Source: Sphingopyxis sp. (GTDB lineage: Bacteria > Pseudomonadota > Alphaproteobacteria > Sphingomonadales > Sphingomonadaceae). Taken from it: a stretch of 64,000 nucleotides of DNA. Below are positions 1-64,000 of this stretch, piece after piece; position 1 is the stretch's first letter, and the number at the start of each line of letters is the position of its first letter. A program made the position numbers and the translations under genes. A model generated the notes under the pieces. It was not told the DNA's origin, searched no databases, and saw only the letters and a list, made by a program, of their open reading frames with translations. The stretch spans positions 147,804 to 211,803 of the forward strand of contig NZ_CBDIIL010000002.1 in assembly GCF_965279725.1 (NCBI RefSeq). The letters are read 5' to 3'.

Positions 1-458
1 AACTTTGTGCGGCCATAGGGATTGGTCGCAGAGGTGGGATGGCTCTCGTCGAGTGGCAGATATTGCGGCTGGCCATAGACCGTCGCGCTTGATGAGAAGA
101 CCAGCGTCTTGGCCCCGCAGTCGGCCATCGCTTCGATCAGCGACAAGGTACCGCGGACATTGTTGTCATAATATTTGATCGGCTCGGCGACCGATTCGCC
201 GACGGCTTTCAAACCGGCAAAATGAACGACCGCCTCGACGCCGTGATCAGCGATGGCTTGGCGAACCGCGCCGCCGTCGCGGATGTCGCCGACAACGAGC
301 GGGATGACGGTACCGGTGATCGCTTCGAGCCGGTCGATCACGTCGGCGTCGCTATTCGCGAGATTGTCGAAACAGACAACTTCGTGTCCCGAGGAAACCA
401 ACGCGGCCGCTACGTGGCTGCCGATATACCCCGTGCCGCCGGTCAAAAGTATCTTCAT
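1..458 (-). CDS. galE: UDP-glucose 4-epimerase (5' part only; gene runs off the window edge)
   Basis: Minus-strand translation MKILLTGGTGYIGSH...HFAGLKAVGESV...YYDNNV...FSSSATVYG...NPYGRTK gives the GxxGxxG and YxxxK motifs typical of GalE. Not in the ORF track. An alternative in-frame ATG lies at 476. Confidence 0.93.
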   Translation of the reverse strand, partial: MKILLTGGTGYIGSHVAAALVSSGHEVVCFDNLANSDADVIDRLEAITGTVIPLVVGDIRDGGAVRQAIADHGVEAVVHFAGLKAVGESVAEPIKYYDNNVRGTLSLIEAMADCGAKTLVFSSSATVYGQPQYLPLDESHPTSATNPYGRTK

Positions 459-493
459 CGATCGTCCCGCCTCCATGCGGATATTTGCTGCGT

Positions 494-1510
494 TTATGGG
501 TTGCCGACCGGGCGCGTTGTCCATTCGTCGCGATACCATGTCACGAAAGCCGGGATACCCAAAGACATCGGCGTTGATGGCGCAAAGCCCAGATCTCGGC
601 TGATATCGTCAATGTCGGCAAAAGTCTGATAAACGTCGCCGTCCTGCATGGGCAACAAATTGATTGGGGCTTTGCGACCGCATGCGTCTTCGATCGCGTG
701 GATCAGGTCGGTCAGCTGCTCCGGTTTATTGTTACCGATGTTGTACAGTCGGTGCGGGGTCGTGAAGCCCCCCGGCTTCTCGACGCCATCGTCCCGCGGC
801 GGGTTGTCGAGCGCAAGCACAACGCCGTTGACGATATCATCGATGAAGGTGAAATCGCGGAGCATGTCGCCGTGATTGTAAACGTCGATCGGTCGACCCT
901 GCAAAACCGCTTCGGTAAACCTCCATACCGCCATGTCGGGGCGGCCCCACGGGCCATATACGGTAAAGAAGCGCAGGCCGGTCTGCGGCAGGCGAAAAAG
1001 ATGGGCGTAGGTTTCGCTCATCAACTCGTCGGCGCGCTTCGTCGCAGCATAAAGCGAAATCGGCGTATCGGCGCGATCGGCCACGCGAAACGGTGTATCC
1101 GACCGCATGCCATATACGGACGATGATGAGGCATAGACGAGATGCGCGATCGCTCTATGGCGCGCGAGCTCCAAAATATTCACATGCCCCGCGACGTTGG
1201 AATGGATGTAGGCGGCAGGATTTTCGAGCGAATAGCGCACCCCGGGCTGCGCACCAAGATGGACGATCCGATCGATTTCCACGTTGGACAACGCTTGCGA
1301 GAGGGCGCTTGCGTCGCCGAAATCGACATTCAGAAAAGTGAATTGCTCACCACCGATTTCCCGAAGCCGTGTGACGCGCGCGCGTTTGAGATCGAGCGAA
1401 TAATAGGGTGTGAAATTGTCGATGCCGACGACGCGCTCGCCGCGTCCCAGTAACGTCGCCGCCACATGCATTCCGATAAAGCCAGCAGCGCCGGTGATGA
1501 GTGTCGTCAA
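494..1510 (-). CDS. NAD-dependent epimerase, UDP-glucuronate 4-epimerase-like
   Basis: LITGAAGFIG, HLGAQPGVRYSLENP, YAATKRADE, RFFTVYGPWGRPDMA. Start set at TTG 1510; the ORF track extends to 1657. Confidence 0.88.
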   Translation of the reverse strand: MTTLITGAAGFIGMHVAATLLGRGERVVGIDNFTPYYSLDLKRARVTRLREIGGEQFTFLNVDFGDASALSQALSNVEIDRIVHLGAQPGVRYSLENPAAYIHSNVAGHVNILELARHRAIAHLVYASSSSVYGMRSDTPFRVADRADTPISLYAATKRADELMSETYAHLFRLPQTGLRFFTVYGPWGRPDMAVWRFTEAVLQGRPIDVYNHGDMLRDFTFIDDIVNGVVLALDNPPRDDGVEKPGGFTTPHRLYNIGNNKPEQLTDLIHAIEDACGRKAPINLLPMQDGDVYQTFADIDDISRDLGFAPSTPMSLGIPAFVTWYRDEWTTRPVGNP

Positions 1511-1733
1511 ATTCCGTCCCCGTTTCGAATCCCGACCGGCGCGTTGTTCCCGCACGAGTGTCGCCATCGCGGTTACGATTGAGCAGCCGCTGCAGCCTTT
1601 ATCAAGGTAAGCGGTAAATTCACGGGTAACAGCAGCAAGATTATTGACGGAGTCCAACCGCAGGTCATGAGCGCCCGCTGCGACCGATGTGGGCGCCGCC
1701 GCTTGGCGCGGCCGTCGTTAAGGATTGGAAATA

Positions 1734-1809
1734 TGGTGAGCCCTGCTGGGTTCGAACCAGCGACCTACTGATTAAAAGTCAGTTGCTCTACCGACTGAGC
1801 TAAGGGCCC
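1734..1809 (-). tRNA. tRNA-Lys (anticodon UUU)
   Basis: Reverse complement GGGCCCTTAGCTCAGTCGGTAGAGCAACTGACTTTTAATCAGTAGGTCGCTGGTTCGAACCCAGCAGGGCTCACCA: 76 nt, cloverleaf, encoded CCA. Confidence 0.97.
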
Positions 1810-1849
1810 ATCGCGGCGCTGCAAAGGCAGCGTGCGAAAGTGAGCCGTC

Positions 1850-1878
1850 GCCCTAGTGCGCCGCTGCGCCCCGGTCAA
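1850..1878 (-). promoter_or_regulatory. Putative sigma70 promoter of tRNA-Lys inside the folK 3' end
   Basis: TTGACC-N17-TAGGGC on the minus strand, about 40 nt upstream of the tRNA. The -10 box overlaps the folK TAG stop. Confidence 0.45.
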
Positions 1879-2374
1879 CCGGCTTTGGACGTGCAAGCCG
1901 TGCTGCGAGTTGCCGAATGCTGCGACCGTGGAGCGGGTGCTGCCATTCGGGGACGATTGCGCGCAGCGGGCCGAGGACAAAGGCGCGTTGTTCTATCGCC
2001 CGATGCGGGATGGTCAGCGTGCCGTCGGACCAGATGCCGCCCGACCACAGCAGAATATCGAGGTCGAGCGTTCGCGCGCTCCAGCGCTGGCCAGTACGGC
2101 GTCCGAAGCTCGCTTCAATGGCCTGCAGACGGTCAAGCATTTCGGGCGGGCGCAGCATCGAGGCGACGAGCGCGACGGCGTTCGCATACCGCCGACGCGA
2201 GGGGCCGAGCGGATCGCTGGCGATGATCGGGCTGGCATCGACCGCTTCGATATCGTCGCTTTCGAGCGCCGCGAGCGCCGCAAGCAACACGGCGCGCGGA
2301 TCACCAAAGCGCGCATGGCGCCGGTTCGACCCGAGGCCGATGGCGTAAAGGGGGATCGGCATTGCGCTGGTCAT
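1853..2374 (-). CDS. folK: 2-amino-4-hydroxy-6-hydroxymethyldihydropteridine diphosphokinase
   Basis: YAIGLGSN, YANAVA, RWSARTLDLDILLW, LTIPH...RAFVLGPL. Start set at ATG 2374. Confidence 0.93.
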   Translation of the reverse strand: MTSAMPIPLYAIGLGSNRRHARFGDPRAVLLAALAALESDDIEAVDASPIIASDPLGPSRRRYANAVALVASMLRPPEMLDRLQAIEASFGRRTGQRWSARTLDLDILLWSGGIWSDGTLTIPHRAIEQRAFVLGPLRAIVPEWQHPLHGRSIRQLAARLARPKPVDRGAAAH

Positions 2375-2397
2375 GACCCCGCGCCTATCCCAGCTGT

Positions 2398-3087
2398 GTG
2401 GAAATTGTAAGTCCATTGCCCGGCACGGAGCCTTCGCCCGATTGCCCACGCTGCCCGCGGCTCGTGGCGTTTCGCGCCGCGTGCCGTGCCGAATATCCTG
2501 ATTGGTGGAACGCGCCGGTCCATGCGTTTGGCGATCCGGGCGCGTGGCTGGCTTTGGTGGGACTCGCCCCCGGCAAGCATGGCGCCAATCGCACCGGGCG
2601 TCCCTTCACCGGCGACTATGCTGGCGATCTGCTGTTCGCGACGCTCGCCGAATTCGGTCTGAGCGAGGGGCAGTACGATCGCCGGAGCGGCGACGGGCTG
2701 AGGCTCGACGGCGCGATCATTCTCAACAGCGTCAAATGCCTGCCGCCGCAGAACAAGCCGACGTCGCAGGAGATTGCTGCCTGCCGCACCTTCTTCGAGC
2801 AGCAGCTTGCAGCGCTGCGCGGTGTTCGCGTGATCATCGCGCTGGGCCGGATCGCGCATGATGCCGTGCTGCGTTCGGCAAATGAACGGCTGGCGATGCA
2901 CCCGTTCACGCACGGCGCGGTTCACGCGCTGGCTGACGGACGCCAACTGATCGATAGCTATCATTGCTCGCGTTACAACACGAACACCGGGCGTCTGACA
3001 CCGCAGATGTTCGGCAATGTGTTTCGTACAGCGCTGGCGCTGCGCGATCAGACCAGCGGACCAAATTCCTCGACCAGCCCACGGTAG
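2398..3087 (+). CDS. Uracil-DNA glycosylase, family 5 (UdgB-like, Fe-S)
   Basis: CPRCPRL Cys cluster, GLAPGKHGANRTGRPFTGD, KCLPPQNKP, SYHCSRYNTNTG. Confidence 0.9.
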   Translation: MEIVSPLPGTEPSPDCPRCPRLVAFRAACRAEYPDWWNAPVHAFGDPGAWLALVGLAPGKHGANRTGRPFTGDYAGDLLFATLAEFGLSEGQYDRRSGDGLRLDGAIILNSVKCLPPQNKPTSQEIAACRTFFEQQLAALRGVRVIIALGRIAHDAVLRSANERLAMHPFTHGAVHALADGRQLIDSYHCSRYNTNTGRLTPQMFGNVFRTALALRDQTSGPNSSTSPR

Positions 3088-3524
3088 AGGACCCGCTTGA
3101 ACGGCACGATCAACTTTTCGATCTCGTTCAGTTCGGCCCATTTCCAGGCCCGAAACTCCTGATGCTTAGTCGCGATGTTCACATCGCTGTCGTCGCCCAT
3201 GAAGCGCATCAGGAACCAGTGCTGGCGCTGGCCGCGATATTTGCCGCCCCACATTTTGCCGACCAGAGCGTCCGGCAAGTCATAGAAATATTCCTCGCGG
3301 CTGCGCGCAATGATTTCGACTAACCCGCCATGGATGCCGGTTTCCTCGCCCAACTCGCGGATCGCCGCCATTTCAGCATCTTCGCCGGGGTCGATTCCAC
3401 CTTGCGGCATCTGCCACGCCTCGCTCGACGTATCGAGTCGCTGACCGACGAATATCCGCCCATCGCGATTGGCGAGCATCACCCCGGCGCAGGGGCGATA
3501 AGGGAGGGTGGCAGGGTCGATCAT
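3048..3524 (-). CDS. rppH: RNA pyrophosphohydrolase (Nudix)
   Basis: YRPCAGVML, WQMPQGGID...AAIRELGEETG Nudix box, KYRGQRQHWF. Confidence 0.93.
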   Translation of the reverse strand: MIDPATLPYRPCAGVMLANRDGRIFVGQRLDTSSEAWQMPQGGIDPGEDAEMAAIRELGEETGIHGGLVEIIARSREEYFYDLPDALVGKMWGGKYRGQRQHWFLMRFMGDDSDVNIATKHQEFRAWKWAELNEIEKLIVPFKRVLYRGLVEEFGPLV

Positions 3525-4468
3525 GCGGTCCCGCTAGCTTCAGCGACGATCGCTTTCAAGACCGTCAACGCGCCGCGGATATCGTCCTTCGCGCTTGGGA
3601 TACCTTGCGCCAGGTTGATATAACCATGGATGCTGCCCGTCGCTTCGCGGTAGCTTGTCGGCACTCCCGCTTCGATCAGCTTGGCAGCATAGGCGCGGCC
3701 TTGATCGCGTAGCGGGTCGAGGCCCGCGGTGATCAGCAGCGTCGGGGGAAGACCTTCTGCCGGGAAAGCGAGCGGCGCGGCGCGATAATCCGCCGGGTCG
3801 GCCGCATAATGATTGCCGAACCAGGTCATGCTGCCGGTGGTCAGCAGATGGCCTTCGCCGAAGTCGCGATAGCTTTGCCAATCGTCATGCGTCGTGACGG
3901 CGGGGTAGATCGGGTGCATCGCGATCACCGGCTTTGACGCAGGCTGATCGCGCAGGGTCAGCGCGGTTGCGATGGTCAGGTTGCCGCCGGCGCTTTCGCC
4001 CGACAGCACCAGTCCGGTGCAGGGGAAATGATCCGCGACCCAGCGCGTCGCCGCCTCGCAATCGATCGGTGCGGCGGGGAAGGGGTGTTCGGGAGCAAGG
4101 CGATAATCAACCGCAATGACCGGCATGTCGAGCAAGCGCGCGGCTTCAGCGCAAAAGGCGTCGTGCGTGTCGAGGTCGCCGATCACCCAGCCGCCGCCGT
4201 GATAAAACACCATCACCGGCCCCGGCTCGCGGTCCGGACGATTGTCATAGATACGGATCGCGATGTCGCCTGCTGGCCCCGGGATTGTCCGATCCTCGAC
4301 CTTGGCGATCTCGCCGCGAGGGACGTCGGCCATCTGGCCCATCATCCGGAACATCTCGCGCGCCGCCTCTGCGGGCAACTCCTCCATCTTCGGGCCTTCC
4401 TGCGCGTTCAGTAACGCGAGGAACGCCGCCACGTCGGGGCGCGTATAATGGGTGGTGCCGTCGGTCAT
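3521..4468 (-). CDS. Alpha/beta hydrolase (HSL-family esterase/lipase)
   Basis: HGGGW oxyanion motif, GESAGG nucleophile elbow, DPLRD, HGY. Confidence 0.9.
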   Translation of the reverse strand: MTDGTTHYTRPDVAAFLALLNAQEGPKMEELPAEAAREMFRMMGQMADVPRGEIAKVEDRTIPGPAGDIAIRIYDNRPDREPGPVMVFYHGGGWVIGDLDTHDAFCAEAARLLDMPVIAVDYRLAPEHPFPAAPIDCEAATRWVADHFPCTGLVLSGESAGGNLTIATALTLRDQPASKPVIAMHPIYPAVTTHDDWQSYRDFGEGHLLTTGSMTWFGNHYAADPADYRAAPLAFPAEGLPPTLLITAGLDPLRDQGRAYAAKLIEAGVPTSYREATGSIHGYINLAQGIPSAKDDIRGALTVLKAIVAEASGTA

Positions 4469-4667
4469 CCTGCTCGTCCCCTCTTAACCGCTTGTGCGGC
4501 ATCTTGTTCGCGCAGCTATTCGGCATCGCGGAGGATAATTCAATGGCAATTGGCAACCGATTCGAGCGTTTGAAGTTTGCGGCGCACAATTTTTTCTGAA
4601 TTGCGGCTTGCGATAGAGCGGCCTAGGCCCTTGTCACAGGTTCGCAAAAATTGAGGCAGAAGATAAA

Positions 4668-6530
4668 ATGGCGACAGCGGTAGTGGACGAAACCGACAAA
4701 CGGCCGTCCCCCCTTTCGGATGCAGTGGTAGTCAGGTTTGCAGGCGACAGCGGCGACGGGATGCAGTTGACCGGTGGTCAGTTCACGCTGTCTTCGGCGC
4801 TGGCGGGCAATGATTTCGCCACCTTCCCCGATTTTCCTGCCGAAATCCGCGCTCCGCAGGGTACATTATTCGGAGTCTCGGCATTCCAGATCAATTTCGG
4901 ATCGTCGGCGATCGAAACCGCGGGCGATGCCCCGGACGTGCTGGTCGCGATGAACCCGGCGGCACTAAAGACAAATGTCCCGTCGCTGAAGCAGGGCGGC
5001 CTGATCATCGCTGACGAGGGCGAGTTCAACGACCGCAACCTCGCCAAGGCGAAATATGACGCTAATCCGCTCGACGACGGCAGCCTGGCCAAATGGCAGT
5101 TGCTGAAACTCAACATCAGCCAGCTGACGATGGATGCGGTGAAGCCGTTCGGCCTTGGCAACAAGGAAGCGCTGCGCTGCAAGAATATGTGGACGCTGGG
5201 GCTTGCGCTCTGGATGTTCGATCGGGACCGTGCGCCGCTGGTCGATTGGCTAAACGCGAAGTTCGCCAAGTCGCCGGATCTCGCCGCCGCCAATATCGCC
5301 GCGCTCAATGCTGGCCATGCTTATGGCGAAACCGCCGAACTGGCCGGGCCGCTCAAGCAGCATCATGTCGATCCGGCGCCTGCCGCGCCCGGCCTCTACC
5401 GTACGCTGACCGGCGCCGAGGGCATCGCGCTCGGGTTGGTCGCGGGGGCGCAGCTTGCCAAGCTGCCGATGTTTTTCGGCGGTTATCCGATCACGCCCGC
5501 GTCGGCGATTCTGCACCATTTGTCGCGGCTCAAAGAATATGACGTCACGACCTTTCAGGCCGAGGACGAAATTGCCGCGATCTGTTCGGCGATCGGCGCC
5601 AGCTATGGCGGTTCGCTCGGCGTCACTTCCTCGTCCGGCCCCGGCATCGCGCTGAAGGGCGAGGCGATGGGCCTCGCGATCATGACCGAACTGCCGCTCG
5701 TCATCGTCAATTCGCAGCGCGGCGGTCCATCGACCGGCCTGCCGACCAAAACCGAGCAGTCGGATCTGTATCAGGCGGTTTACGGCCGCAACGGCGACGC
5801 GCCGATGCCGGTGATCTCGGCACGCTCGCCCGGCGACGCATTTGATTGCGCAATCGAGGCGGTCCGCATCGCGGTGCAATATATGACCCCGGTGATCCTG
5901 CTGACCGACGGCTATATCGCCAATGCGGCCGAGCCGTGGGCGGTGCCTGACCTGACGACTTACGAGGCGTTCCCGGTCGAATTCCTGACCGAAGTGCCCG
6001 AAGGCGGGTTCAAGCCTTATGGCCGCGATGAAAATCTCAAGCGTCCGTGGGTCAAGCCGGGCACGCCTGGCTTGCTCCACCGCATCGGCGGGATCGAGAA
6101 GGAACTCGACACCGGCCACATCAATTATGAGGCGTCGAACCATCAGGCGATGACCGACATCCGCAAGGCGAAGATCGATGGCATCAAGGTTCCCGATCAG
6201 ATCGTCGAACTCGGCGCCGAGAGCGGCAAGCTCGCGGTCGTCGGGTGGGGCTCGACCTTTGGCCCGATCCATCAGGCAGTGCGCCGCAAGCGCGCTGAGG
6301 GTCTCGACGTCAGCCATATCCACATCCGCCACATCTGGCCGCTGCCCGCCAATCTGGGCGAGCTGCTCAAAAGCTATGACAAGGTCATCGTTCCCGAAAT
6401 GAACACCGGCCAATTGAAGACCGTGCTGCGCGACCAGTATCTGGTCGATGCCAAGCCGGTGAATAAGGTGTCAGGACAGCCTTTCACGATTGCAGAGATC
6501 GAAGCCGCCATCGAGGAGGCACTAGCATGA
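4668..6530 (+). CDS. korA: 2-oxoacid:ferredoxin oxidoreductase subunit alpha (gamma-alpha fusion)
   Basis: RFAGDSGDGMQLTG, GYPITPAS, QAEDEIAA, QRGGPSTGLPT, PEMNTGQL. Confidence 0.92.
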   Translation: MATAVVDETDKRPSPLSDAVVVRFAGDSGDGMQLTGGQFTLSSALAGNDFATFPDFPAEIRAPQGTLFGVSAFQINFGSSAIETAGDAPDVLVAMNPAALKTNVPSLKQGGLIIADEGEFNDRNLAKAKYDANPLDDGSLAKWQLLKLNISQLTMDAVKPFGLGNKEALRCKNMWTLGLALWMFDRDRAPLVDWLNAKFAKSPDLAAANIAALNAGHAYGETAELAGPLKQHHVDPAPAAPGLYRTLTGAEGIALGLVAGAQLAKLPMFFGGYPITPASAILHHLSRLKEYDVTTFQAEDEIAAICSAIGASYGGSLGVTSSSGPGIALKGEAMGLAIMTELPLVIVNSQRGGPSTGLPTKTEQSDLYQAVYGRNGDAPMPVISARSPGDAFDCAIEAVRIAVQYMTPVILLTDGYIANAAEPWAVPDLTTYEAFPVEFLTEVPEGGFKPYGRDENLKRPWVKPGTPGLLHRIGGIEKELDTGHINYEASNHQAMTDIRKAKIDGIKVPDQIVELGAESGKLAVVGWGSTFGPIHQAVRRKRAEGLDVSHIHIRHIWPLPANLGELLKSYDKVIVPEMNTGQLKTVLRDQYLVDAKPVNKVSGQPFTIAEIEAAIEEALA

Positions 6531-7564
6531 ACGAGATGACGACGATCGCCCGCACCACGACGCTCAAGGATTGGGAAACCGACCAGGAAGTGCGCTGGTG
6601 CCCCGGGTGCGGCGACTATGCGATACTGAAGGCGGTGCAGCGCACGATGCCCGAAATCGGCACCGCGCCCGAAAACACCGTGTTTATCAGCGGCATCGGC
6701 TGCTCGTCGCGCTTTCCCTATTATATGGAAACCTATGGCTTCCATACGATCCACGGGCGCGCGCCCGCATTCGCGACGGGGCTGAAGCTCGCCAATCCGA
6801 ACCTCGACGTGTGGATCGTCACCGGCGATGGTGACGGGCTGTCGATTGGCGGCAATCATACGATGCACCTGATCCGCCGCAATCTCGATTGCCAGATCAT
6901 GCTGTTCAACAACGAGATTTACGGCCTGACCAAGGGGCAATATTCGCCGACGAGCCGGGTTGGGACGACCAGCCCGTCGACACCCTATGGGTCGGTCGAT
7001 CGTCCGGCGCAGCCTGCCGCGTTTGCGCTCGGTGCGGGGTCTCGCTTCGTGGCGCGCGGATTCGACATATCGAAGAAACTGCCGGAAGTGTTGAAGGCCG
7101 CTCATGCGCACAAGGGTGCGGCCTTTATCGAAATTTTCCAGAACTGTATCGTCTATAACAAGGACGTGTTCGAGGATTTTGCTGCGCCGAAGGGCGCCGA
7201 GGATCGCCAACTATGGCTCGAGAATGGCGAGCCCATGCTGTTCGCAAAAGGCACCAAGGGGATCGCGCTCGACGCCGAGGCGCTGCACCTTAAAACCGTC
7301 GATGTCGTCGATGGCGACTGGCAGGCCGCGGGGGTGATCGTCCATGACGTCACCAACCGCAGCGTCGCGCATATGCTCGTCGAAATGCCGTTTGGCGAGT
7401 TCCCCATGGCTCTGGGCGTCCTATACGACGATCCGCGTCCAACCTTTGAGGCCGACGTTTGGCGTCAGAATGCAGCGGCGCGCGAAGGCAAGACCGCGGA
7501 CCTGCAAAGCCTGTTGAAAAAAGGGCAGACCTGGACGGTGACCGAAGGCGGCCCCGAGCTGTAG
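6527..7564 (+). CDS. korB: 2-oxoacid:ferredoxin oxidoreductase subunit beta
   Basis: WCPGCGD, SGIGCSSR, HGRAPA, GDGD TPP motif, NNEIYGLTKGQ. ATGA overlap with korA. Confidence 0.92.
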   Translation: MNEMTTIARTTTLKDWETDQEVRWCPGCGDYAILKAVQRTMPEIGTAPENTVFISGIGCSSRFPYYMETYGFHTIHGRAPAFATGLKLANPNLDVWIVTGDGDGLSIGGNHTMHLIRRNLDCQIMLFNNEIYGLTKGQYSPTSRVGTTSPSTPYGSVDRPAQPAAFALGAGSRFVARGFDISKKLPEVLKAAHAHKGAAFIEIFQNCIVYNKDVFEDFAAPKGAEDRQLWLENGEPMLFAKGTKGIALDAEALHLKTVDVVDGDWQAAGVIVHDVTNRSVAHMLVEMPFGEFPMALGVLYDDPRPTFEADVWRQNAAAREGKTADLQSLLKKGQTWTVTEGGPEL

Positions 7565-7656
7565 TCGCGGCGAGGGTTCGGTGGCCATGGCGTGAAACCG
7601 TGAACCGGTCCGCATAACGCGTTGCAAAGGCACCGGATCCGCGCCACCAAGCTGCA

Positions 7657-8616
7657 ATGGACAATCTAACGCACAGCCTTGTCGGCGCGGTACTCGGCCA
7701 AATGGGGCTCAAGAAGAAGACCGGGCTGGCAATCCCGACGCTGATTCTGGCGGCAAACGTGCCCGACATCGATGCTGCGTGTCTGGCCTGGCTCGACGGC
7801 ATTCAGCACCTGGGCTTTCGCCGCGGAATTACGCATGGCCCGATCGCGCTGATTGTCCTGCCTATTCTGCTCTGGGCGGCGATGCTGGCGTTCGATCGCT
7901 GGCAGGATCGGCGCGGCAAAAGGCCGGCGGGGCGCTTACCGATCGACAAGGGTTGGCTGCTGGCGCTGGCGTACATCGGCTGCCTCAGCCATCCGGCGCT
8001 CGACTGGCTCAACAATTATGGCATCCGCCTGCTCGAACCGTTCAGCCATCGCTGGTTTTACGGCGACACGCTGTTCATCATCGATTTGTGGATATGGATT
8101 GCGTTGGGCCTGTCGGTGTGGATTTCGCTGCGCCGCGAGCGGGGCGGGGCGGCGAACTGGCAGCGACCGGCGTGGATCGGTTTCACAGCGGTTTGCGCTT
8201 ATATTTTTGCCAATGGCTTGATCACGGGCGCTGCTGAACGGACGACCGCTAGCGCGCTGGCGGCGAGCGGACACCTCGACGCGCTGGTCGTCGCCAGCCC
8301 GCCGCCGTTGGCGTTTTGGCAACGCGATATCTTCTGGCGCACCACCGAGCGCTATGGGAGCGGCAGTTTCACGCCCGGTATGGGCGGGACGCTGGATATT
8401 AGCGGATTAACTACGGGTATGGACGATCCGCGTCTCAAGACATGGTTGATGGGCGATCCCGATGCCCGCGCGTTCCTGTTCTGGTCGCGAATGCCGGTGG
8501 GGCAGGCCGACGGCGATGCGATCCTGCTGCGCGACCAGCGTTTCATGCATCCGCTGTCGCAGGACCGGTTCCAGGTCCGGTTGACCGCGCCCGACACCGC
8601 AACCCACGAAGAATGA
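7657..8616 (+). CDS. Metal-dependent inner-membrane hydrolase (YdjM-like)
   Basis: MDNLTHSL, ANVPDID, HRGITHG-like RRGITHG, SHPALDWLNNYG, several TM segments. Confidence 0.8.
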   Translation: MDNLTHSLVGAVLGQMGLKKKTGLAIPTLILAANVPDIDAACLAWLDGIQHLGFRRGITHGPIALIVLPILLWAAMLAFDRWQDRRGKRPAGRLPIDKGWLLALAYIGCLSHPALDWLNNYGIRLLEPFSHRWFYGDTLFIIDLWIWIALGLSVWISLRRERGGAANWQRPAWIGFTAVCAYIFANGLITGAAERTTASALAASGHLDALVVASPPPLAFWQRDIFWRTTERYGSGSFTPGMGGTLDISGLTTGMDDPRLKTWLMGDPDARAFLFWSRMPVGQADGDAILLRDQRFMHPLSQDRFQVRLTAPDTATHEE

Positions 8617-9998
8617 CGGCGCCTGTCATCCTGTGGTTCCGCCGCGACTTGCGCCTGTCGGATCAGGCAGCGTTGATCGCGGCGGCGGCCGATGGTCCGG
8701 TCATCCCGGTCTTCATCCTCGACGATGAGACGCCCAAGCATCGCCGGATGGGCGCTGCGTCGCGTTGGTGGCTGCATCATAGCTTGGCAAGCCTCGACTC
8801 CCGTCTGCGCGAAAAGGGGTCTCGCCTGATCTTGCGCCGCGGCAAGTGTGAAGATCAACTGGCGATAATTGCTGAGGAAACGGGTGCGAAGGTGGTGCAT
8901 TGCCTCCGCCACCATGAACCGTGGTGGCGCAATGCCGAAAAGGCCGTTGCGAAACGGCTCGAACTGATTTGCCATAATGGCAATTATCTGTTGCCCCTCG
9001 GGACGCTGACGACCGGTGGCGGCACACCGTACAAGATTTACACCCCCTTTTGGCGCGCGCTGAAAGAGCGGATGCCGCCGCCCAACCCGTCAAATTGCCC
9101 ACGCGACATTGCCGCGCCGGAACAATGGCCGGCTTCGGATGCGCTGGGCGATTGGGGTTTGCTGCAGACCAAGCCCGATTGGGCGACGGGCTTCGCCGCC
9201 GAATGGCAGCCGGGCGAAGCAGGCGCGCGCCGACGTGTTGCAGACTTCATCGATACGGCGTCGGATTATGATCGCCGCCGTAACCTGCCGTCGGAAGAGG
9301 GCAGTTCGCGCCTGTCGCCGCATCTGCATTTCGGCGAAATATCGCCCGCCGCTGTGTGGCACTGCACCGCCGATGCCGGGGGCTCGGTCGACGTGTTTCT
9401 GGGCGAGATCGGCTGGCGCGACTATGCGCAGAACATCATCCTGCAATTTCCCGACTATGGCGGCCAAAGTGCGCGCGGCGCCTTTGACCATCTGCCGTGG
9501 CGCGACGACGCGGGGGCCGATGCCGATCTCGCCGCATGGCAGCAGGGCCAGACCGGCTATCCCATCGTTGATGCCGGGATGCGCCAGTTGTGGGCGACCG
9601 GCTGGATGCACAATCGGGTGCGGATGATCGCGGCGAGTTTTCTGATTAAACATCTGCTGATCGATTGGCGCCGCGGCGAGCAATGGTTTTGGGATACGCT
9701 GGTCGATGCCGACTACGCGTCGAACGCGGTAAACTGGCAATGGGTGGCGGGCAGCGGCGTCGACAGCAATATGTTCCCGCGCATCATGGCGCCGCTCACG
9801 CAGTCGGAGAAGTTCGATGCTGCGGGCTATATTCGCCAATGGGTGCCTGAGCTTGCTGAGCTGACCGAACCCGCGATCCACGATCCTGAAACCTTCGGAC
9901 AGCGCCCACGATCTTATCCTGGCAAGATCATCGGCCACCGCGAAGCCCGTGAACGGGCGCTGACCGCATATGACGTCATGAAGGCGCACGGCACCTGA
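8613..9998 (+). CDS. phr: Deoxyribodipyrimidine photolyase / cryptochrome family
   Basis: WFRRDLRLSDQ, SRLSPHLHFGEISP, GYPIVDAGMRQLWATGWMHNRVRM, DADYASNAVNWQW. Start set at ATG 8613. Confidence 0.93.
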   Translation: MTAPVILWFRRDLRLSDQAALIAAAADGPVIPVFILDDETPKHRRMGAASRWWLHHSLASLDSRLREKGSRLILRRGKCEDQLAIIAEETGAKVVHCLRHHEPWWRNAEKAVAKRLELICHNGNYLLPLGTLTTGGGTPYKIYTPFWRALKERMPPPNPSNCPRDIAAPEQWPASDALGDWGLLQTKPDWATGFAAEWQPGEAGARRRVADFIDTASDYDRRRNLPSEEGSSRLSPHLHFGEISPAAVWHCTADAGGSVDVFLGEIGWRDYAQNIILQFPDYGGQSARGAFDHLPWRDDAGADADLAAWQQGQTGYPIVDAGMRQLWATGWMHNRVRMIAASFLIKHLLIDWRRGEQWFWDTLVDADYASNAVNWQWVAGSGVDSNMFPRIMAPLTQSEKFDAAGYIRQWVPELAELTEPAIHDPETFGQRPRSYPGKIIGHREARERALTAYDVMKAHGT

Positions 9999-10033
9999 TT
10001 GTCAGACGCCGGACTTTGGGGCAGGAAGACGCT

Positions 10034-11314
10034 ATGAACACGCATGTCAGCCCGCGTCGCGGCAAGCAATTGCTTCGCGCCGATCGCGCCTACCGCAGCG
10101 GTGGAGCTTTGGCACGGCTGCTGGCGTTCGCGCCCGCGGGACTGTTTCACCGCCTGCTCGACCGGATCGATCTCGGGCTCGCACTCGGCACGATCGAGGC
10201 GCATTTGCCCGACGGTAGCGTGCGTCTGCTGGGTGGTCGCGGCGCGGGGCCGGTGGCGATCGTCCACCTGCACAGCTGGGCCTCGTTGGCGCGGCTGGCG
10301 ATGTCGGGATCGGTGGGCTGGTATCGCGCTTGGGACGCGGGCGAGTGGACCTCGCCCGATCCGGTGCCGCTGTTCGACCTTTTCATGCGTAACGGCGAAT
10401 CGCTCGGCGATGTGGCGCGCGCGCGTGGGCCATTGCGCTGGCTGAACAAGCTCGCCCATGTGCTGAATCGCAATGACCGTCGCGGTGCCAAAAGAAACAT
10501 CCATGCCCATTATGATTTAGGCAATGATTTCTATCGCTTGTGGCTCGATCAGGCGATGAATTATTCGAGTGCACTGTTCGCGGATCCGGCCCAGTCGCTC
10601 GACCAGGCGCAAGCGACAAAAATCGACGCGATCCTTGATCGGCTTGACCTTAGGTCGGGTAGCCGCTTGCTGGAAATAGGTTGCGGCTGGGGGGCGCTCG
10701 CTGAGCGCGCGGTCGAGCGCCACGACGTGCTTTACACCGGGATTACGCTGTCGCCGTCGCAAGCCGAAGTCGCTGACGCCCGCTTGGCCGCCATCGACCT
10801 GTCGGGGCGCTCGCATATCGAAATATGCGATTACCGCGACGCGCAAGGCCCATATGACGCGATCGCGAGCGTCGAGATGGTCGAAGCGGTGGGGGAGGCC
10901 TATTGGCCCGCCTATCTTGACGCGATCGCGCAATTGCTGCGCCCGGGTGGTAAGGCCGCGATCCAGTATATTCTGATCAATGACGCGCTGTTCGAACGCT
11001 ATGCGGCCAGCAGCGACTTTATCCAGGCGTATATTTTTCCCGGCGGCTGTCTGATGTCCGAAAGCCGTTTTCGGGCGCTAGCCGAGGCGCGGGGGCTGGC
11101 GTGGGGCGACGTCCACCGATTTGGCGACGATTATGCCGAAACGCTGCGCCAGTGGCGCGAGCGCTTTGATGCGGCGGTTGCCGCCGACCAGTTGCCGTCG
11201 GGTTTTGATGACCGTTTTGTCCGGCTCTGGCGTTATTATCTGCAATATTGCGAAGGCGGTTTTCGCGGCGGCGGCATCGACGTTGCCCAAGTCACGCTTG
11301 AAAAAACGGCCTGA
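10034..11314 (+). CDS. cfa: Cyclopropane-fatty-acyl-phospholipid synthase family methyltransferase
   Basis: NIHAHYDLGNDFY, MNYSSALF, LEIGCGWG, SVEMVEAVG, IFPGG, WRYYLQYCEGGF. Confidence 0.88.
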   Translation: MNTHVSPRRGKQLLRADRAYRSGGALARLLAFAPAGLFHRLLDRIDLGLALGTIEAHLPDGSVRLLGGRGAGPVAIVHLHSWASLARLAMSGSVGWYRAWDAGEWTSPDPVPLFDLFMRNGESLGDVARARGPLRWLNKLAHVLNRNDRRGAKRNIHAHYDLGNDFYRLWLDQAMNYSSALFADPAQSLDQAQATKIDAILDRLDLRSGSRLLEIGCGWGALAERAVERHDVLYTGITLSPSQAEVADARLAAIDLSGRSHIEICDYRDAQGPYDAIASVEMVEAVGEAYWPAYLDAIAQLLRPGGKAAIQYILINDALFERYAASSDFIQAYIFPGGCLMSESRFRALAEARGLAWGDVHRFGDDYAETLRQWRERFDAAVAADQLPSGFDDRFVRLWRYYLQYCEGGFRGGGIDVAQVTLEKTA

Positions 11315-11334
11315 GAACAGGGGAGAGGAAGTCT

Positions 11335-12510
11335 ATGCGACGATATTTGGCGGCGGTGCTCGTGTGCGCCGCAGCAGCGGGGTGCAATGCATCCGATGCC
11401 ACCCAAACCACTGACACGCTGCCAAAGGATATGAATGTGCTGTTCTGGACTCAGGATCAACGCGACGCGGCGTTTCGCACGATGGAAACCGTGCCCAAGG
11501 TGGTGGTCAACACGGTCGAAGCGGGCGATGCCGTCTATCCGCTGCCGCAGGGGCAGCCGATCGACCTTGGTAGCGAAGTGGACGCCTATATGGCGAAGCA
11601 GCGCAACGCGGGCCTCATCATCGTCCAGGACGGCAAGATTCGCCTTGAAAAATATGCGCTCGGTTATGGCGCAGCGGGTCGCTGGACCAGCTTTTCGGTA
11701 GCCAAAAGCTTTACCGCGACGCTCGTCGGCGCTGCGGTCAAGGACGGCTTTATCAAGAGCCTGGACGACAAGGTCACCATCTATATCCCCGGGCTGAAGG
11801 GTTCCGCCTACGATGATGTCAGCGTCCGGCAGTTGCTGACGATGACTTCCGGGGTCAAATGGAACGAGGATTATACCGATCCCAAATCGGATGTGGCGCA
11901 GTTCAACATGCAGAAACCCGTCGCCGGCGAAGACATTACCGTCAGTTATATGAAGACCCTGCCGCGCGAAGCGCCTGCGGGATCGAAGTGGGTTTATAAG
12001 ACTGGCGAGACCAATTTGATCGGCGTGCTGGTATCCAGCGCCACTGGCAAAACGCTGTCGCAATATCTGTCCGAAAAGGTCTGGCAGCCGTTCGGCATGA
12101 AGCAGGACGCGGTTTGGATGCTCGGCGCTACAGGTCACGAGATCAGTGGTTGTTGCATGTCGGCCAGCCTCAAGGATTATGCGAGGTTCGGTCAGTTCAT
12201 CCTGAATGGGGGCGTCGCAGGCGGGAAGAAGGTATTGCCTGACGACTGGCTGCCCGCCGCAACGACGAAACAGGCGAGCATCGACCTGCCCGGGCGCGGC
12301 TATGGCTATCAGTGGTGGACGAACGACGACGGCAGCTTTGCGGCGCAGGGCATTTTTGGCCAGGGGATCTTCATCGATCCGAAGCGCAAGCTGGTGATCG
12401 CGTCCAACGGCAACTGGCCGACGGCGACCGACCCCGAGGGTGTCGGCGCGGCGCGCGAAGCGTTTTACAAGAGCGTGCAGACGGCGGTGGATAAGGAAGC
12501 GGCGAAGTAA
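11335..12510 (+). CDS. Serine hydrolase, beta-lactamase fold (NylB-like), probable lipoprotein
   Basis: Signal peptide ending AAAGC, SVAKS (SxxK), YGYQWW, AQGIFGQ. Confidence 0.85.
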   Translation: MRRYLAAVLVCAAAAGCNASDATQTTDTLPKDMNVLFWTQDQRDAAFRTMETVPKVVVNTVEAGDAVYPLPQGQPIDLGSEVDAYMAKQRNAGLIIVQDGKIRLEKYALGYGAAGRWTSFSVAKSFTATLVGAAVKDGFIKSLDDKVTIYIPGLKGSAYDDVSVRQLLTMTSGVKWNEDYTDPKSDVAQFNMQKPVAGEDITVSYMKTLPREAPAGSKWVYKTGETNLIGVLVSSATGKTLSQYLSEKVWQPFGMKQDAVWMLGATGHEISGCCMSASLKDYARFGQFILNGGVAGGKKVLPDDWLPAATTKQASIDLPGRGYGYQWWTNDDGSFAAQGIFGQGIFIDPKRKLVIASNGNWPTATDPEGVGAAREAFYKSVQTAVDKEAAK

Positions 12511-12513
12511 GTA

Positions 12514-12605
12514 CCGTCGCCCCCGCAAAGGCGGGGGTCACTGGAGGTTTGCGCAGCGATGCAAGAAAAGGCCGCTAGCGACCCCCGCCTGGGCGGGGAC
12601 GACGG
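12514..12605. repeat. REP-like inverted pair (CCGTCGCCCCCGC...GGCGGGGGTC family)
   Basis: The 26-nt left arm matches the reverse complement of the right arm at 23/26 positions. Each arm is itself a hairpin. Lies between convergent genes. Confidence 0.8.
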
Positions 12606-12609
12606 CCAT

Positions 12610-12996
12610 TTAGTCGGCGATGATCGCCGTCGCGCGCTGGGCTAGCCAAACCGCGGCGAGCGGCACTGCGACGCCAAGCACCATGATCCACCAAGTGTCG
12701 GCGAGTGTCACAGCGCGATAGAGCGCGGCGCCGATCACCGACCCTGCCACTATCCAGCCAGCACCGGTTCCTGCCGATATCCGCATCGCGAGCCAGCCGC
12801 CTGCGAAGGTGCCGACGAACCAGCCGACAATCAACGCGATCGTCGACCCGATTGGAATCAAGATTTCGCCGGTGTCGAGATCAAATTCGGCGGGAGAGAT
12901 TTCGCTACCGGCATATTGCGCCAGCCAGATCAACCCGAATGCTACGACGATACCGATCACCGTCGCGATCGCCGATCGCAAAATATCCTTGGTCAT
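12610..12996 (-). CDS. Hypothetical membrane protein (about 4 TM)
   Basis: 128-aa ORF with four hydrophobic segments. Confidence 0.7.
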   Translation of the reverse strand: MTKDILRSAIATVIGIVVAFGLIWLAQYAGSEISPAEFDLDTGEILIPIGSTIALIVGWFVGTFAGGWLAMRISAGTGAGWIVAGSVIGAALYRAVTLADTWWIMVLGVAVPLAAVWLAQRATAIIAD

Positions 12997-13057
12997 TCCA
13001 GCGCCCTTGCAAACCCGTCTTGTCTGGCTGCCTTAGTGCAGGAAAACAAAGATGGCG

Positions 13058-13792
13058 TTAAGCCTTTTCCATGACCTTGGGCAAAGCGTGGAAGGCGGTG
13101 CTGTCGAAGCCGTCGACCATCAGCCTGGCGACAAACTCGCCGACTGCCGCAGGCTCCTTGATGCTCTTTGCGTCTTCGCCGGGATAGGCGCGGGCGCGCA
13201 TCTGGGTGCGGGTGCCGCCCGGATCGAGGATCGCGGTGCGGACGGTCGAAATATTGCGCATCTCGGCGCCGTAGCTGGTTACCAGCGTTTCGAACGCCGC
13301 TTTTGATGCGGCATAGGCTCCCCAATAGGCGCGGGGTTCGCGGGCGACGCCGCTCGACAAGGCGAGCAGGCGGCCGTTCGCGGCGCGGCGGAGCAACGGG
13401 TCGAAATTAGCAATCAGCGCCTGCTGTGCGATCAGGTTGAGCGTCAGCAGCTTGTTGAATTCCTTGCCGTCGATCGCCGCCACGGGTGTCAACGTCCCGA
13501 GCATCGCGGCGTTGAGCACGATCATGTCGAGTTGCTGCCAGCGTTCGGCCATCGCGCTGGCGAGCCGCGCAATGCTGTCGCCGTCGGTCAGGTCTAGCGG
13601 GGCGATCGTCGCGCCGCCGCCTGCAGCGTGGATACGGTCTTCGAGCGCTTCGAGTCCGCCCGCGGTGCGCGCGGTGATCACGACATGCGCGCCGCGCGCC
13701 GCTAATGCCTCGGCAATCGCTTCGCCGATGCCACGGCTCGCCCCGGTGACGAGCGCAACCTGGCCCGCCAGTTCTTCAGTCTTGATAGTCAT
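13058..13792 (-). CDS. Short-chain dehydrogenase/reductase (YciK-like)
   Basis: VTGASRGIG, LNAA, YAASKAA. Start set at ATG 13792, directly after purF. Confidence 0.9.
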   Translation of the reverse strand: MTIKTEELAGQVALVTGASRGIGEAIAEALAARGAHVVITARTAGGLEALEDRIHAAGGGATIAPLDLTDGDSIARLASAMAERWQQLDMIVLNAAMLGTLTPVAAIDGKEFNKLLTLNLIAQQALIANFDPLLRRAANGRLLALSSGVAREPRAYWGAYAASKAAFETLVTSYGAEMRNISTVRTAILDPGGTRTQMRARAYPGEDAKSIKEPAAVGEFVARLMVDGFDSTAFHALPKVMEKA

Positions 13793-13796
13793 GGTG

Positions 13797-15254
13797 TCAG
13801 ACAACCCGTTCGGCAAGCAGCGAAAATTGATCCTCCAGACCATGCTCATCGAAATCGGTGAGCGTGGTCGGATAATCGCCGGTAAAGCAGGCGTCGCAAT
13901 ATTGCGGCGCATCGTCGCTGCGCTTCGCTTCGCCCAGCGCACGATAGAGACCGTCGATCGTCACGAAAGACAGACTGTCCGCATTGATGAAATTTGCCAT
14001 CTGACCGACGGTCATCTGCGCGGCGAGCAGCTTGGCGCGTTCGGGGGTATCGACGCCGTAAAAGCAGCTGTGCTGCGTCGGCGGGCTGGCGATGCGCATA
14101 TGCACTTCGGCGGCGCCGGCATCGCGCATCATCTGCACGATCTTCAGGCTGGTGGTGCCGCGCACAATCGAATCGTCGATCAGCACGACCCGTTTGCCCG
14201 CGATCAGGGCGCGGTTGGCGTTGTGCTTCAGCTTGACGCCCAGATGGCGAACCTTGTCGCCCGGCTGGATGAAGGTGCGGCCGACATAATGCGAGCGGAT
14301 GATCCCGAGTTCGAACGGGATGCCCGATTCCTGCGCGTAACCGATCGCAGCGGGCGTACCCGAATCGGGGACGGGGATGATCAGGTCGGCGTCGACCGGA
14401 TTTTCGCGTGCCAGCTCGGCACCGATGGCCTTGCGCACCGAATAGACGCTGGTGCCGTCGACGATCGAATCGGGGCGCGAGAAATAGACATATTCGAAGA
14501 TGCAGGGGCGCGCCGACTGCGCGGCGAAGGGGCGATGCGAGGTCAGCTGGCCATCGCGGATGATGACAAGCTCGCCGGGTTCGACCGAACGGACAAACTC
14601 AGCGCCGACGACGTCAAGAGCGACGGTTTCCGACGCCAGAATATGCGCATCGCCGAGCTTGCCGATCACGAGCGGGCGGATGCCGAGCGGATCACGGCAA
14701 CCGATCATGCCTTCGGCGGTCAGGCAGATGAGCGAATAGGCGCCCTCGACCTGCTTCAGCGCGTCGATGAAACGGTCGATCAGCGATCGATAGCTAGACG
14801 TTGCGACGAGGTGAATGATGACCTCGGTATCGCTGGTCGATTGAAAGATCGAACCGCGGCGGACGAGCACCTTCTTAAGCGCCGTCGCGTTGGAAATATT
14901 GCCGTTATGCGCCACCGCAAAGCCGCCGGTGGAAAGATCGGCGAACAGCGGCTGGACGTTGCGCAGCGCAGTCTCGCCGGTCGTCGAATAGCGGACATGG
15001 CCGACCGACGACCCGCCCTGCAACTGGCGCATGATCTCGTCGCGATCGAAATTGCCCGCGACATGGCCCATCGCGCGGTGGGTATGGAATTCCTTGCCGT
15101 CGAAGGCGGTGATGCCTGCGGCTTCCTGTCCCCGGTGCTGCAGGGCGTGCAGGCCGAGCGCGACAACCGCCGCGGCGCTGTCGGCGCCATGAATACCAAA
15201 GACGCCGCACTCCTCGCGGAGTTTGTCGTCGTCAAAAGGGTTTGTGGTGAGCAT
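13797..15254 (-). CDS. purF: Amidophosphoribosyltransferase
   Basis: EECGVFG, LQHRGQEAAG, GHVRYSTTG, PRPP motif VLIDDSIVRGTT, YCDACFTG. Start set at ATG 15254. Confidence 0.96.
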   Translation of the reverse strand: MLTTNPFDDDKLREECGVFGIHGADSAAAVVALGLHALQHRGQEAAGITAFDGKEFHTHRAMGHVAGNFDRDEIMRQLQGGSSVGHVRYSTTGETALRNVQPLFADLSTGGFAVAHNGNISNATALKKVLVRRGSIFQSTSDTEVIIHLVATSSYRSLIDRFIDALKQVEGAYSLICLTAEGMIGCRDPLGIRPLVIGKLGDAHILASETVALDVVGAEFVRSVEPGELVIIRDGQLTSHRPFAAQSARPCIFEYVYFSRPDSIVDGTSVYSVRKAIGAELARENPVDADLIIPVPDSGTPAAIGYAQESGIPFELGIIRSHYVGRTFIQPGDKVRHLGVKLKHNANRALIAGKRVVLIDDSIVRGTTSLKIVQMMRDAGAAEVHMRIASPPTQHSCFYGVDTPERAKLLAAQMTVGQMANFINADSLSFVTIDGLYRALGEAKRSDDAPQYCDACFTGDYPTTLTDFDEHGLEDQFSLLAERVV

Positions 15255-15396
15255 GATGGTCCAGCAGCGAGGGCAGTGACTGGCGCGCATATAGGGTCGG
15301 TAATCGCAAATGTCGCCCCCCATATTCACGATATTGTCATCCAGCACACGAACGACGGGATGACAGGGGTCCGGCTTCTGCTCTAAAGTGCGCGTC

Positions 15397-15777
15397 ATGG
15401 AAGATCAGCGCGACACGACCGACCGATTTCTCCCGCGTTTCGACGCCGCCGGATTGGTGACGGCCATCGTCACCGATGCCGACACCGGCGTGCTGCTGAT
15501 GGTCGCGCATATGAACGCCGAAGCGATCGAACGGACCCAGGCTACCGGGCAGGCGCATTTCTGGTCGCGCTCGCGGTCGGCGCTGTGGCGCAAGGGCGAG
15601 ACCTCGGGCAACGGGTTGGCGCTGGTCGAAATGCGCGTCGATTGCGATCAGGACGCGCTGCTGCTGTGTGTAACGCCCGCCGGGCCCGCGTGCCACACCG
15701 GGCGCCGAACCTGCTTCTATCGCCGCGTTGAGATCGACGGCCGTCTGACCTTTCTGGCCGACGATGCGCAGGGCTAG
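15397..15777 (+). CDS. hisI: Phosphoribosyl-AMP cyclohydrolase
   Basis: FWSRSR...[27 protein letters not shown]. Confidence 0.94.
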
Positions 15778-16303
15778 CGCGGCGCTGGCGCTCGCGGCGT
15801 TGCTGTTCGCCGGATGCGACCGACCGGCTACCGTCGAAAACGGACAGGGGGTGGACGCCGACAATCCGCTCGAACAGGCGGCGCGCGAACGCGGTGTTGT
15901 GCGGCCCGACGCGACGACGCCGGTCGGCGTATTCGAACGCACCCACGATCTGGGCCGCGACGCGATGTGTGTCGTCCCCGATGGCGCCGGGCAGTGGCGT
16001 TTTGCCGTCACCGCCGCTTATGGTCCCGGACTTTCATGCACTGCGCGCGGGACGATGACGCGCGAGGACAGCGGCTGGCGGCTGCGTTTCGCAGGTGTCG
16101 AGGATTGCGAAGCGCGGGTGGACGAGCATGAGGACGAGCTGCGTCTGCCCGGAAACCTGCCGTCGCAATGCGATCGCCTGTGCCCCGCCCGGGCTTCGCT
16201 GTCGGGTTTGCGCCTGCCGCGCGCCAGTTGGTCGGCCGACGATGCGCGACGCTTGCAGATCCGCGATCGACAGGGCAACATGCAACAGCCCTGCGGGGTC
16301 TGA
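15764..16303 (+). CDS. Hypothetical Cys-rich lipoprotein
   Basis: Lipobox LFAGC, several further Cys residues, overlaps the hisI stop. Confidence 0.7.
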
Positions 16304-16333
16304 CTGGCCCGAATATAGGCTGATTTGCCGGTA

Positions 16334-16349
16334 TTGACGTTCACGTCAA
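16334..16349. promoter_or_regulatory. LiuR-type operator TTGACGT-N2-ACGTCAA
   Basis: Perfect 7+7 palindrome ending 20 nt upstream of the MerR-family gene start. Confidence 0.8.
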
Positions 16350-16369
16350 CGGAAACTAGTTTCATCGAC

Positions 16370-16801
16370 ATGACCGAACCATATGGCCACGCCCATATCG
16401 ATACGCCCGATCATCTGGGGCGCGAGCAATTCAGCATCACCGACTTGTCGACCGAGTTCGGCGTCACCGCGCGTGCGCTGCGTTTCTATGAAGATGAAGG
16501 GCTGATCAGCCCGTCGCGCAAGGGGCTGTCGCGTATCTATTCAAAACGCGACCGCGCGCGACTGGCGTGGATTCTGCGCGCGAAGAGGACGGGCTTCAGC
16601 CTTGCCGATATTCGCGAGATGATCGACCTTTACGACGTGGGCGACGGGCGCAAGACGCAGCGCCAAGTCACGATCGAGAAATGTGAACAGCGTATCGGCT
16701 TGTTGCGGCGTCAGCGCGACGATATTGATAGCGCTGTCGAAGAATTGTCGCGGTTCATCGATATGGTGAAGAAAGTCGACGCCGGCCAAAAGGTCGGTTG
16801 A
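16370..16801 (+). CDS. liuR: MerR-family transcriptional regulator (LiuR-like)
   Basis: FSITDLSTEFGVTARALRFYEDEGLISP HTH, RAKRTGFSLADIREMIDLY. Has an upstream LiuR box and a downstream acyl-CoA dehydrogenase. Confidence 0.82.
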   Translation: MTEPYGHAHIDTPDHLGREQFSITDLSTEFGVTARALRFYEDEGLISPSRKGLSRIYSKRDRARLAWILRAKRTGFSLADIREMIDLYDVGDGRKTQRQVTIEKCEQRIGLLRRQRDDIDSAVEELSRFIDMVKKVDAGQKVG

Positions 16802-16854
16802 GCCTCTCCCCAGGCAAGTTGACATTGCGAAACTGATTTTCAGAAGGATACCCC

Positions 16855-18657
16855 ATGCCCGTCTATCGCGCTCCCGTGCAAGACAGCCTTTTCCTCCTCA
16901 ACGACGTGTTGGGGATCGAGCGCTATGCGAACCTGCCCGGTTTTGCCAATGCGAGCCCGGACATGGTCGAGGCGGTGCTGACCGAGGCCGGCAAATTTTG
17001 TGAAGAAGTGCTGTTCCCGATCAACCAGTCGGGTGATCTGGAAGGTTGTACCCGTAACGAGGACGGCAGCGTCACGACGCCAGCCGGTTTCAAGGAAGCG
17101 TATAAGGCCTATTGCGATGCCGGCTGGACCTTGCTGACCCAGCCCGAAGAATTCGGCGGGCAGGCGTTGCCCCATGTCGTCGGTTTCCCGGTCGAGGAAT
17201 ATCGGATGGCCGCGAACCAGGCCTTCGCCATGTATCCGGGGCTGACCCAAGCCGCGGTCGCGGCGATTCTCGTCAAGGGCTCGGACGAGCAAAAAGCGCT
17301 CTATGCGCCCAAGATGATTTCGGGCGAATGGGGCGGGACGATGAACCTGACTGAGCCGCATTGCGGCACCGATCTGGGCCTCATCCGCACCCGCGCGGTG
17401 CCGAACGGCGATGGCAGCTATGGAATCACCGGTACCAAGATTTTCATTTCGTCGGGCGAGCATGACCTCACCGACAACATCATTCACCTCGTTCTCGCGA
17501 AGACTCCCGATGCGCCCGACAGCGTCAAGGGTATCTCCCTCTTCATCGTGCCGAAATATCTGGTGAACGAAGACCGGTCGCTCGGCGATCACAACACGCT
17601 GCAATGCGGCTCGATCGAACACAAGATGGGCATCCACGCCAATTCGACCTGCGTGATGAATTATGATGGCGCCAAGGGCTGGATGGTCGGCGAGGAGAAC
17701 AAAGGACTTGCCGCGATGTTCGTGATGATGAACGCCGCGCGTCTCGGCGTTGGTATCCAGGGATTGGGGCAGGCCGACATCGCGTTCCAGAACGCGGTCG
17801 CCTACGCCCAGGACCGCCGCCAGGGCCGCGCGCTGACCGGCCCCGCCGATCCGCAGGAAAAGGCCGACCCGCTGTTCGTTCATCCCGATGTGCGTCGCAT
17901 GTTGATGGACGCCAAGGCGACCGTCGAGGGGCTGCGCGCGCTGTGTCTGTGGGGCGCCTTGCAGGTCGATCTGGCCCACGTCGCCGAAACCGAAGAAGAA
18001 CGTCAGCGCGCCGACGATCTGGTCAGCCTGCTCACTCCCGTGATCAAAGGCTATGGCACCGACAAGGGGTATGACGTCGCGACCAACGCGCAGCAGGTGT
18101 TCGGCGGTCATGGCTACATCGAGGAAACGGGCATGTCGCAATATGTCCGCGATGCCCGCATCACGATGATCTATGAAGGCGCGAACGGCGTTCAGGCGAT
18201 GGATCTGGTCGGCCGCAAGCTCGCGCAGAATGGCGGCCGCGCCGTCCAGGCTTTCTTTGGCATCATCGACGAAGAATGCGCGCGCGCCAAAAGCAATGAG
18301 GCGCTGGCGGATTTCGCCGGTCGCCTCGAAAAGGCGAATGGAGAACTCAAGGCCGCGACGATGTGGTTCATGCAGAACGGTATAGCGAACCCGAACAATA
18401 TCGGCGCCGGCGCGCATCATTATATGCACATCATGGGCATCGTTGCGCTGGGTTCGATGTGGCTGATGATGGCCGAGGCGGCAGGGAAGGCGCTCGACGA
18501 AGAGCGCGGCAACAAGGCGTTCCTCGAAGCCAAGCTGGTCACCGCGCGTCATTTCGGCGAGCGTTTTCTACCCGATGCGGGCTCACTGCGCCGCAAGATC
18601 GAAGCGGGCAGCGAGGCGATGATGGCGCTGACGCCCGAGCAATTTTACGCAGCTTGA
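16855..18657 (+). CDS. Acyl-CoA dehydrogenase, long form (about 600 aa, DmdC/FadE5-like)
   Basis: GTMNLTEPHCGTDLG, GTKIFIS, EHKMGIH, QVFGGHGYI, IYEGANGVQA. Confidence 0.92.
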   Translation: MPVYRAPVQDSLFLLNDVLGIERYANLPGFANASPDMVEAVLTEAGKFCEEVLFPINQSGDLEGCTRNEDGSVTTPAGFKEAYKAYCDAGWTLLTQPEEFGGQALPHVVGFPVEEYRMAANQAFAMYPGLTQAAVAAILVKGSDEQKALYAPKMISGEWGGTMNLTEPHCGTDLGLIRTRAVPNGDGSYGITGTKIFISSGEHDLTDNIIHLVLAKTPDAPDSVKGISLFIVPKYLVNEDRSLGDHNTLQCGSIEHKMGIHANSTCVMNYDGAKGWMVGEENKGLAAMFVMMNAARLGVGIQGLGQADIAFQNAVAYAQDRRQGRALTGPADPQEKADPLFVHPDVRRMLMDAKATVEGLRALCLWGALQVDLAHVAETEEERQRADDLVSLLTPVIKGYGTDKGYDVATNAQQVFGGHGYIEETGMSQYVRDARITMIYEGANGVQAMDLVGRKLAQNGGRAVQAFFGIIDEECARAKSNEALADFAGRLEKANGELKAATMWFMQNGIANPNNIGAGAHHYMHIMGIVALGSMWLMMAEAAGKALDEERGNKAFLEAKLVTARHFGERFLPDAGSLRRKIEAGSEAMMALTPEQFYAA

Positions 18658-18702
18658 TCTTGCCTTGTGCAACCATCGTCGCCGCCCTAGGTGTCGGCGG
18701 CG

Positions 18703-20214
18703 ATGAGTAAGCCCGCAAGCAAAAGCAATTCGGTCCCGATCGTCGTCGAAGGGCGCAATTGCTGGCGGATCGAGCGTGCCGACAAGGCACGGATGATCGT
18801 CGATGCTGCTGATTACTATAAGCTGCTCGAACAGTTGATGGCGGATGCCAAGCAGCGCATCCTCCTCATCGGCTGGGATTTCGATCCGCGCATTGCGCTG
18901 ACCCCTGACAAAACGGGCAAGGGCGAACCGCTGGGCGATTATCTGCTCCGCCTCGCGAAAGAGAAGCCCGATCGCGACATCGATATTCTGCGCTGGAACT
19001 TCGGTGGGTTGAAGCATTTTTTTGTCCCGTCGATCGTCGGCATGGTCCTTCGCTGGAAAATGACGAAATCGATCAGCTTCCGTCTCGATAGCGCGCATCC
19101 GGTGGGATGCAGTCACCATCAAAAGGTAGCGGTTTTCGACGATCATCTGGCGGTTTGTGGGGGCATCGACGTCAGTTCGGCGCGATGGGATACCCGCGAT
19201 CATGTTGACGATGATCCGCGGCGCACCGGTCCCAGTGGCAAACGCTATATGCCATGGCATGATTCTACGATGATCCTGTCGGGTCCGATCGGGGCGGCGC
19301 TGGCCGATCTTGGCAACGAACGTTGGCAGCGCGCGACACATAAGCCGCTGCGCGATCTGAGCGGTACAGGCGAGAATTGGCCCGACGATCTTGCCGCTGA
19401 TTTCACCAATGTCGATGTGGCTGTTTCGCGCACCAGCGCGGCTTATGATGGCCGGGCCGAAGTGCGCGAGAATGAGCAATTATATCTCGACATGATCGCC
19501 GCGGCGCAGCGTTTCATTTATTTCGAAAACCAATATTTCACGAGCGGCGCCATTGCTGCGGCGATTGCGGCTCGGCTCGAAGAGGACGACCCGCCTGAAT
19601 TCGTGATGGTGATGCCGATCACCGCCGATGGTTGGCTCGAACAAATGGCGATGGACGCGGCGCGGGTGCAATTGGTCCGTAGCATCGCGAAATCCCGGCA
19701 CGGCGATCGTCTGAAGGTGTATGTGCCGCACACGAAAGGCGGCGCACCAATCTATGTGCACGCCAAAACCGCGATCGTCGACGACCGGCTGCTGCGCATC
19801 GGATCGTCGAACCTGAACAATCGCTCGATGGGACTCGATAGCGAATGCGACGTCACCATCGACGCCGCGCTTCCGGCCAATAAAGGCGTCGAGCCGACCA
19901 TCGCCCGCCTTCGTGAATCGTTGATCGCCGAGCATCTGGACGTGGCCGACGCCGACGTCGCGGCGACGTTCGAACAGACGGGATCGTTGATCGGCACGAT
20001 CGAGGCGCTACGCGGTGACGGGCGTTCTCTCGAACTGCTCGATCTGGTTGCCCCCGGACCGCTCGATGAATTCATTGCCGAAAATGAAGTGCTCGACCCG
20101 ACAAGCCCCGATGCAATGTTCGAAGGCTTTGCCGAGCGCGGCTTGAAGAAAAGTTGGCATCGCGGGCGCGACTGGATGAAACGCCACCGGCCGTTTCGGC
20201 GCAACGTCGGCTGA
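18703..20214 (+). CDS. Phospholipase D-like protein with two HKD motifs
   Basis: HQKVAVFD and HAKTAIVD motifs, GSSNLNNRSM. Confidence 0.88.
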   Translation: MSKPASKSNSVPIVVEGRNCWRIERADKARMIVDAADYYKLLEQLMADAKQRILLIGWDFDPRIALTPDKTGKGEPLGDYLLRLAKEKPDRDIDILRWNFGGLKHFFVPSIVGMVLRWKMTKSISFRLDSAHPVGCSHHQKVAVFDDHLAVCGGIDVSSARWDTRDHVDDDPRRTGPSGKRYMPWHDSTMILSGPIGAALADLGNERWQRATHKPLRDLSGTGENWPDDLAADFTNVDVAVSRTSAAYDGRAEVRENEQLYLDMIAAAQRFIYFENQYFTSGAIAAAIAARLEEDDPPEFVMVMPITADGWLEQMAMDAARVQLVRSIAKSRHGDRLKVYVPHTKGGAPIYVHAKTAIVDDRLLRIGSSNLNNRSMGLDSECDVTIDAALPANKGVEPTIARLRESLIAEHLDVADADVAATFEQTGSLIGTIEALRGDGRSLELLDLVAPGPLDEFIAENEVLDPTSPDAMFEGFAERGLKKSWHRGRDWMKRHRPFRRNVG

Positions 20215-20222
20215 CGATCAAG

Positions 20223-21074
20223 TCAGTCCGCCAGCGACAGTATGTGCTTCGCCTGTTTCAGATGCGGCGCATCGACCATCTTGCCATCGACCTGAAGCAC
20301 CCCGACGCCCGGATTGGCGGCGAACGCATCGACGATCGCCTGCGCGCGCGCCGTTTCTTCGGCGCTGGGCGTGAAGGCGGCGTTGATCGGTTCGACCTGC
20401 GAGGGATGGATCGCCATCATCCCGGTAAAGCCGTCACGTCGGGCGCGGGCGGCGTAGGCGGCAAGGCCAGCCTCATCCTTGATCGCCGGAAATACCGTGT
20501 CGATCGCGGCGACGCCCGCTGCATGCGCAGCGAATAGCGTTAGCGCGCGGGCGACGTCATAGGGCGCGGTATAGCTGCCATCGGCTTCGCGGCTGGTGGT
20601 AGCGCCAATGGCGGCGGGTAAGTCTTCGGCGCCCCATGTCAGTCCAAGCAGGCGGTCTTTCGCCTCGCGGTAGCTGCCAAGGGTGAAGATTGCCGCGGCA
20701 GTTTCGGTAGCGATCGGCAGAATGGGAGGCAGCGACGCTTCGGCGGCGCCTTCGCTGCGCAGAATCAGGTCGAGCTGCGCGATACTCGGCGCGCCTTCCG
20801 CCTTGGGCAACATGATCGCGTCGGGCTGCGCGGCGATGATCGCGGCGATATCGGCGGCGGTCAGGTGGCCGTCGAGCGGATTGACCCGCACCAGCGTGAC
20901 CACTTCGCGTGTTCCCCCCAGATAATCGGCGATCGCATGGCGCGCCATATCCTTGTTCGCCAGCGACACCGAATCCTCGAGGTCGAGGATGATCGCATCG
21001 GCGCCCGACGCGGCTGCCTTGGCAAAGCGTTCGGGCCGGTCGCCGGGGACGAAAAGGAGGGAACGTAGTCTCAT
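20223..21074 (-). CDS. citE: CitE / HpcH-HpaI family CoA-ester lyase
   Basis: RSLLFVPGD, DLEDSV, VRVN, IATET, WGAEDL, IHPSQV, GKMVDAPH. Start set at ATG 21074. Confidence 0.88.
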   Translation of the reverse strand: MRLRSLLFVPGDRPERFAKAAASGADAIILDLEDSVSLANKDMARHAIADYLGGTREVVTLVRVNPLDGHLTAADIAAIIAAQPDAIMLPKAEGAPSIAQLDLILRSEGAAEASLPPILPIATETAAAIFTLGSYREAKDRLLGLTWGAEDLPAAIGATTSREADGSYTAPYDVARALTLFAAHAAGVAAIDTVFPAIKDEAGLAAYAARARRDGFTGMMAIHPSQVEPINAAFTPSAEETARAQAIVDAFAANPGVGVLQVDGKMVDAPHLKQAKHILSLAD

Positions 21075-21096
21075 AGGTTCAACTATGCCGGTCGTG

Positions 21097-21147
21097 TCGA
21101 GCGAAGTCGAGACACGGAAGGGGCAAACGGTTCTCGACTTCGCTCGA
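21097..21147. repeat. REP-like inverted repeat TCGAGCGAAGTCGAGA
   Basis: Perfect 16-bp inverted repeat (21097-21112 / 21132-21147) between the restored maoC stop and the citE start. Confidence 0.85.
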
Positions 21148-21160
21148 ACCGAACGCGGAT

Positions 21161-21609
21161 TTATGGTTTTCGTTGAACCAGCGTCGAACGCTCGCACTGG
21201 CAGACAAGTTCATCGCGCTGGTTGATACAGCGGTGGAGGAGGTGACGATCCCGGCATTGGGCCGCGATTTCGATTCTTTCAGCCCGATGACCTCGCTCGT
21301 CGCGCGCAGCGTGTCGCCGATAAACACCGGCTTCGGCATCACCAGCTTGTCATAGCCGAGGTTGGCGACAAGCGTCCCCAACGTCGTGTCGCCGACCGAC
21401 AGCCCGACCATCAGGCTGAAGGTGAAGGTGCCGTTGACGAGGATCTGGCCGAACTCCGACGCCTTCGCCGCTTCGACGTCGAGGTGCAGCGGCTGCGGAT
21501 TATGCGTCATCACCGTGAACAGCAGATTGTCGGTCTCGGTCACGGTACGGCGGATTTCGTGGGTCAGCGTGTCGCCGATGGTCCATTCATCGAAATATTT
21601 GCCAGCCAT
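21161..21609 (-). pseudogene. MaoC-family dehydratase with a 1-nt deletion near 21240 (pseudogene or sequencing error)
   Basis: MaoC motifs [26 protein letters not shown]. The span is 449 nt (3n-1). Restoring one base gives ...[30 protein letters not shown]. Confidence 0.85.
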
Positions 21610-21626
21610 CTCTCAACTCCGAAATA

Positions 21627-21729
21627 TGTCGTGCTGAACTTGTTTCAGCATCCATCGCCTGTTCTCTCGTCTGGCGCTGAGTCTATTTTGACGCTGGGCC
21701 ATAGACCCTGAAACAAGTTCAGGGTGACG
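21627..21729. repeat. REP-like inverted pair with core CTGAACTTGTTTCAG
   Basis: Perfect 15-bp core inverted repeat at 21634-21648 / 21708-21722. Each arm is its own hairpin. Confidence 0.85.
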
Positions 21730-21740
21730 AAGAATAGGGA

Positions 21741-23585
21741 CTATTCGCTCGCCGCCTCAATCCGCACCAGCAGCGCCTCAACCTGCACCTGCGCGCCCGG
21801 TTTCGCATTAAGCTCGGCCACGACGCCGTCGAACGGCGCGGTCAGGCTATGCTCCATCTTCATGGCTTCAAGGGTGAGCAGTTTCTGGCCCTTGGTCACC
21901 TTGTCCCCGGCCGCGACCTCGACCGCGATGACCTTGCCGGGCATCGGCGAGAGGATCGCGCCGTCGCCGGCGGCGGCGCCCGCGCTGGCATTGGCGCGCC
22001 ACGGCGCGAGTTGCCAGACCGAACCACCCTCAGCGACGAGCATCGCCGGCGCCGGCTGTTCGGCACCCGGGCCATGCAGTTCGACCTCGATGCGCTTGCC
22101 GTCGAGCAGGAAGGACGCCGACCGAACATCGGGCGCATTGAGGCGGAAGCCCGATTGCAGCGAGCGCGGCATCATTGCCATCGCGGCATTGGTCAGGGCT
22201 TGCTCCGACGGCACAGGTTCGGCGGTCATTGCGTCACCGTCGCGGCCGATCAGGCCGGTATCGACGGTGCCCGCGATGAAATCGGGATGGTCGAGCGCAT
22301 TGATCAAGAAAGCCGAATTGGTCTTCACCGGCCAGATCGCGCAGTCCTCGAGCATCTCCGACAATGTCAGCCGTGCTTCCTCGCGATCCTCGCCATAGGC
22401 GATGACTTTGGCGATCATGGGATCGTAGAAAGGCGAGACCTCGGCGCCTTCATAGACGCCGGTGTCGATGCGCCCGCCATCCGCCTCGGACAGCTGAAAC
22501 AGTTCGAGCGTGCCGATCGAGGGCAGGAAGCCCTTCGCCGGATCCTCGGCATATAACCGCGCCTCCATCGCCCAGCCGTCGATGCTGAGCTCACCCTGCC
22601 GCAGCGGCAACGGCTCACCGCTAGCCACGCGCAACTGCCATTCGACCAGATCGACTCCGGTAATCTCCTCGGTCACCGGATGCTCAACCTGCAAGCGCGT
22701 GTTCATTTCCATGAACCAGATGCGATCGGCGCGCAGGCCTTCGCTGGCGTCGGCGATGAATTCGATCGTTCCGGCGCCGACATAGTCGACCGCCTGCGCC
22801 GCGCGCACCGCGGCGGCGCACAGCGCCTCGCGGGTGATCTCGTCCATGCCGGGGGCCGGGGCTTCCTCGATCACCTTCTGGTGGCGGCGTTGCAGTGAGC
22901 AGTCGCGCTCGAAAAGGTGGACGACATTGCCGTGGGTGTCGCCGAACACCTGCACCTCGATATGGCGCGGGGTCAGGATATATTTCTCGATCAGCACATG
23001 GTCGTTGCCGAACGACGCCGCGGCCTCGCGCTGGCACGAGGCGAGCGCGTCGATGAAATCCGCGGGGTCATCGACCTTGCGCATGCCTTTGCCGCCGCCG
23101 CCCGCGACCGCCTTGATCAGGACGGGGTAGCCGATCTCGGCGGCTTGTTCGGCGAGGAAAGCGGGATCCTGATTTTCACCCATATAGCCAGGGGTCACCG
23201 GCACTCCGGCTTCGGCCATCAATTTCTTGGCGGCGTCTTTCACACCCATCGCGGTGATCGACGAGGGGTCGGGGCCGACCCATATCAACCCGGCGTCGAT
23301 CACCGCCTGCGCCAACGCGGCATTCTCCGACAGGAAGCCGTAACCCGGATGGATCGCCTCGGCGCCGGTCGCCTTCGCGGCAGCAATGATCTTTTCGCCA
23401 ACCAGATAGGATTCGCGCGCCGGCGACGGCCCGATATGCACCGCCTCGTCGGCCTGCCGCACATGCAGCGCCTTGGCATCGGCGTCCGAATAGACCGCAA
23501 CGGTGCGAATGCCCATCTCGCGCGCGGTACGAATGATGCGACAAGCGATTTCGCCGCGATTGGCGATGAGGAGGGAGGTGATCAT
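21741..23585 (-). CDS. liuD: 3-methylcrotonyl-CoA carboxylase alpha (biotin carboxylase plus biotin carrier)
   Basis: LIANRGEIA, HPGYGFLSEN, GGGGKGMR, RDCSLQRRHQKVIEEAP, EMNTRLQVEHPVTE, EAMKME. Confidence 0.9.
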   Translation of the reverse strand: MITSLLIANRGEIACRIIRTAREMGIRTVAVYSDADAKALHVRQADEAVHIGPSPARESYLVGEKIIAAAKATGAEAIHPGYGFLSENAALAQAVIDAGLIWVGPDPSSITAMGVKDAAKKLMAEAGVPVTPGYMGENQDPAFLAEQAAEIGYPVLIKAVAGGGGKGMRKVDDPADFIDALASCQREAAASFGNDHVLIEKYILTPRHIEVQVFGDTHGNVVHLFERDCSLQRRHQKVIEEAPAPGMDEITREALCAAAVRAAQAVDYVGAGTIEFIADASEGLRADRIWFMEMNTRLQVEHPVTEEITGVDLVEWQLRVASGEPLPLRQGELSIDGWAMEARLYAEDPAKGFLPSIGTLELFQLSEADGGRIDTGVYEGAEVSPFYDPMIAKVIAYGEDREEARLTLSEMLEDCAIWPVKTNSAFLINALDHPDFIAGTVDTGLIGRDGDAMTAEPVPSEQALTNAAMAMMPRSLQSGFRLNAPDVRSASFLLDGKRIEVELHGPGAEQPAPAMLVAEGGSVWQLAPWRANASAGAAAGDGAILSPMPGKVIAVEVAAGDKVTKGQKLLTLEAMKMEHSLTAPFDGVVAELNAKPGAQVQVEALLVRIEAASE

Positions 23586-24028
23586 GGACGATCCTCCCCG
23601 GCACGGGGAGGGGGACCATCCGCAGGATGGTGGAGGGGTACAGGCGTATTGCCTTTACGCTGCGCGATCTTCACCGCTCGCTCCGTACAAATCTCGACAA
23701 TTCGTGTCACCACTGCCTCCAAGTCATTCAAAACCGCAGTCGCGGGAACTCGCAGCACCGCTACATGCTGCGAACGTAAAAATTCGGTTCGCGCTGCATC
23801 GCTCTTCTTTGCGACCGCGCCGTCATGTGTTTGCCCATCGACCTCAATCGCCAGCCGAACGGCGGCGCAGTAGAAGTCGAGGACATAAATGCCCGCCGGA
23901 TGTTGCCGGCGATATTTGAAGCCGCCTGGCCTGTGCCGCAACGCACGCCAGAGTATCGTCTCGGGCAAACTCATCTCGCTACGCAGTTTGCGTGCGCGTT
24001 TGAGCGTGTCGCGCGGGCCGGTGATCAC
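23582..24028 (-). CDS. DUF559 / Vsr-like (very-short-patch) endonuclease domain protein
   Basis: ARKLRSEMSLPETILWRALR, YRRQHPAGIYVLDFYC, AIEVDGQTH, RTEFLRSQ..VLR. The C-terminal tail is read through the left repeat. Confidence 0.88.
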   Translation of the reverse strand: MITGPRDTLKRARKLRSEMSLPETILWRALRHRPGGFKYRRQHPAGIYVLDFYCAAVRLAIEVDGQTHDGAVAKKSDAARTEFLRSQHVAVLRVPATAVLNDLEAVVTRIVEICTERAVKIAQRKGNTPVPLHHPADGPPPRAGEDRP

Positions 24029-24083
24029 CGAGGGTGCCCCTCCACCATGCTTCGCATGGTCCCCCTCCCCGTGCCGGGGAGGA
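23592..24083. mobile_element. DUF559 nuclease cassette bounded by 47-bp inverted repeats
   Basis: Arms 23592-23638 and 24037-24083 are 44/47 identical in inverted orientation and enclose only the nuclease gene. Inserted between liuB and liuD. No target-site duplication visible. Confidence 0.7.
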
Positions 24084-24104
24084 CCGAGAGACGCCGCCGC
24101 ATCA

Positions 24105-25703
24105 TTACATCCGGAACACGCCGAAGCCGCGATCCTCGATCGGGGCGTTCAGCGTTGCGGCAAAGGCCAGCCCGAGCACGTCGCGCGTCTGGGCGGGGTC
24201 GATGATGCCGTCGTCCCACAGGCGCGCGGTGGCGTGATAAGGATTTCCTTCATCCTCATATTTCTGACGGATCGGCGCCTTGAACGCTTCAGCTTCCTCG
24301 GGCGTCCATTTGTCCGCATCGCGGTGGACGGTTGCCAGCACCGATGCGGCTTGCTCGCCGCCCATCACGCTGATCCGGCTGTTAGGCCAGCTGAACAAGA
24401 AACGCGGCGAGTAGGCGCGGCCGCACATGCCGTAGTTGCCCGCGCCGAAGCTGCCGCCGATCAGCACGGTGATCTTGGGAACCGTCGCGGTCGCGACTGC
24501 GGTGACCAGCTTCGCGCCATGCTTGGCGATCCCCTCGGCCTCATATTTGCCCCCGACCATGAAGCCGCTGATGTTCTGGAGGAAGAGCAGGGGGATGCGG
24601 CGTTGCTGGGCGAGTTCGATAAAATGCGCGCCCTTGACCGCGGATTCGCTGAACAAAACCCCATTGTTGGCGAGGATCGCGACCGGGATGCCCCAGATAT
24701 GGGCAAAACCGCACACCAGCGTGCTGCCGTAATTCGCCTTGAACTCGTGAAACTCGCTGGCGTCGACGATGCGCGCAATGACTTCGTGGACATCGTAAGG
24801 CGCGCGGACGTCGTCGGGGACGACGCCATAAAGCTCTTCGCCATCATATTTCGGCGGGCGTGGGTCCTTCAGGACAACTTCGAATCCTCTGTTTTCGCCC
24901 AGATGGCTGATGATGTCGCGGACGATGGTCAGCGCATGCTCGTCATTCTCAGCCAGATGATCGACGACGCCTGACTTCTTGGCATGGAGGTCCCCGCCCC
25001 CCAGATCCTCGGCGCTGATTTCTTCGCCGGTCGCAGCTTTCACCAGCGGCGGGCCGGCGAGGAAGATCGTGCCCTGATTGCGCACGATCACCGTCTCGTC
25101 GGACATCGCTGGCACATAAGCGCCGCCTGCGGTGCAACTGCCCATCACGCAAGCAATCTGGGGAATGCGGCGCGCCGACATGTTCGCCTGGTTGAAGAAG
25201 ATGCGCCCGAAATGATCGCGGTCGGGAAAGACTTGATCCTGGTGCGGCAGGTTAGCTCCGCCGCTGTCGACGAGATAGATGCACGGCAGGCGGTTCTCGA
25301 GCGCAATCTCCTGCGCGCGCAGATGCTTTTTCACCGTCAGCGGATAATAGGTGCCGCCCTTCACCGTCGCATCGTTGCACACGATCATGCACTGGCGTCC
25401 CGATACGCGGCCGATGCCGCAGATCAGCCCGGCGCCAGGAATCTCGCCGTCATACAGGTCGTGTGCGGCGAGCTGGCCGATCTCGAGGAACGGTGAGCCC
25501 GGATCGAGCAGTCGCTCGACGCGTTCGCGCGGAAGCAACTTGCCGCGGCTTGTATGCCGTTCACGCGACTTTTCGTTGCCGCCCAGCGCAGCCTCGGCGA
25601 CCCGCGCCCGCAGTGCGTCGTTCAGCGCGCGGTTATGCGCGACACGCGTGCGATACTCGTCGCTATCCGCGTTGATGCTGGTGCCAAGGACCGGAGCGCT
25701 CAC
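24105..25703 (-). CDS. liuB: 3-methylcrotonyl-CoA carboxylase beta (carboxyltransferase)
   Basis: [59 protein letters not shown]. Confidence 0.92.
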
Positions 25704-25849
25704 TGTCTATTCTCTCCCTGCAACTGGTTTGGAACTAGCCCGTCGCTCGTCGATTGGAAAGCGCAGCAGGCCGAAAATGGTTGGCGTTGAAACCAATTTG
25801 TCACAGGCCTATGTCTCCTGCCCTTCTTCGCAAAAACAAGGTCGTTCCC

Positions 25850-27934
25850 ATGAAAAAAGCTGTCTTCGCCATCCTGCTGTCCACCGCTGCGGTCGTCGCG
25901 GGACCGATTGCCTGCACCAGCGGCAAGGAGGAAAGCAGCGCCAGCTATACTGTCGGCACCGACCTTGGAATCAGCAAAGCAGCCATGGACACGGCCGCAA
26001 AGCCCGGCGACGATTTCTATGCCTACGCCAATGGCAATTGGGATAAGACCACCGAAATTCCGGCGGACCGCTCGTCGGTCGGTGCGTTTTATGTTGCGCA
26101 GCTCGAAACCGAAAAGCGCAACCGCGAACTGATCGACGCGATCGTCAAGGGCAACGCCGGGGCGGACACCAACGAAGGTCGCATTGCCGCTTTCTACAAC
26201 GCTTTTACCGATGTGAAGGCGATCGATGCGGCGGGCATGGCGCCCGTCGCCGCCGACCTCGCGCGCTTCGCGGCAATCAACGACAAGGCGAGTCTGTCGA
26301 AAGTGCTTGGCGAGCAACTGCGCGCCGACGTCGACCCGCTCAACGCCACCAACTTCAACACCGAGAATCTTTTTGGCGTGTTCGTGACGCAGGGATTGGC
26401 AACACCGGGCGATGTCATCCCCTATTTGCTGCAGGGCGGCATTGGATTGCCGGAACGCGAATATTATCTGTCGGCCGATCCGAAAATGGCGTCCATCCGC
26501 ACCGCCTATCAAGCCTATATCGCCAAGCTGTTGACAGCCGCGGGGCAGAGCGATGCCGCGGCAAAGGCGAAGCGCATCTATGACCTGGAGGTCAAGATCA
26601 CCAAGGCACATGCGACGCGTGAACAGAGCGAAGATTTCACCAAGTCGGCCGATGTCTGGGCCAGTGGCGATTTTGCGAAAAAGGCGCCCGGGATTGACTG
26701 GCCTGCCTTTATGAAGGCGGCGAAGCTCGATAACGCGGCCAAGTTCGGCGCCTATCACGCGAATGCCATCACCGGGCTGTCGGCGCTGGTCGCGTCCGAA
26801 CCGCTCGACGCATGGAAGGATTGGCTCGCCTTCCATCAGATCAACGGCCACGCCGGCGTTCTGCCCAGCGCCGTCGATAACGCCCATTTCGCCTTTTATG
26901 GCACGACGCTGGCGGGTACCCCTCAGCAGCGCAGCCGTGAAAAGCGCGCGCTTGACGCGGTCGATTCCTATCTGGGCGACGCGGTGGGCAAGGCTTATGC
27001 CGACAAATATTTCCCCGCCTCTGCCAAGGCCGAAGTGGGCGACATGGTGAAGAACATCAAGACCGCCTTTGCCACGCGCGTGAATACCATCGACTGGATG
27101 GCGCCCGAGACGAAAAAGGAAGCGATCAAGAAGGTCGAAACGATCGCGGTCGGCGTCGGCTACCCAGACAGCTGGCGCGATTACGGCAGCTACAGCGTCG
27201 GCGCGGACGCCTATGCCAACGAGGTTGCAGGGCAAAAGTCTGAATATGCACACCAGCTCGCCAAGATCGGCAAACCGATGGACAAGAATGAATGGTGGAT
27301 GGTTCCGCAGACGGTCAACGCCGTGAACTTGCCCGTCCAGAACGCGCTGAACTTCCCCGCCGCGATTCTGCAACAGCCCTTCTTTAACGCGAAGGCCGAT
27401 CCGGCGTTCAACTATGGCGCGATCGGCGCGGTTATCGGGCATGAGATCAGCCACAGCTTTGACAACAATGGCGCCGCGTTCGATTCCACTGGCGCGCTGC
27501 GCAACTGGTGGACCGCGGCGGATCTGGCGAAGTTCAACGCGTCGGGCGCTGCGCTTGCCGCACAATACGACACGTACAAACCGTTCCCGGACCTGGCGGT
27601 CAACGGCAAGCTGACGCTCGGCGAAAATATCGCCGACGTCGCCGGTCTGCAGGCTTCTTATGATGCTTACCGGGCGTCGTTGGGCGGCAAGGAAGCGCCG
27701 GTGATCGACGGTTTTAGTGGCGATCAGCGCTTCTTCATCGCCTATGCCCAAACCTGGGCGACCAAGATGCGCGCCGAGGCTTTGCGCGCGCGCGTCGCGA
27801 CTGATGGCCATGCGCCGGGCATGTACCGCGCGCTGACGGTGCGCAATCTCGACGCCTGGTACAAGGCGTTCGACGTCCAGCCGACCGATAAGCTGTACCT
27901 GGCGCCCGACAAGCGTGTCCGCGTCTGGGGTTGA
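25850..27934 (+). CDS. M13-family zinc metallopeptidase, secreted or lipoprotein
   Basis: Signal peptide, GDDFYAYANGNW, VNAVN, HEISH (HExxH), GENIAD, DGHAP. Start set at ATG 25850. Confidence 0.92.
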   Translation: MKKAVFAILLSTAAVVAGPIACTSGKEESSASYTVGTDLGISKAAMDTAAKPGDDFYAYANGNWDKTTEIPADRSSVGAFYVAQLETEKRNRELIDAIVKGNAGADTNEGRIAAFYNAFTDVKAIDAAGMAPVAADLARFAAINDKASLSKVLGEQLRADVDPLNATNFNTENLFGVFVTQGLATPGDVIPYLLQGGIGLPEREYYLSADPKMASIRTAYQAYIAKLLTAAGQSDAAAKAKRIYDLEVKITKAHATREQSEDFTKSADVWASGDFAKKAPGIDWPAFMKAAKLDNAAKFGAYHANAITGLSALVASEPLDAWKDWLAFHQINGHAGVLPSAVDNAHFAFYGTTLAGTPQQRSREKRALDAVDSYLGDAVGKAYADKYFPASAKAEVGDMVKNIKTAFATRVNTIDWMAPETKKEAIKKVETIAVGVGYPDSWRDYGSYSVGADAYANEVAGQKSEYAHQLAKIGKPMDKNEWWMVPQTVNAVNLPVQNALNFPAAILQQPFFNAKADPAFNYGAIGAVIGHEISHSFDNNGAAFDSTGALRNWWTAADLAKFNASGAALAAQYDTYKPFPDLAVNGKLTLGENIADVAGLQASYDAYRASLGGKEAPVIDGFSGDQRFFIAYAQTWATKMRAEALRARVATDGHAPGMYRALTVRNLDAWYKAFDVQPTDKLYLAPDKRVRVWG

Positions 27935-27943
27935 TGTCAGGGG

Positions 27944-27971
27944 AGGGCGGGGCATTATTCGGTCCCGCCCT
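27944..27971. terminator. Possible bidirectional hairpin between convergent genes
   Basis: AGGGCGGG...CCCGCCCT 8-bp stem just after the M13 stop, overlapping the next gene's end. Confidence 0.35.
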
Positions 27972-28239
27972 TCTTGGCTTTCCCATCGGGCTTTTTCCGG
28001 ATCAAATGGCTATAGACGCCAACCAGGTTGATGCCGAGCAACGCGACATTCTGCCAGCCGATGCCTTCGCTATCGGGCTGCATAAAGCCCCATGCAATGA
28101 GCGCGAGGCTGCTCGTCACGAAGATCACGAACGCCCAGCCGTTCCAGCGCTCGCCGAGGTTCAGCGAGACGAGTAATGCGGCGAGCGTTGAAGCAGCGGC
28201 GCCATAATATTGCAGGATGGTGATGACAGCTTCGCTCAA
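27955..28239 (-). CDS. Small hypothetical membrane protein (3 TM)
   Basis: TTG start overlapping the upstream stop. Hydrophobic segments ending WQNVALLGINLVGVY. Confidence 0.7.
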   Translation of the reverse strand: MSEAVITILQYYGAAASTLAALLVSLNLGERWNGWAFVIFVTSSLALIAWGFMQPDSEGIGWQNVALLGINLVGVYSHLIRKKPDGKAKKGGTE

Positions 28240-28583
28240 GCTGCACCCAATAAAGTGAACACGCCCGATGCGGCCAGCAACGGCCAGCCGATATGCCGCC
28301 CGCGGGTGTAGATCGCGTCGAAAAGTCCGGTCGCCGCCCATGCTCCGCCGATCAGCAGGATCAGCCCGCGCGGCGTTCCCGGCCAGACCACCGATGCGGC
28401 CGATACCAGCATCAGCAGCGACAACGCGTGCCACGCGAGCCGAAAAACCTTGCGCGCCAGATCGAAGCCCATGATGCCTTCATCGAGGGTCAGCAGAGGC
28501 CCGATCAACCGACGCTCGCCCAATACGCCGTGAACAACGGCCGTCGTCACCATGAAGGCGGCCGACAGCCAGAGCCAGATCAC
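28236..28583 (-). CDS. Small hypothetical membrane protein (about 4 TM)
   Basis: GTG start overlapping the liuA TGA. Contains [17 protein letters not shown] and HIGW motifs. Confidence 0.72.
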
Positions 28584-29749
28584 GTGCCGGCACCGATCAG
28601 TTCGCGGCCGATCAGCATCCGGCGAATCTCGTTCGTCCCCGCGCCGATGTCGAGCAGCTTGGCGTCGCGCCAGTAACGCTCGACAGGCCAATCCTTCGTG
28701 TAACCTGCGCCGCCCAGTGCCTGGATCGCTTCGCCAGCGACTTTCACCGCGTTTTCGCTTGCGAGCAGGATACAGCCCGCGGCGTCAAAGCGCGTCGTCT
28801 GGCCGGCATCGCATGCCTTGGCGACGTTATAGACATAGGAGCGCGCCGACTGGAGCATGACATACATGTCGGCGACCTTCGCCTGCATCAGCTGGAACGA
28901 ACCGATCGGTTTACCGAACTGCTTTCGCTCGCGAACGTAGGGAATGACAGTATCGAGACAGGCCTGCATGATGCCGAGCTGGAGCCCGGCGAGCACGACG
29001 CGCTCATAATCGAGGCCGGACATCAGCACGCCGACGCCGCCATTTTCCGGCCCCATGACCTGCTCTTCGGACACCTTGCAATCGTTGAAGACAAGCTCCG
29101 CGGTTGGTGAGCCGCGCATGCCGACCTTGTCGATCTTTTGCCCGATGCTGAACCCCGGCATATCCTTTTCGATCAGGAACGCCGTTATCCCACGCGATCC
29201 GGCCTCGGGGCTGGTCTTGGCATAGACGACCAGTGTGTCCGCATGCGTCGCGTTGGTGATCCAGAATTTGGTGCCGTTGAGGACGTAGCCGCCCTGAACG
29301 CGATCGGCCTTCAGCTTCATCGACACGACGTCGCTGCCCGCTCCAGCTTCGGACATCGCGAGGCTTCCGACATGCTCGCCGCTGATCAGCTTGGGCAGAT
29401 ATTTCGCCTTCTGCTCGGCATTGCCCCAGCGGCGGATCTGGTTGACGCAAAGGTTCGAGTGCGCGCCGTAGCTAAGGCCGATCGCACCCGACGCGCGCGA
29501 CACTTCTTCGACCGCAATAACATGCTCGAGATAGCCGAGGCCAAGGCCGCCAAATTCTTCCTCGACGGTGATGCCGTGCAGACCCAGATCGCCCATCTGC
29601 GTCCATAGTTCGTCGCGCGGGAACCAGTCTTCGGCGTCCGCTTTCGCAGCGAGCGGCGCGATCTGTTCGTCGGCGAAGCGGGCGGTGGTGTCGCGGATCA
29701 TGTCGGCGGTTTCGCCGAGCGCGAAATCGAAGTCGGGGGTTGCGCGCAT
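28580..29749 (-). CDS. liuA: Isovaleryl-CoA dehydrogenase
   Basis: [61 protein letters not shown]. Start set at ATG 29749. Confidence 0.92.
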
Positions 29750-29836
29750 GGATGGGCCTATCGATCGAGGGCTGGACTGAGCGCGATACTGCCCCAAAAA
29801 TTGACCATATGGAAATTGAAACGATGGGGGATTTGG

Positions 29837-29853
29837 CATAAACAAAATCTATG
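29837..29853. promoter_or_regulatory. LysR-type T-N11-A recognition site (CATA-N9-TATG)
   Basis: Dyad CATAAACAAAATCTATG overlapping the LysR start codon, in the divergent liuA/LysR gap. Confidence 0.6.
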
Positions 29854-30753
29854 ATTAAGCGCGCCCATGTCCGCCAGTTTCTTGCCGTCGTCGACGCAGG
29901 CAGTTTTACGCAAGCGGCAGCGCGGATTCGGGTAACGCAACCGGCGTTGTCGAGCGGGATCGCCGAGCTGGAGAAGCTGGTCGGTGCCCTGTTGTTTATC
30001 CGCAATCGCCGCCAGATACGGTTGACCGAAGCGGGCGGGCGTTTCCTGCCCATCGCGCGCGATCTGGAACGCGGGTTTCGCGCCGCTGACGATTTCGGTC
30101 GCGATAACGATCGGCGGGCGACCGAGCTCAAGCTTGGCGTGATCCGCTCAGCGCCGGGTGAATTGCTGCAAGCGATCGTCGCGGCGCTTCGGCCCAGCTT
30201 TGCCATCGAGATTATCGAAAACAGCGAGTCCGAACTGCGCGCCATGCTTGGCAGTGGACGCATCAACATGGCGCTCGTTCCGCTTCGGAGCGGCGAGCAC
30301 GGGGCGCATGTGATGCCGCTATATGAAGAGCCGCTCGTGATGTTCGTCGCGATGGACCATCCACTTGCGGCGCGCATCGCTGTCGGCCCTGAGGAACTGG
30401 CGGCCGAGACGATGATAGCACGCCGCTCGTGCGAATTTTTGGACGCAACGAGCCGCTTCTTCACCCGCCACGGTGTCCGGCCGCGCTTTGCCTTGCGTAG
30501 CGAAAGTGACGAGCGATGCTTGCGCATGGTCGCCGCCGGGATCGGGATTACCACGGCACCCCTATCGCTGGCGATCGACGGCATCATGCCGCTGAAAGTA
30601 ATGGGCTATGATTTCCGGCGCGAATTGGGATTGATCACCGATCCGGCATGGCGCGTTTTGCCCGACGTCGCACCGCAGCTTGCCCACGCGCTCCAGATGA
30701 TCACGGCGATCGCCGTCGAATGGCGCGAGACCAAAGTCGATGGCGCGGCATGA
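29851..30753 (+). CDS. LysR-family transcriptional regulator
   Basis: FLAVVDAGSFTQAAARIRVTQPALSSGIAELE...LFIR..RQIRLTEAG. Confidence 0.93.
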   Translation: MIKRAHVRQFLAVVDAGSFTQAAARIRVTQPALSSGIAELEKLVGALLFIRNRRQIRLTEAGGRFLPIARDLERGFRAADDFGRDNDRRATELKLGVIRSAPGELLQAIVAALRPSFAIEIIENSESELRAMLGSGRINMALVPLRSGEHGAHVMPLYEEPLVMFVAMDHPLAARIAVGPEELAAETMIARRSCEFLDATSRFFTRHGVRPRFALRSESDERCLRMVAAGIGITTAPLSLAIDGIMPLKVMGYDFRRELGLITDPAWRVLPDVAPQLAHALQMITAIAVEWRETKVDGAA

Positions 30754-30837
30754 CGCACGCATGAGGACCATTGCCAGTCTTGGCTCGACCCCCTAATCCG
30801 TTGCATCAAGAAACTCAAAAATCACGGGAGACGCACG

Positions 30838-31968
30838 ATGACCGACTTGCCTGACACCAACCTGACTATGCTGACCCTCGTCAAGCCTGAGGGGGTGTTG
30901 GAAGTCTCGCTCGAACGGCGCCCAATGCCGACTCCGAAGTCGCACGACGTCGTGGTCAAGATCCTTGCCACTCCGATCAATCCGTCGGACCTGGGCTTGC
31001 TGTTCGGCGGCGCCGACATGTCGACCGCGCGGGCATCGACCCGCGACAGCCTGCCGATGATCACCGCCGATATTCCGCCCGCGGGTATGCGCGCGATGGG
31101 CGGGCGGATCGGCGAAGCGCTGGCGATCGGTAACGAAGGGTGCGGCACGGTTGTGGCGGCAGGCGATTCGCCCGACGCGCAGGCGCTGCTCGGCAAAACC
31201 GTCGCGTTGATCGGCGGCGAAATCTACGCCGAATACCGCTGCCTGCCCGCACAGATGTGCATGGTTTTGCCCGACGGCACCGATCCCAAGGACGGCGCCT
31301 CCTGCTTCGTCAATCCGCTGACCAGCCTAGCCTTCACCGAAACGATGAAGGCCGAGGAACACAGCGCGATCGTCCACACTGCTGCGGCATCGAACCTGGG
31401 CCAGATGCTGGTCAAGATTTGCGCCAAGGACGGCATCCCGCTGGTCAACATCGTGCGCAGCGACGCGCAGGTCGACATCCTGAAAGGGATCGGCGCGACG
31501 CATATCGTCAACAGCAGCGCCGACGATTTCATCGACCAGCTGGTCGCCGCGATCGTCGCGACGGGCGCGACGATCGGCTTCGACGCGATCGGCGGCGGCA
31601 AGCTGTCGGGCCAGATCCTCTCCGCGATGGAGGTTGCCGCAGTGAAGCGGATGACGACGTACAGCCGCTATGGTTCGGACACGTTCAAGCAGGTCTATAT
31701 TTATGGGGCGCTCGACCTTGGCCCAACGATCCTTAACCGCGCATTTGGTTTGACGTGGTCGTTGTCTGGCTTCCTGCTGACACCCTTCCTGCAGAAGGCC
31801 GGGATGGAAACCAATATGCGGCTGCGCAAACGCGTCGTCGATGAGCTGACGACCACGTTCAAGAGCCATTACAGCCATGAGATCTCGCTCACCGAGGCGC
31901 TATCGCTCGACGTGGCCAATGCCTACAATGCCAAGCGGACCGGAGAGAAATATCTGATCCGACCCTGA
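30838..31968 (+). CDS. MDR-family (zinc-binding-type) NAD(P)H oxidoreductase
   Basis: ATPINPSDL, GNEGCGTVV, FVNPLT, HTAAASNLGQML, FDAIGGG. Confidence 0.85.
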   Translation: MTDLPDTNLTMLTLVKPEGVLEVSLERRPMPTPKSHDVVVKILATPINPSDLGLLFGGADMSTARASTRDSLPMITADIPPAGMRAMGGRIGEALAIGNEGCGTVVAAGDSPDAQALLGKTVALIGGEIYAEYRCLPAQMCMVLPDGTDPKDGASCFVNPLTSLAFTETMKAEEHSAIVHTAAASNLGQMLVKICAKDGIPLVNIVRSDAQVDILKGIGATHIVNSSADDFIDQLVAAIVATGATIGFDAIGGGKLSGQILSAMEVAAVKRMTTYSRYGSDTFKQVYIYGALDLGPTILNRAFGLTWSLSGFLLTPFLQKAGMETNMRLRKRVVDELTTTFKSHYSHEISLTEALSLDVANAYNAKRTGEKYLIRP

Positions 31969-31989
31969 CGAGCTTTTGGCGAGGCGCAT

Positions 31990-33027
31990 ATGGCACGACT
32001 GACGGCCGCGGTGGGCGACGCCCGCGGCATGGTGAATTTTGCGGTGCGCAAAGGCGTCAATCGCGAGCAGTTGCTAGCGGCTGCGGGCATCACCGAGGGC
32101 ATGCTGGGAAATTTCGAGGCGCGCCTGCCGCTGTCGGCGTATCGGCGCCTGATCGAGACGTGCGCGGCGCTCACGAGCGATCCGGCGTTTGCGCTGCATT
32201 ATGCCGAAGCGATCGATGTGTCGGAAATTTCGGTGCTGGGCCTCATCACCCACGCATCGGAAACGATGACCGACGCCTTTGCGCAGATCAATCGCTACAC
32301 GCGCCTGATCACCGACGTCGCATCGAACGCGCCAAACCGCTTCACGCTGGAGCGCGATGAGGCGGGGCTTTGGCTGACCGACCACCGCGCCGACCCGAAC
32401 GACTTTATCGAACTGACCGAAATGTCTTTTGCGCGCATGGTGTGTGGAACGCGGGTGTTCGGCGACACGCCGTTCGTTCTGGAGGTCCATGTCAGCCATC
32501 CGCCGCCGCCCTATGCGCGGGATTATGAGGCGGTCTTTCAGGCGCCGGTCAAATTTGCGGCGGGTCGGAACGCGATGCGGCTCGACGAACGGTGGCTGAC
32601 ATATCGGGTAGCGAAACAGCCGCGCTTCACTTTCGGGATTCTGAGCGCGCACGCCGATCGATTGCTCAAGGATTTGCAAGGCAGCGAGGATTTTGCGCAC
32701 CGGATCGAAGCCGCGATCATGCCGCGCCTGCACACCGGCGCGATCGATCTGGCGACGATAGCAACTGAATTGGGTGTCAGCCGCCAGACGATTTTCCGGC
32801 GGTTGAAAGCCGAAAATACCAGTTACGAAAAGCTGCTCGATAATCTGCGGCACCGGCTCGCGCTGAGCTATTTTCAGGAGCGGAAGGTGTCGGTCAACGA
32901 AGTCGCCTATCTGCTCGGCTATTCGGCGCCGAGCGCGTTCACGCGCGCGTTCAAGCGGTGGACCGGCACGTCGCCGCGCGCGACATTGAAGGGGGTTACG
33001 ACGCGCGATGGCGACACTGACGGCTGA
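31990..33027 (+). CDS. AraC-family regulator (OruR-like N-terminal domain)
   Basis: C-terminal double HTH: IATELGVSRQTIFRRL...VNEVAYLLGYSAPSAFTRAFKRWTG. Confidence 0.9.
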   Translation: MARLTAAVGDARGMVNFAVRKGVNREQLLAAAGITEGMLGNFEARLPLSAYRRLIETCAALTSDPAFALHYAEAIDVSEISVLGLITHASETMTDAFAQINRYTRLITDVASNAPNRFTLERDEAGLWLTDHRADPNDFIELTEMSFARMVCGTRVFGDTPFVLEVHVSHPPPPYARDYEAVFQAPVKFAAGRNAMRLDERWLTYRVAKQPRFTFGILSAHADRLLKDLQGSEDFAHRIEAAIMPRLHTGAIDLATIATELGVSRQTIFRRLKAENTSYEKLLDNLRHRLALSYFQERKVSVNEVAYLLGYSAPSAFTRAFKRWTGTSPRATLKGVTTRDGDTDG

Positions 33028-33180
33028 AGCCATCATCCCATGCAACCTGAAGTCAGTATTTTGAGATGCCCGGTCATGGTGCACTGTGTGTTACTCACCT
33101 AGCACAGCGGCCTGCGGGTCGGCTGATAAATCCCTTTGCTAGCGGACCCGCGCGGAAAAACAGCGGGACATCACGCCATC

Positions 33181-33960
33181 ATGTTTCAGACAATTCGACA
33201 GCGACCGCTTGTCGCAGCGGCAATCTACTGGTTCGTTCTGACCTTTATCGGGCAAAGCCTGTTCACCCTCTATATTCTGATCTTTTATGGCCGCGCCAGC
33301 GTCACCGGCGATTGGACCGCTGCGAATGACGTGTTGCCCGATGGCATGATCCCGGGCGACGGAGCGGGCAATGCCGTGTTGTTCTTCCATCTACTGTTCG
33401 GGGCGCTGATCACCTTTGGCGGGCTGCTCCAGTTGATCCCCCGGGTGCGCATGAAATACCCGCGGTTTCACCGCTGGAACGGGCGGTTGTACATGCTGTC
33501 TGCGGTGGTGATGAGCTTGGGCGGTTTCTATGTCGCGTGGGGCCGGGGTGAGATCGGGTCGGGCTATGCGACGTCGATCAATGGGGTCGTCATTCTGATC
33601 TGCGCCTATTTTGCCACGCGCTTTGCCATGGCCCGCAATTTTATGCGGCATCAGCCGTGGGCGATCCGGCTGTTTCTGGCTGTGAGCGGGGTATGGTTCC
33701 TGCGCGTCTTCATCATGCTGTGGGTGCTGTTGTTCGGCCCCGAGGGGCTGGGCGAAGATCTGGGCGGGCCAGCGGGTGTCGGGCTCAACTATGCGCAGTT
33801 CATCGTCCCGATCATGCTGTTCGAGCTGTATCGCTGGGCGCAGCGCAGCAAGACCCCGGCGGTCCATTGGTCGGTCGCGGCAACGCTGTTTATCTGCTCG
33901 ACGCTGATGGGCGCGGGGATCGGGATGGCGTGGCTGTTCTTGTGGCTGCCGAATTTGTAA
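33181..33960 (+). CDS. DUF2306-like membrane protein
   Basis: HLLFG...QLIPRVR...FHRWNGRLY, RHQPWAIRLF, 6-7 TM segments. Confidence 0.75.
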   Translation: MFQTIRQRPLVAAAIYWFVLTFIGQSLFTLYILIFYGRASVTGDWTAANDVLPDGMIPGDGAGNAVLFFHLLFGALITFGGLLQLIPRVRMKYPRFHRWNGRLYMLSAVVMSLGGFYVAWGRGEIGSGYATSINGVVILICAYFATRFAMARNFMRHQPWAIRLFLAVSGVWFLRVFIMLWVLLFGPEGLGEDLGGPAGVGLNYAQFIVPIMLFELYRWAQRSKTPAVHWSVAATLFICSTLMGAGIGMAWLFLWLPNL

Positions 33961-33966
33961 TCCAGC

Positions 33967-35121
33967 TTAGCGCTTCATGCACTGGCGGACATCATCGCGC
34001 TGATATTCGCTGCAGTTCCACAGCGCCTTTTCGAACCCCGCCTTGTCGTCGCGCAGGTAGGAAAAGGTCATCGCGGCGCGCTGGATGTCGCTCATCGCAT
34101 CGCTATCGGGTTTCAGCACCGGGTTGGTCCAGCCCATGAACTTGCAATAGGGTTTGTCGCCGCACAGGCGCAGCGCGGTCGTCACAAAGCTTTCGGGCGC
34201 GGCTTTGCGGTCGAGCTGGGTATAGATGGTGTCGCGGCCCGTCGCTTCGCCCGCTCCGGCGACGACGTGCGCTTCGCCGACTGCAGCGTTGGCATCGACG
34301 CCGGTCGCCAATTCGGTCGGCAGCCCGAGCGCCATGGCATGGAGCGGCGATATGGCGGCGAGTTTTGCGACCGGCCCGTCGCTGCCCGACACCGCACCGC
34401 GAAATGCGCCCGGCGTTCCCCAATAGCCCGGCCAGCGGAAAAACAGATGGGTGTCGACGACCGCGATCTTTTCCAGGCTATCGCTCCAATAAGGGCGGAC
34501 CCAGTCAGTGTGATAATGGGTCGCGAGGCCGACAGGCGGATAGGTGCCGCCTGACAGCATCGCATCGGCATTCCCCCTGGCTCGCGTCCATGCGGCGTCG
34601 GAGTAGCGGCGATTGAGTGCGCCGTCGCAGGTGAAGGTGAACTGGCACCCGGTGGTGCGTTCCGATCCCTGGAACACCACGCCGCAGATCGATTTGGGAA
34701 AAGCGGGATGACGCGCGCGGTTGATGATGACTTGCCCGACGGCTTGCTGGCCTTTCGCATCGTCGCCGGCTTCGTAGATCATCGCTGCCGCCAGGCAGTC
34801 ACGGGCGCGCAGACGCGCGTCGCCGCTGCCAGCATAGACAAAGGGCCGTGCGGCGACGAAGCCCTTGGTCATCAGGGCGATGCGCGCGTTCGCGGCGCGA
34901 GCATCGTCCTCGGCAACGGGCGCGAATTCCATCGGGAGCACTTCGGGTACCATGTCGGCGGGCGGCGCGATCGGCTGCGGACGGGCCGCAAAGTCCCGGT
35001 CGCTGTTGCGATCGCTGGCATAGAGCACCGCGCCGATCGCAGCGACAACCAGCAGCACGAACAACCAGCCCGTCCAGTCGCGCCCATGGGGCAACGCCGC
35101 GTGATCACCGTCGGGGCGCAT
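33967..35121 (-). CDS. Cell wall hydrolase, SleB / Hydrolase_2 family
   Basis: CLAAAMIYEAG, AVGQVIINR..HPAFPKSICGVVFQG, CQFTFTCDG, ATHYHTDWVRPYW. Confidence 0.88.
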   Translation of the reverse strand: MRPDGDHAALPHGRDWTGWLFVLLVVAAIGAVLYASDRNSDRDFAARPQPIAPPADMVPEVLPMEFAPVAEDDARAANARIALMTKGFVAARPFVYAGSGDARLRARDCLAAAMIYEAGDDAKGQQAVGQVIINRARHPAFPKSICGVVFQGSERTTGCQFTFTCDGALNRRYSDAAWTRARGNADAMLSGGTYPPVGLATHYHTDWVRPYWSDSLEKIAVVDTHLFFRWPGYWGTPGAFRGAVSGSDGPVAKLAAISPLHAMALGLPTELATGVDANAAVGEAHVVAGAGEATGRDTIYTQLDRKAAPESFVTTALRLCGDKPYCKFMGWTNPVLKPDSDAMSDIQRAAMTFSYLRDDKAGFEKALWNCSEYQRDDVRQCMKR

Positions 35122-35130
35122 GCGCTGGCC

Positions 35131-36051
35131 TCAGATCTCCGGGAGGAAATCGGGGACCGACAGATAGCGCTCGCCGGTATCGTAATTGAAACCCAGCACC
35201 CGGCTCCCGGGCGGCAACTCGGCGAGTTTCTGGGCGATGGCGGCGAGCGTAGCGCCCGACGAGATACCGACCAGCATACCTTCCTCGGTCGCGGCGCGGC
35301 GTGCGTAATTTTTCGCGTCCGCGGCATCGACCTTGATCACCCCGTCAAGTAGATCGGTGTGCAGGTTACGCGGGATAAATCCGGCGCCGATGCCCTGGAT
35401 CGGGTGCGGCGCGGGTTGGCCTCCCGAAATGACCGGCGATGCTTCGGGTTCGACCGCGAACACCTTCAAATTCGGCCAATGCGCCTTCAAGAACTGCGCG
35501 GTGCCAGTGATGTGGCCGCCGGTGCCAACCCCAGTGATCAACGCATCGATCGGCGTGTCCTTGAAATCGGCGAGAATTTCGGGGCCGGTGGTGCGGACAT
35601 GGACGTCGATATTGGCTTCATTTTCGAACTGTTGCGGCATCCACGCGCCGGGGGTCGTTTCGACCAGTTCGATGGCGCGCTCGATCGCGCCCTTCATGCC
35701 CTTTTCGCGCGGAGTCAGATCAAAGGTCGCGCCATAAGCCAGCATCAGCCGGCGGCGTTCGATCGACATGCTTTCGGGCATGACGAGGACGAGCTTATAC
35801 CCTTTGACCGCAGCGGCCATCGCCAAGCCGATGCCGGTATTCCCCGACGTCGGCTCGACGATGGTACCGCCAGGTTTCAGGCTGCCGTCCTGCTCGGCGG
35901 CTTCGATCATCGCGAGACCAATCCGATCCTTGATCGAGCCACCGGGATTGCTGCGTTCCGACTTCACCCAGACTTCGGCGCCGGGGAACAGCTTGCCCAT
36001 GCGGATATGCGGCGTATTGCCGATAGTCTCAAGGATCGAATTGGCTTTCAT
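35131..36051 (-). CDS. cysK: Cysteine synthase A
   Basis: [12 protein letters not shown] lysine, [33 protein letters not shown]. Confidence 0.95.
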
Positions 36052-36716
36052 GATCGGTAGCTTCTTTCTTTGAATTCAAACCGCGGGTCGCGGCGGACCC
36101 GATTTGGCCAGTCTGCGGCACGGAGCCAGCGTGCCTCGTCTGCCAGCTCGGGCGTCGACGCGGGTTGTAACGAGGCGAGCAGATACTGTCCATAAGGCCA
36201 GTCCGCGACGCCCGAGTCCGCGTTGATATGGCCGAAAGGACCAGCGTTGACGAAGCGCGCGTCCCAATGCCGCGACAGGCGCCAGACATGGGCGGTCTTG
36301 GCATAGGGATCGTCATCGCTGGCCACGACGATCATCGGCTTCTGCGACGACAGCGCGGGGGAGTCGGTAAAGCTGTCGATCCCGCTGGTGCGTTTGAGTT
36401 GCGTCAAGTCGGGCGGCGCTACCAGCAAGGCGCCGGCGACCCGGTCGCGGGCGACGCTGCTGGCCAACGCAAACCAGTGGGCGAAGGCGTGGCAGCCCAA
36501 GCTGTGCGCCGCGATAAGAACGGGTTCGGGTTCCGCGTCGATCGCCAACGCGATTCGTTCGACCCATTCATCCTTTGACGGTTGGTCCCAGCGACCCAGT
36601 TCCACGCGCTCGCAATTGGCAAAGCGTCTTTCCCACAGGCTTTGCCAATGGGTTGGGCCGCTGTTGTAAAGCCCGGGAATGGTCAGGATTTTATAACGGA
36701 TATTGGAATCATGCAT
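36048..36716 (-). CDS. RBBP9/YdeN-family alpha/beta hydrolase
   Basis: [47 protein letters not shown] overlap with cysK. Confidence 0.88.
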
Positions 36717-36775
36717 GGCGGTCGCTCCAATTTGGAGGAGTGGGGAGCCGCGGTGACGGGTGCGCTGGTAATAAC

Positions 36776-36792
36776 TCAATCAATTAGATTGA
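36776..36792. promoter_or_regulatory. AT-rich palindrome TCAATC-N5-GATTGA, putative operator
   Basis: Perfect 6+6 dyad about 60 nt upstream of the ydeN-like/cysK operon. Confidence 0.45.
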
Positions 36793-36841
36793 CAATAGGG
36801 TATGGATGAACAGGGCGCCGAATACGGCGAACGGTTGGGGA

Positions 36842-38155
36842 CTATTCGCTGGTCTGTTTGAACTGAGGAGCGAACGTCCGCGCGCGCCGCAGTTCGGGGA
36901 ACAGCCACGCCCAGAGCGCGGTCACGCCAACGGCCGCCGCGCCGCCAACAACCACCGCGCCGACGGGACCGAGCGCCGCCGCCATCGCTCCAGCGCGCAT
37001 TTCGCCAAGTTCGTTCGACGCCGAGATCGCCAGTCCCGATGCGGCGCTGACCCGGCCCCGCATATGATCCGGCGTGTTGAGCTGAATCAGCGTCCCACGC
37101 ACAAACACCGAGAACATGTCCGCCGCGCCCATCAGAACAAGAACGCCGAGAGACAGGAACAGGTTGGTCGACAAGCCAAAGACGACCGTGCCGACGCCAA
37201 AGGCGGCGACCGCCCAGAGCATCTTCACCCCGACGTTGCGTTCGATCGGGCGGATAGCGAGGCCGACGGCCACCACCACCGATCCCAGCGCCACGGCGGC
37301 GCGCATGAATCCGGCGCCGTCGGCACCGGCGTGTAATATATCGCGGGCGTACACCGGAAACATCGCCGTGGCGCCCGCGAGCAGCACCGCGAACAGATCG
37401 AGGGTGATCGTCCCGAGCAGAAAGCGCTCAGTCCAGACGAAGCGCAGTCCGTCGACCATTTCGCGCAGCGGGTGACGGCGGACTTCAGCAGGCGGCGGCA
37501 AGACCTTGCGGACGCGGCTGAGCGTCAACGCAGAGATCGCCAGCAGGGCGGCCGAAAAGACGTAAACCGCGGCGGGATGCGCCGCGTAGATGAGCCCGCC
37601 CGCCGCAGGCCCGATGACCGATGCGGATTGCCAGGCGATGCTGCTCATCGCGATCGCGCGCGGGAGCACCGCCGGCGGAACAATGTTGGGCGCGATCGCA
37701 CTCATTGCTGGCCCGGAAAAGACACGCGCTACGCCGTGCAGCGCGGCAAGGCCAAAGAGCAGATTGATCGTCAGCCCGTCGATCCAGGTGAACCAGCCAA
37801 GCGTCGCGGCGATCAGCAGGTCGATGAGGTTCGAGAAAATCGCAACGCTGCGCCTCTCAAACCGGTCGGCGGCCCACCCGGCGACCGGCGTCAGGATCGC
37901 CAGCGGAACGAACTGAAAGAGGCCGAGCAACCCAAGCTGCAACGACGCTTCCTTGATCGACATACCATAGTCGGTGCGCGCCGTGTCATAGAGCTGATAG
38001 CCAATCACGACGACCATCGCGATCGTCGCCATCACCGCGGTGAAGCGTGCGACCCAGAAATAGCGGAAGTCGGGATAGCTCAGCGGGGAAGGGGCTTTGG
38101 GCGTTGCACCCGGCATGACCAGGTCGTCGCCAGCTGCGGGAGGGATCGTTGCCAT
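36842..38155 (-). CDS. MFS transporter (DHA3 / EntS-like)
   Basis: About 12 TM, GWAADRFERR, LDLFAVLLAGATAMFPVYARDIL, PDHMRGRVSA. Confidence 0.88.
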   Translation of the reverse strand: MATIPPAAGDDLVMPGATPKAPSPLSYPDFRYFWVARFTAVMATIAMVVVIGYQLYDTARTDYGMSIKEASLQLGLLGLFQFVPLAILTPVAGWAADRFERRSVAIFSNLIDLLIAATLGWFTWIDGLTINLLFGLAALHGVARVFSGPAMSAIAPNIVPPAVLPRAIAMSSIAWQSASVIGPAAGGLIYAAHPAAVYVFSAALLAISALTLSRVRKVLPPPAEVRRHPLREMVDGLRFVWTERFLLGTITLDLFAVLLAGATAMFPVYARDILHAGADGAGFMRAAVALGSVVVAVGLAIRPIERNVGVKMLWAVAAFGVGTVVFGLSTNLFLSLGVLVLMGAADMFSVFVRGTLIQLNTPDHMRGRVSAASGLAISASNELGEMRAGAMAAALGPVGAVVVGGAAAVGVTALWAWLFPELRRARTFAPQFKQTSE

Positions 38156-38283
38156 CGCCCTTCGCCGTAGCCCGCTTTTCGCAGCTGTCCAGATAGCATA
38201 GCTTTGCCGTTCGTCGATTATCGGGTGCCATTGGTCCGGCCCGCTGGCACAAGTACCGCCATTGGAGTCAGGGAGACAATCGA

Positions 38284-40005
38284 ATGAAACGCAAATTATC
38301 CCGCTTTGGCGGCGCGGCCATGGCCGCAACGCTGCTGGTGCTCACCGCCTGCAACGCGTCGGACAACAAATCGACGGCGGCGCCGAGCACCGAAAGCTGG
38401 ACCGGGTTCCGCGACAATTTCCTCGCCGGCTATTTTCCGCTGAACCCGAATTTTGCGGTTTATCAAGGCAAGCACGAATTCGATGGACAGCTGCCCGACT
38501 GGTCGCCCGAGGGGATGGAGAAGCAGGCGGCCTATCTCGAAAAGGCCATCGTCGACGCGAAAGCCTTTGACGGCAAAATGACCGACGCCGAGAAATTCGA
38601 GCGCGATTATCTGGTACATGTGGCGCAGGGCCAGCTGTTCTTCCTGCGCGATACCGACTTTGCGCAAAAGAACCCGGCCTTCTACGTTGGCGCGCTCGAT
38701 CCCAATGTCTATATCGCGCGGCCTTATGCTGATGCGACGACGCGGATGAAGGCGTTTATTGCCTATGCTGAAAAAGTCCCTGCTGCCGCGGCGCAGATCA
38801 AGGCGAATTTGAAGCTGCCGCTGCCCGCGACTTTCGTGAAATATGGCACTGCGGGCTTTGGCGGCTTTGCCGATTATTACACGGGCGATGCCAAGGCGGC
38901 GTTTGCCGAGGTCAAGGACGCGGCGCTGCAAAAGCAGTTCGATGAAGCGGCGGCAAAGGCCGGCGCCGCGATGACCGATCTGGCAAAATACGTCGGATCG
39001 CAGCCGGGAACTGCCGATGGCTATGCGCTGGGCGCCGAAAAATTTTCCAAGATGATCCTGACCAATGAAGGCGTCGATACGCCGCTGGACGAGTTGGAGC
39101 GCATCGGCCAGGCCGACCTCAAGCGCAACCAGGACGCGCTGAAGGCCGCCTGCGCGACCTACGCCGTCGGCATGACGATCGCCGACTGCATGAAGAAGAT
39201 GAATTCGGACAAGCCCGCCGACGGTCCGGTCGCTGAGGCGCGGCGCCAGTTGCCAACGCTGCGCACCTTCCTGGTCGAAAAGGACATCGTAACGATCCCC
39301 GGCACCGAACAGGCGCAGGTCGAGGAATCGCCGCCGTATAACCGCCAGAACAGCGCCTATATCGACATCCCCGGGCCGTATGAAAAAGGCCTGCCGTCGG
39401 TCTATTACATCTCGCCGCCCGACCCGAGCTGGGACAAGCAGACGCAGGCCGATTTCGTGCCGGGCCGCAAGGATCTGATGTTCACGTCGGTCCACGAAGT
39501 GTGGCCGGGCCACTTCCTCAACTTCCTCCACGCCAACCGGGCGGAGAGCATCTTTGGCAAGCTGTTCGTCGGCTACGCCTTCGCCGAAGGGTGGGCGCAT
39601 TATACCGAGGAGATGATGTGGGATGCCGGGCTGGGCGAGGGCGATCCCGAAACCCATATCGGCCAGTTGTCTAACGCGCTGCTGCGCGATTGCCGCTATC
39701 TGTCGGCGATCGGACTGCACACCAAGGGCATGACCGTCGCCGACAGCGAAAAGCTGTTTAAGGAACAATGCTATCAGGACGAAGGCAATGCGCGGCAACA
39801 GGCGGCGCGCGGCACTTATGATCCCGCTTATCTGAACTACACGATGGGCAAGCTGATGATCCGCAAGCTGCGCGAGGATTGGACGAAAGGAGACAGGACG
39901 AAGTGGAAAGCCTTCCACGATGAATTCCTGTCATACGGCGGCCCGCCGATCCCGATGGTGCGCGCCGCAATGATGAAGGAAGACACGCCCAAGGCGGTCT
40001 TCTGA
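38284..40005 (+). CDS. DUF885-family lipoprotein (putative metallopeptidase)
   Basis: Lipobox LTAC, HEVWPGHFL, FAEGWAHYTE, YLNYTMGKLMI, FHDEFLSYGGPP. Confidence 0.88.
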   Translation: MKRKLSRFGGAAMAATLLVLTACNASDNKSTAAPSTESWTGFRDNFLAGYFPLNPNFAVYQGKHEFDGQLPDWSPEGMEKQAAYLEKAIVDAKAFDGKMTDAEKFERDYLVHVAQGQLFFLRDTDFAQKNPAFYVGALDPNVYIARPYADATTRMKAFIAYAEKVPAAAAQIKANLKLPLPATFVKYGTAGFGGFADYYTGDAKAAFAEVKDAALQKQFDEAAAKAGAAMTDLAKYVGSQPGTADGYALGAEKFSKMILTNEGVDTPLDELERIGQADLKRNQDALKAACATYAVGMTIADCMKKMNSDKPADGPVAEARRQLPTLRTFLVEKDIVTIPGTEQAQVEESPPYNRQNSAYIDIPGPYEKGLPSVYYISPPDPSWDKQTQADFVPGRKDLMFTSVHEVWPGHFLNFLHANRAESIFGKLFVGYAFAEGWAHYTEEMMWDAGLGEGDPETHIGQLSNALLRDCRYLSAIGLHTKGMTVADSEKLFKEQCYQDEGNARQQAARGTYDPAYLNYTMGKLMIRKLREDWTKGDRTKWKAFHDEFLSYGGPPIPMVRAAMMKEDTPKAVF

Positions 40006-40033
40006 GGTCGGGCTGGCGAATCGACCGATGGAC

Positions 40034-40063
40034 GGCTAGCTTCCTCGCAAGAGGGGGCTAGCC
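40034..40063 (+). promoter_or_regulatory. 13-bp stem-loop with GCAA tetraloop covering the Shine-Dalgarno of the TIR gene
   Basis: GGCTAGCTTCCTC-GCAA-GAGGGGGCTAGCC: all 13 positions pair (two G.U). Ends 1 nt before ATG 40065. No U tract follows. Confidence 0.65.
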
Positions 40064-40064
40064 G

Positions 40065-41246
40065 ATGGTCGATGTGTTCATTTCCTATTCGCGCGACAAC
40101 AAGGCGCGGGTGGCGGACATCGCCAAGGCGGTCGCCGCAGCGGGTTATGACGTGTGGTGGGATGCCGAACTACCACCGCATCGTTCCTATGGCGACGTCA
40201 TCACTGAAAAAATTGGCAGCGCCAAGGCAGCGATCGTCGTCTGGTCGCATGCGTCGGTGCAATCCGAATGGGTGCGCGCCGAGGCCGATGTAGCGCGTAA
40301 CCAGAAAAAACTGGTCCAGACGGCGATCGACGATGTGATGCCGCCGCTGCCGTTCAACCAGATCCAGTTCGCTGACCTGCGCGACTGGAACGGTGATCCC
40401 GCTGATGGCAGTTGGCGCAAAGTGTTGATGAGCCTGGAGGAACTGTGCGGGCGCGAAGCCGTCGCGCCGCCGCCGCCCATGCCAACCGCCGCGCCCGAAA
40501 CGACGACGCCTTCGACCGATCGGCAGGTTGCCCCGGCGCCGCCAAAATCCTCGTCCACCGCTCTGAAGCTGGCCTGGGCGCTTGTCGGTGTCGCTGTGAT
40601 CGCGATCGGCTTGCTCGCATGGAAACTGCTGCAGCCCGCAGCCGAGCCGGCTCGAACGATGCCGGAAACGATTGCCGCGTCGAGCGAGAAAGGCGTGGCA
40701 GCAACCCCCGGAGTAGCAACTGACGGTCCGGCTGAGGCTTTCACGCTGGCAGCCGTCATCGAAGACCCTGATGGCTTCACCAATATCCGATCAGGTGCAA
40801 GCACGCAGGCGGCGATCGTCGGCAAGGTGCTCGAGGGCGAGAAGTTCCTGACGTACAAGCAGCGCGGTCCATGGTGGCGCGTCCGGAAGGCCGACGGCAC
40901 CACGGGTTTCATGTTCCGCAAATATATCCGATTGGTCGAGGGCGGTGTCGCCACGTCATCCGCACCGCCGATGCCGACCGGGGTCGGGGGCAGCGGAGTG
41001 GTCATTCCCGATTCATCCGACCGAGCACTAACCGCAGACGAGCTGGGCAATTATAGCGCGTTGGAGCTGCGCATTGCGCGAAACGAAATCTTCGCGCGGC
41101 GCGGTTTGCGGTTCAAAGACCCGGCGCTCAGCGCCCATTTTACGCAGTTCAGCTGGTATCGACCGACGACCAAAAATGTATCGCTGTCGCCGACCGAACA
41201 GGCCAATGTCGACTTGCTCCAATCGGCTGAAACTGCGGCGCGATGA
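40065..41246 (+). CDS. TIR domain - TM - bacterial SH3 - YARHG domain protein
   Basis: VFISYS, WWD, SEWVRAE (WxxxE, E73); Pro-rich linker; TM LAWALVGVAVIAIGLLAW; SH3b-like DPDGFTNIRSG...WWRV...GTTGFM; YARHG-like LRIARNEIFARRG. Confidence 0.8.
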   Translation: MVDVFISYSRDNKARVADIAKAVAAAGYDVWWDAELPPHRSYGDVITEKIGSAKAAIVVWSHASVQSEWVRAEADVARNQKKLVQTAIDDVMPPLPFNQIQFADLRDWNGDPADGSWRKVLMSLEELCGREAVAPPPPMPTAAPETTTPSTDRQVAPAPPKSSSTALKLAWALVGVAVIAIGLLAWKLLQPAAEPARTMPETIAASSEKGVAATPGVATDGPAEAFTLAAVIEDPDGFTNIRSGASTQAAIVGKVLEGEKFLTYKQRGPWWRVRKADGTTGFMFRKYIRLVEGGVATSSAPPMPTGVGGSGVVIPDSSDRALTADELGNYSALELRIARNEIFARRGLRFKDPALSAHFTQFSWYRPTTKNVSLSPTEQANVDLLQSAETAAR

Positions 41247-43012
41247 CGGACTGCGCCGCCTGCGAGGCGGAAGTCACCCACCGCTTGGGTCAGGGCGATG
41301 CGCTCAGCGCATTCGATTGTGCGGTAGCCGCGCGGCGTGCGGGACAAGACAGCCCGCGCCTTTGTTACCTGATGGTCCGCGCGCTCGCTGCATCGGGAGA
41401 TAGCCTGGGCGCAATGCATCTTTACGAACAGCTTCAGCTGGGCACGTCCGACGACATCGACAGCCTCGCGCTTGCCGGGCGTATCTGGAAGGATGCAGCG
41501 TTCGATCATGATGGTGATCGGCGGACAGATTCGCTTCGAAAGGCAGCGCGCGCCTATGACCGCGCGTGGCAGCTTTCGGGCGCCCTGTTTCCGGCCATCA
41601 ATGCGGCCAGTCTTTATGCGATGCTCGGCGAACGCGAGCGGGCGGCGGCGTTGGCGGGACCGATCGCCGCGAATGGGGCTGCAGAGGATTACTGGGATCA
41701 GGCGACACTGGCCGAGGCCTTGCTGTTGCTCGGCCGCGGCGAGGATGCACTGCGCCACGCGCGATCGGCCAATGATCAGGCGGGAACGCGCGCCGGCGAC
41801 CGCGCGTCGACCTGCCGCCAGCTGTCGCGGCTTGCCGCCTGCGGTGCGATCGACGCGGCAAATGCCACCGCGATTTGCGATTTGCTGCGGCCGCCGCCGG
41901 TGGGTGTCTTTTGCGGGCGCATGTTCCGTGCCGGCGGCGTGGGCGAGGCGAACGCACGGTCGGCGATTGCCGCAGCGCTCGATGCCGAGCCGCTGTCGGC
42001 GCTGATCGGCCCGCTCGCGTGCGGCGCCGACATCCTCTTCGCCGAAGCGGCGCTGGCGCGTGGGATCGACCTTACGATCATATTGCCCTTTGCCGAAGAC
42101 GACTTCATCGCCCAGTCCGTCGTATCGGGCGGCGAACAATGGCTGCCGCGTTATGTGCATTGCCGCGACCATGCGGCGACGGTCCATTTTGCCAGCAGCG
42201 CGCGTTACGTCAGCGACGACTGTCAATTTGTGCTGGGCTCGCACACCGCGATGGGGCTTGCCAAACTCCGCGCGCACGAGTTGGAAACTGCGGCGATCCA
42301 GTTGGCGGTGGTCGATCCCGAGGTGGCTGCTCGGCCCGCCGCGTTGATTGCGGGGACGAATGCCGACATCGCGCTGTGGCAGCGGCATGGCGGATCGACA
42401 CGGACAATTCCGGTCGGCGATCTCGACCGCAATCTTGACTTCCTGCCCGCTCCAAAGCCGCCCGAAGGAACGCAGCGCGGGCTTTACGCGATCCTGTTCG
42501 CCGACTTTGCGGGCTTTTCGAAACTGGGCGAAGCCGAACTTCCGATTTTTGCCAGCGAAGTGATGGGCAGAATCGGGGGCATCCTCGACGATTTTGGCGA
42601 CGCCGTGCTGTTTCGCAACACGTGGGGCGACGCGGTTTATGCGATCATCGACGACCCTGCGACGGCGGCGCGGATTGCGCTTGCGATACAGGAGAGGCTG
42701 GATGTGCTTCCGCCGGGACTGGGCCTCGACGGACACCGGGCGGGGATGCGAACCGGCATCCATTTCGGCCCGATCTATCGCGGCCAAGACCCCGTCGTCG
42801 GCAACGAGCTATGGTACGGCACCGAGGTGACCCGCACCGCAAGGATCGAGCCGGTGACGCTGGTCGGACAGGTGTATTGCACCCAGCCGCTCGCGGCGAT
42901 GCTGGCGCTCGGCAACGCGCGCGATTTCGATTGCGACTATGTCGGCAAGGTGCAACTCGCCAAGGATTATGGCGAGCTGGCCCTATACCGCCTGTCGCGT
43001 CGGTCAGTCTGA
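41243..43012 (+). CDS. TPR - SLOG-like - class III nucleotide cyclase protein
   Basis: TPR-like helices (LAGRIWKD, FPAINAASL, DYWDQATLAEA); GPLACGADILFAE...IILPF (DprA/SLOG-like); cyclase ILFADFAGFS, TWGDA, RTGIHFGP, ARIE. ATGA overlap with the TIR gene. Confidence 0.78.
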   Translation: MTDCAACEAEVTHRLGQGDALSAFDCAVAARRAGQDSPRLCYLMVRALAASGDSLGAMHLYEQLQLGTSDDIDSLALAGRIWKDAAFDHDGDRRTDSLRKAARAYDRAWQLSGALFPAINAASLYAMLGERERAAALAGPIAANGAAEDYWDQATLAEALLLLGRGEDALRHARSANDQAGTRAGDRASTCRQLSRLAACGAIDAANATAICDLLRPPPVGVFCGRMFRAGGVGEANARSAIAAALDAEPLSALIGPLACGADILFAEAALARGIDLTIILPFAEDDFIAQSVVSGGEQWLPRYVHCRDHAATVHFASSARYVSDDCQFVLGSHTAMGLAKLRAHELETAAIQLAVVDPEVAARPAALIAGTNADIALWQRHGGSTRTIPVGDLDRNLDFLPAPKPPEGTQRGLYAILFADFAGFSKLGEAELPIFASEVMGRIGGILDDFGDAVLFRNTWGDAVYAIIDDPATAARIALAIQERLDVLPPGLGLDGHRAGMRTGIHFGPIYRGQDPVVGNELWYGTEVTRTARIEPVTLVGQVYCTQPLAAMLALGNARDFDCDYVGKVQLAKDYGELALYRLSRRSV

Positions 43013-44305
43013 CGGCGCGCGCAGTCGCGCGACGAAAAAGCCGTCGAGACCGCCCACATCGTTCAGAACACCGGGAAGCGTGCGGACGAAACCGTTCGCA
43101 TCGGGCGCAATGGCGTCGGGCAGCTCGTCCGCGCGCACGGCGTCGATGAGCCACGCCGGATGGCGTTCGAGGAAAGTTGCGACCTGATCCTCACCCTCGC
43201 TCGGTTCGAGCGAACAGGTGGCGTAGATCAAAGTACCGCCGGGTTTGACCCAGCGCGCCGCGCGCGCGAGCAAGTCGGTTTGCAGCGCTGCCATCTCGTC
43301 GATCTGGCGCGGTTCGATGCGGTGCAACACGTCGGGATGACGGCGGAAGATGCCGGTCGCCGAACAGGGGGCGTCGAGCAGTACCGCGTCGGCGGGCGCG
43401 GCGGGCGCCCACGACCGGATGTCGGCTTGAACGATATCGGCGGCGAGCCCGGTGCGGGCGATATTGGCGCTGAGCCGTTCGAGACGCTTGGCGCTGGAAT
43501 CGACCGCGACGACCTTCCATCCGGCGGCCGCGAGTTGCATCGTCTTGCCGCCGGGTGCCGCGCACAGATCGAGGACGGTGCGAGCGTCGCCCGAACCAAG
43601 CAAACGCGCCGGCAGGGTCGCCGCCAGATCCTGGATCCACCAGCCACCTTCGGCGAATCCGGGCATCGCCTCGACCGCCTGCCCGCGCGGCAGACGGCGA
43701 TGCCGCGGCGCCAGCGATAGGGCTTCCGGCCATTCTTCCGGCCCCGGTTCTGCGGCAAAGCTCAGATCGATGGGCGGCGGCGTGCTCCATGCGGATTCCG
43801 CCGCTTCGACCGTCGCCAAACTCCATAGCTCGGCCCATCGCTCGGCGGTGGGGAGGGGAAGGGTCGCGCGGTCGGGAAGCTGCCACGCATCTTGCTGGGC
43901 GCGCGACAGGATCGCGTGGACCAATCGCCGAGGTCCGCCTGCGACGAGGGGCAGGGCGGTCGCCACCACCGCGTGACCGGGACTTTTGAGCACGAGCAGT
44001 TGCGCCAGGGCGATCCGCAGGACGGCGCGCGATTTGACATCGTCGGGCAGGATCTGCGCCGTCGCGCTATCGATCAGCGCGTCGATGTCGACCATCCAGC
44101 GCAATGTTTCCGAAGCGATGGCCACCGCAAAGGCGCGGTCGGCGCCGGTCAGCCCTTGCGCGGCAGCGTGCATCGCGATGTCGAGCGGATCGCCCCGGCG
44201 CAGGACTGCATCGACCAGGCGCAGCGCCGCCCGGCGCGGTGCGGTGCCCGCCGGATCGGCTTCACCCTGCGACCGTTGTTTGGGGCGACGCGGGCGATCA
44301 ACCAT
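43004..44305 (-). CDS. rsmB: RsmB/NOP-family RNA m5C methyltransferase
   Basis: WIQDLAA, LDLCAAPGGKT, LLDAPCSATG, YATCSLEPSEG, DGFFVARL. Confidence 0.88.
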   Translation of the reverse strand: MVDRPRRPKQRSQGEADPAGTAPRRAALRLVDAVLRRGDPLDIAMHAAAQGLTGADRAFAVAIASETLRWMVDIDALIDSATAQILPDDVKSRAVLRIALAQLLVLKSPGHAVVATALPLVAGGPRRLVHAILSRAQQDAWQLPDRATLPLPTAERWAELWSLATVEAAESAWSTPPPIDLSFAAEPGPEEWPEALSLAPRHRRLPRGQAVEAMPGFAEGGWWIQDLAATLPARLLGSGDARTVLDLCAAPGGKTMQLAAAGWKVVAVDSSAKRLERLSANIARTGLAADIVQADIRSWAPAAPADAVLLDAPCSATGIFRRHPDVLHRIEPRQIDEMAALQTDLLARAARWVKPGGTLIYATCSLEPSEGEDQVATFLERHPAWLIDAVRADELPDAIAPDANGFVRTLPGVLNDVGGLDGFFVARLRAPSD

Positions 44306-44357
44306 GTTGATCGGCGAGGTTGGCGTGACGCATGAAAAATCCTATAGCAGCCGCGTT

Positions 44358-44567
44358 ATGACCCAACGCAGCAAAACGGAAACCATCGGCGGCACGCCGC
44401 GCGCAGTGCGGCGTCCGGCGCATGTCAAGGCGCCCGCCGACTGGATCAACAGCCCGGTACCACCCCCCGAGCCGATCCGCGAGGAAAACGCCGCCGATCA
44501 GCCGGGCGGCCGTAACCCGGTGCGATATGGCGACTGGGAACTCAAGGGCATTGCTGTCGATTTTTGA
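44358..44567 (+). CDS. DUF1674 (SDHAF4-like) small protein
   Basis: C-terminal GGRNPVRYGDWELKGIAVDF signature. Start set at ATG 44358. Confidence 0.85.
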   Translation: MTQRSKTETIGGTPRAVRRPAHVKAPADWINSPVPPPEPIREENAADQPGGRNPVRYGDWELKGIAVDF

Positions 44568-44587
44568 AGGCGTCGCAAACCCCGATG

Positions 44588-45142
44588 TCAAAAGGGGTTC
44601 ATCCGTCCGATCAGGCCGGTCCGATCAACAAACTGATGCTTCAGCGCCGCCAGGATATGAATCGCGGCAAGTCCCAGCATCGCCAGACCGAGCATTTCGT
44701 GCCGGTCGTGCATGACATCGGCCAGGCCTTCGTTCGGCGCGACGATGACCGGAACCGTGAACAGGCCGAAAAAATCGATCGGCCGATCCGCCGCCGACAT
44801 CCACACCCAACCCGACAGCGGCAGCAGGATCAGCAGCACATAAAAGAGAATGTGCACGATCTTGCTGAGCGGTCGTTGCCAGAGTGGGGTCGCGGCGGGC
44901 AAGGGCGGCGGCCTGTGACCAAGTCGCCACAGAATGCGCAATATGGTCAGGCCCAATATGGTGATGCCCATTGCCTTGTGAACAGCCATCGCCGCGAGAT
45001 GCGTCTCGCGTGGCATATCCTCGGTCAGCATGGCCAACCCAATGTTCGCGATGACCGCCAACCCGATCAGCCAGTGGAGCCAGATGGCCACCTTGGTATA
45101 ACGCACACTGTCGGTGCTCGCCATGATGGCCATCGGTGTCAT
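44588..45142 (-). CDS. Cytochrome b561 (YceJ/YodB-like)
   Basis: RYTKVAIWLHWL, VHKAMG, VHILFY, HILAALKHQFVDR; four TM segments with heme His residues. Confidence 0.88.
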   Translation of the reverse strand: MTPMAIMASTDSVRYTKVAIWLHWLIGLAVIANIGLAMLTEDMPRETHLAAMAVHKAMGITILGLTILRILWRLGHRPPPLPAATPLWQRPLSKIVHILFYVLLILLPLSGWVWMSAADRPIDFFGLFTVPVIVAPNEGLADVMHDRHEMLGLAMLGLAAIHILAALKHQFVDRTGLIGRMNPF

Positions 45143-45147
45143 GCTCC

Positions 45148-45927
45148 TTAGGTCGCAGGAACTTCCTGAAGTTCCGGCACCTTGCCAGCTTTCACTTGTT
45201 CGGCAAAGACTTCGCGCATCAGCTGCAGCGAGAAAAGATGCGCGAAGACCAGAGCGAGGACGCCGTTCTGCATCAACTTGCGCAGCACGTCGCCGCGCAG
45301 CTCGCGCAGCTTGGCCTCGTCGACCATCTGAAAGCCGCGATAGATATAGGGATTGTCGTTGCCTTCCTGCTGGATGCTGACTTCGCCTTCCATCAGCAGG
45401 TCGGCCTTTTTCAATTCGTCGATAAACAGGCTGGTGCGCTGGCCTGCTTCTTCGAAATTCTTGCAGAACTCGAGAACCGCCTGAACCGAGCCGGTAGGCT
45501 GGCCGTCTTCAAACAGTGCATCGCCCTCGTCGAATTTCCCGATCGCGCCCGAGGTGGGGTCGAAGCACAGCGACAATTCATCCGAATCCTGCTGAAGCCG
45601 TGCCAGCAGGAACGGATAGCGGCGGACATAGGCCGGGACATAGACCGGATTGATCAGCTTGCCTTCGTCATCGACGAAGGTGTTCACGCCTTCGTTGAGG
45701 CCCATCAGCGCCAACGGCACCGGGTTATCGCCAGCCGAAAAAACGATCGGATAATGACGGCACGCCGATACGAATTCGTCCGACGTCAGCGGAATGGCGT
45801 GCTGATTGATCAGGAAATCGGCCTTGTCCAGCGGACGCGCGCGGAAATCGGCATGCTCGACGCTCGAAAGCGGAACGAGATCCTTATAGAACAACGGCAG
45901 GTTGGCAGGGGCGGGCGCAGTGGCCAT
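45148..45927 (-). CDS. SapC-family protein
   Basis: HYPIVF, ALMGL, YVPAYVRRYPF, GFQMVDEAKL, LVFAHLFSL. Confidence 0.85.
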   Translation of the reverse strand: MATAPAPANLPLFYKDLVPLSSVEHADFRARPLDKADFLINQHAIPLTSDEFVSACRHYPIVFSAGDNPVPLALMGLNEGVNTFVDDEGKLINPVYVPAYVRRYPFLLARLQQDSDELSLCFDPTSGAIGKFDEGDALFEDGQPTGSVQAVLEFCKNFEEAGQRTSLFIDELKKADLLMEGEVSIQQEGNDNPYIYRGFQMVDEAKLRELRGDVLRKLMQNGVLALVFAHLFSLQLMREVFAEQVKAGKVPELQEVPAT

Positions 45928-46040
45928 GATAAAACTCCGGTAGGGTGTCCCGACCAGCCGGGACGTAAAAGATAACAGCGCGCCTTATTGACCTGCGCCC
46001 CGCCGCGCAAGGGGGGCGATGGCACAGGGCAAGCGAAGCG

Positions 46041-47465
46041 TCAGCCGATCAGCTTGCCGGGGTTGAAGATGCCCGCGGGATCGAGACCCGCCTTGATACC
46101 GCGCAGCGCCGTCAGTCGCGCCGGACTGTCAAGTTCGGCCATGATGTCGCGTTTCATCTGGCCGATGCCATGCTCGGCCGAAATCGAGCCGCCCAGTTCG
46201 ATGACATGCGAATAGACCAGCCGACTGACCGCGGCGCCATGCAGCGCCAGCCAGGCGGCACCATCGATGCCGCTTGGCGGCTGGACATGATGATGGACAT
46301 TGCCATCGCCCAAATGCCCGAACGACAGCGCGCGGACCCCCGGGAATGCCTTTTCCAACCGAGCCGGGTTATCGGCGATGAAGGTCGGCATCAGGTCGAC
46401 GGGAACGCTGACATCATGTTGTAACGCCGGTCCTTCGGCGCGCTCGGCCTCTGAAATGGAATCGCGCAGGCGCCAGAAATCTTCACTCTCGCGATCGTTT
46501 TTCGCGATCACGACGTCGCGGATCAGTCCCGCTTCGAGCGCGGCGCCGAGTTCGCGTTCCAGCGCATCGCCCAGGTCCGGATCGTTCTCGCCCGCCAGTT
46601 CGGCGAGCACATACCAGGGATGCACCGCCGTGATGGGGGCGCGCGTTTGCGGGATATGCCGCAGCACGGCGTCAAGGCAGCCGTGCGGCACGATCTCGAA
46701 CCCCTCGAGCTCCGGCCCGATACGGGCGTCGAGCTGGCGAAGCAGCCGCAGCGCGCGTTCGGGCGAATCGATGGCGATCCAGGCGGTGCGCCGTGCCGCG
46801 GCGGCGCGAACGAGATGCAGGCTGGCGGCGGTGACGATGCCCAGCGTCCCCTCCGCTCCGCACAACAGATGTCGCAGGTCATAGCCGCGATTGTCCTTCT
46901 TGAGCGGCGCGAGGCCGTCGAAGATGCTGCCGTCGGGGAGCACCGCCTCGATCCCCGCAACCAGCGCGCGCATCGTGCCGTGGCGCAGCACCTGGGTGCC
47001 GCCGGCGTTAGTGGAAAAGAGACCGCCGATCGTCGCCGACCCCTTGCCGCCCAGCGTCAGCGGGAACCGAAGCCCGTGGGCGAGGACGTCATGATGAAAA
47101 GTTTCGAGGATGACACCCGCCTCGGCAATCGCGACGCGCGCAGCGGTATCGATCCCGCGTACCCGGTTCATGCGGCGCAGGCTGAGCAAAAGCTGGTTGC
47201 CTCCCGCGTCGGGGGTCGCGCCGCCGACCATGCCGCTGTTGCCGCCCTGCGGCACCAGCGCCACTTCTGCCGCAGCGCACAGGCGGACGACCGCGGCGAC
47301 CTCTTCGGTCGAACGAGGCGACAACATCGCGGCCGCGCGCCCGGTGTATTTACCGCGCCAGTCGGTCAGCCATGGCGCCATCGTATCGGCGTCGATGGTG
47401 AACCCCTTTGGCCCCAGCAACCCAGCCAGCTGATCGAGAAAAGGCTTCGATGGCGCCCGGGTCAT
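46041..47465 (-). CDS. FAD-linked oxidoreductase (D-2-hydroxyacid dehydrogenase / GlcD family)
   Basis: PQGGNSGMVGG, TIGG..STNAGG, GAEGTLGIVT, FGHLGDGNVH, ISAEHGIG, NPGK. Confidence 0.9.
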   Translation of the reverse strand: MTRAPSKPFLDQLAGLLGPKGFTIDADTMAPWLTDWRGKYTGRAAAMLSPRSTEEVAAVVRLCAAAEVALVPQGGNSGMVGGATPDAGGNQLLLSLRRMNRVRGIDTAARVAIAEAGVILETFHHDVLAHGLRFPLTLGGKGSATIGGLFSTNAGGTQVLRHGTMRALVAGIEAVLPDGSIFDGLAPLKKDNRGYDLRHLLCGAEGTLGIVTAASLHLVRAAAARRTAWIAIDSPERALRLLRQLDARIGPELEGFEIVPHGCLDAVLRHIPQTRAPITAVHPWYVLAELAGENDPDLGDALERELGAALEAGLIRDVVIAKNDRESEDFWRLRDSISEAERAEGPALQHDVSVPVDLMPTFIADNPARLEKAFPGVRALSFGHLGDGNVHHHVQPPSGIDGAAWLALHGAAVSRLVYSHVIELGGSISAEHGIGQMKRDIMAELDSPARLTALRGIKAGLDPAGIFNPGKLIG

Positions 47466-47570
47466 GCGACATAACTCGGTATTGCTGCGGCAAGGGGGCG
47501 ATAATAGTTCATTTGATGTTCAATCATGGCTGTTAAAGCGAGCGTAGGATGAATATCAGGTTTTCGTCCA

Positions 47571-48167
47571 GTGACCATGGACGCGGGAGCGACGGGTGAG
47601 CAGCAATTTCTATCAGGACGCCGAAGGAGCGGTCGCGCGGCTGTGCTGACCGCCGCCGTCCTGTGGTTTGCGGCAGCCGTACCCGCTGCCGAAGCGGCGG
47701 CGCCCGTTGCGGCGCCCGAACCCCTGATTGCGATCTCCGCCCCGACGACCGAACAGGTCACATCTTTCTGGCAGGTGGTGATCGAACAGCAACTCATCAT
47801 TCGCGTCCCGGCGCAGCGGTCGCAGCTCAACAACTTTGCTGCCGGCCCCACGCAGTCGCGGCGCGCCACCGAAATTCCTATCGTATGGAAAGAGAAAAAG
47901 GCGCCAAAATGCGTGGCGATGCGCAACATCATGGGGATGCAGGCGGTTCAGCGCGACAGCATCGATATCATCACGCGGCAGAATCAACGCTTGCGCGCCC
48001 AGCTCAATCGCGGCTGCCGCGCGCTGGATTTCTATGCCGGCTTTTACATGCAGGGCAGCAAAGACGGGCGGCTCTGTGAGGGCCGCGATCAGATCCATGC
48101 GCGAACCGGAGCAAAGTGCGAGATCGACAAGTTCCGATTGATGGTTCCGGTGCGCGACGACGATTAG
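47571..48167 (+). CDS. Hypothetical exported protein with four Cys
   Basis: Signal-like hydrophobic segment, then KCV, GCRALDFY, LCEGRD, KCEID. Start uncertain. Confidence 0.65.
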   Translation: MTMDAGATGEQQFLSGRRRSGRAAVLTAAVLWFAAAVPAAEAAAPVAAPEPLIAISAPTTEQVTSFWQVVIEQQLIIRVPAQRSQLNNFAAGPTQSRRATEIPIVWKEKKAPKCVAMRNIMGMQAVQRDSIDIITRQNQRLRAQLNRGCRALDFYAGFYMQGSKDGRLCEGRDQIHARTGAKCEIDKFRLMVPVRDDD

Positions 48168-48289
48168 GCGATTAATCGCGTCTTTTGTCGCCTTTTCTTG
48201 ACTTTTCATCGCCATTTCCGCAATGGCCGCGTCAACGCCCGCCAGCGTGGGCGGCTGGGCGCACCCTCTTTTCCGGACATGATAACCTT

Positions 48290-49702
48290 ATGAAATTTGC
48301 CGACATCGGCCTTTCCGACGAACTTTTGCGCGCCATCGACGAGTCGGGTTATGACGAAGCCACGCCGATCCAGGCGGGCGTCATCCCCTCGGTTCTGATG
48401 ATGCGCGACATCATCGGCATCGCTCAGACGGGGACCGGCAAGACCGCGTCGTTCGTGCTGCCGATGATCGATATTCTGGCGCATGGCCGCGCCCGCGCGC
48501 TGATGCCGCGCTCGCTGATCCTGGCGCCAACGCGTGAGCTTGCGGCGCAGGTCGCAGAGAATTTCGAAAAATATGGCAAGTATCACAAGCTGTCGATGGC
48601 GTTGCTGATCGGCGGGGTCCAGATGGGCGATCAGGTCAAGGCGCTGGAAAAGGGTGTCGATGTGCTGATCGCAACCCCTGGCCGCCTGATGGACCTGTTC
48701 GAACGCGGCAAGATTTTGCTCACAGGTTGTAACCTGCTGGTGATCGACGAGGCCGACCGGATGCTCGACATGGGGTTCATCCCCGATATCGAGAATATCT
48801 GCACCAAGCTGCCGGCGAATCGCCAGACCTTGCTGTTTTCGGCGACAATGCCGGCGCCGATCAAACGACTGGCGGACAAATTCCTGTCGAACCCCAAGAC
48901 GGTCGAAGTCGCGCGTCCAGCGAGCCGCAACGAGAATATCGAGCAGTTTCTGGTCAAGACGTCGGAACGCGGCAAGCGCGACACGCTGCGCGGCCTAATC
49001 GAATCCGAAAAGGTTCATACCGCGATCATCTTTTGCAATCGCAAGACGACGGTGCGCGAGCTGGCGAAAGCGCTGCAACGATCGGGCTTTAATGCCGGCG
49101 AGATCCAGGGCGACATGGACCAGTCGAGCCGCACCGCCGAACTCGACCGGTTCAAGAACGGTACGATCAACATATTGGTGGCGTCCGACGTCGCGGCGCG
49201 CGGTCTCGACGTCAAGGGCGTCAGCCATGTGTTTAATTTCGACGCGCCGTGGCACCCCGACGATTATGTTCATCGTATTGGGCGGACGGGTCGCGCGGGT
49301 GCGCAGGGCCGCGCTTTTACGCTCGTCACGCCGTCTGACGACGAGGCAATCGACAGCATCCAGAAGCTGACGGGCTATAAAATTCCCGTGCATGGCAATG
49401 GCGCAGTGGCGACCGACACGGCACCCTCGACGCGCGGCGAAGCCGAGACCGAAGCGCCGCCGGCGCGCGCACGCTCAGCGCGCGGCGGACGCGGCAGGGG
49501 CGCGGCCAAGCCCGACAAAGCGCCGGTGCAGTCGGTCGACGTGCAACTCGTACAAGAAGCTGCCCCTGCGCCAGCAAAAGCGCAGAAGCTGCGCAATGAC
49601 CGCAAGCCGGCGCCCGCGCCGCGCCGTGACGACCAGGATGGTCCCGACGACGGCTGGAATGGCCCGATGCCTGGTTTCCTATCGGTCGGTTTCGGAAGCT
49701 GA
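48290..49702 (+). CDS. DEAD-box RNA helicase
   Basis: Q motif, AQTGTGKT, PTRELA, TPGRL, DEAD, SAT, ARGLD, HRIGRTGRAG. Start set at ATG 48290. Confidence 0.95.
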   Translation: MKFADIGLSDELLRAIDESGYDEATPIQAGVIPSVLMMRDIIGIAQTGTGKTASFVLPMIDILAHGRARALMPRSLILAPTRELAAQVAENFEKYGKYHKLSMALLIGGVQMGDQVKALEKGVDVLIATPGRLMDLFERGKILLTGCNLLVIDEADRMLDMGFIPDIENICTKLPANRQTLLFSATMPAPIKRLADKFLSNPKTVEVARPASRNENIEQFLVKTSERGKRDTLRGLIESEKVHTAIIFCNRKTTVRELAKALQRSGFNAGEIQGDMDQSSRTAELDRFKNGTINILVASDVAARGLDVKGVSHVFNFDAPWHPDDYVHRIGRTGRAGAQGRAFTLVTPSDDEAIDSIQKLTGYKIPVHGNGAVATDTAPSTRGEAETEAPPARARSARGGRGRGAAKPDKAPVQSVDVQLVQEAAPAPAKAQKLRNDRKPAPAPRRDDQDGPDDGWNGPMPGFLSVGFGS

Positions 49703-49748
49703 AATCTTCAGAATGTTTGAGGTGGGAAGCGGTCAAGCCCACCTATCT

Positions 49749-49822
49749 CGTCATTCCCGCGAAAGCGGGAATCCAGCGAGCTTCCGTTGCCACTGGGTTT
49801 CTGCCTTCTTGGGAACAATGAA
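49749..49822. repeat. REP-like element CGTCATTCCCGCGAAAGCGGGAATCCAG with decayed partner arm
   Basis: Intact hairpin arm 49749-49776. The degenerate inverted arm starts CTGGGTTTCTGCC at 49793. Lies between convergent genes. Confidence 0.7.
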
Positions 49823-49864
49823 ATAGAGAACCGTCGGCTTTTGGTCGAAAGCGCTCGGACAGGC

Positions 49865-50881
49865 CTACACCCGAACGAGCATCTTCCCCATATTCAACCC
49901 AGCGAACAGGCCCAGGAACGCCTCCGGCGTCGCTTCCAGCCCCTCGTGCACGGTTTCGCGCATCGTCACCGCGCCGCTAGCGATCAGGCCGCCCATGTCG
50001 GCGTAAAATTCTTCCATGCAGTCGAAGAACTGGTCGGTGTAGATAAAGCCTTCCATCCGGATGCGCGCCGGGATCGTGCGGATCAGATATTTCATCTCCT
50101 GCGCCTTGCCGTCATTATAGACGTCGATCATGCCGCAGATGGCAAAGCGGGCAAAGTCATTGGCGGTCGCAAAGGCAGCATCGAGATGTTCGCCGCCGAC
50201 ATTGTCGAAATAGACATCGATGCCGGGTTTGCCCAAGGCTTCGAGCGCCTTTGCAAGCCCCGCCAAAACCGCTCCCGCCTTGTAATCGACAACCGCATCG
50301 GCACCTAAATCCTTGACCCACGCGCATTTTTCAGCGCCGCCAGCCGATCCGATGACCGTCATCTCACGCGCCTTCGCGATCTGTACGACCGCCGATCCCA
50401 CCGCGCCCGCCGCCGCCGAGACGAAAATCGTGTCGCCGGGCTTGGCTGCGGCAACGCGCAGCAGACCAATCCATGCGGTGCCGCCGGTCAAACCCATATT
50501 GTGGAGGAACGTCTGCGGGGTCAGCCCTGCGGCCAGCGCGTCGGCGGGCAGTTTGTTCGGCATCATGTCGAGGCCGACAACGCCGCCGTCGCGCCATCCG
50601 CCCATGTGGAGGATCAGGTCGCCGGGTGCAAAGCCTTCCATCCGGCTTTCAATGACTTCCCCGATCGCACCGCCCGTCATCGGCTGGTTGATCTGGAAAC
50701 TCGCCGCATAGCTTTTTGCGTCGTTCATCCGCCCGCGCATATAAGGGTCGACCGACAGCCACAGGTTACGAACGCGCAACTGATCATTGTCGAGAGGTGC
50801 GTCGGGCATTTCGCGCAGCGCGAAGTTGTCCATGGTCGGAAGCCCTTGCGGGCGGCTGGTCAAATGCCAGGCTTTGCTCAT
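49865..50881 (-). CDS. NADP-dependent oxidoreductase (CurA / prostaglandin reductase-like)
   Basis: LSVDPYMRGRM, GLTGGTAW, VSAAAGAVGS, YFDNVGG, CGMI..YN. Confidence 0.9.
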   Translation of the reverse strand: MSKAWHLTSRPQGLPTMDNFALREMPDAPLDNDQLRVRNLWLSVDPYMRGRMNDAKSYAASFQINQPMTGGAIGEVIESRMEGFAPGDLILHMGGWRDGGVVGLDMMPNKLPADALAAGLTPQTFLHNMGLTGGTAWIGLLRVAAAKPGDTIFVSAAAGAVGSAVVQIAKAREMTVIGSAGGAEKCAWVKDLGADAVVDYKAGAVLAGLAKALEALGKPGIDVYFDNVGGEHLDAAFATANDFARFAICGMIDVYNDGKAQEMKYLIRTIPARIRMEGFIYTDQFFDCMEEFYADMGGLIASGAVTMRETVHEGLEATPEAFLGLFAGLNMGKMLVRV

Positions 50882-50972
50882 CGGAACCCCCATTCCTCGA
50901 TTTCGCGTGGCGGCCCGTGGTCAGAAAAGCCGTTGCCACTGTTCGGCGGTGTCGTTAAACCGCCGCCGTCGC

Positions 50973-51048
50973 GGGGCCGTAGCTCAGATGGGAGAGCGCT
51001 GCAATCGCACTGCAGAGGTCAGGGGTTCGATTCCCCTCGGCTCCACCA
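50973..51048 (+). tRNA. tRNA-Ala (anticodon CGC)
   Basis: GGGGCCGTAGCTCAGATGGGAGAGCGCTGCAATCGCACTGCAGAGGTCAGGGGTTCGATTCCCCTCGGCTCCACCA: 76 nt, G3.U70 Ala identity pair, encoded CCA. Confidence 0.96.
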
Positions 51049-51074
51049 GCGACCTTTACGACCCCGAAAATCGA

Positions 51075-52238
51075 TCAGCCCACATAATCACGGATCATGT
51101 TCTTGGCGATCACTAGCTGCTGAATCTGCGTCGTTCCTTCATAAATCCGGTAAATGCGGCAGTCGCGATAGAAGCGTTCGGCCAGATATTCCTTCAGGTA
51201 TCCGGCGCCGCCGTGAATCTGCACCACGCGGTCGGCGACGCGGCCGCACATCTCGCTGGCGAACATCTTGGTCGCGGCAGCTTCGACCAGAATCTTCTCA
51301 CCGCGATCGGCGCGCGCGCAGGCGTCGGCAAGCATGCATTCTGCCGCGTAGATTTCGGCCTTGCTGTCGGCGAGCATCGCCTGAATCAGCTGGAAATTGG
51401 CGATCGGTTCGCCGAACGCCTTGCGTTCCATCGCATATTTCAGGCCGACGTCGAGCATCCGTTTGGCATAGCCGACGCTGGCGGCGGCGACCGACAGGCG
51501 GCCGTTGTCGAGACTTTGCATCGCGGCGCGGAAGCCGATGCCTTCCTCACCGCCAAGCAGCGCGTCGCCGTCGACGTGCACATCCTCAAGGATCACATCG
51601 GCGATCTGCGATCCGGCCTGGCCCATCTTGCCATCGGGTTTGCCGATCGACACCCCCGGCGCGTCGCGCGGGACCATGAAGGCGCTGACATGGGCGTTCT
51701 TGGGGAGCGGTTCAGCATTGGTCCGCGCCATCACCAGAATGACGTCGGCGAAGGGCGCGTTTGTGATGTAACGCTTGGTCCCGTTGAGCACATAGCCATT
51801 GCCGTCGCGGACGGCGCGGGTCTTCATCGCCGCGCTGTCCGATCCACTATCGGGTTCGGTCAGGCCAAAGGCGGCGATGCTACCCATCGCCAGCTTGGGC
51901 AGCCAATGGTCCTTTTGCTGGTCGGTGCCAAAGCCCAGAAGCGACTTGCAAACCATGCCAATGTTGATCGACACGATCGAGCGATAGGCAGGCGAGGCAT
52001 AGGCGATTTCGCGGATAAAGCCGACATATTGGCTGACGTTCATCCCCGCGCCGCCATATTCGGGCGGCATGGTGACGCCGAACAGCCCCATCTCGCGCAT
52101 TTCGGCCAGGATGTCGTCGGGAACGCGGCCGAGTTCCTCAAGCTGATCTTCCGCCGGTATCAGTCGTTCGCGCACATAACGCTGCAACTGCTCCATGAAG
52201 GCGTCATAGATGTCGGCGTCCATTCCCGGGTTGATCAT
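51075..52238 (-). CDS. Acyl-CoA dehydrogenase
   Basis: FGLTEPDSGSDSAA, GTKRYITNA, KMGQAG, RKAFG, QIHGGAGY, RIYEGTTQIQ. Confidence 0.92.
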   Translation of the reverse strand: MINPGMDADIYDAFMEQLQRYVRERLIPAEDQLEELGRVPDDILAEMREMGLFGVTMPPEYGGAGMNVSQYVGFIREIAYASPAYRSIVSINIGMVCKSLLGFGTDQQKDHWLPKLAMGSIAAFGLTEPDSGSDSAAMKTRAVRDGNGYVLNGTKRYITNAPFADVILVMARTNAEPLPKNAHVSAFMVPRDAPGVSIGKPDGKMGQAGSQIADVILEDVHVDGDALLGGEEGIGFRAAMQSLDNGRLSVAAASVGYAKRMLDVGLKYAMERKAFGEPIANFQLIQAMLADSKAEIYAAECMLADACARADRGEKILVEAAATKMFASEMCGRVADRVVQIHGGAGYLKEYLAERFYRDCRIYRIYEGTTQIQQLVIAKNMIRDYVG

Positions 52239-52510
52239 CGTCGTTCCTGTCCTTGAGGCTGTCAGTCGCTGTAATGGTCCGCGTGGCTGTCGATCGCGGA
52301 TGATAGGCGCAACGCATAGCCTTGTGAGACTTGCGTTACGGCGTCCATGGATTGCGGACCGGGCATCGTCATGCCTTTAGCGACATCGCGATCTTTCCAA
52401 AGCCATGCCGCACCCGAAGCGGGTTTATCGAGGGGTGGATTATCGGGTGGCCCGTCGCCAGTCATCGCTTTCGCCATAACGCAGCGGCGGACCTTTGCAA
52501 GCGGCGGGGT

Positions 52511-53407
52511 TCAGGCCGCGGAGGGCGGCGGTGCGGGCCGTTCCTTCGGTTTTCCACCCAGCCATTTGCGCGCGGCGCGAACCGGGGCCGTCCGCCACAG
52601 GAACAGGAGCATTGCGAAAAACAGCCCCCACGGCAGCACCGCCGCGCCGACAACGAGGACAAAGGAGAGCAAGGTGCTGCCGCTGCTGATCAGCATGTTC
52701 GCCGCATCGCTGAACGGGTTGCCATAACCGATGCCGGGAAGGCCGCCGGTGCCTTGGTAATCGAAGGTCATCGGAGTGGTCGCGAGCAGCGCTTCGCCGG
52801 TGCGGCGGGTGTCGCGCTCGCCGCCCAGTTGCTCGCGCAGCGAGGCGATCTGCTGCTGGAGTTCGGTGCGTTCGCTGTCGCCGAGACCACTTTGCTTGAG
52901 CCGCACTTCGAGGCGTGCGATGTCTCCGCCGATGCCCGCGCTGCGGCGCTGCGAGTCGCTAATCTGCGAACCGACATCCTCGCCGGTGACATTGGCCAGC
53001 GCCAGCACGCCCTCGGCCTTTTCGACGCTGGCGATCGCATCCTTGCCGAACTGGCGGGCGATCGTGGGGTCGAGCTTGAACTGGAGCTGGGCCTCGACTT
53101 CATTCTCTCGCACCAAGCGATAGGTCAGACCTGTGATGCGGCAACGGTTGATGCCGAGCGTCTCGCACGCGGCGGCATGCTCCTCCTGTACCTTGGCGAT
53201 CCGGTCGTCTTCGAGGCGGAAGGCATAGCTATAGTTGAATGCCACGCCCGGCGCGGCGGTCACCGCGACATTGGGTCCGCCGGCGTTATTGGAGGCCGCT
53301 GATTCTGCCATCGCGGCGGGAGCGCTCGAGGTGGATTCTTCGGACCGTTGCTGGCCGCAGCCAACCAATATGAGCGCCATTGCGCCTACCAAGAGCTTGA
53401 TCTTCAT
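52511..53407 (-). CDS. DUF4349-like lipoprotein with coiled coil and C-terminal TM
   Basis: Lipobox LVGC, GEDV...coiled coil, C-terminal hydrophobic helix with LPW. Confidence 0.75.
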   Translation of the reverse strand: MKIKLLVGAMALILVGCGQQRSEESTSSAPAAMAESAASNNAGGPNVAVTAAPGVAFNYSYAFRLEDDRIAKVQEEHAAACETLGINRCRITGLTYRLVRENEVEAQLQFKLDPTIARQFGKDAIASVEKAEGVLALANVTGEDVGSQISDSQRRSAGIGGDIARLEVRLKQSGLGDSERTELQQQIASLREQLGGERDTRRTGEALLATTPMTFDYQGTGGLPGIGYGNPFSDAANMLISSGSTLLSFVLVVGAAVLPWGLFFAMLLFLWRTAPVRAARKWLGGKPKERPAPPPSAA

Positions 53408-53483
53408 AAGCTTCTCTCAAAGTCGCGGCTCGTCGGCGACATGGTATGACATATCATAACTGTTATAGTTGACAATAGAGATT

Positions 53484-55796
<2,313 letters not shown>

Positions 55797-55850
55797 GCGT
55801 GAACGATTAGGGAACAGCAGGCGCGCTGTCCAGCATGGCGCGACGGGCTG

Positions 55851-56393
55851 CTATTCGGATCTGAGTAGTGTCAGCCGCGCTTTGCCCACCTTGCGGTCGG
55901 CGTCGATAGCAAGCCCTGCGACATCGACCGTTTCACTATGCGCGGTTTCGACCGACACCCAGCTGTCGGGGCCGATCCAGCCGAGCCGCCGCAATTTGTC
56001 GAGGGCGACGCTGGCGGCGCCGGTCCCATAGGGCGGGTCGAGCATCAGCAGATCATAAGCGCGCGGCGCAGGGCCGAGGCCGAGCACCGATCCCGCCCGA
56101 ACATCGGCGCGCGCGGTCGCGCCCAATGCGCCGAGGTTGCTGCGCAAGACGTCGAGCGCATCGCGGTCCTGTTCGGCGAACAGGCACTGCGCCGCGCCGC
56201 GCGACAGCGCTTCAATCCCCAGCGCGCCCGATCCGGCAAACAGATCGGCGACGACCAACCCCTCGAAACTGCCAAGGCGGCTTGCCAGCATCGAGAACAG
56301 GGTTTCGCGGGTGCGATCCGCGGTCGGCCGCGTCGTATCACCCTTGGGGGCCAGCAGCTTGCGGCCGCCCCACTCGCCAGAAATCACGCGCAT
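55851..56393 (-). CDS. rsmD: 16S rRNA m2G966 methyltransferase
   Basis: MRVISGEWGGRKL, RPTADRTRETLF, DLFAGSGALGIEALSRGA, LDPPY. Confidence 0.93.
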   Translation of the reverse strand: MRVISGEWGGRKLLAPKGDTTRPTADRTRETLFSMLASRLGSFEGLVVADLFAGSGALGIEALSRGAAQCLFAEQDRDALDVLRSNLGALGATARADVRAGSVLGLGPAPRAYDLLMLDPPYGTGAASVALDKLRRLGWIGPDSWVSVETAHSETVDVAGLAIDADRKVGKARLTLLRSE

Positions 56394-56398
56394 ATCGG

Positions 56399-57259
56399 CT
56401 AGCTCATATGCCGACGGAATTTGAACAATTCGTCGCGCGGCACGACGTCGACCGCGCCCAGCGGCATACCATCCAGCTCGAACGCGCCATATCGCGTGCG
56501 GATCAGGCGGCTGACCTGCAGTCCAAAATGCTCGAGCACTTTACGGACTTCGCGATTCTTGCCCTCGGTCAGCGTCATTTCCACCCACTGGTTGCGGCCC
56601 GTCCGACGTTCGAGGTTGGCATCGATCTTGCCATAGGTGACTCCGTCGATGGTGATGCCCATCGCGAGTTCTTCAAGCTGTTCCTGGCTGATGTCGCCGA
56701 AAGCACGGGCGCGATAGGTGCGCTCGACCCCGCTGGCGGGCAGTTCGAGCTGGCGTTTGAATTCGCCGTCGTTGGTGAGGAGCAGCAATCCTTCGGTATT
56801 ATAATCAAGGCGGCCGACGGGCATCAGGCGTGGCAGATCTTTGGGCAGCACGTCGTAGATCGTCTTGCGCCCCTTGGGATCGCGCGCCGCAGTGATGCAG
56901 CCCGACGGCTTGTGAAAGCGATAGAGGCGGGTCGAGACTGGCTTCGCGACGGGATTGCCATCGACGGTCAGCCCCTCGAGCGAGGTGAGCAGCGGCGCTG
57001 GCTGGACGATGACCGTGCCGTTGAGCGCGATCCGCCCTTCCTCGACCATCCGTTCGACATCACGGCGCGAACCGACGCCGGCGCGCGCCAGCAGCTTGGC
57101 AATGCGCTGCGGCCCATCCTCATGTTCGGCCTCGGCGGGTTTCGCTTTCAGCGCAGAAGCGGCGCCGCGCGCGGCGCGGCGGCCCTTCGGGGCGTCGCGA
57201 TCGCCAGCGGCTTTCGGCGCGGAACGGGGTGCAGGGCGGGGGGGACGGCGTGTCGTCAT
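56399..57259 (-). CDS. rluB: rRNA pseudouridine synthase with S4 domain
   Basis: RIAKLLARAGVGSRR, FHKPSG, VGRLDYNTEGLLLLTNDG, EGKNREVR. Confidence 0.85.
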   Translation of the reverse strand: MTTRRPPRPAPRSAPKAAGDRDAPKGRRAARGAASALKAKPAEAEHEDGPQRIAKLLARAGVGSRRDVERMVEEGRIALNGTVIVQPAPLLTSLEGLTVDGNPVAKPVSTRLYRFHKPSGCITAARDPKGRKTIYDVLPKDLPRLMPVGRLDYNTEGLLLLTNDGEFKRQLELPASGVERTYRARAFGDISQEQLEELAMGITIDGVTYGKIDANLERRTGRNQWVEMTLTEGKNREVRKVLEHFGLQVSRLIRTRYGAFELDGMPLGAVDVVPRDELFKFRRHMS

Positions 57260-57260
57260 C

Positions 57261-57286
57261 GGAACGGATGCGGCTTTCTTGTCGTT
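57261..57286 (+). promoter_or_regulatory. EcfG (general stress sigma) type promoter GGAAC-N17-CGTT
   Basis: Exact match GGAAC ggatgcggctttcttgt CGTT, about 130 nt upstream of the receiver-domain gene and pointing towards it. Confidence 0.65.
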
Positions 57287-57414
57287 ATTCGGAAAGAGAG
57301 TGTTGCGTTGTGGCCACGCTCATAGCCGGAAACGTGTCGCTTCGTCGATGGCAAGCAGAAGCAATCTTGCACGAAGCCACCGAGCACGTCATGCCGCCTT
57401 TAAAGGGAGTAACA

Positions 57415-57852
57415 ATGCTCTTCGCGTCCCGCCCGTCCTGCATCAAGCGGCTGCTGATCATCGAGGATGATCCGCTGGTCGCGTTCGACAATGAGCGGAC
57501 GCTGAAACACAGCGGCTATGATGTCGTCGCCACGGTCGATTCGGGTGAAGCCGCGGTGCCGATCATTGCCGCCGAACCGCTCGACGCGATCGTTCTCGAC
57601 CTAGGGCTCGCCGGCCACATGACCGGACGCGAGGTCGCGCGGCTGGCGCGCGATCGCGGGATCGCAGTGTTGCTGGTTACCGGACAATGCCCCGAAGATG
57701 CCTCCGACATCGCGGTGGCCTGCCTGGGCAAACCGCACAGCGCGTCGGCGCTGATCGCGGCGCTGCGCGCGGTCGAGACGATGACATGCAAGAATCAGGA
57801 GCCGCGCAAGGTTAGTGGCCTCCAGACCTATTGGCGTCCGAAGGCCGCTTGA
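57415..57852 (+). CDS. Single-domain response regulator (PhyR-receiver-like)
   Basis: LLIIEDDPLVA, AIVLDLGL (phospho-Asp), LVTG, LGKP. No output domain. Start set at ATG 57415. Confidence 0.88.
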   Translation: MLFASRPSCIKRLLIIEDDPLVAFDNERTLKHSGYDVVATVDSGEAAVPIIAAEPLDAIVLDLGLAGHMTGREVARLARDRGIAVLLVTGQCPEDASDIAVACLGKPHSASALIAALRAVETMTCKNQEPRKVSGLQTYWRPKAA

Positions 57853-57921
57853 TCGGTAACTTTTTGCCCGCTTCGTCCGAACTTCCCTGTGGTCGTGCAT
57901 GGCCGGACGAAGGAAAATAGC

Positions 57922-58674
57922 GTGACGAAAAACCTGTTTCTGCTGATGGTACTTGGCGCGACCGCCGTAACCGCGGTTCTCGCACTCGCTCCTGAAGGCA
58001 ATTCGGCAACCGCACAGCAGACGGCGGGCGCAGCCAACGCCCAGCCGGTGCTGGTCGAGCTGTTCACCAGCCAGGGTTGCTCGTCCTGCCCGCCGGCAGA
58101 TAAGCTGCTCGCGCGGCTCGATACGGGCGGCGGTGTCGTCGCGCTGAGCCGCCCTGTGACATATTGGGATCGGCTCGGCTGGAAGGATACGCTGGCGCGA
58201 CCCGCCCATGATGATTTGCAGCGCCGCTATGCTGCGCGCGGATTGCCCGGCGGCGGGGTCTTTACCCCAGAAGCTGTGGTGCAAGGGACCAGCGCTACCG
58301 TCGGTTCGGACGAGCGCGCGCTGCGCAAGTTGATCATATCGGCACGCGGCAACAACCCCGTCTTGCTGACGCAGGCAGGCGGGCGCGTGACCGCATCGCG
58401 CGCCGTGCCGAGCGCCGAACTGCGCTTTGTGGCGGTGGCAAGCAATCGCGCGGTCAAGATTGGACGCGGCGAGAATGGCGGGCGCGATATCGGCTATACC
58501 AACGTCGTGCTGAACGAAGCCGCGGTCGCCTGCGCCCCATCGGCGGTGTGCAGCGCCGCCATGCCCGCGGTGATCGCCGGCCAGAAAGGCGCCGACCGCT
58601 GGGCGGCTGTCCTGCAGGACAAGGCAGGCGGACGCGTGCAGGCCGTGCGCTGGATCGGCCGACCGGGCAAATAG
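57922..58674 (+). CDS. DUF1223 thioredoxin-like secreted protein
   Basis: VLVELFTSQGCSSCPPAD, VTYWDRLGWKDT, FTPEAVVQG. Confidence 0.88.
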   Translation: MTKNLFLLMVLGATAVTAVLALAPEGNSATAQQTAGAANAQPVLVELFTSQGCSSCPPADKLLARLDTGGGVVALSRPVTYWDRLGWKDTLARPAHDDLQRRYAARGLPGGGVFTPEAVVQGTSATVGSDERALRKLIISARGNNPVLLTQAGGRVTASRAVPSAELRFVAVASNRAVKIGRGENGGRDIGYTNVVLNEAAVACAPSAVCSAAMPAVIAGQKGADRWAAVLQDKAGGRVQAVRWIGRPGK

Positions 58675-58753
58675 CCGCTTCCAATTTGGGACCAAGCCTT
58701 TAGGCCCGTTGCATACAATGCGTCCGCCGAGCGGAGGCGCGGGGAGCGACGGC

Positions 58754-60310
58754 ATGTCAGTTGATCTGATTCGGTTTATCATTTTTGTTGCGATCCTGGG
58801 CGGACTGGTAATCGTCGCGCTGTCGGTCCCGGCGTTTCGGCCCTATCTGCGCAAGAATCCGATGATCACCTTCCTGCTCGGCATTTCGAGCGGGTTTCCG
58901 CTGACGTTGCTGGTCGCGACGATGACCTTCTGGCTGGCCAAGGTCGGAATCGATACCGCAACGATCGGCTTCGCGGTCGCGCTCGGCATTCCCTACACAC
59001 TGAAGTTTCTGTGGGCGCCGCTGGTTGACAAGCTGCCGCTGCCATTTCTGACAAAGACGTTCGGGCAACGGCGCGGTTGGCTGTTCTTCGTTCAGGCGTT
59101 GCTGTTCGTTGCGATCTGGCAACTCGGCGCCAGCGATCCCAAACCCGGTGATATCGGTCTGTTCGCGATATGGGGCCTGATCACTGCCTTCTTGTCGGCG
59201 ACGCAGGACATTGTCATTGACGCCTATCGCATCGAAATCCTCGAAGAAGACGAGTTCGCGCACGGCACCGCGACCAACCAGTTCGGCTATCGCACCGGCA
59301 ACCTGATCGCGGGCGCCGGCACGATCTATTTTGCGTCGAACGAAGGGTTGGGGCTGGGCTGGGCGACCGCTTATGGCCTGACCGCATTCTGCATCATTCC
59401 CGCGATCATCGGCGCGCTGTGGGCGGGGCCGGGAAAATTCGTCGATCGGTTCGAACATGCCAAGGGGATGAAGACCGGACAGTGGCTGACCGAAGCGGTC
59501 GTCAATCCGTTCCGCGAATTTTTGACCCGCCATGGCGCCTTTCTGATCCTCGGCTTCGTCCTCGTTTACAAAGTCGGCGACGCGATGGGGCAGGCGATGC
59601 TGGGGCCGATGATCGTCGATCTTGGCTTTGCCGATCTCGATTATATCTCGGCGAATAAGCTGTGGGGATTCGGGGCGCTGATCGTCGGTTCGGCACTGGG
59701 CGCGCCGTTCATCCTGTGGCTCGGCATGGGGCGGGCGCTGCTGATTTCGGGACTGATGATGATGTTGTCGAACATCATGTTCATGATCCTGGCGGCAACC
59801 GGCAACAATTACTGGATGCTGGTCGCGGCGATCGTCACCGAGAATATGACGAGCGGGATCGGGCTGACCGTGTTCACGACCTACCTCTCGGGACTGTCGA
59901 GCATCGCCTACACCGCGACGCAATTCGCCCTCCTGTCATCCTTTGCCGGGGTCGGGCGAACTTTCATGGCCGGTCCGGCGGGGATCGTTGCCGAGAAGAT
60001 CGGCTGGGTCGGTTTTTGGGGTTTTACGGTCGTCGCGGCGATCCCCGGGATGCTGCTGCTGTGGATTTTGTGGCACAAGGGCTATGTGGTCGAAAGCATC
60101 CGCCAGACCGGCGCGGTGGACGAACGCGAGCTCAAGCAACCGGTCGGCGCGTGGCGTGTCTTTGGCTTTGTGCTGATCGTTGCAGGACTGGTCGGCGTAT
60201 TGTTGTACAAGCAGCTTGAGCTTGGCACTCCGGTGCTTGCCGCGGCGCTGATCGCTTTCGTTGCCGGCGGGTTGCTGGCGTGGAAGGGCCAGGCGGCGAA
60301 GACGGCATAG
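58754..60310 (+). CDS. ampG: AmpG-family muropeptide permease (MFS)
   Basis: LGISSGFPL, KFLWAPLVD, RRGW, SATQDIVIDAYRIE, TQFALLSS. Confidence 0.88.
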   Translation: MSVDLIRFIIFVAILGGLVIVALSVPAFRPYLRKNPMITFLLGISSGFPLTLLVATMTFWLAKVGIDTATIGFAVALGIPYTLKFLWAPLVDKLPLPFLTKTFGQRRGWLFFVQALLFVAIWQLGASDPKPGDIGLFAIWGLITAFLSATQDIVIDAYRIEILEEDEFAHGTATNQFGYRTGNLIAGAGTIYFASNEGLGLGWATAYGLTAFCIIPAIIGALWAGPGKFVDRFEHAKGMKTGQWLTEAVVNPFREFLTRHGAFLILGFVLVYKVGDAMGQAMLGPMIVDLGFADLDYISANKLWGFGALIVGSALGAPFILWLGMGRALLISGLMMMLSNIMFMILAATGNNYWMLVAAIVTENMTSGIGLTVFTTYLSGLSSIAYTATQFALLSSFAGVGRTFMAGPAGIVAEKIGWVGFWGFTVVAAIPGMLLLWILWHKGYVVESIRQTGAVDERELKQPVGAWRVFGFVLIVAGLVGVLLYKQLELGTPVLAAALIAFVAGGLLAWKGQAAKTA

Positions 60311-60320
60311 GGGCGAGCGG

Positions 60321-61064
60321 ATGCATTGGTTCGTCATCTCGATCGCGTTGCAGTTGCTCTGCATTGTCCATGTGTTCCGCACCGGGCGCAACACCGCGTG
60401 GATCATGGCGATCGCATTCCTGCCGATGGTCGGCATCCTCGCCTATTTCATCGTCGAGATATTGCCCGGCATGTCGGGCGACCGGCGGGTGCGGCAGGCA
60501 CGATTGGCGATTTCCGATACGATCGATCCCGAACGCCGCGTCCGCGATGCGCAGGGCGCTGTGGAGTTCAGCGATACCGTCGGCAACCGGATGGAATATG
60601 GCGATGCGTTGATGGCGCGCGAGCGATACGACCAGGCGCTGGAACAGTTTCGGGTTGCCGAGCGCAAGTCGCCGTACGCCGACAAGGCGATCGGGATGCG
60701 AATTGCCGAGGCCGCCTATGAGACGGGGTTGGCGAAGGACGCGCTAGCGGCTCTCGATCGGCTGCCCGAGACGGGGTCGCAATCGGAACGCGACCGCCGC
60801 GACCTGCTCCGCGCCAAGGTGGCGGAGATCAATGGGAAAAGCGCCGACGCACTGACGCTGTATCGCAGCATCGTCGACCGGGTGCCGGGCGACGAGGTGC
60901 GATGCCGGATCGCGGCGATCCTGATCGCCGACGGCGACAAGGCCGGGGCGCGGGCGATGCTGAGCGAGGTCGAGATGCGCAAGAAGCGCACCCCGCCGGC
61001 GATGCTGAAGGCGAATGCAGCGATGTACGACTGGGCCAAGCGGATGCAGGCGGAGCTCGGGTGA
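60321..61064 (+). CDS. Membrane-anchored TPR protein (two N-terminal TM helices)
   Basis: WFVISIALQLLCIVHVFRTGR...WIMAIAFLPMVG.LAYFIVE followed by TPR-like helical repeats. Confidence 0.78.
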   Translation: MHWFVISIALQLLCIVHVFRTGRNTAWIMAIAFLPMVGILAYFIVEILPGMSGDRRVRQARLAISDTIDPERRVRDAQGAVEFSDTVGNRMEYGDALMARERYDQALEQFRVAERKSPYADKAIGMRIAEAAYETGLAKDALAALDRLPETGSQSERDRRDLLRAKVAEINGKSADALTLYRSIVDRVPGDEVRCRIAAILIADGDKAGARAMLSEVEMRKKRTPPAMLKANAAMYDWAKRMQAELG

Positions 61065-61091
61065 CAAGCGAGGATTAGTCGCAGCAAATTG

Positions 61092-61179
61092 CGACATGGC
61101 GAGCGGAGCGAAGCAATCTTCAGCTATCAAGGTTGGTAGCTGGAGATTGCCGCGTCGCCTTTGGCTCGTCGCAGTGACG
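61092..61179. repeat. Degenerate CGTCATTGCGAGCGAAGCGAAGCAATC-family element
   Basis: GCGAGCGGAGCGAAGCAATCT...GCTGGAGATTGCCGCGTCGC...GCAGTGACG, homologous to 62557-62652. Confidence 0.75.
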
Positions 61180-61181
61180 AT

Positions 61182-62531
61182 TTAGACCGGCCATTCCTCG
61201 TTGAGATCGAGCGCCTGCCCGACGAGGTAGAGCGAGCCGCCGATCAGGATGTTGGGCGCGGGATCGTCCGCCGCCAGCGCGCTGAGCGCCGATGGCAGGT
61301 CTTTGTGCGCCGATGTCTGGGCGATCCCGATCGTATCGGCGATACGCGCGAGGGCGGCGGGGCTGTGGTGCTCGTGGCCCGGGATCGGTACCGCGAGGAG
61401 GCGGCGGACATGCGGCGCGAGCATCGCGAGGAAGCCCGCGGCGTCCTTGTTCGCGAGCATGCCGAGGATGAGATCGACGGGTTCGTCGTGCGCCAGATCA
61501 TGCGCGAGGAAATCGGCGACCTGCCGCGCGGCGTCGAGATTGTGGCCGCCGTCGATCCACAGGCTGCACCCGGACGGCAGCGGCGCGGCGAGCGGCCCAT
61601 CGCCGAGCAACTGCATCCGTCCCGGCCAGAAGCTGTCGGCGACGCCGCGCGCGATGGCATCCTCCGACGGGTGTGGTCCGGGGGCGATACGGAGCATAGC
61701 GATCGCTAGCCCGGCGTTACGCATCTGGTGTGCGCCCGCCATGCGCGTGTGGAGCGGGCGGTCAATCGATCCGAACTTCGATTGCCAGCGGAAACTGTTA
61801 CCCTCGGGAATCACCGACCAGACGTCGTTTTCGGCGAAAGGAATGACGTCCGCCGCCGCGGCGCGCTCGCCGATGATATTGGCGAGCGGGAGCGGATAAT
61901 CGAGGCAAGCAAGCGCCGCGCCGCGTTTGACGATGCCCGCCTTTTCCCAAGCGATGCGGACGAAAGGGTCGTCGGGGGTGCCGACTTCGGGGGCGAGCAG
62001 AAAGCCTTCATGATCGATGCCGAGCGAGGCGATGCCGCAGACGGCGGGGGCGGGGATGATATTCGTCGCGTCAAGGCGGCCGCCTAGGCCTACTTCGATG
62101 ATGCAATCGTCGGCGGGGATGCGCGAAAAGGCGAGGAAGGCGGCGGCGGTGGTGACTTCGAAGAAGCTCGCCTGAAGGTCTTGCGCGACGTCGAGCACTT
62201 CTTCGAGGAGCGCGGCGAGTTGGTCGTTGTCGATCAGCGTGCCGGCGAGGCGGATGCGTTCGTTGAAGCGGACAAGGTGCGGGCTGGTGTAGTTGTGGAC
62301 GGTGCGGCCCTGCGCTTCGAGGATGGCGCGCAGATAGGCGCAAGTCGAGCCTTTGCCGTTGGTGCCGGCGACATGAAAAGTGCGCGGAAGCTTGTTCTGC
62401 GGGTTGCCGAGCCGGTCGCACAGTTCGGCGATGCGTTCGAGGCCGAGGATGTCGCGGCCCGGGGAGAGCGCGGTGAGGCGGTCGAGCTGGGTCTGGACTG
62501 CGGGGTTCGAGCTATGGGCGTGGTCGGGCAT
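61182..62531 (-). CDS. folC: Bifunctional folylpolyglutamate / dihydrofolate synthase
   Basis: HVAGTNGKGST, YTSPHLVRFNERI, EVGLGGRLDATN, WPGRMQ, IDGGHN. Confidence 0.95.
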   Translation of the reverse strand: MPDHAHSSNPAVQTQLDRLTALSPGRDILGLERIAELCDRLGNPQNKLPRTFHVAGTNGKGSTCAYLRAILEAQGRTVHNYTSPHLVRFNERIRLAGTLIDNDQLAALLEEVLDVAQDLQASFFEVTTAAAFLAFSRIPADDCIIEVGLGGRLDATNIIPAPAVCGIASLGIDHEGFLLAPEVGTPDDPFVRIAWEKAGIVKRGAALACLDYPLPLANIIGERAAAADVIPFAENDVWSVIPEGNSFRWQSKFGSIDRPLHTRMAGAHQMRNAGLAIAMLRIAPGPHPSEDAIARGVADSFWPGRMQLLGDGPLAAPLPSGCSLWIDGGHNLDAARQVADFLAHDLAHDEPVDLILGMLANKDAAGFLAMLAPHVRRLLAVPIPGHEHHSPAALARIADTIGIAQTSAHKDLPSALSALAADDPAPNILIGGSLYLVGQALDLNEEWPV

Positions 62532-62556
62532 AGGGGACGATACTTTACGGCGATGT

Positions 62557-62652
62557 CGTCATTGCGAGCGAAGCGAAGCAATCTCCAGCCCGCGGTCCAG
62601 CGCAAGGTTGATCGCTGGAGATTGCCGCGTCGCTTCGCTCCTCGCAATGACG
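62557..62652. repeat. CGTCATTGCGAGCGAAGCGAAGCAATC-family palindromic element
   Basis: Ends CGTCATTGCGAG / CTCGCAATGACG form a perfect 12-bp inverted repeat. Inner CAATCTCCAGC / GCTGGAGATTG forms an 11-bp inverted repeat. Confidence 0.9.
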
Positions 62653-62665
62653 ATGTTTTTGAACG

Positions 62666-63517
62666 TCAGGCCGCTTTCTCGGGCGCCAGATAACCGATGA
62701 GGCGCCCCAGCGTCTCGGGCAGGTCCTTGCGGTGAACGACCATGTCGATCATCCCGTGATCGAGCAGATATTCGGCGCGCTGGAAGCCTTCGGGGAGTTT
62801 CTCGCGGATCGTATTCTCGATCACGCGCTGGCCGGCGAAGCCGATCAACGCCTTGGGCTCGCTGATCTGGATGTCGCCAAGCATCGCATAGCTGGCGGTG
62901 ACGCCCCCCGTGGTCGGGTCGGTAAGCAGCACGATATAGGGCAGGCCGGCGCGGCGCAGCCGCGCGAGCGCTACCGTGGCGCGCGGCATCTGCATCAATG
63001 ACAGCGTACCTTCCTGCATCCGCGCGCCGCCCGCCGCGGTGATCGCGATATAGGGGGATCCGCGCTTGATCGCCTGCTCGACCCCAGCGACAAAGGCCTC
63101 ACCCACGGCGACGCCCATCGACCCGCCCATGAAGGCGAAATCCTGGACGCCGATGACAACACCCTGACCGTTGATCCGCCCGAAGGCGTTCTGGTAGGCA
63201 TCGCGGTCGCCGGTTGAAGCTCGCGCCGCCTTGATGCGGTCGACATATTTCTTGGTATCGCGGAATTTCAGGGGGTCTTCGGGCGCCGCCGGCGCCGCGA
63301 TCATTTCATGCAGTCCGCCGTCGAACAGCTGGGCGAAACGCTCGGTCGCGCCGATGCGATCGTGATGGTCGCAGCGCGGGCAGACGTTGAGATTGTCTTC
63401 CCACTCCTTGACGAACACCATCTGCTGACACTGGCGGCATTTGTGCCAGAGATTGTCGGCGGTATCACGCTTGGCGGTGAACGGCAGGGCGTTGCGAACG
63501 CGGTCGAGCCAGCTCAT
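62666..63517 (-). CDS. accD: Acetyl-CoA carboxylase carboxyltransferase beta
   Basis: LWHKCRQC...CPRCDHH zinc finger, [38 protein letters not shown]. Confidence 0.96.
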
Positions 63518-64000
63518 GCGGCGATCTCCTTGGCGCCGTGGATAGCATCGGCAAGGCTGCGGGTGAAGGTTTCAATGTGGCGCGGCGCGTCGGCGCCATG
63601 CTGCGCGACGAGCTCAACCAGCGCTGAGCCGACGACGACGCCATCGGCGACGCGCGCGATATTCGCGGCCTGTTCGGGGGTGCGGACGCCAAAGCCGACC
63701 GCGATCGGCAGGTCGGTCTGGGTCCGCAGGCGGGCGACCGCCTCCTCAATGCTTGCCTGCGCCGCCTGTTGCAGCCCGGTGATCCCGGCGACGCTGACAT
63801 AATAGAGGAACCCGCCCGCGCCATCGAGCACGGCGGGCAGCCGCGCGGCGTCGGTGGTCGGGGTGGCGAGGCGAATCTGGTCCACCCCGGCGGCGCGCAG
63901 CGCGGGGCCAAGGCTGTCGTCTTCCTCGAACGGAATATCGACGCAGATGACGCCATCGACGCCCGCGTCCTTACACGCGGTGGCGAACCAGTCGGCCCCG
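63514..64000 (-). CDS. trpA: Tryptophan synthase alpha chain (3' part only; gene runs off the window edge)
   Basis: [50 protein letters not shown] overlap with accD. Confidence 0.95.

Follow-up and report, generated by a model that had tools for sequence, protein, structure and literature searches.

A MaoC-type hydratase and a CitE-like lyase in the liu cluster of Sphingopyxis: a candidate (R)-HMG-CoA route for leucine catabolism

We analysed a 64-kb stretch of a Sphingopyxis genome (the window, G000:C2:147804-211803; genome completeness 99.98%) and found a cluster of leucine/isovalerate catabolic (liu) genes that is likely completed by a MaoC-type hydratase and a CitE-like lyase acting via (R)-HMG-CoA, with the frameshift seen in maoC being most likely an assembly error. 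In the proposed pathway, LiuA would convert isovaleryl-CoA to 3-methylcrotonyl-CoA and LiuB/LiuD would convert the latter to 3-methylglutaconyl-CoA. [quoted passage not shown] Because the hydratase and the lyase must agree in stereochemistry, they would have been swapped as a pair. MaoC-type and crotonase hydratases are known to have opposite face selectivity. This selectivity, together with the (R)-HMG-CoA specificity of the lyases Rv2498c and PA0883, points to the substrates and the (R) stereochemistry assigned here. On balance, we also favor the broader view that the (R)-HMG-CoA route is the standard, and often the sole, leucine catabolic route of the Sphingomonadaceae and several other alphaproteobacterial lineages, involving a coupled displacement of LiuC and LiuE and a dedicated (R)-specific hot-dog 3-methylglutaconyl-CoA hydratase.

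Organization of the Sphingopyxis liu cluster

The features of the locus, in window coordinates, are listed below.
20223..21074, minus strand: citE-like beta-hydroxyacyl-CoA lyase gene (PF03328), 283 aa; proposed (R)-HMG-CoA lyase
21089..21155, no strand: REP-like palindrome in the maoC/citE spacer, with a 24-nt inverted repeat
21161..21609, minus strand: maoC-type hot-dog hydratase gene (PF01575), frame broken in the assembly; proposed (R)-specific 3-methylglutaconyl-CoA hydratase
21634..21722, no strand: second repeat element, in the liuD-maoC spacer, with a 26-nt inverted repeat
21741..23585, minus strand: liuD / mccA, 3-methylcrotonyl-CoA carboxylase (MCC) alpha subunit, with biotin carboxylase and BCCP domains (Pfam)
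23582..24028, minus strand: DUF559 (Vsr-like endonuclease) gene (PF04480, 94 bits)
24105..25703, minus strand: liuB / mccB, MCC beta subunit (carboxyltransferase; PF01039, 527 bits)
25754..27934, plus strand: M13 peptidase gene between liuA and liuB (Pfam M13_N and M13)
28580..29749, minus strand: liuA, isovaleryl-CoA dehydrogenase (IVD), 389 aa, ATG at 29749, with three acyl-CoA dehydrogenase domains
29851..30753, plus strand: LysR-type regulator gene, divergent from liuA (HTH_1 and LysR_substrate)

Pfam and NCBIfam models bore out the minus-strand order liuB (MCC beta), DUF559, liuD (MCC alpha), maoC and citE given by the first-pass annotation, and past the inserted M13 peptidase gene they identified liuA and then the LysR gene. 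The citE reading frame at 20223-21197 (324 aa) was over-extended, the real ATG being at 21074. The liuA product shared 65–69% identity with the IVD of the canonical clusters examined (LysR-liuB-liuC-liuD-liuE-liuA) and the liuD product 49–63% with its MccA counterparts from sister-family canonical liu clusters. MccB was 64–73% identical to the sister-family carboxyltransferase, which lay in a canonical liu cluster in all seven cases examined, whereas the second carboxyltransferase of the Sphingopyxis genome was only 52% identical to MccB. Judged by these sequence comparisons, MccB and IVD are liu orthologues. LiuA, LiuB and LiuD orthologues are clustered with a regulator, as in the canonical Liu pathway, and the cluster comprises the leucine/isovalerate catabolic genes of a Sphingopyxis species. 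A LysR gene diverges from the liu cluster both in sister families and across the Sphingomonadaceae, with 38–47% identity between families. ScoAB-type (class I) CoA-transferase genes, whose product would serve acetoacetate, were located on another contig.

Several repeats and inserted genes interrupt the cluster. The core of the REP-like palindrome at 21089..21155, GAGCGAAGTCGAGA, occurs in 117 copies in the genome, and contig depth peaks there; most relatives have overlapping maoC and citE genes, the stop and start codons sharing TGATG. The sequence CTGAACTTGTTTCAG of the 21634..21722 element occurs in 16 copies, and depth at this element was very high in contigs of public sequencing runs. The DUF559 gene is flanked by 53-nt inverted repeats (23589-23641 and 24034-24086, 91% complementary) and is found at the same junction in some relatives only, in either orientation; it is an insertion and no pathway gene. 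The M13 peptidase gene is present in some Sphingopyxis loci (e.g. L155, L158 and L160) and missing from others (L154, L156 and L157), in which IVD directly precedes MccB.

Absence of canonical liuC and liuE and distribution of the MaoC–CitE pair

No genome match to the crotonase (PF00378) or HMGL-like (PF00682) models fell inside the 64-kb window, in agreement with the first-pass annotation, which had seen no crotonase-type hydratase or HMG-CoA lyase there. The genome-wide search for liuC and liuE that it had proposed, conducted with profiles and tblastn, found neither gene. Across the genome, PF00682 matched LeuA and 4-hydroxy-2-oxovalerate aldolase only, the highest score on the HMG-CoA lyase model NF004283 was 23.5 bits (cut-off 246), and liuE proteins from sister families gave no tblastn match at E<=1e-3. 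For the hydratase, NCBIfam models run on ten proteins, including eight crotonases, were generic and did not separate LiuC, and were replaced by LiuC and LiuE queries from sister families. The sister-family LiuC proteins share 50–59% identity among themselves, whereas they matched the crotonases of the genome at no more than 36% identity, with the best match changing with the query; the best NF005675 score in the genome was 143 bits, versus 283 bits for true (sister-family) LiuC. An HMGL-type HMG-CoA lyase and a LiuC-type crotonase are absent from this 99.98%-complete genome.

The distribution of the genes was determined in an order-wide sample of 121 genomes, with counts over 27 genomes of the window's family and 93 of nine other families.
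MccB: window's family 26/27; nine other families 81/93
CitE-like: window's family 26/27; nine other families 1/93
HMGL-type lyase: window's family 8/27; nine other families 91/93
liu-type MaoC (at least 59% identity): window's family 24/27; nine other families, none above 51% identity

The distribution of the MaoC–CitE pair is nearly the complement of that of canonical liuC/liuE in the sister families of the same order, which carry the LysR-liuB-liuC-liuD-liuE-liuA cluster. G054, the sole family member in which MccB is missing, has no MaoC, CitE or HMGL either. The complementarity is imperfect, since an HMGL-type gene is also present in the eight family members tabulated above and in two of five outside genomes that carry the mccA-maoC-citE triad. 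These five genomes belong to three further alphaproteobacterial families, and the other three lack both HMGL-type and LiuC-like genes. Within the Sphingomonadaceae, the usual order was LysR | IVD-MccB-(DUF559)-MccA-MaoC-CitE, frequently with an overlap of the maoC stop and the citE start; among 80 loci centred on maoC, mccA was adjacent in 53 and a liu-type citE lay in the locus in 39, and in many genera maoC and citE were scattered outside the operon. A search upstream of liuA, liuB and solitary maoC in six genomes for a shared operator found no common motif. Several solitary maoC genes simply lie downstream of another gene, e.g. one for an aldehyde dehydrogenase.

The hydratase–lyase pair and its alternative readings

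The CitE protein matched PF03328 (HpcH_HpaI) over profile positions 1–221 of 221 with 121.4 bits (cut-off 25). It scored 174 bits on the citrate lyase beta equivalog (TIGR01588), below the cut-off of 443, and CitF (PF04223) was searched for throughout the genome and not found, which argues that CitE is no citrate lyase. Its PDB matches were RipC (1e-37), Rv2498c (3e-35) and the "acyl-CoA lyase beta chain" 9nzb/8khl (6-7e-35). In Rv2498c, R64 is the catalytic arginine, E112 and D138 bind Mg, and a G-A-E-D loop binds carboxylate (PMC6689899). Alignment to 6aq4 showed that counterparts of R64, E112, G135-A136-E137-D138 and V181 are kept in CitE, and the catalytic and Mg-binding residues and the G-A-E-D loop are near-invariant in a 64-row liu-type clade, across which V181 is conserved as well. 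All 45 of 45 mcc-linked CitEs fell in one clade (SH-like support 97), with the paralogue of this genome, CitE2, outside. CitE gave 125 bits with Rv2498c, whereas each of the 150 closest representatives of 50%-identity clusters scored at least 170 bits. More than 150 clusters being closer to it, CitE is a same-family analogue of Rv2498c and no close orthologue. CitE is a candidate (R)-HMG-CoA lyase on the strength of its family, its conserved residues and its gene neighbourhood. The earlier proposal that a non-canonical (R)-HMG-CoA pathway may operate here gains support from these residues, from the absence of liuC and liuE, from the conservation of the operon with liuA, liuB and liuD, and from the near-complementary distribution. 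Two other approaches were set aside: a threonine at the position of Rv2498c M133, tried as a liu-type marker, did not separate the liu-type clade from other CitE-like proteins, and the neighbourhoods of the closest CitE cluster representatives (P0001, solitary; P0003, a maoC-citE pair without mcc genes) were uninformative as a test of the liu link.

MaoC matched PF01575 with 86.5 bits (cut-off 27), and its frame in the assembly breaks after residue 123 owing to a 1-nt deletion at 21239/21240. At this site, relatives have GTGACCTTCCTCCAC and the window GTCACC-TCCTCCAC; the assembly reads GTCACC-TCCTCC against GTGACCTTCCTC in all relatives. In 22 same-genus orthologues, maoC encodes an uninterrupted protein of 150 aa. 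Four public runs (X20-X23, from three samples of one study) yielded contigs, at a low depth of 2–5.5x, that are identical to the window over 20985-21373 apart from one additional A after 21239; with this base the frame reads through as in relatives. Because these contigs lack it, the frameshift is probably an assembly error. Programmed frameshifting was ruled out, since the frame is simply uninterrupted in relatives and in the contigs built from reads. Were the deletion real in the strain, the hydratase gene would be a fresh pseudogene, and leucine catabolism would be incomplete or proceed via the paralogue MaoC2. The difference from all relatives at the site would fit this, as would the loss of 27 residues including the invariant F124, H126, N130, Q131, R141 and L144; moreover, the genome has a paralogous MaoC2-CitE2 pair (C2:670924-672236), and family members G104 and G119 have the MaoC2/CitE2 type only, with mcc genes in the genome. 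We nevertheless regard a real frameshift as improbable, given the extra A in contigs from three samples and the undecayed state of the remaining gene, whose protein is 95–98% identical to those of close relatives.

Two further readings assign the pair another substrate. One takes MaoC–CitE chiefly as an itaconate/citramalate module (RipB/RipC, Ich/Ccl-like) lying beside the liu genes, the leucine route being ended by unrecognised enzymes or incomplete. The best NCBIfam matches are indeed RipB/Ich and RipC/Ccl, Rv2499c and Rv2498c act on itaconyl-CoA and citramalyl-CoA (PMC11789021, PMC6689899), and MaoC–CitE pairs without mcc genes exist (such as P0003, CitE2-type pairs and pairs in Steroidobacteraceae). 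These matches, however, lie far under the equivalog cut-offs: 115 versus 340 bits for MaoC on the itaconyl-CoA hydratase model (RipB/Ich, NF038241) and 174 versus 375 bits for CitE on the (S)-citramalyl-CoA lyase model (RipC/Ccl, NF038242). Since the two proteins fall below these cut-offs and are distant from Rv2498c, function is transferred at family level. NF038240, taken for a RipA model, proved to represent an unrelated family, and its result was discarded. The CoA-transferase gene closest to citE, one of family III, is about 77 kb away, so the itaconate or citramalate use suggested by the first-pass annotation is without gene-context support. In addition, the liu-linked CitEs form a clade of their own, MccB and the pair occur together and are lost together, and it is precisely where the pair occurs that canonical liuC/liuE are lacking. 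A principal role in itaconate metabolism is therefore unlikely; a second activity on itaconate would be compatible with the leucine route.

The other reading is that the carboxylase is a different acyl-CoA carboxylase (e.g. geranyl-CoA carboxylase-like), with MaoC and CitE processing a different branched 3-carboxymethyl-enoyl-CoA. NCBIfam has no specific MCC model and the subunits match generic carboxylase models only, and at C2:691853-699095 the genome has another carboxylase cluster, which includes genes for a crotonase and for an acyl-CoA dehydrogenase. That crotonase, at 98.9 bits on NF005675, is not LiuC-like, and it is the MccB and IVD of the window that are closest to canonical liu-cluster genes, at the identities given above, which makes this reading very improbable.

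Comparison with known systems and implications

The mycobacterial precedent invoked by the first-pass annotation was found in the literature: the lyases Rv2498c and PA0883 are specific for (R)-HMG-CoA (PMC6689899), the gene for Rv2498c shares an operon with accD1/accA1 (Ehebauer et al. 2015, PMC4347857), and Rv2499c is a hot-dog hydratase with demonstrated activity (PMC11789021). As in the mycobacterial module, the Sphingopyxis cluster brings together both MCC subunits, an acyl-CoA dehydrogenase, a small hydratase of the hot-dog fold and a lyase of the CitE family. This lyase keeps the Rv2498c residues that bind Mg and substrate, and the genome is without an HMGL-type lyase. It differs in phylum and gene order, in having a LysR-type regulator rather than the TetR-type BkaR, and in lacking scoAB, which is elsewhere in the genome. 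Given the distance between CitE and Rv2498c, the recruitment may be independent. With the canonical Liu system (LiuA-LiuB-LiuC-LiuD-LiuE of Pseudomonas and the sister families) the cluster shares orthologous LiuA, LiuB and LiuD, a divergent LysR gene, and the same pathway logic and end products. LiuC (crotonase fold, (S)-HMG-CoA) and LiuE (DRE-TIM HMGL fold) are, by contrast, absent from the Sphingopyxis genome, and the hot-dog and HpcH/CitE folds in their place imply the opposite stereoisomer of HMG-CoA. The Ich/RipB and Ccl/RipC pairs (Yersinia RipBC; P. aeruginosa PA0883 Ccl) belong to the same two protein families, are likewise adjacent, and provide the best NCBIfam and PDB matches; the Sphingopyxis pair differs from them in its sub-cut-off scores, its position inside a liu operon without an itaconate CoA-transferase gene, and its separate CitE clade.

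To our knowledge, the (R)-HMG-CoA leucine route has so far been demonstrated only in the tuberculosis bacterium, where it was reportedly called unprecedented on discovery. Our literature search found no report of a proteobacterial or sphingomonad (R)-HMG-CoA route, nor of a MaoC-type methylglutaconyl-CoA hydratase (including in M. tuberculosis) or fitness data.

Leucine degradation is modelled as a single route in pathway tools and databases, explicitly so in GapMind for carbon sources, and the sphingomonad leucine pathway is therefore probably called incomplete. The proposed route would fill this gap in a large and environmentally important family with two named genes, and its distribution suggests that the mirror-image M. 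tuberculosis route is widespread in free-living Proteobacteria. It would offer a clean example of two non-homologous enzymes replaced together, with the stereoisomer of their shared intermediate as the constraint, and easily grown, non-pathogenic organisms in which to study the proposed hydratase step.

Gene content and integrity of the liu cluster

The first-pass annotation had described a minus-strand order of liuB, DUF559, liuD, maoC and citE, and had proposed that a MaoC-type hydratase and a CitE-type lyase replace the crotonase hydratase LiuC and the HMGL-type HMG-CoA lyase LiuE. The order was borne out by the ORF listing and Pfam/NCBIfam scans of the window (G000:C2:147804–211803), whose source genome (3.42 Mb) is 99.98% complete.

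Genes of the leucine/isovalerate catabolism (liu) cluster in window positions; the first five rows are from the ORF listing and Pfam/NCBIfam scans.
20223–21197 (true ATG at 21074), minus: citE-like lyase gene
From 21609 downwards, minus: maoC
21741–23585, minus: liuD/mccA
23582–24028, minus: DUF559 gene
24105–25703, minus: liuB/mccB
25754–27934, strand opposite to the liuB series: M13 peptidase gene, just beyond the span of the first-pass annotation
28580–29749, beyond the M13 peptidase gene: liuA, isovaleryl-CoA dehydrogenase (IVD)
29851–30753, divergent from liuA: LysR gene

The M13 peptidase gene parts liuA from liuB here and in some other Sphingopyxis genomes; in other species of the genus, IVD is directly followed by MccB. 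The DUF559 nuclease gene between liuB and liuD has 53-nt inverted repeats (23582–24086). In many Sphingomonadaceae, a DUF559 gene with 41–76% identity recurs at this junction, facing one way or the other (neighbourhoods L157, L158, L162, L173, L179, L181, L194, L207, L216, L218 and L232), and close relatives lack it, a pattern suggestive of several insertions into a single site. REP/MITE-like palindromic elements are located in the maoC–citE spacer (21089–21155) and the liuD–maoC spacer (21634–21722), with 117 and 16 copies of their cores in the genome, respectively. Both are recent insertions that uncouple maoC from citE, because these overlap as TGATG in most relatives.

The nearest named relatives of the window maoC are from Sphingopyxis species (91–97% identity), and 22 same-genus MaoC orthologues are intact 150-aa proteins. 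In the assembly, the window frame is broken after codon 123, with the expected C-terminus readable down to 21161 in another frame; at the break site, the same-genus orthologues have GTGACCTTCCTCCAC and the window has GTCACC-TCCTCCAC. The invariant residues F124, H126, N130, Q131, R141 and L144 fall in the segment thereby lost. Over 20985–21373, contigs from four public runs of one study (three samples; depth 2–5.5) differ from the window only by one added A behind 21239, and this base brings back precisely the reading frame of the relatives. Because the run contigs carry this extra A, we attribute the frameshift to an error of the assembly; the chance that the assembled frame is a genuine strain-specific mutation is small.

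Canonical genes and paralogues in the genome

The first pass had seen no crotonase-type hydratase or HMG-CoA lyase in the window; canonical liuC and liuE are also missing genome-wide, neither being found in profile and tblastn searches with references drawn from liu clusters of sister families. Sister-family LiuE scored 460 bits against the HMG-CoA lyase model NF004283, and the best score in the window's genome was 23.5 bits (cut-off 246); tblastn of sister-family LiuE against this genome gave zero matches at E ≤ 1e-3. The only PF00682 (HMGL-like) matches were 2-isopropylmalate synthase and 4-hydroxy-2-oxovalerate aldolase. Sister-family LiuC proteins, which share 50–59% identity, scored 283 bits against NF005675, for which the genome's best score was 143 bits; they showed at most 36% identity to its crotonases, with a best match that varied with the query. 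No CitF was found in the genome, and the CitE-like protein is therefore no part of a citrate lyase.

The window IVD was 65–69% identical to that of canonical LysR-liuB-liuC-liuD-(liuE)-liuA clusters in sister families, and MccB was 64–73% identical to the sister-family carboxyltransferase; the genome's second carboxyltransferase reached only 52%. The latter is encoded together with MarR, a biotin carboxylase, a separate BCCP, an acyl-CoA dehydrogenase and a non-LiuC-like crotonase in a cluster of its own (C2:691853–699095; L151:11854–19096), which may form an atu-like route for branched or terpenoid acids.

A paralogous pair, MaoC2-CitE2, approximately 54% identical to the liu pair, is located at G000:C2:666119–674351 (L150:6119–14351) of the same genome. 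It is clustered with an HMG-CoA-synthase-like/DUF35 fusion, two each of acyl-CoA dehydrogenase and SDR genes, and a thiolase-like gene; the thiolase-MaoC2-CitE2 trio recurs in other genomes (G119 and G422). CitE2 could serve the second carboxylase cluster, given a genome without an HMGL-type lyase. The seven family III CoA-transferase genes of the genome all lie away from every CitE-like gene; itaconate use by the window pair, also raised in the first pass, is possible, with no support from gene context.

Distribution in Sphingomonadaceae and beyond

We surveyed 121 genomes of the order, using E ≤ 1e-45 for CitE-like proteins and at least 59% identity for liu-type MaoC.

Occurrence of liu-related genes in the order (Sphingomonadaceae; nine other families).
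MccB: 26/27; 81/93
CitE-like: 26/27; 1/93
HMGL-type lyase: 8/27; 91/93
Liu-type MaoC: 24/27; none above 51% identity

Within Sphingomonadaceae, every HMGL-type gene was of one type, approximately 40% identical to the query, and two further members of the family had the MaoC2 type alone. The single member without MccB (G054, genus g21), a complete genome, also lacked MaoC, CitE and the HMGL-type lyase, and appears to have lost the whole leucine module as a unit.

Among 80 named loci around maoC, covering Sphingopyxis, Sphingorhabdus, Sphingobium, Sphingomonas, Novosphingobium, Erythrobacter and others, mccA was adjacent in 53 and liu-type citE was present in 39. The usual order was LysR / IVD-MccB-(DUF559)-MccA-MaoC-CitE, with LysR set off from the rest; in other genera, maoC and citE were scattered. 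A tree built from 205 CitE-like proteins placed each of the 45 mcc-linked members within a single supported clade (SH-like support 97), with CitE2 outside it. In a 401-genome phylum sample, the mccA-maoC-citE triad extended to three more alphaproteobacterial families, represented by five genomes (MaoC 68–75% identical), of which three had neither HMGL-type nor LiuC-like genes and two had both.

A whole sphingomonad-like LysR-IVD-MccB-DUF559-MccA-MaoC cluster was found on a contig filed as Acidovorax delafieldii CCH4-A2 (L181; IVD, MccB and MaoC 81–87% identical, MccA 70%), likely through contamination or transfer. Four gammaproteobacterial Steroidobacteraceae MAGs (L186, L209, L213 and L219) had a CitE2-like gene and a MaoC 76–80% identical to that of sphingomonads, with mcc genes not nearby.

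Proposed route and the Mycobacterium tuberculosis precedent

Crotonases convert (E)-3-methylglutaconyl-CoA to (S)-HMG-CoA, and hydration by MaoC-type enzymes takes place on the opposite face. By the priority rules and what is known of the family, MaoC-type hydration would thus yield (R)-HMG-CoA, to which (S)-citramalyl-CoA, bound by CitE/Ccl-type lyases, corresponds in configuration. Hydratase and lyase would have been replaced together because both must agree on one stereoisomer. Acetoacetate activation could be supplied by ScoAB-type genes at C3:509018–511184.

R64, E112, D138, the G135-A136-E137 loop and V181 of the M. tuberculosis lyase Rv2498c are kept in the window CitE and across its clade; the M133 position, Thr or Ser in the clade, is not diagnostic. 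The two are distant relatives (125 bits), with more than 150 50%-identity clusters closer to the window CitE, and the window MaoC and CitE score far below both the RipB and RipC equivalog cut-offs. The precedent named in the first pass is supported by the literature: accD1 and accA1 share an operon with Rv2498c (PMC4347857), and (R)-HMG-CoA specificity was shown for Rv2498c and Pseudomonas aeruginosa PA0883, PA2011 serving as the (S)-specific lyase (PMC6689899). Rv2499c, the hot-dog neighbour of Rv2498c, hydrates itaconyl-CoA (PMC11789021). Our literature search found no demonstration of 3-methylglutaconyl-CoA hydratase activity for any MaoC-type protein and no report of an (R)-HMG-CoA leucine route in Proteobacteria; GapMind lists one leucine route only. 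The (R)-HMG-CoA type of leucine pathway was termed unprecedented in M. tuberculosis, the organism from which it is known, and the window cluster, judged from its sequence, would represent this already known pathway type in Sphingopyxis.

What the first reader, a model, noticed from the sequence alone, without database searches (positions are those of the whole stretch)
23582..24083. Minimal selfish-looking cassette: DUF559/Vsr-like nuclease between 47-bp double-hairpin inverted repeats, inside the liu operon
Seen: the arms TCCTCCCCGGCACGGGGAGGGGGACCAT[C/G]CG[C/A]AG[G/C]ATGGTGGAGGGG (23592-23638; 24037-24083 inverted) are 44/47 identical and enclose only the nuclease gene. Each arm folds into two hairpins with GNA triloops (CCTCCCCG-GCA-CGGGGAGG, and CCATCC-GCA-GGATGG or CCATGC-GAA-GCATGG). 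Two of the three mismatches are a compensatory pair and the third is in the loop. There is no target-site duplication and no DDE or HUH transposase. It separates liuB and liuD, which are commonly neighbours. Known: GNA-triloop DNA hairpins are unusually stable, and REP-flanked RAYT genes have this layout but encode HUH tyrosine transposases. Inferred: a REP-associated mobile unit driven by a Vsr-fold nuclease, whose mechanism I do not know to be characterised.
Basis: partly seen in the sequence, partly recalled or inferred. Interest (0 to 1): 0.75.

Follow-up and report, generated by a model that had tools for sequence, protein, structure and literature searches.

The report
Nuclease gene framed by triplex-motif repeats
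A small DNA-cutting-enzyme gene sits between two mirror-image copies of a folded DNA repeat inside a leucine-breakdown operon of a Sphingopyxis bacterium. Gene and repeats behave as one evolutionary unit, which makes this enzyme family a testable partner for a widespread class of 'orphan' bacterial repeats.

Summary
A DUF559 (Vsr-like) nuclease ORF at 23582-24028(-) lies between inverted arms 23589-23641 and 24034-24086, between liuB and liuD.

The arms are more than two hairpins. Each is pyrimidine block, purine block, hairpin, then a mirror-image purine block. That is the BoxC/PIT 'triplex motif' (TM) layout, a known orphan repeat class.

- In Sphingopyxis, 80 of 83 DUF559 genes have such inverted arms; 0 of 330 shifted controls score as high.
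- Arm class follows the protein tree.
- Only DUF559 genes lie inside gene-sized TM pairs in this genome.
- Across species the arms stay 98% identical while the gene falls to 76%. The gene is still under purifying selection (dN/dS 0.10).
- The cassette is fixed at liuB|liuD in 13 of 121 Sphingopyxis genomes, and its gene tree conflicts with liuD's.
- Its relatives sit in at least 7 other operon junctions across Sphingomonadales.

Against nuclease-driven spread: one genome has about 22 gene-less arm doublets and no DUF559 of this class.

Best reading: a nuclease-plus-cognate-repeat module, like Ssn/NTS or RAYT/REP but with another fold. It is exchanged by recombination at its arms. Cutting of the arms is inferred, not shown.

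This scan has noted the same pairing on other DNA many times. I found no paper describing it.

The parts
24034..24086 (-). 5' arm, upstream of the nuclease gene. Read on the - strand it is pyrimidine block CCTCCCC, loop, purine block GGGGAGG (hairpin 1, 24064-24082), hairpin 2 (24044-24060), then mirror purine block GGAGGGG (24037-24043). The last block also lies 8 nt before the GTG start, where a ribosome-binding site would sit.
23582..24028 (-). DUF559 / Vsr-like PD-(D/E)XK nuclease ORF, 148 aa, GTG start. The Pfam domain covers residues 9-114 (about 23687-24004). The last 18 or so residues are encoded by the 3' arm. The stop TGA (23582-23584) overlaps the liuD ATG.
23589..23641 (+). 3' arm, downstream of the nuclease gene. 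Read on the + strand it has hairpin 1 at 23593-23611, hairpin 2 at 23615-23631 and mirror block GGAGGGG at 23632-23638.
23592..23597 (-). GGAGGA at the outer end of the 3' arm, 6 nt upstream of the liuD ATG (23583-23585). The arm supplies liuD's Shine-Dalgarno sequence.
21741..23585 (-). liuD (methylcrotonyl-CoA carboxylase alpha: biotin carboxylase plus biotinyl domains), immediately downstream of the cassette.
24105..25703 (-). liuB (carboxyltransferase subunit), immediately upstream. About 21 nt separate its stop from the 5' arm.

Best explanation
The locus is one member of a nuclease-plus-cognate-repeat module. It consists of a DUF559 (Vsr-fold) nuclease gene framed by two inward-facing copies of a triplex-motif repeat, inserted politely between liuB and liuD.

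Shown:
- Gene and arms are an evolutionary unit.
- Both are under purifying selection, the arms more strongly than the gene.
- The unit is resident at fixed operon junctions within a genus.
- It has been exchanged between lineages at the same site and has reached new junctions over longer times.
- The arm supplies liuD's ribosome-binding site, and the nuclease ORF ends on liuD's start codon.

Inferred:
- The nuclease recognises the folded arm (hairpin or triplex, probably when the DNA is single-stranded or supercoiled) and nicks there. Ssn does this on its NTS repeats and RAYT on REPs.
- Such a break at an arm stimulates recombination between arm copies. That would replace, insert or erase the gene between arms, keep arm copies alike, and occasionally seed gene-less doublets.
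- The doublets can also multiply on their own.
For: Association: 80 of 83 Sphingopyxis DUF559 loci have flanking inverted arms above the control 95th percentile. 69 score 50 or more, against 0 of 330 shifted controls. 77 of 77 liu-type loci across Sphingomonadales do too.

Triplex layout: 58 of 83 loci have a strict triplex-motif layout on both sides with the mirror block facing the gene. Only 2 of 162 control windows hold one.

Specificity: in this genome, inward TM pairs are either 150 nt or less apart (29 pairs) or 362-398 nt apart. The latter are exactly the DUF559 cassettes.

Co-variation: arm classes need 12 changes on the protein tree against 39.8 when shuffled (0 of 200 shuffles as low). 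The L class (39 rows, several different loci) is one clade.

Constraint: the 3' arm is 97.9% identical across species against 76% for the gene, and the changes fall only in loops. Gene dN/dS is 0.10. All family-wide conserved residues are kept.

Unit behaviour: at 9 of 10 syntenic sites where this genome lacks the gene it also lacks the arms. One site holds a gene-less doublet.

Exchange: the gene tree and the liuD tree reject each other. dS is 1.26 for the gene against 0.47 for liuD. A 45%-identical allele sits at the same junction in another species.

Abundance: arm copy number has a median of 12 in genomes with the gene and 2 in those without.

Precedent: in the Ssn/NTS system the flanking hairpin repeat is the nuclease's substrate (PMC11893778).
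Against: - No biochemical evidence exists for any DUF559 protein acting on such repeats.
- One 99%-complete, 2-contig genome (G007) holds about 22 near-identical gene-less doublets of this arm type. Its four DUF559 genes belong to other classes and its liuB|liuD site is empty.
- 13 of 108 genomes without the liu-type gene still have 10 or more arm copies.
- This genome has three unoccupied doublets of the same arm type, so intragenomic homing is rare at best.
- Arm/protein co-variation and the copy-number contrast are confounded by shared descent.
- The clades for the tree tests were named after the trees had been seen.
- A later check quoted in this scan's notes priced the nuclease-spreads-its-repeat claim at 18/100 on other DNA.
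Confidence: 0.42

Rival explanations
1. The repeats are autonomous. TM arms and doublets are REP/MITE-like intergenic elements that spread and turn over by host recombination or replication, or by an unidentified enzyme. DUF559 is a passenger, or an ordinary Vsr-like repair nickase, that became locked between two of them and is carried along.
For: - Doublets multiply without a cognate gene.
- Intergenic hot spots hold different repeat families in different species.
- The genome carries about 93 strict TM elements but only 4 DUF559 genes.
- A Caulobacter DUF559 protein behaves like a Vsr-type repair or damage nuclease linked to a cytosine methylase, with no repeat involved (PMC12907096).
Against: - This does not explain why only DUF559 genes lie in gene-sized inward TM pairs.
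- It does not explain why nearly every DUF559 gene has arms in a fixed orientation.
- It does not explain why deep paralogous protein clades at different loci keep clade-specific arm cores.
Confidence: 0.28
2. The gene is a classical homing endonuclease gene. The nuclease cuts the empty target (a gene-less doublet or an empty allele), and double-strand-break repair copies the gene in. The cycle is invasion, fixation, decay, loss and re-invasion.
For: - Presence/absence polymorphism at one site: 13 of 121 genomes.
- The gene tree is incongruent with the flanks, and gene dS is higher.
- Very divergent alleles share a junction: 45% identity at liuB|liuD, about 50% upstream of dnaG, and two cassette types at E2|lpd.
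- One internal-stop allele exists.
- A doublet and a cassette are alternative occupants of one site.
- Vsr-fold homing enzymes exist (my own knowledge: I-Bth0305I).
Against: - Empty liuB|liuD sites carry no arms, so no obvious conserved target is there.
- Three same-type doublets in this genome are unoccupied.
- No near-identical gene copies occur at several doublets in any genome examined.
- Strong purifying selection persists over long residence.
Confidence: 0.15
3. The arms work mainly at the RNA level. In the liu operon transcript the two arms pair into a duplex of about 50 bp, or fold into local hairpins. This insulates or processes the nuclease mRNA and sets liuD translation. The repeat-enzyme link is incidental.
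For: - The minimum-energy RNA fold of the cassette pairs arm with arm, z -8.
- The arm provides GGAGGA 6 nt before the liuD start.
- The nuclease ORF ends in NTGA on the liuD start in 13 of 13 orthologues.
- Cassettes lie co-oriented inside operons.
Against: - Most arm copies are solo or gene-less and lie outside any such arrangement.
- The mirror third block co-varies with the purine block across families. That points to a DNA feature, because purine-motif triplexes are reported not to form in RNA (PMC4666352).
- The NTGA overlap may simply be inherited, since liuD starts NTG-ATC in empty sites too.
Confidence: 0.1

Closest known systems
BoxC / PIT elements / G/C-rich intrastrand triplex motifs (TMECO) of E. 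coli and many bacteria (Holder et al. 2015, PMC4666352)
   Same: - Three-block layout: pyrimidine block, loop, purine block, loop, mirror purine block.
- G/C-rich, intergenic, tens of copies per genome.
- Frequent inverted pairs made of two arm subtypes.
- Associated with locus variability.
- No transposase nearby.
   Different: - In the liu-type arm the second loop is 23 nt and holds its own hairpin.
- The paper reports no associated gene. Here a DUF559 gene sits inside an inward pair.
Ssn / NTS system: GIY-YIG single-stranded-DNA nuclease SsnA and its hairpin repeats (Nat Commun 2025, PMC11893778)
   Same: - A small single-domain nuclease gene flanked on both sides by a hairpin repeat.
- The repeat is also scattered in tens to hundreds of copies.
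- Repeat variants go with nuclease variants.
- The authors note the IS-like repeat-gene-repeat layout.
   Different: - A different fold: GIY-YIG, not PD-(D/E)XK.
- A different repeat: a simple hairpin, not a triplex layout.
- Activity on the repeat is demonstrated for Ssn and untested here.
REP/REPIN-RAYT systems (REPtrons, BIMEs)
   Same: - A single-copy, mostly vertically inherited enzyme gene flanked by inverted copies of the repeat.
- The repeat populates intergenic regions as singlets and inverted doublets.
   Different: - The RAYT enzyme is an HUH Y1 transposase, and this genome has no Y1 transposase.
- The arms lack the GTAG/CGTC REP tags (not examined systematically).
Vsr and VsrA (very-short-patch repair nickases; Caulobacter VsrA carries a DUF559 domain, PMC12907096)
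   Same: The same nuclease superfamily and small size. VsrA causes DNA damage in vivo, so DUF559 proteins can be active nucleases.
   Different: No cytosine methylase or mismatch context is evident here. The defining feature here is the repeat frame, which is not reported for VsrA.

Membership tests
BoxC/PIT/TM intrastrand triplex-motif repeats | Three consecutive blocks: pyrimidine, complementary purine, then a third block that is the mirror of the purine block (A or T opposite A) | tested here: met
   CCTCCCC / GGGGAGG / GGAGGGG in both arms. A strict 7+7+7 definition is met on both sides in 58 of 83 cassettes against 2 of 162 control windows. The third block changes with the purine block across arm classes.
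BoxC/PIT/TM intrastrand triplex-motif repeats | Short loops (1-6 nt in the ITxF search; 0-10 nt in Hoyne et al., as quoted in PMC4666352) | tested here: not met
   Loop 1 is 5 nt by the 7-nt blocks and 3 nt in the 8-bp hairpin stem. Loop 2 is 20 nt and contains a 7-bp hairpin. Other DUF559 arm classes in the genus do have 2-nt second loops.
BoxC/PIT/TM intrastrand triplex-motif repeats | Multi-copy, intergenic, with inverted pairs of two arm subtypes | tested here: met
   About 23 copies of this arm family and 93 strict TM elements in the genome, with 29 inward pairs 150 nt or less apart. Doublets pair two arm subtypes.
BoxC/PIT/TM intrastrand triplex-motif repeats | Forms an intrastrand triplex (CD/NMR/footprinting) | not testable with these tools
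   Only Watson-Crick hairpins can be predicted here.
DUF559 / Vsr-like PD-(D/E)XK nucleases | Significant match to the family profile and to a solved member | tested here: met
   Pfam PF04480 E 4.6e-27 over profile positions 4-108 of 109. PDB 3HRL E 1.1e-12. The NCBIfam YcjD model scores 81 bits, below its cut-off.
DUF559 / Vsr-like PD-(D/E)XK nucleases | Conserved core residues (D-F, E-x-D-G, H, and flanking R/W/Q/D/R) | tested here: met
   All 15 columns conserved in 90% or more of 81 genus proteins are kept in this protein. The clade has RV(P/A)A in place of RFWN.
DUF559 / Vsr-like PD-(D/E)XK nucleases | Alpha/beta nuclease fold | tested here: inconclusive
   The AlphaFold model is confident (pLDDT 90.7, pTM 0.83), with a helices/four-strand/helix order.
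REP/RAYT (REPtron) | HUH Y1 tyrosine transposase encoded between the repeats | tested here: not met
   The enclosed protein is DUF559. No PF01797 match anywhere in this genome.
REP/RAYT (REPtron) | Gene flanked by inverted copies of a repeat that is dispersed as singlets and doublets | tested here: met
Ssn/NTS | GIY-YIG nuclease | tested here: not met
   Pfam reports only DUF559 and a related restriction-endonuclease-like family.
Ssn/NTS | Nuclease binds and cuts its flanking repeat as single-stranded DNA | not testable with these tools
   Needs purified protein and oligonucleotides.
Transposon / MITE | Terminal inverted repeats, a target-site duplication and a transposase | tested here: not met
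   Inverted ends are present. There is no duplication at the cassette ends or at a doublet site, and no transposase.
Homing endonuclease gene | Presence/absence at one site with a genealogy differing from the flanks | tested here: met
   13 of 121 genomes, all at liuB|liuD. The trees reject each other (clades named post hoc).
Homing endonuclease gene | Enzyme cleaves the unoccupied allele | not testable with these tools
   Empty sites have no arms. Needs a cleavage assay.

The most novel reading that the evidence does not exclude
DUF559 proteins are the long-missing partner enzymes of the BoxC/PIT/triplex-motif repeats. They would be structure-specific nickases that recognise the folded three-block motif framing their own gene. 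By cutting there they would drive recombination that spreads, homogenises and exchanges these repeats and the cassette. This would be a third, independent invention of the repeat-plus-nuclease lifestyle, after RAYT/REP and Ssn/NTS.
Probability: 0.25. Interest if true: 0.85.

Novelty: new variant of a known kind. Interest (0 to 1): 0.68.

Why it matters
Triplex-motif (BoxC/PIT) repeats have been known for about 30 years. They are found in hundreds of genomes and are linked to genome instability, yet they have no known enzyme or origin. DUF559 is a very common nuclease family with almost no assigned function.

A reproducible, oriented, co-varying pairing of the two gives each a concrete, cheap experimental hypothesis: does the protein bind or nick its own arm?

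It would also add a PD-(D/E)XK example to the emerging class of small nucleases nested in their target repeats. One member of that class (Ssn) has already yielded a sequence-specific single-stranded-DNA cutter.

The locus also shows how such a module can sit inside an essential catabolic operon without breaking it, by donating the ribosome-binding site and a stop/start overlap.

Tried and rejected
- **Fold search.** A search of the predicted model against the PDB was not available.
- **RAYT-driven repeats.** Rejected, because this genome has no Y1 transposase.
- **Defence-system membership.** Only weak PADLOC hits to a methyl-directed restriction enzyme model, E 1e-6. Not pursued.
- **Doublets as simple internal-deletion derivatives of the cassette.** Not supported. 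Doublets share only 3-9 nt beyond the arms with the cassette.
- **A clean empty-versus-filled comparison to define the ends.** Not possible. The occupied sites carry about 21 extra nt after liuB, and in one relative these match the start of a different small ORF found at this junction in other species.
- **In-frame stops.** The stops flagged in many relatives by the six-frame search turned out to be the natural stop codons of shorter proteins. Only one orthologue (G001) has a true internal TAG.
- **TM-finder control.** The reversed-genome control was not a clean null. I rely on the shifted-window controls instead.
- **E. coli ycjD.** It has TM-like elements only on its 3' side and is not bracketed. 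The earlier notes' claim holds only in part.
Full report
**What is there**

The window lies in a 3.42-Mb Sphingopyxis genome. On the minus strand the order is liuB (24105-25703), a 148-aa ORF (23582-24028) and liuD (21741-23585).
- The ORF matches Pfam DUF559 at E 4.6e-27.
- Its neighbours are the carboxyltransferase and the biotin-carboxylase/biotinyl subunits of methylcrotonyl-CoA carboxylase.
- The ORF is framed by inverted arms 23589-23641 and 24034-24086, which are 53 nt and 91% complementary.
- The motifs occur nowhere else in the window, and about zero matches are expected by chance.
- Each arm folds as single-stranded DNA into two triloop hairpins, z -3.4 to -4.5.
- The three differences are one compensatory stem pair and one loop base.
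- There is no target-site duplication.

**What the arms are**

Beyond the two hairpins, each arm ends in GGAGGGG. This is the mirror image of the purine half (GGGGAGG) of hairpin 1. Pyrimidine block, purine block and mirror purine block together are the layout of the BoxC/PIT 'intrastrand triplex motifs'. Holder et al. described these as abundant orphan repeats: 23 copies in E. coli K-12, five inverted pairs of two subtypes, and no mobility gene nearby (PMC4666352).

In the liu arm the second loop is long and holds hairpin 2, which would have escaped their search settings.

The genome holds about 23 copies of this arm family. Three of these are gene-less inward-facing doublets with 38-98 nt between the arms. 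Other families are also present. By a strict generic definition the genome has 93 such elements.

**Association with DUF559**

All four DUF559 genes of this genome have G-rich inverted arms, each of a different class.

I collected 83 DUF559 loci from Sphingopyxis: 30 by similarity to this protein, 50 that are nearly all the Pfam hits from ten genomes, and three more from this genome.
- 80 have a flanking inverted-repeat score above the control 95th percentile.
- 69 score 50 or more. None of 330 windows shifted by 0.7-1 kb does so (maximum 36).
- 58 of 83 satisfy the strict triplex layout on both sides with the mirror block facing the gene. Only 2 of 162 control windows hold any.
- In this genome, inward-facing TM pairs are either 150 nt or less apart (29 pairs) or 362-398 nt apart. 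The latter are exactly the DUF559 cassettes. Nothing else is enclosed at gene scale.
- Across Sphingomonadales, 77 of 77 relatives of this protein (62-78% identical) carry the same arms.

**Gene and arms are one unit**
- Arm classes, defined by their three blocks, map onto the protein tree with 12 changes. The minimum is 8 and the shuffled mean is 39.8, with 0 of 200 shuffles as low.
- The class to which this locus belongs (39 rows, at least five different loci) is a single clade.
- Across loci the third block changes together with the purine block.
- I checked ten syntenic sites where relatives carry a cassette and this genome does not. Nine have no arms either. One holds a gene-less doublet of a related arm pair.

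**Selection**

Among 12 intact orthologues the gene has dN/dS of about 0.10. All residues conserved across the genus-wide family are kept. The AlphaFold model is confident, with pLDDT 90.7, and PDB 3HRL matches at E 1e-12.

The 47-nt 3' arm is 97.9% identical between species (minimum 91.5%), with changes only in loop positions. The gene is 76% identical and its dS is 1.26. The arms are therefore the most constrained part of the cassette.

**History**
- The liu-type gene (70% identity or more) occurs in 13 of 121 Sphingopyxis genomes, always at liuB|liuD.
- In three congeners liuB and liuD are 5 nt apart with no arms.
- In many others the junction holds unrelated small ORFs. The junction is a variable slot, and the cassette is one of its occupants.
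- Each DUF559 subclade in the genus corresponds to one syntenic locus. The cassettes are therefore resident rather than hopping.

Descent is nevertheless not purely vertical.
- The gene data reject clades of the flank tree, and liuD data reject clades of the gene tree (p 0.006 or lower in 6 of 7 AU tests, 0.10 in the seventh; clades named after the trees had been seen).
- Gene dS is 2.7 times that of liuD.
- One species carries a 45%-identical DUF559 with the same arm class at the same junction.
- Two other junctions (E2|lpd, and upstream of dnaG) hold different cassette types in different species.
- Over longer times the same cassette lineage is found in at least seven contexts. These include ETF-QO|GHMP kinase (29 loci) and a carotenoid-type oxidase junction.

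**Fit into the operon**

The outer end of the 3' arm provides GGAGGA 6 nt before the liuD start. In 13 of 13 orthologues the DUF559 frame reads through the arm and stops at a TGA overlapping the liuD ATG, GTG or TTG. As RNA, the two arms pair with each other in the minimum-energy fold, z -8. These features explain how the insertion is tolerated. They could also be a secondary function.

**Does the nuclease drive the repeats?**

In favour: arm copies have a median of 12 in genomes with the gene (own arms subtracted) and 2 in the other 108. Mann-Whitney p is 1e-4, not corrected for kinship. The three highest counts among the gene-bearing genomes (36, 80, 109) are in genomes where an extra doublet sits inside the cassette region.

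Against:
- A 99%-complete two-contig genome has 32 arm matches, forming about 22 doublets. Their spacers fall into near-identical subfamilies. Yet its four DUF559 genes belong to other classes and its liu junction is empty.
- 13 of 108 gene-less genomes have 10 or more copies.
- Intergenic hot spots exchange several repeat families.
- No Y1 transposase is present in this genome to offer an alternative driver.

Strict dependence of the repeat on the cognate gene is therefore not supported. A looser link remains open, such as shared recognition of the block core, or past activity.

**Comparison with what is known**

The closest characterised system in layout is Ssn/NTS. There a small GIY-YIG nuclease gene is flanked by the hairpin repeat it cuts in single-stranded DNA, the repeat is scattered through the genome, and repeat variants go with enzyme variants (PMC11893778). 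REP/RAYT is the older parallel. This locus shares the architecture with both but not the enzyme fold, and its repeat is the triplex-motif class.

A Caulobacter DUF559 protein (VsrA) causes methylation-dependent DNA damage, so family members can be active nucleases (PMC12907096).

My searches covered DUF559, ycjD, intrastrand triplex, and Vsr-like combined with inverted or extragenic repeats. They found no paper linking DUF559 to these repeats.

E. coli ycjD has TM-like elements only at its 3' side.

The scan's own notes show the same pairing reported on other DNA many times. One later check priced the bold reading at 18/100. My counter-example agrees with that caution.

**Verdict**

The cassette is a real, selected, horizontally exchangeable unit of a nuclease gene and triplex-motif arms. 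It is a new variant of the repeat-plus-nuclease kind. That the nuclease cuts or spreads its arms is a reasonable inference by analogy, but it is unproven and has one clear counter-indication.

Noticed in passing
L010 and L011 (liuB|liuD region of two congeners); L147:7300-7420 (E. coli ycjD 3' end): Short duplicates of adjacent coding sequence lie next to TM elements. A 34-nt copy of the liuD 5' end sits upstream of the extra doublet in two Sphingopyxis genomes. A copy of about 42 nt of the ycjD 3' end lies just after the first TM-like element in E. coli K-12. This may be a footprint of how these elements enter a site.
   Followed up: partly
window 23586-24104 compared with L012-L031: The liuB|liuD junction is a variable slot across Sphingopyxis. 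It ranges from 5 nt to about 2.4 kb and holds many unrelated small ORFs. One is a 316-nt ORF shared by several species, whose first bases survive next to the cassette in one relative. The E2|lpd junction behaves the same way (this genome: G000 C2:71210-71664 holds a small membrane-protein ORF).
   Followed up: partly
L117-L146 (another Sphingopyxis genome); G000 C3:1-290: Many gene-less doublets are nested inside a further outer inverted repeat (tttggggtgg..cggacgttg and its complement). This gives a composite palindromic element of about 190 nt.
   Followed up: no
L236-L240, L247, L248 (site orthologous to G000 C1:787752-787889): In several species a different palindromic repeat family (CGTCACCCCGGACTTGATCCGGGGTCC and its partner) occupies the same intergenic hot spot that holds a TM doublet in this genome.
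   Followed up: no
window 23570-23582 (liuD codons 3-7): The start of liuD carries a pyrimidine tract (CCTCCCTCCTC) that resembles the arm's pyrimidine block. In one species a remnant of the liuD start is fused directly to an arm. This could be microhomology that favours this site.
   Followed up: no
window 25700-27955: Long overlapping ORFs lie on both strands upstream of liuB (751 aa on the minus strand, 726 aa on the plus strand). The minus-strand one has no Pfam or NCBIfam match, so the real gene here is unclear.
   Followed up: no
G000 C3:67370-68375; L147:6252-7761: One of this genome's other DUF559 cassettes lies directly after fabI, and E. coli ycjD is also adjacent to fabI. This is possibly a coincidence.
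   Followed up: no
window 20223-21609: Downstream of liuD lie a MaoC-type (R)-hydratase and a CitE-like lyase, with best NCBIfam similarity to RipB/RipC. They stand where a crotonase and an HMG-CoA lyase would be expected. Another note of this scan also flags this.
   Followed up: no

Follow-up and report, generated by a model that had tools for sequence, protein, structure and literature searches.

Our data show that, in Sphingopyxis and related bacteria, a gene encoding a TIR domain protein travels together with a gene encoding a class III nucleotide cyclase, and suggest that the two form an undescribed relay leading from an NAD-derived signal to cyclic nucleotide synthesis. This picture is built on the domain identities of the two proteins, the conservation of catalytic residues in both, and their genetic linkage by adjacency, fusion, and joint presence or absence.

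A TIR gene overlaps a gene encoding a three-part cyclase

Within the window (the whole stretch of Sphingopyxis sp. DNA that was analyzed, 64,000 nucleotides), we identified the following features:

40033..40067, + strand: RNA hairpin just 3′ of the DUF885 stop codon, spanning the Shine-Dalgarno sequence and start codon (ATG) of the TIR gene
40065..41246, + strand: TIR partner gene (393 aa), upstream of the cyclase gene
41243..43012, + strand: TPR-S/SLOG-like/class III cyclase gene (589 aa), whose ATG overlaps the TIR gene stop codon (ATGA)
41243..41887, + strand: TPR-S region, all-helical, residues 1-215 (Pfam PF20308 and PF13281; PF20308 match at 30-124)
41888..42418, + strand: SLOG-like Rossmann-type domain, residues 216-392 (Foldseek matches; HMM match to LOG)
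42470..43000, + strand: class III cyclase homology domain, residues 410-586 (Pfam PF00211, Foldseek, HMM alignments)

A prior sequence-only reading placed a gene for a TPR-SLOG-cyclase protein at 41243-43012. That open reading frame is real and its product is 589 aa long, but the partner gene at 40065-41246 had been left out. The proposed three-domain architecture is borne out by Pfam matches to TPR-S and Guanylate_cyc and by fold matches of the middle domain, and every motif quoted in that reading is present: FADFAGFS (D421), RNTWGD (N459, D463), ELWYG (L523), VTRTARIE (T530, R534), and GPLACGAD (residues 256-263). An AlphaFold2 model of the full-length protein is confident (pLDDT 90, pTM 0.90). 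Homologs with 50-89% identity are found in many Sphingopyxis and other Sphingomonadales, and searches of the protein against PADLOC models (PycC included) and NCBIfam gave no matches.

The cyclase domain retains catalytic residues and departs from the canonical base-specifying ones

The C-terminal domain scores above the Pfam Guanylate_cyc (PF00211) cut-off (24.5 versus 21.9 bits; 28.7 bits for the domain alone). Foldseek matches it to isolated solved catalytic domains with E = 3e-8 and target-normalized TM-scores mostly of 0.6-0.85, and the closest solved sequence is Rv1264 (E = 3.9e-7). We set the residue register with HMM profile alignments to solved cyclases, and counted conservation in an alignment of 109 family members. 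The metal-binding residues D421 and D463, the phosphate-binding residues R503 and K574, and the transition-state residue R534 all align with their canonical counterparts and are kept in 98-106 of the 109 members. Retention of both metal Asp residues had been read correctly from the sequence, and so had the by-eye register of the remaining positions: N459 aligns with the Lys of 3mr7, Ma1120, Rv1264, and Rv1625c and with the Glu of the 3et6 guanylate cyclase; the hydrophobic L523 sits where the adenylate cyclases have Asp and the guanylate cyclase has Cys; and T530 aligns with the catalytic Asn. Neither canonical base pair (Lys/Asp for ATP, Glu/Cys for GTP) nor the catalytic Asn is present. This signature is family-wide, with Asn at the Lys/Glu position in 94/109 members, Asn, Thr, Ser, or Ala at the Asp/Cys position, and Thr or Ser at the catalytic Asn position in 85/109.

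With Asn, Leu, and Thr at these three positions, base preference is unpredictable from sequence, and the Thr that replaces the catalytic Asn could reduce activity or change it. In the Mycobacterium tuberculosis adenylate cyclase Rv1900c, the Lys position is occupied by Asn and the Asn position by His; if this precedent holds, substitutions of the N459/T530 type would not by themselves exclude cAMP as the product. Overall, the protein shares with class III cyclases that carry an N-terminal sensor (Rv1264, for example) the catalytic fold, the two metal Asp residues, the phosphate-binding Arg and Lys, the transition-state Arg, and the sensor-then-cyclase layout. It differs from them in its base pair (Asn/Leu here; Asn with Asn, Thr, Ser, or Ala in the wider family), in the Thr or Ser that replaces the catalytic Asn, and in its sensor, which consists of a TPR-S region and a SLOG-like domain.

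The N-terminal repeats belong to the TPR-S family

The N-terminal region does contain TPR repeats, as had been noted, but they are specifically of the TPR-S family rather than generic (Pfam PF20308, E = 4.3e-12, 46.9 bits versus a cut-off of 27.6). Its conserved polar residues are R80, K83, D84, Y105, N120, E158, T190, and Q193. The TPR-S family was reportedly defined by Burroughs and Aravind in 2020. Our family profile also matches the central regulatory region of the animal kinase ASK1 (5ulm, E = 4e-5; a second ASK1 structure, 8qgy, is matched as well), and the 589-aa protein itself matches Pfam MAP3K_TRAF_bd. The repeats of ASK1/MAP3K5 are thus homologous to those described here, whereas the output of ASK1 is a protein kinase of a eukaryotic pathway for stress and immunity, and ASK1 has neither a SLOG-like nor a cyclase domain.

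The middle domain has a SLOG-like fold

We modeled the middle domain separately, because cyclase matches dominated the fold search when the full-length model was used. The resulting AlphaFold model (pLDDT 92) found ShosA, DprA, LOG, and a MoCo-carrier protein as its best PDB matches in Foldseek, with probabilities of 0.91-1.00 for the first three and 0.57 for the last; E-values were no better than 1e-4 to 1e-2, and most TM-scores fell in the weak range of 0.38-0.46. In profile searches, the best non-spurious match was Pseudomonas aeruginosa LOG, a weak match (E = 0.07) that aligns GPLACGAD in register with the LOG loop GGGAVGLMG. Together, the model and these matches support a fold of the SLOG type, as the sequence-only reading had proposed from the GPLACGAD loop. 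Even at E ≤ 10, residues 205-410 match no Pfam family, and hence no curated SLOG profile, and ThsA is absent from the top 50 fold matches.

Two motifs mark the domain: G256-P-L-A-C-G261-A-D263 follows strand 2, and A370-G-T372-N-A-D375 lies at the N-terminus of a helix in the model, with G371 kept in 108/109 and T372 in 103/109 family members. We equated the second motif with the PGGxGTxxE motif of LOG by inspection only. Further near-invariant residues are E268, P282, S292, V293, G297, W300, R303, D325, G338, and W379. The domain is widespread, with 1767 cluster representatives carrying it, and, like LOG, it could have an enzymatic role instead of a sensory one.

The partner is a predicted receptor-like TIR protein

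The 393-aa partner contains a TIR domain (residues 4-111; Pfam TIR_2, E = 6e-21), a transmembrane helix at residues ~163-191 that is its single hydrophobic segment, an SH3b domain (239-288; SH3_3, E = 2.9e-10), and a YARHG domain (311-389; E = 3.6e-22). We predict a single-pass, receptor-like membrane protein with its TIR domain in the cytoplasm and its SH3b and YARHG domains outside it. The TIR catalytic Glu (E73 here) is invariant across 74/74 partner TIR domains, from which we predict catalytic competence. The TIR domain also shows weak ThsB-like matches (PADLOC ThsB, E = 9e-6; Pfam ThsB_TIR, E = 0.007).

TIR and cyclase genes are adjacent, fused, and jointly present or absent

We examined 80 related loci, found by searching with an alignment of closer relatives. 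A TIR gene adjoins the cyclase gene in 66 of the 80, plus one weak case; of the 13 others, five are cut by contig ends and eight have adequate flanks. The linkage takes three independent forms. A TIR-TM-(SH3)-YARHG gene may lie upstream of the cyclase gene, a TIR-FHA gene may lie downstream (in Sphingomonas and Sphingomicrobium), or the two may be fused into a single TPR-S-SLOG-cyclase-TIR chain, as in P0168 and in P0259, which shows no match to TPR-S and seems to be truncated at its N-terminus. P0272 adds a protein kinase to the same fusion. Short SLOG-cyclase proteins that lack TPR-S also adjoin TIR genes. At ten distant members checked elsewhere in the phylum, no TIR lies within 1.5 kb, so the cyclase family may also respond to other inputs. 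Two relatives carry a precomputed Pfam assignment, PF27626.

The module is carried by 31 of the 81 genomes of the genus and 55 of the 251 of the order. In Sphingopyxis, the TIR and cyclase genes come and go together between DUF885 and rsmB: in two genomes without the module these flanking genes lie 63-67 bp apart, and in other genomes the slot is either vacant or occupied by a glycosyltransferase gene. The locus shows synteny throughout the genus, with neighboring genes for a PALP enzyme, a serine hydrolase, an MFS transporter, DUF885, rsmB, cytochrome b561, SapC, and an FAD oxidase; in Erythrobacteraceae, the neighbor is pyruvate kinase. By inspection, no defense genes lie near the module at the Sphingopyxis and Erythrobacteraceae loci. 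Clustering of flanking ORFs gave only lineage-specific housekeeping synteny, with no conserved third gene for a receptor, phosphodiesterase, or effector, and at the loci examined the module has no cNMP receptor or effector of its own. The genome itself encodes five cNMP-binding proteins and, besides this one, a single class III cyclase.

A search of phage records with the middle domain gave no matches, and plasmid copies are rare. Two lie on Caballeronia megaplasmids; on a Caballeronia plasmid, a TIR and DUF4231 gene pair is located ~3.4 kb from the family member. A Novosphingobium plasmid carries a cyclase-less TPR-S-SLOG gene adjoining a TIR-TPR gene.

A possible relay from a TIR-made messenger to a cyclic nucleotide

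We give about even credence to a model in which the two-gene module makes an NAD-derived messenger with its TIR domain, senses it through the TPR-S/SLOG-like region, and thereby gates the cyclase. A cell-envelope cue would activate the TIR domain, which would turn NAD+ into a messenger derived from ADP-ribose, for instance a cADPR isomer. In the 589-aa protein, the TPR-S domain, the SLOG-like domain, or both would bind this messenger, and binding would switch on the C-terminal cyclase, probably by promoting a productive dimer. The resulting 3′,5′-cyclic nucleotide would then act on receptors encoded elsewhere. In this scheme we infer the direction of signaling, the identity of the messenger, the domain that binds it, and the product of the cyclase.

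We favor the relay because of the ATGA operon, the TIR adjacency in its three arrangements, the joint presence and absence of the two genes, the conserved catalytic residues, and the precedents for TPR-S and SLOG domains as sensors; the short SLOG-cyclase proteins beside TIR genes, and a genome with five cNMP-binding proteins and one other class III cyclase, point the same way. Ligand gating had been proposed from the cyclase protein alone, and it now gains strong contextual support from a TIR enzyme that is encoded next door, inherited together with the cyclase, and in some proteins fused to it. Since SLOG-cyclase proteins without TPR-S also adjoin TIR genes, the ligand may be bound by the TPR-S region, the SLOG-like domain, or both. 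Against the relay we count the eight loci with adequate flanks and no TIR gene, the ten distant members, the weak fold match of the middle domain (TM 0.38-0.46), Thr530, the possibility that the SLOG-like domain is an enzyme, and the lack of a linked cNMP receptor or effector.

More tentatively, and with the balance of probability against it, the module may be a receptor-type TIR pathway serving physiology rather than immunity. An envelope-coupled (SH3b/YARHG) or FHA/kinase-coupled TIR protein would make an NAD-derived messenger, which a TPR-S/SLOG-like reader would turn into a second, possibly non-canonical cyclic nucleotide (neither cAMP nor cGMP), giving a two-tier cascade with the topology of a Toll-like receptor.

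Alternative roles for the module

The same chemistry could serve a different biological role, Thoeris-type anti-phage defense, which we consider unlikely. Phage infection would activate the TIR domain, and its signal would activate the cyclase as an effector that depletes NTPs or makes a toxic or alarm cyclic nucleotide. The accessory distribution of the module across genus and order, its variable slot, the weak ThsB-like matches of the TIR domain, the use of TPR-S effectors in type VIII Thoeris, and the Caballeronia plasmid member near a TIR and DUF4231 pair are all consistent with this role. However, the neighbors are housekeeping and metabolic rather than defense genes in both Sphingopyxis and Erythrobacteraceae, the locus is syntenic across the genus, and the TIR partners bear envelope-type (SH3b, YARHG) or phospho-signaling (FHA, kinase) input domains. 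The cyclase protein also matches no PADLOC model, its middle domain is unmatched in phage genomes, the protein is rare on plasmids, and the accessible portions of the text and supplements of a survey of 29 Thoeris types contain no cyclase effector.

Signals might instead flow in reverse, with the TPR-S/SLOG-like region sensing a trigger and a cyclic nucleotide activating the TIR protein as an NAD+-consuming effector. Cyclase and TIR-effector pairs of this kind are known from Pycsar (PMC11224242) and cGMP-based Pucsar (bioRxiv 10.64898/2026.08.12.744502), and an invariant TIR catalytic Glu would fit as well. The TIR partners examined carry YARHG, SH3b, FHA, or kinase domains in place of a cyclic-nucleotide-binding domain, however, and PADLOC Pycsar models do not match the cyclase, which makes reverse flow quite improbable. 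We regard as very improbable that the cyclase-like domain makes no cyclic nucleotide at all, and is a regulatory or dimerization module or catalyzes another nucleotidyl transfer, with the TIR domain acting as an adaptor bound by the TPRs. While three of the six canonical catalytic and specificity positions are non-canonical, the Pfam score barely exceeds its threshold, and TPRs are classic protein-binding scaffolds, the near-invariance of the metal and phosphate residues and transition-state Arg across 109 diverse members, and of the TIR Glu, is difficult to account for unless catalysis takes place. Ma1120, which was deposited as an adenylyl cyclase and crystallized with ATP analogs, likewise lacks Asn at the canonical position.

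Relationship to Thoeris and Pycsar systems

Among known systems, type VIII Thoeris, which pairs a TIR protein with a TPR-S effector, comes closest. The TPR of its effector ThsI is a TPR-S region, and ThsI responds to TIR-made cADPR (bioRxiv 10.64898/2025.12.03.692087). A role for TPR-S in perceiving TIR-made canonical cADPR had been predicted, and in type VIII it is shown indirectly. Like BcTir/BcTpr of type VIII, the module described here is a two-gene TIR module whose partner contains TPR-S and whose TIR catalytic Glu is present. As in Thoeris generally, a TIR domain with its catalytic Glu (E73) lies beside a protein bearing signal-sensing domains (TPR-S and SLOG-like), and the genomic association of TPR-S with TIR is seen both in the 66 of 80 loci and in the fusions. 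In contrast to ThsI/BcTpr, where an N-terminal glycosidase of the CMP-hydrolase/DrHyd type precedes the TPR, here TPR-S is followed by the SLOG-like and cyclase domains; the TIR partner is membrane-anchored with SH3b and YARHG domains, and the locus lies outside defense islands.

In type I Thoeris, the SLOG domain of ThsA binds 3′cADPR (bioRxiv 10.64898/2025.12.03.692087). ThsA (SIR2-SLOG) resembles the 589-aa protein in fusing a SLOG-type domain to an enzymatic output linked to a TIR enzyme, but its output is a SIR2 NADase rather than a cyclase, and our middle domain has neither a Pfam SLOG match nor ThsA among its top 50 fold matches. The Pycsar and Pucsar cyclases PycC and PucC are class III-type enzymes altered at the Lys/Glu position, with other products, and also occur with TIR proteins. 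The CTP-specific EaPycC has R142 four residues before its metal Asp D146, where our protein has Asn; Asp94 of the UTP-specific BcPycC is probably at the same position, judged by numbering only. The Pycsar TIR effector carries a cNMP-binding domain, which the TIR partners here lack, and the suggested kinship with Pycsar cyclases found no backing, as no PADLOC model (PycC included) matches the 589-aa protein. In the literature that we consulted, Burroughs and Aravind 2020 aside, we found no described cyclase output for TIR/TPR-S systems.

To our knowledge, all characterized bacterial TIR-based messenger systems end in a killing or growth-arrest effector. If the relay is correct, it would differ from these in passing a TIR signal on to a second messenger, a cyclic nucleotide, and it would join NAD-derived and cyclic-nucleotide signaling in one pathway; its TIR enzyme also differs in looking like a transmembrane receptor. 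It would offer a tractable system for finding ligands of TPR-S and SLOG-like domains, with a bearing on the TPR region of animal ASK1, and would add a large clade of cyclases that share the signature Asn / small-polar / Thr-Ser in the active site and whose middle domain occurs in the 1767 representatives. Should the enzyme prove constitutive or an ordinary adenylate cyclase, the finding would shrink to a new sensor architecture.

A stable RNA hairpin covers the TIR gene start

The region at 40010-40080, which contains the hairpin upstream of the module, folds with a predicted energy of -39.2 kcal/mol (z = -5.6 versus 200 shuffles). The hairpin could act as a translational gate or as a terminator-like element.

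A cyclase protein encoded with a TIR partner

The sequence-only reading described a protein with TPR, SLOG-like and cyclase domains and non-canonical base-specifying residues. Our analysis confirms this observation and extends it with a TIR partner and with evidence that the unusual residues are a family-wide signature. The two genes are:

40065-41246, + strand: TIR partner gene, directly upstream, overlapping the start of the cyclase gene at ATGA
41243-43012, + strand: TPR-S/SLOG-like/cyclase gene, an ORF of 589 aa

In the cyclase protein, Pfam identifies TPR-S (PF20308; residues 30-124, E 4.3e-12), overlapped by a match to MAP3K_TRAF_bd (formerly DUF4071), and Guanylate_cyc (residues 416-573; a weak match, above threshold). 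No Pfam family matches residues 205-410, even at E<=10, and the protein matches no PADLOC model, Pycsar models included. An AlphaFold2 model computed from 31 family members (pLDDT 90, pTM 0.90) predicts an all-helical N-terminal third, a centre of alternating strands and helices, and a C-terminal cyclase fold.

The partner begins with a TIR domain (E 6e-21), which a Pro-rich linker joins to a single hydrophobic helix; SH3b and YARHG domains follow. Since the TIR domain needs the cytoplasm to reach NAD+, the C-terminal SH3b and YARHG domains should face outward. Our literature search found no mention of YARHG together with TIR. After the DUF885 stop and ahead of the TIR gene lies a very stable hairpin (40033-40067, + strand; -39 kcal/mol for the fold of 40010-40080, z -5.6) that pairs the Shine-Dalgarno sequence, includes the ATG and has no U tail; as folded, it could be a translational gate for the TIR gene.

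The SLOG-like domain is the constant partner of TIR

In reference genomes, a TIR gene adjoins the cyclase gene in 66 of 80 related loci, plus one weak case; contig ends truncate 5 of the 13 loci that lack one. When near-identical Sphingopyxis contexts are removed, adjacency holds in 34/46 loci. The TIR gene either lies upstream, encoding TIR-TM-(SH3)-YARHG and sometimes duplicated, or encodes a TIR-FHA protein downstream (Sphingomonas and Sphingomicrobium); in one case the two genes are divergent. The domains can also share a chain, as in P0168 (TPR-S-SLOG-cyclase-TIR), P0259 (760 aa, a TIR fusion with no TPR-S match, apparently N-terminally truncated) and the metagenomic P0272 (1472 aa), which joins TPR-S, SLOG-like, cyclase, TIR and Ser/Thr protein kinase domains. 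Every one of the 74 TIR domains, whether in a partner or fused, keeps the catalytic glutamate (E73). The P0272 kinase and the Sphingomonas TIR-FHA partners hint that the TIR step may be under phospho-threonine control.

Short cyclase proteins in Novosphingobium and Erythrobacteraceae (about 370-390 aa) have SLOG-like and cyclase domains, lack TPR-S, and adjoin a TIR gene. On the 1.8-Mb replicon of Novosphingobium sp. RL4 (locus L109, 3826-8120), a gene encoding TPR-S and SLOG-like domains but no cyclase comes after a TIR-TPR gene. Thus, the constant partner of TIR is the SLOG-like domain. At L109, a convergent gene for a CRP-family regulator (cNMP-binding and HTH) lies directly downstream of the TPR-S/SLOG-like gene.

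Modelled separately, this middle domain (residues 216-392; pLDDT 92) has among its best Foldseek matches in the PDB ShosA, DprA (two species), LOG (two species) and a molybdenum-cofactor carrier protein, all of them SLOG-superfamily members. These matches are weak (E 1e-4 to 1e-2; TM mostly 0.38-0.46, some chains lower). Foldseek assigns probabilities of 0.91-1.00 to ShosA, DprA and LOG and of 0.57 to the carrier protein, and from rank 4 the list is interleaved with TIM-barrel matches that are unrelated and mostly of lower probability. The best non-spurious PDB match to the sequence profile is P. aeruginosa LOG (weak, E 0.07), whose glycine loop aligns with GPLACGAD. Another conserved loop, A-G371-T372-N-A-D375, lies at a helix N-terminus and by inspection resembles the LOG PGGxGTxxE motif. 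We conclude that the domain is SLOG-like and outside every curated SLOG family. Conservation is stronger here than anywhere else in the protein: all of 109 diverse family members keep G261, P282, W300 and G338, and almost all keep D263, E268, R303 and W379, which points to a putative, defined small-molecule site.

The cyclase active site has a family-wide signature

Aligning a profile of the 109 members to solved class III cyclases gave an unambiguous register, and showed that the earlier by-eye register was correct. The pair of metal-binding aspartates is D421 and D463, and R503, K574 and R534 are the phosphate and transition-state residues. N459 aligns with the lysine of adenylate cyclases (3mr7, Ma1120, Rv1264, Rv1625c) and the glutamate of guanylate cyclases (3et6), L523 occupies the Asp/Cys position, and T530 replaces the catalytic asparagine. 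The core is near-invariant (D421 in 106/109, D463 in 104/109, R503 in 105/109, R534 in 103/109, K574 in 98/109). The Lys/Glu position is Asn in 94/109 members and the catalytic-Asn position Thr or Ser in 85/109; the second specificity position is Asn, Thr, Ser or Ala across the family, with Leu restricted to the Sphingopyxis clade. To judge from these sequences, the non-canonical residues are a family signature, not decay, and with the near-invariant core they argue that the enzyme is active, with a base preference that known rules do not predict. Precedents for an altered Lys/Glu position cut both ways. The adenylate cyclase Rv1900c has Asn there. Pycsar cyclases are altered at the same position, with CTP-specific EaPycC carrying R142 four residues before the metal-binding D146 (PMC11224242).

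The sequence-only reading had further proposed a ligand-gated cyclase that may make something other than cAMP. This interpretation is partly supported: the linkage to a TIR enzyme adds contextual support for ligand gating.

A proposed TIR-to-cyclase signal

In type VIII Thoeris, TIR produces canonical cADPR, which activates ThsI, an effector with a CMP-hydrolase domain and a TPR predicted to be the sensor by Aravind and colleagues (bioRxiv 10.64898/2025.12.03.692087). As in the related B. cereus pair BcTir/BcTpr (bioRxiv 10.1101/2023.05.26.542521), TIR is paired with a TPR-S effector. Type I Thoeris uses a SLOG domain to bind 3'cADPR (bioRxiv 10.64898/2025.12.03.692087). By analogy, the most economical model is that the TIR partner would make an NAD-derived messenger, that the TPR-S and/or SLOG-like domain would sense it, and that sensing would gate the cyclase. 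The reverse, Pycsar-like flow from cyclase to TIR is unlikely, because none of the TIR partners examined has a cNMP-binding domain. The available Thoeris survey text and supplements contain no cyclase effector, and the work defining TPR-S could still mention a cyclase fusion. A TPR-S/SLOG-like cyclase controlled by TIR would represent a new form of TIR-based nucleotide signalling.

Distribution and biological role

The cyclase gene is present in 31 of 81 genus genomes (26/66 among high-quality ones), always between DUF885 and rsmB. Two genomes lacking it have a DUF885-rsmB gap of 63-67 bp, and in two others the slot holds a ~335-aa gene (L091, 2841-3851, - strand; L094, 493-1488, + strand) that by sequence looks like a family-2 glycosyltransferase. 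The slot is therefore a small variable site, in which the TIR-cyclase pair is gained or lost as a unit. More widely, the middle domain occurs in 55/251 genomes and 24/77 genera of the order, about 11/385 genomes in the rest of the phylum, and 1767 representative clusters in an all-against-library search, mostly in proteins of ~600 aa with the Sphingopyxis layout. Phage records contain no match to the domain, and the cyclase protein is rare on plasmids.

This patchy, cassette-like distribution keeps a role in defence alive. Three features would favour a role in physiology: the TIR inputs are variable and of signalling type (envelope-facing SH3b and YARHG, FHA, a fused kinase), the gene context is housekeeping, and the output would be diffusible with no linked killer effector. 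Neighbours of the locus in the window are metabolic or housekeeping genes, and flanking genes of related loci include no consistently linked third gene. Besides this cyclase, the Sphingopyxis genome encodes a single further one of class III, together with five cNMP-binding proteins.

No TIR gene turned up in the 1.5-kb flanks of the ten distant loci examined by tblastn; among the seven proteins scanned with Pfam, four have TPR-S and six the cyclase. Plasmid pSBC2-4 of Caballeronia sp. SBC2 (L108, regions 1-3344 and 5322-8476) carries a remote family member with 30% identity. Its gene is translationally coupled to one for an unannotated protein of 463 aa in which Pfam finds no family. About 3.4 kb from the family member is a TIR and DUF4231 gene pair resembling the TIR and SLATT (type VII Thoeris-like) arrangement.
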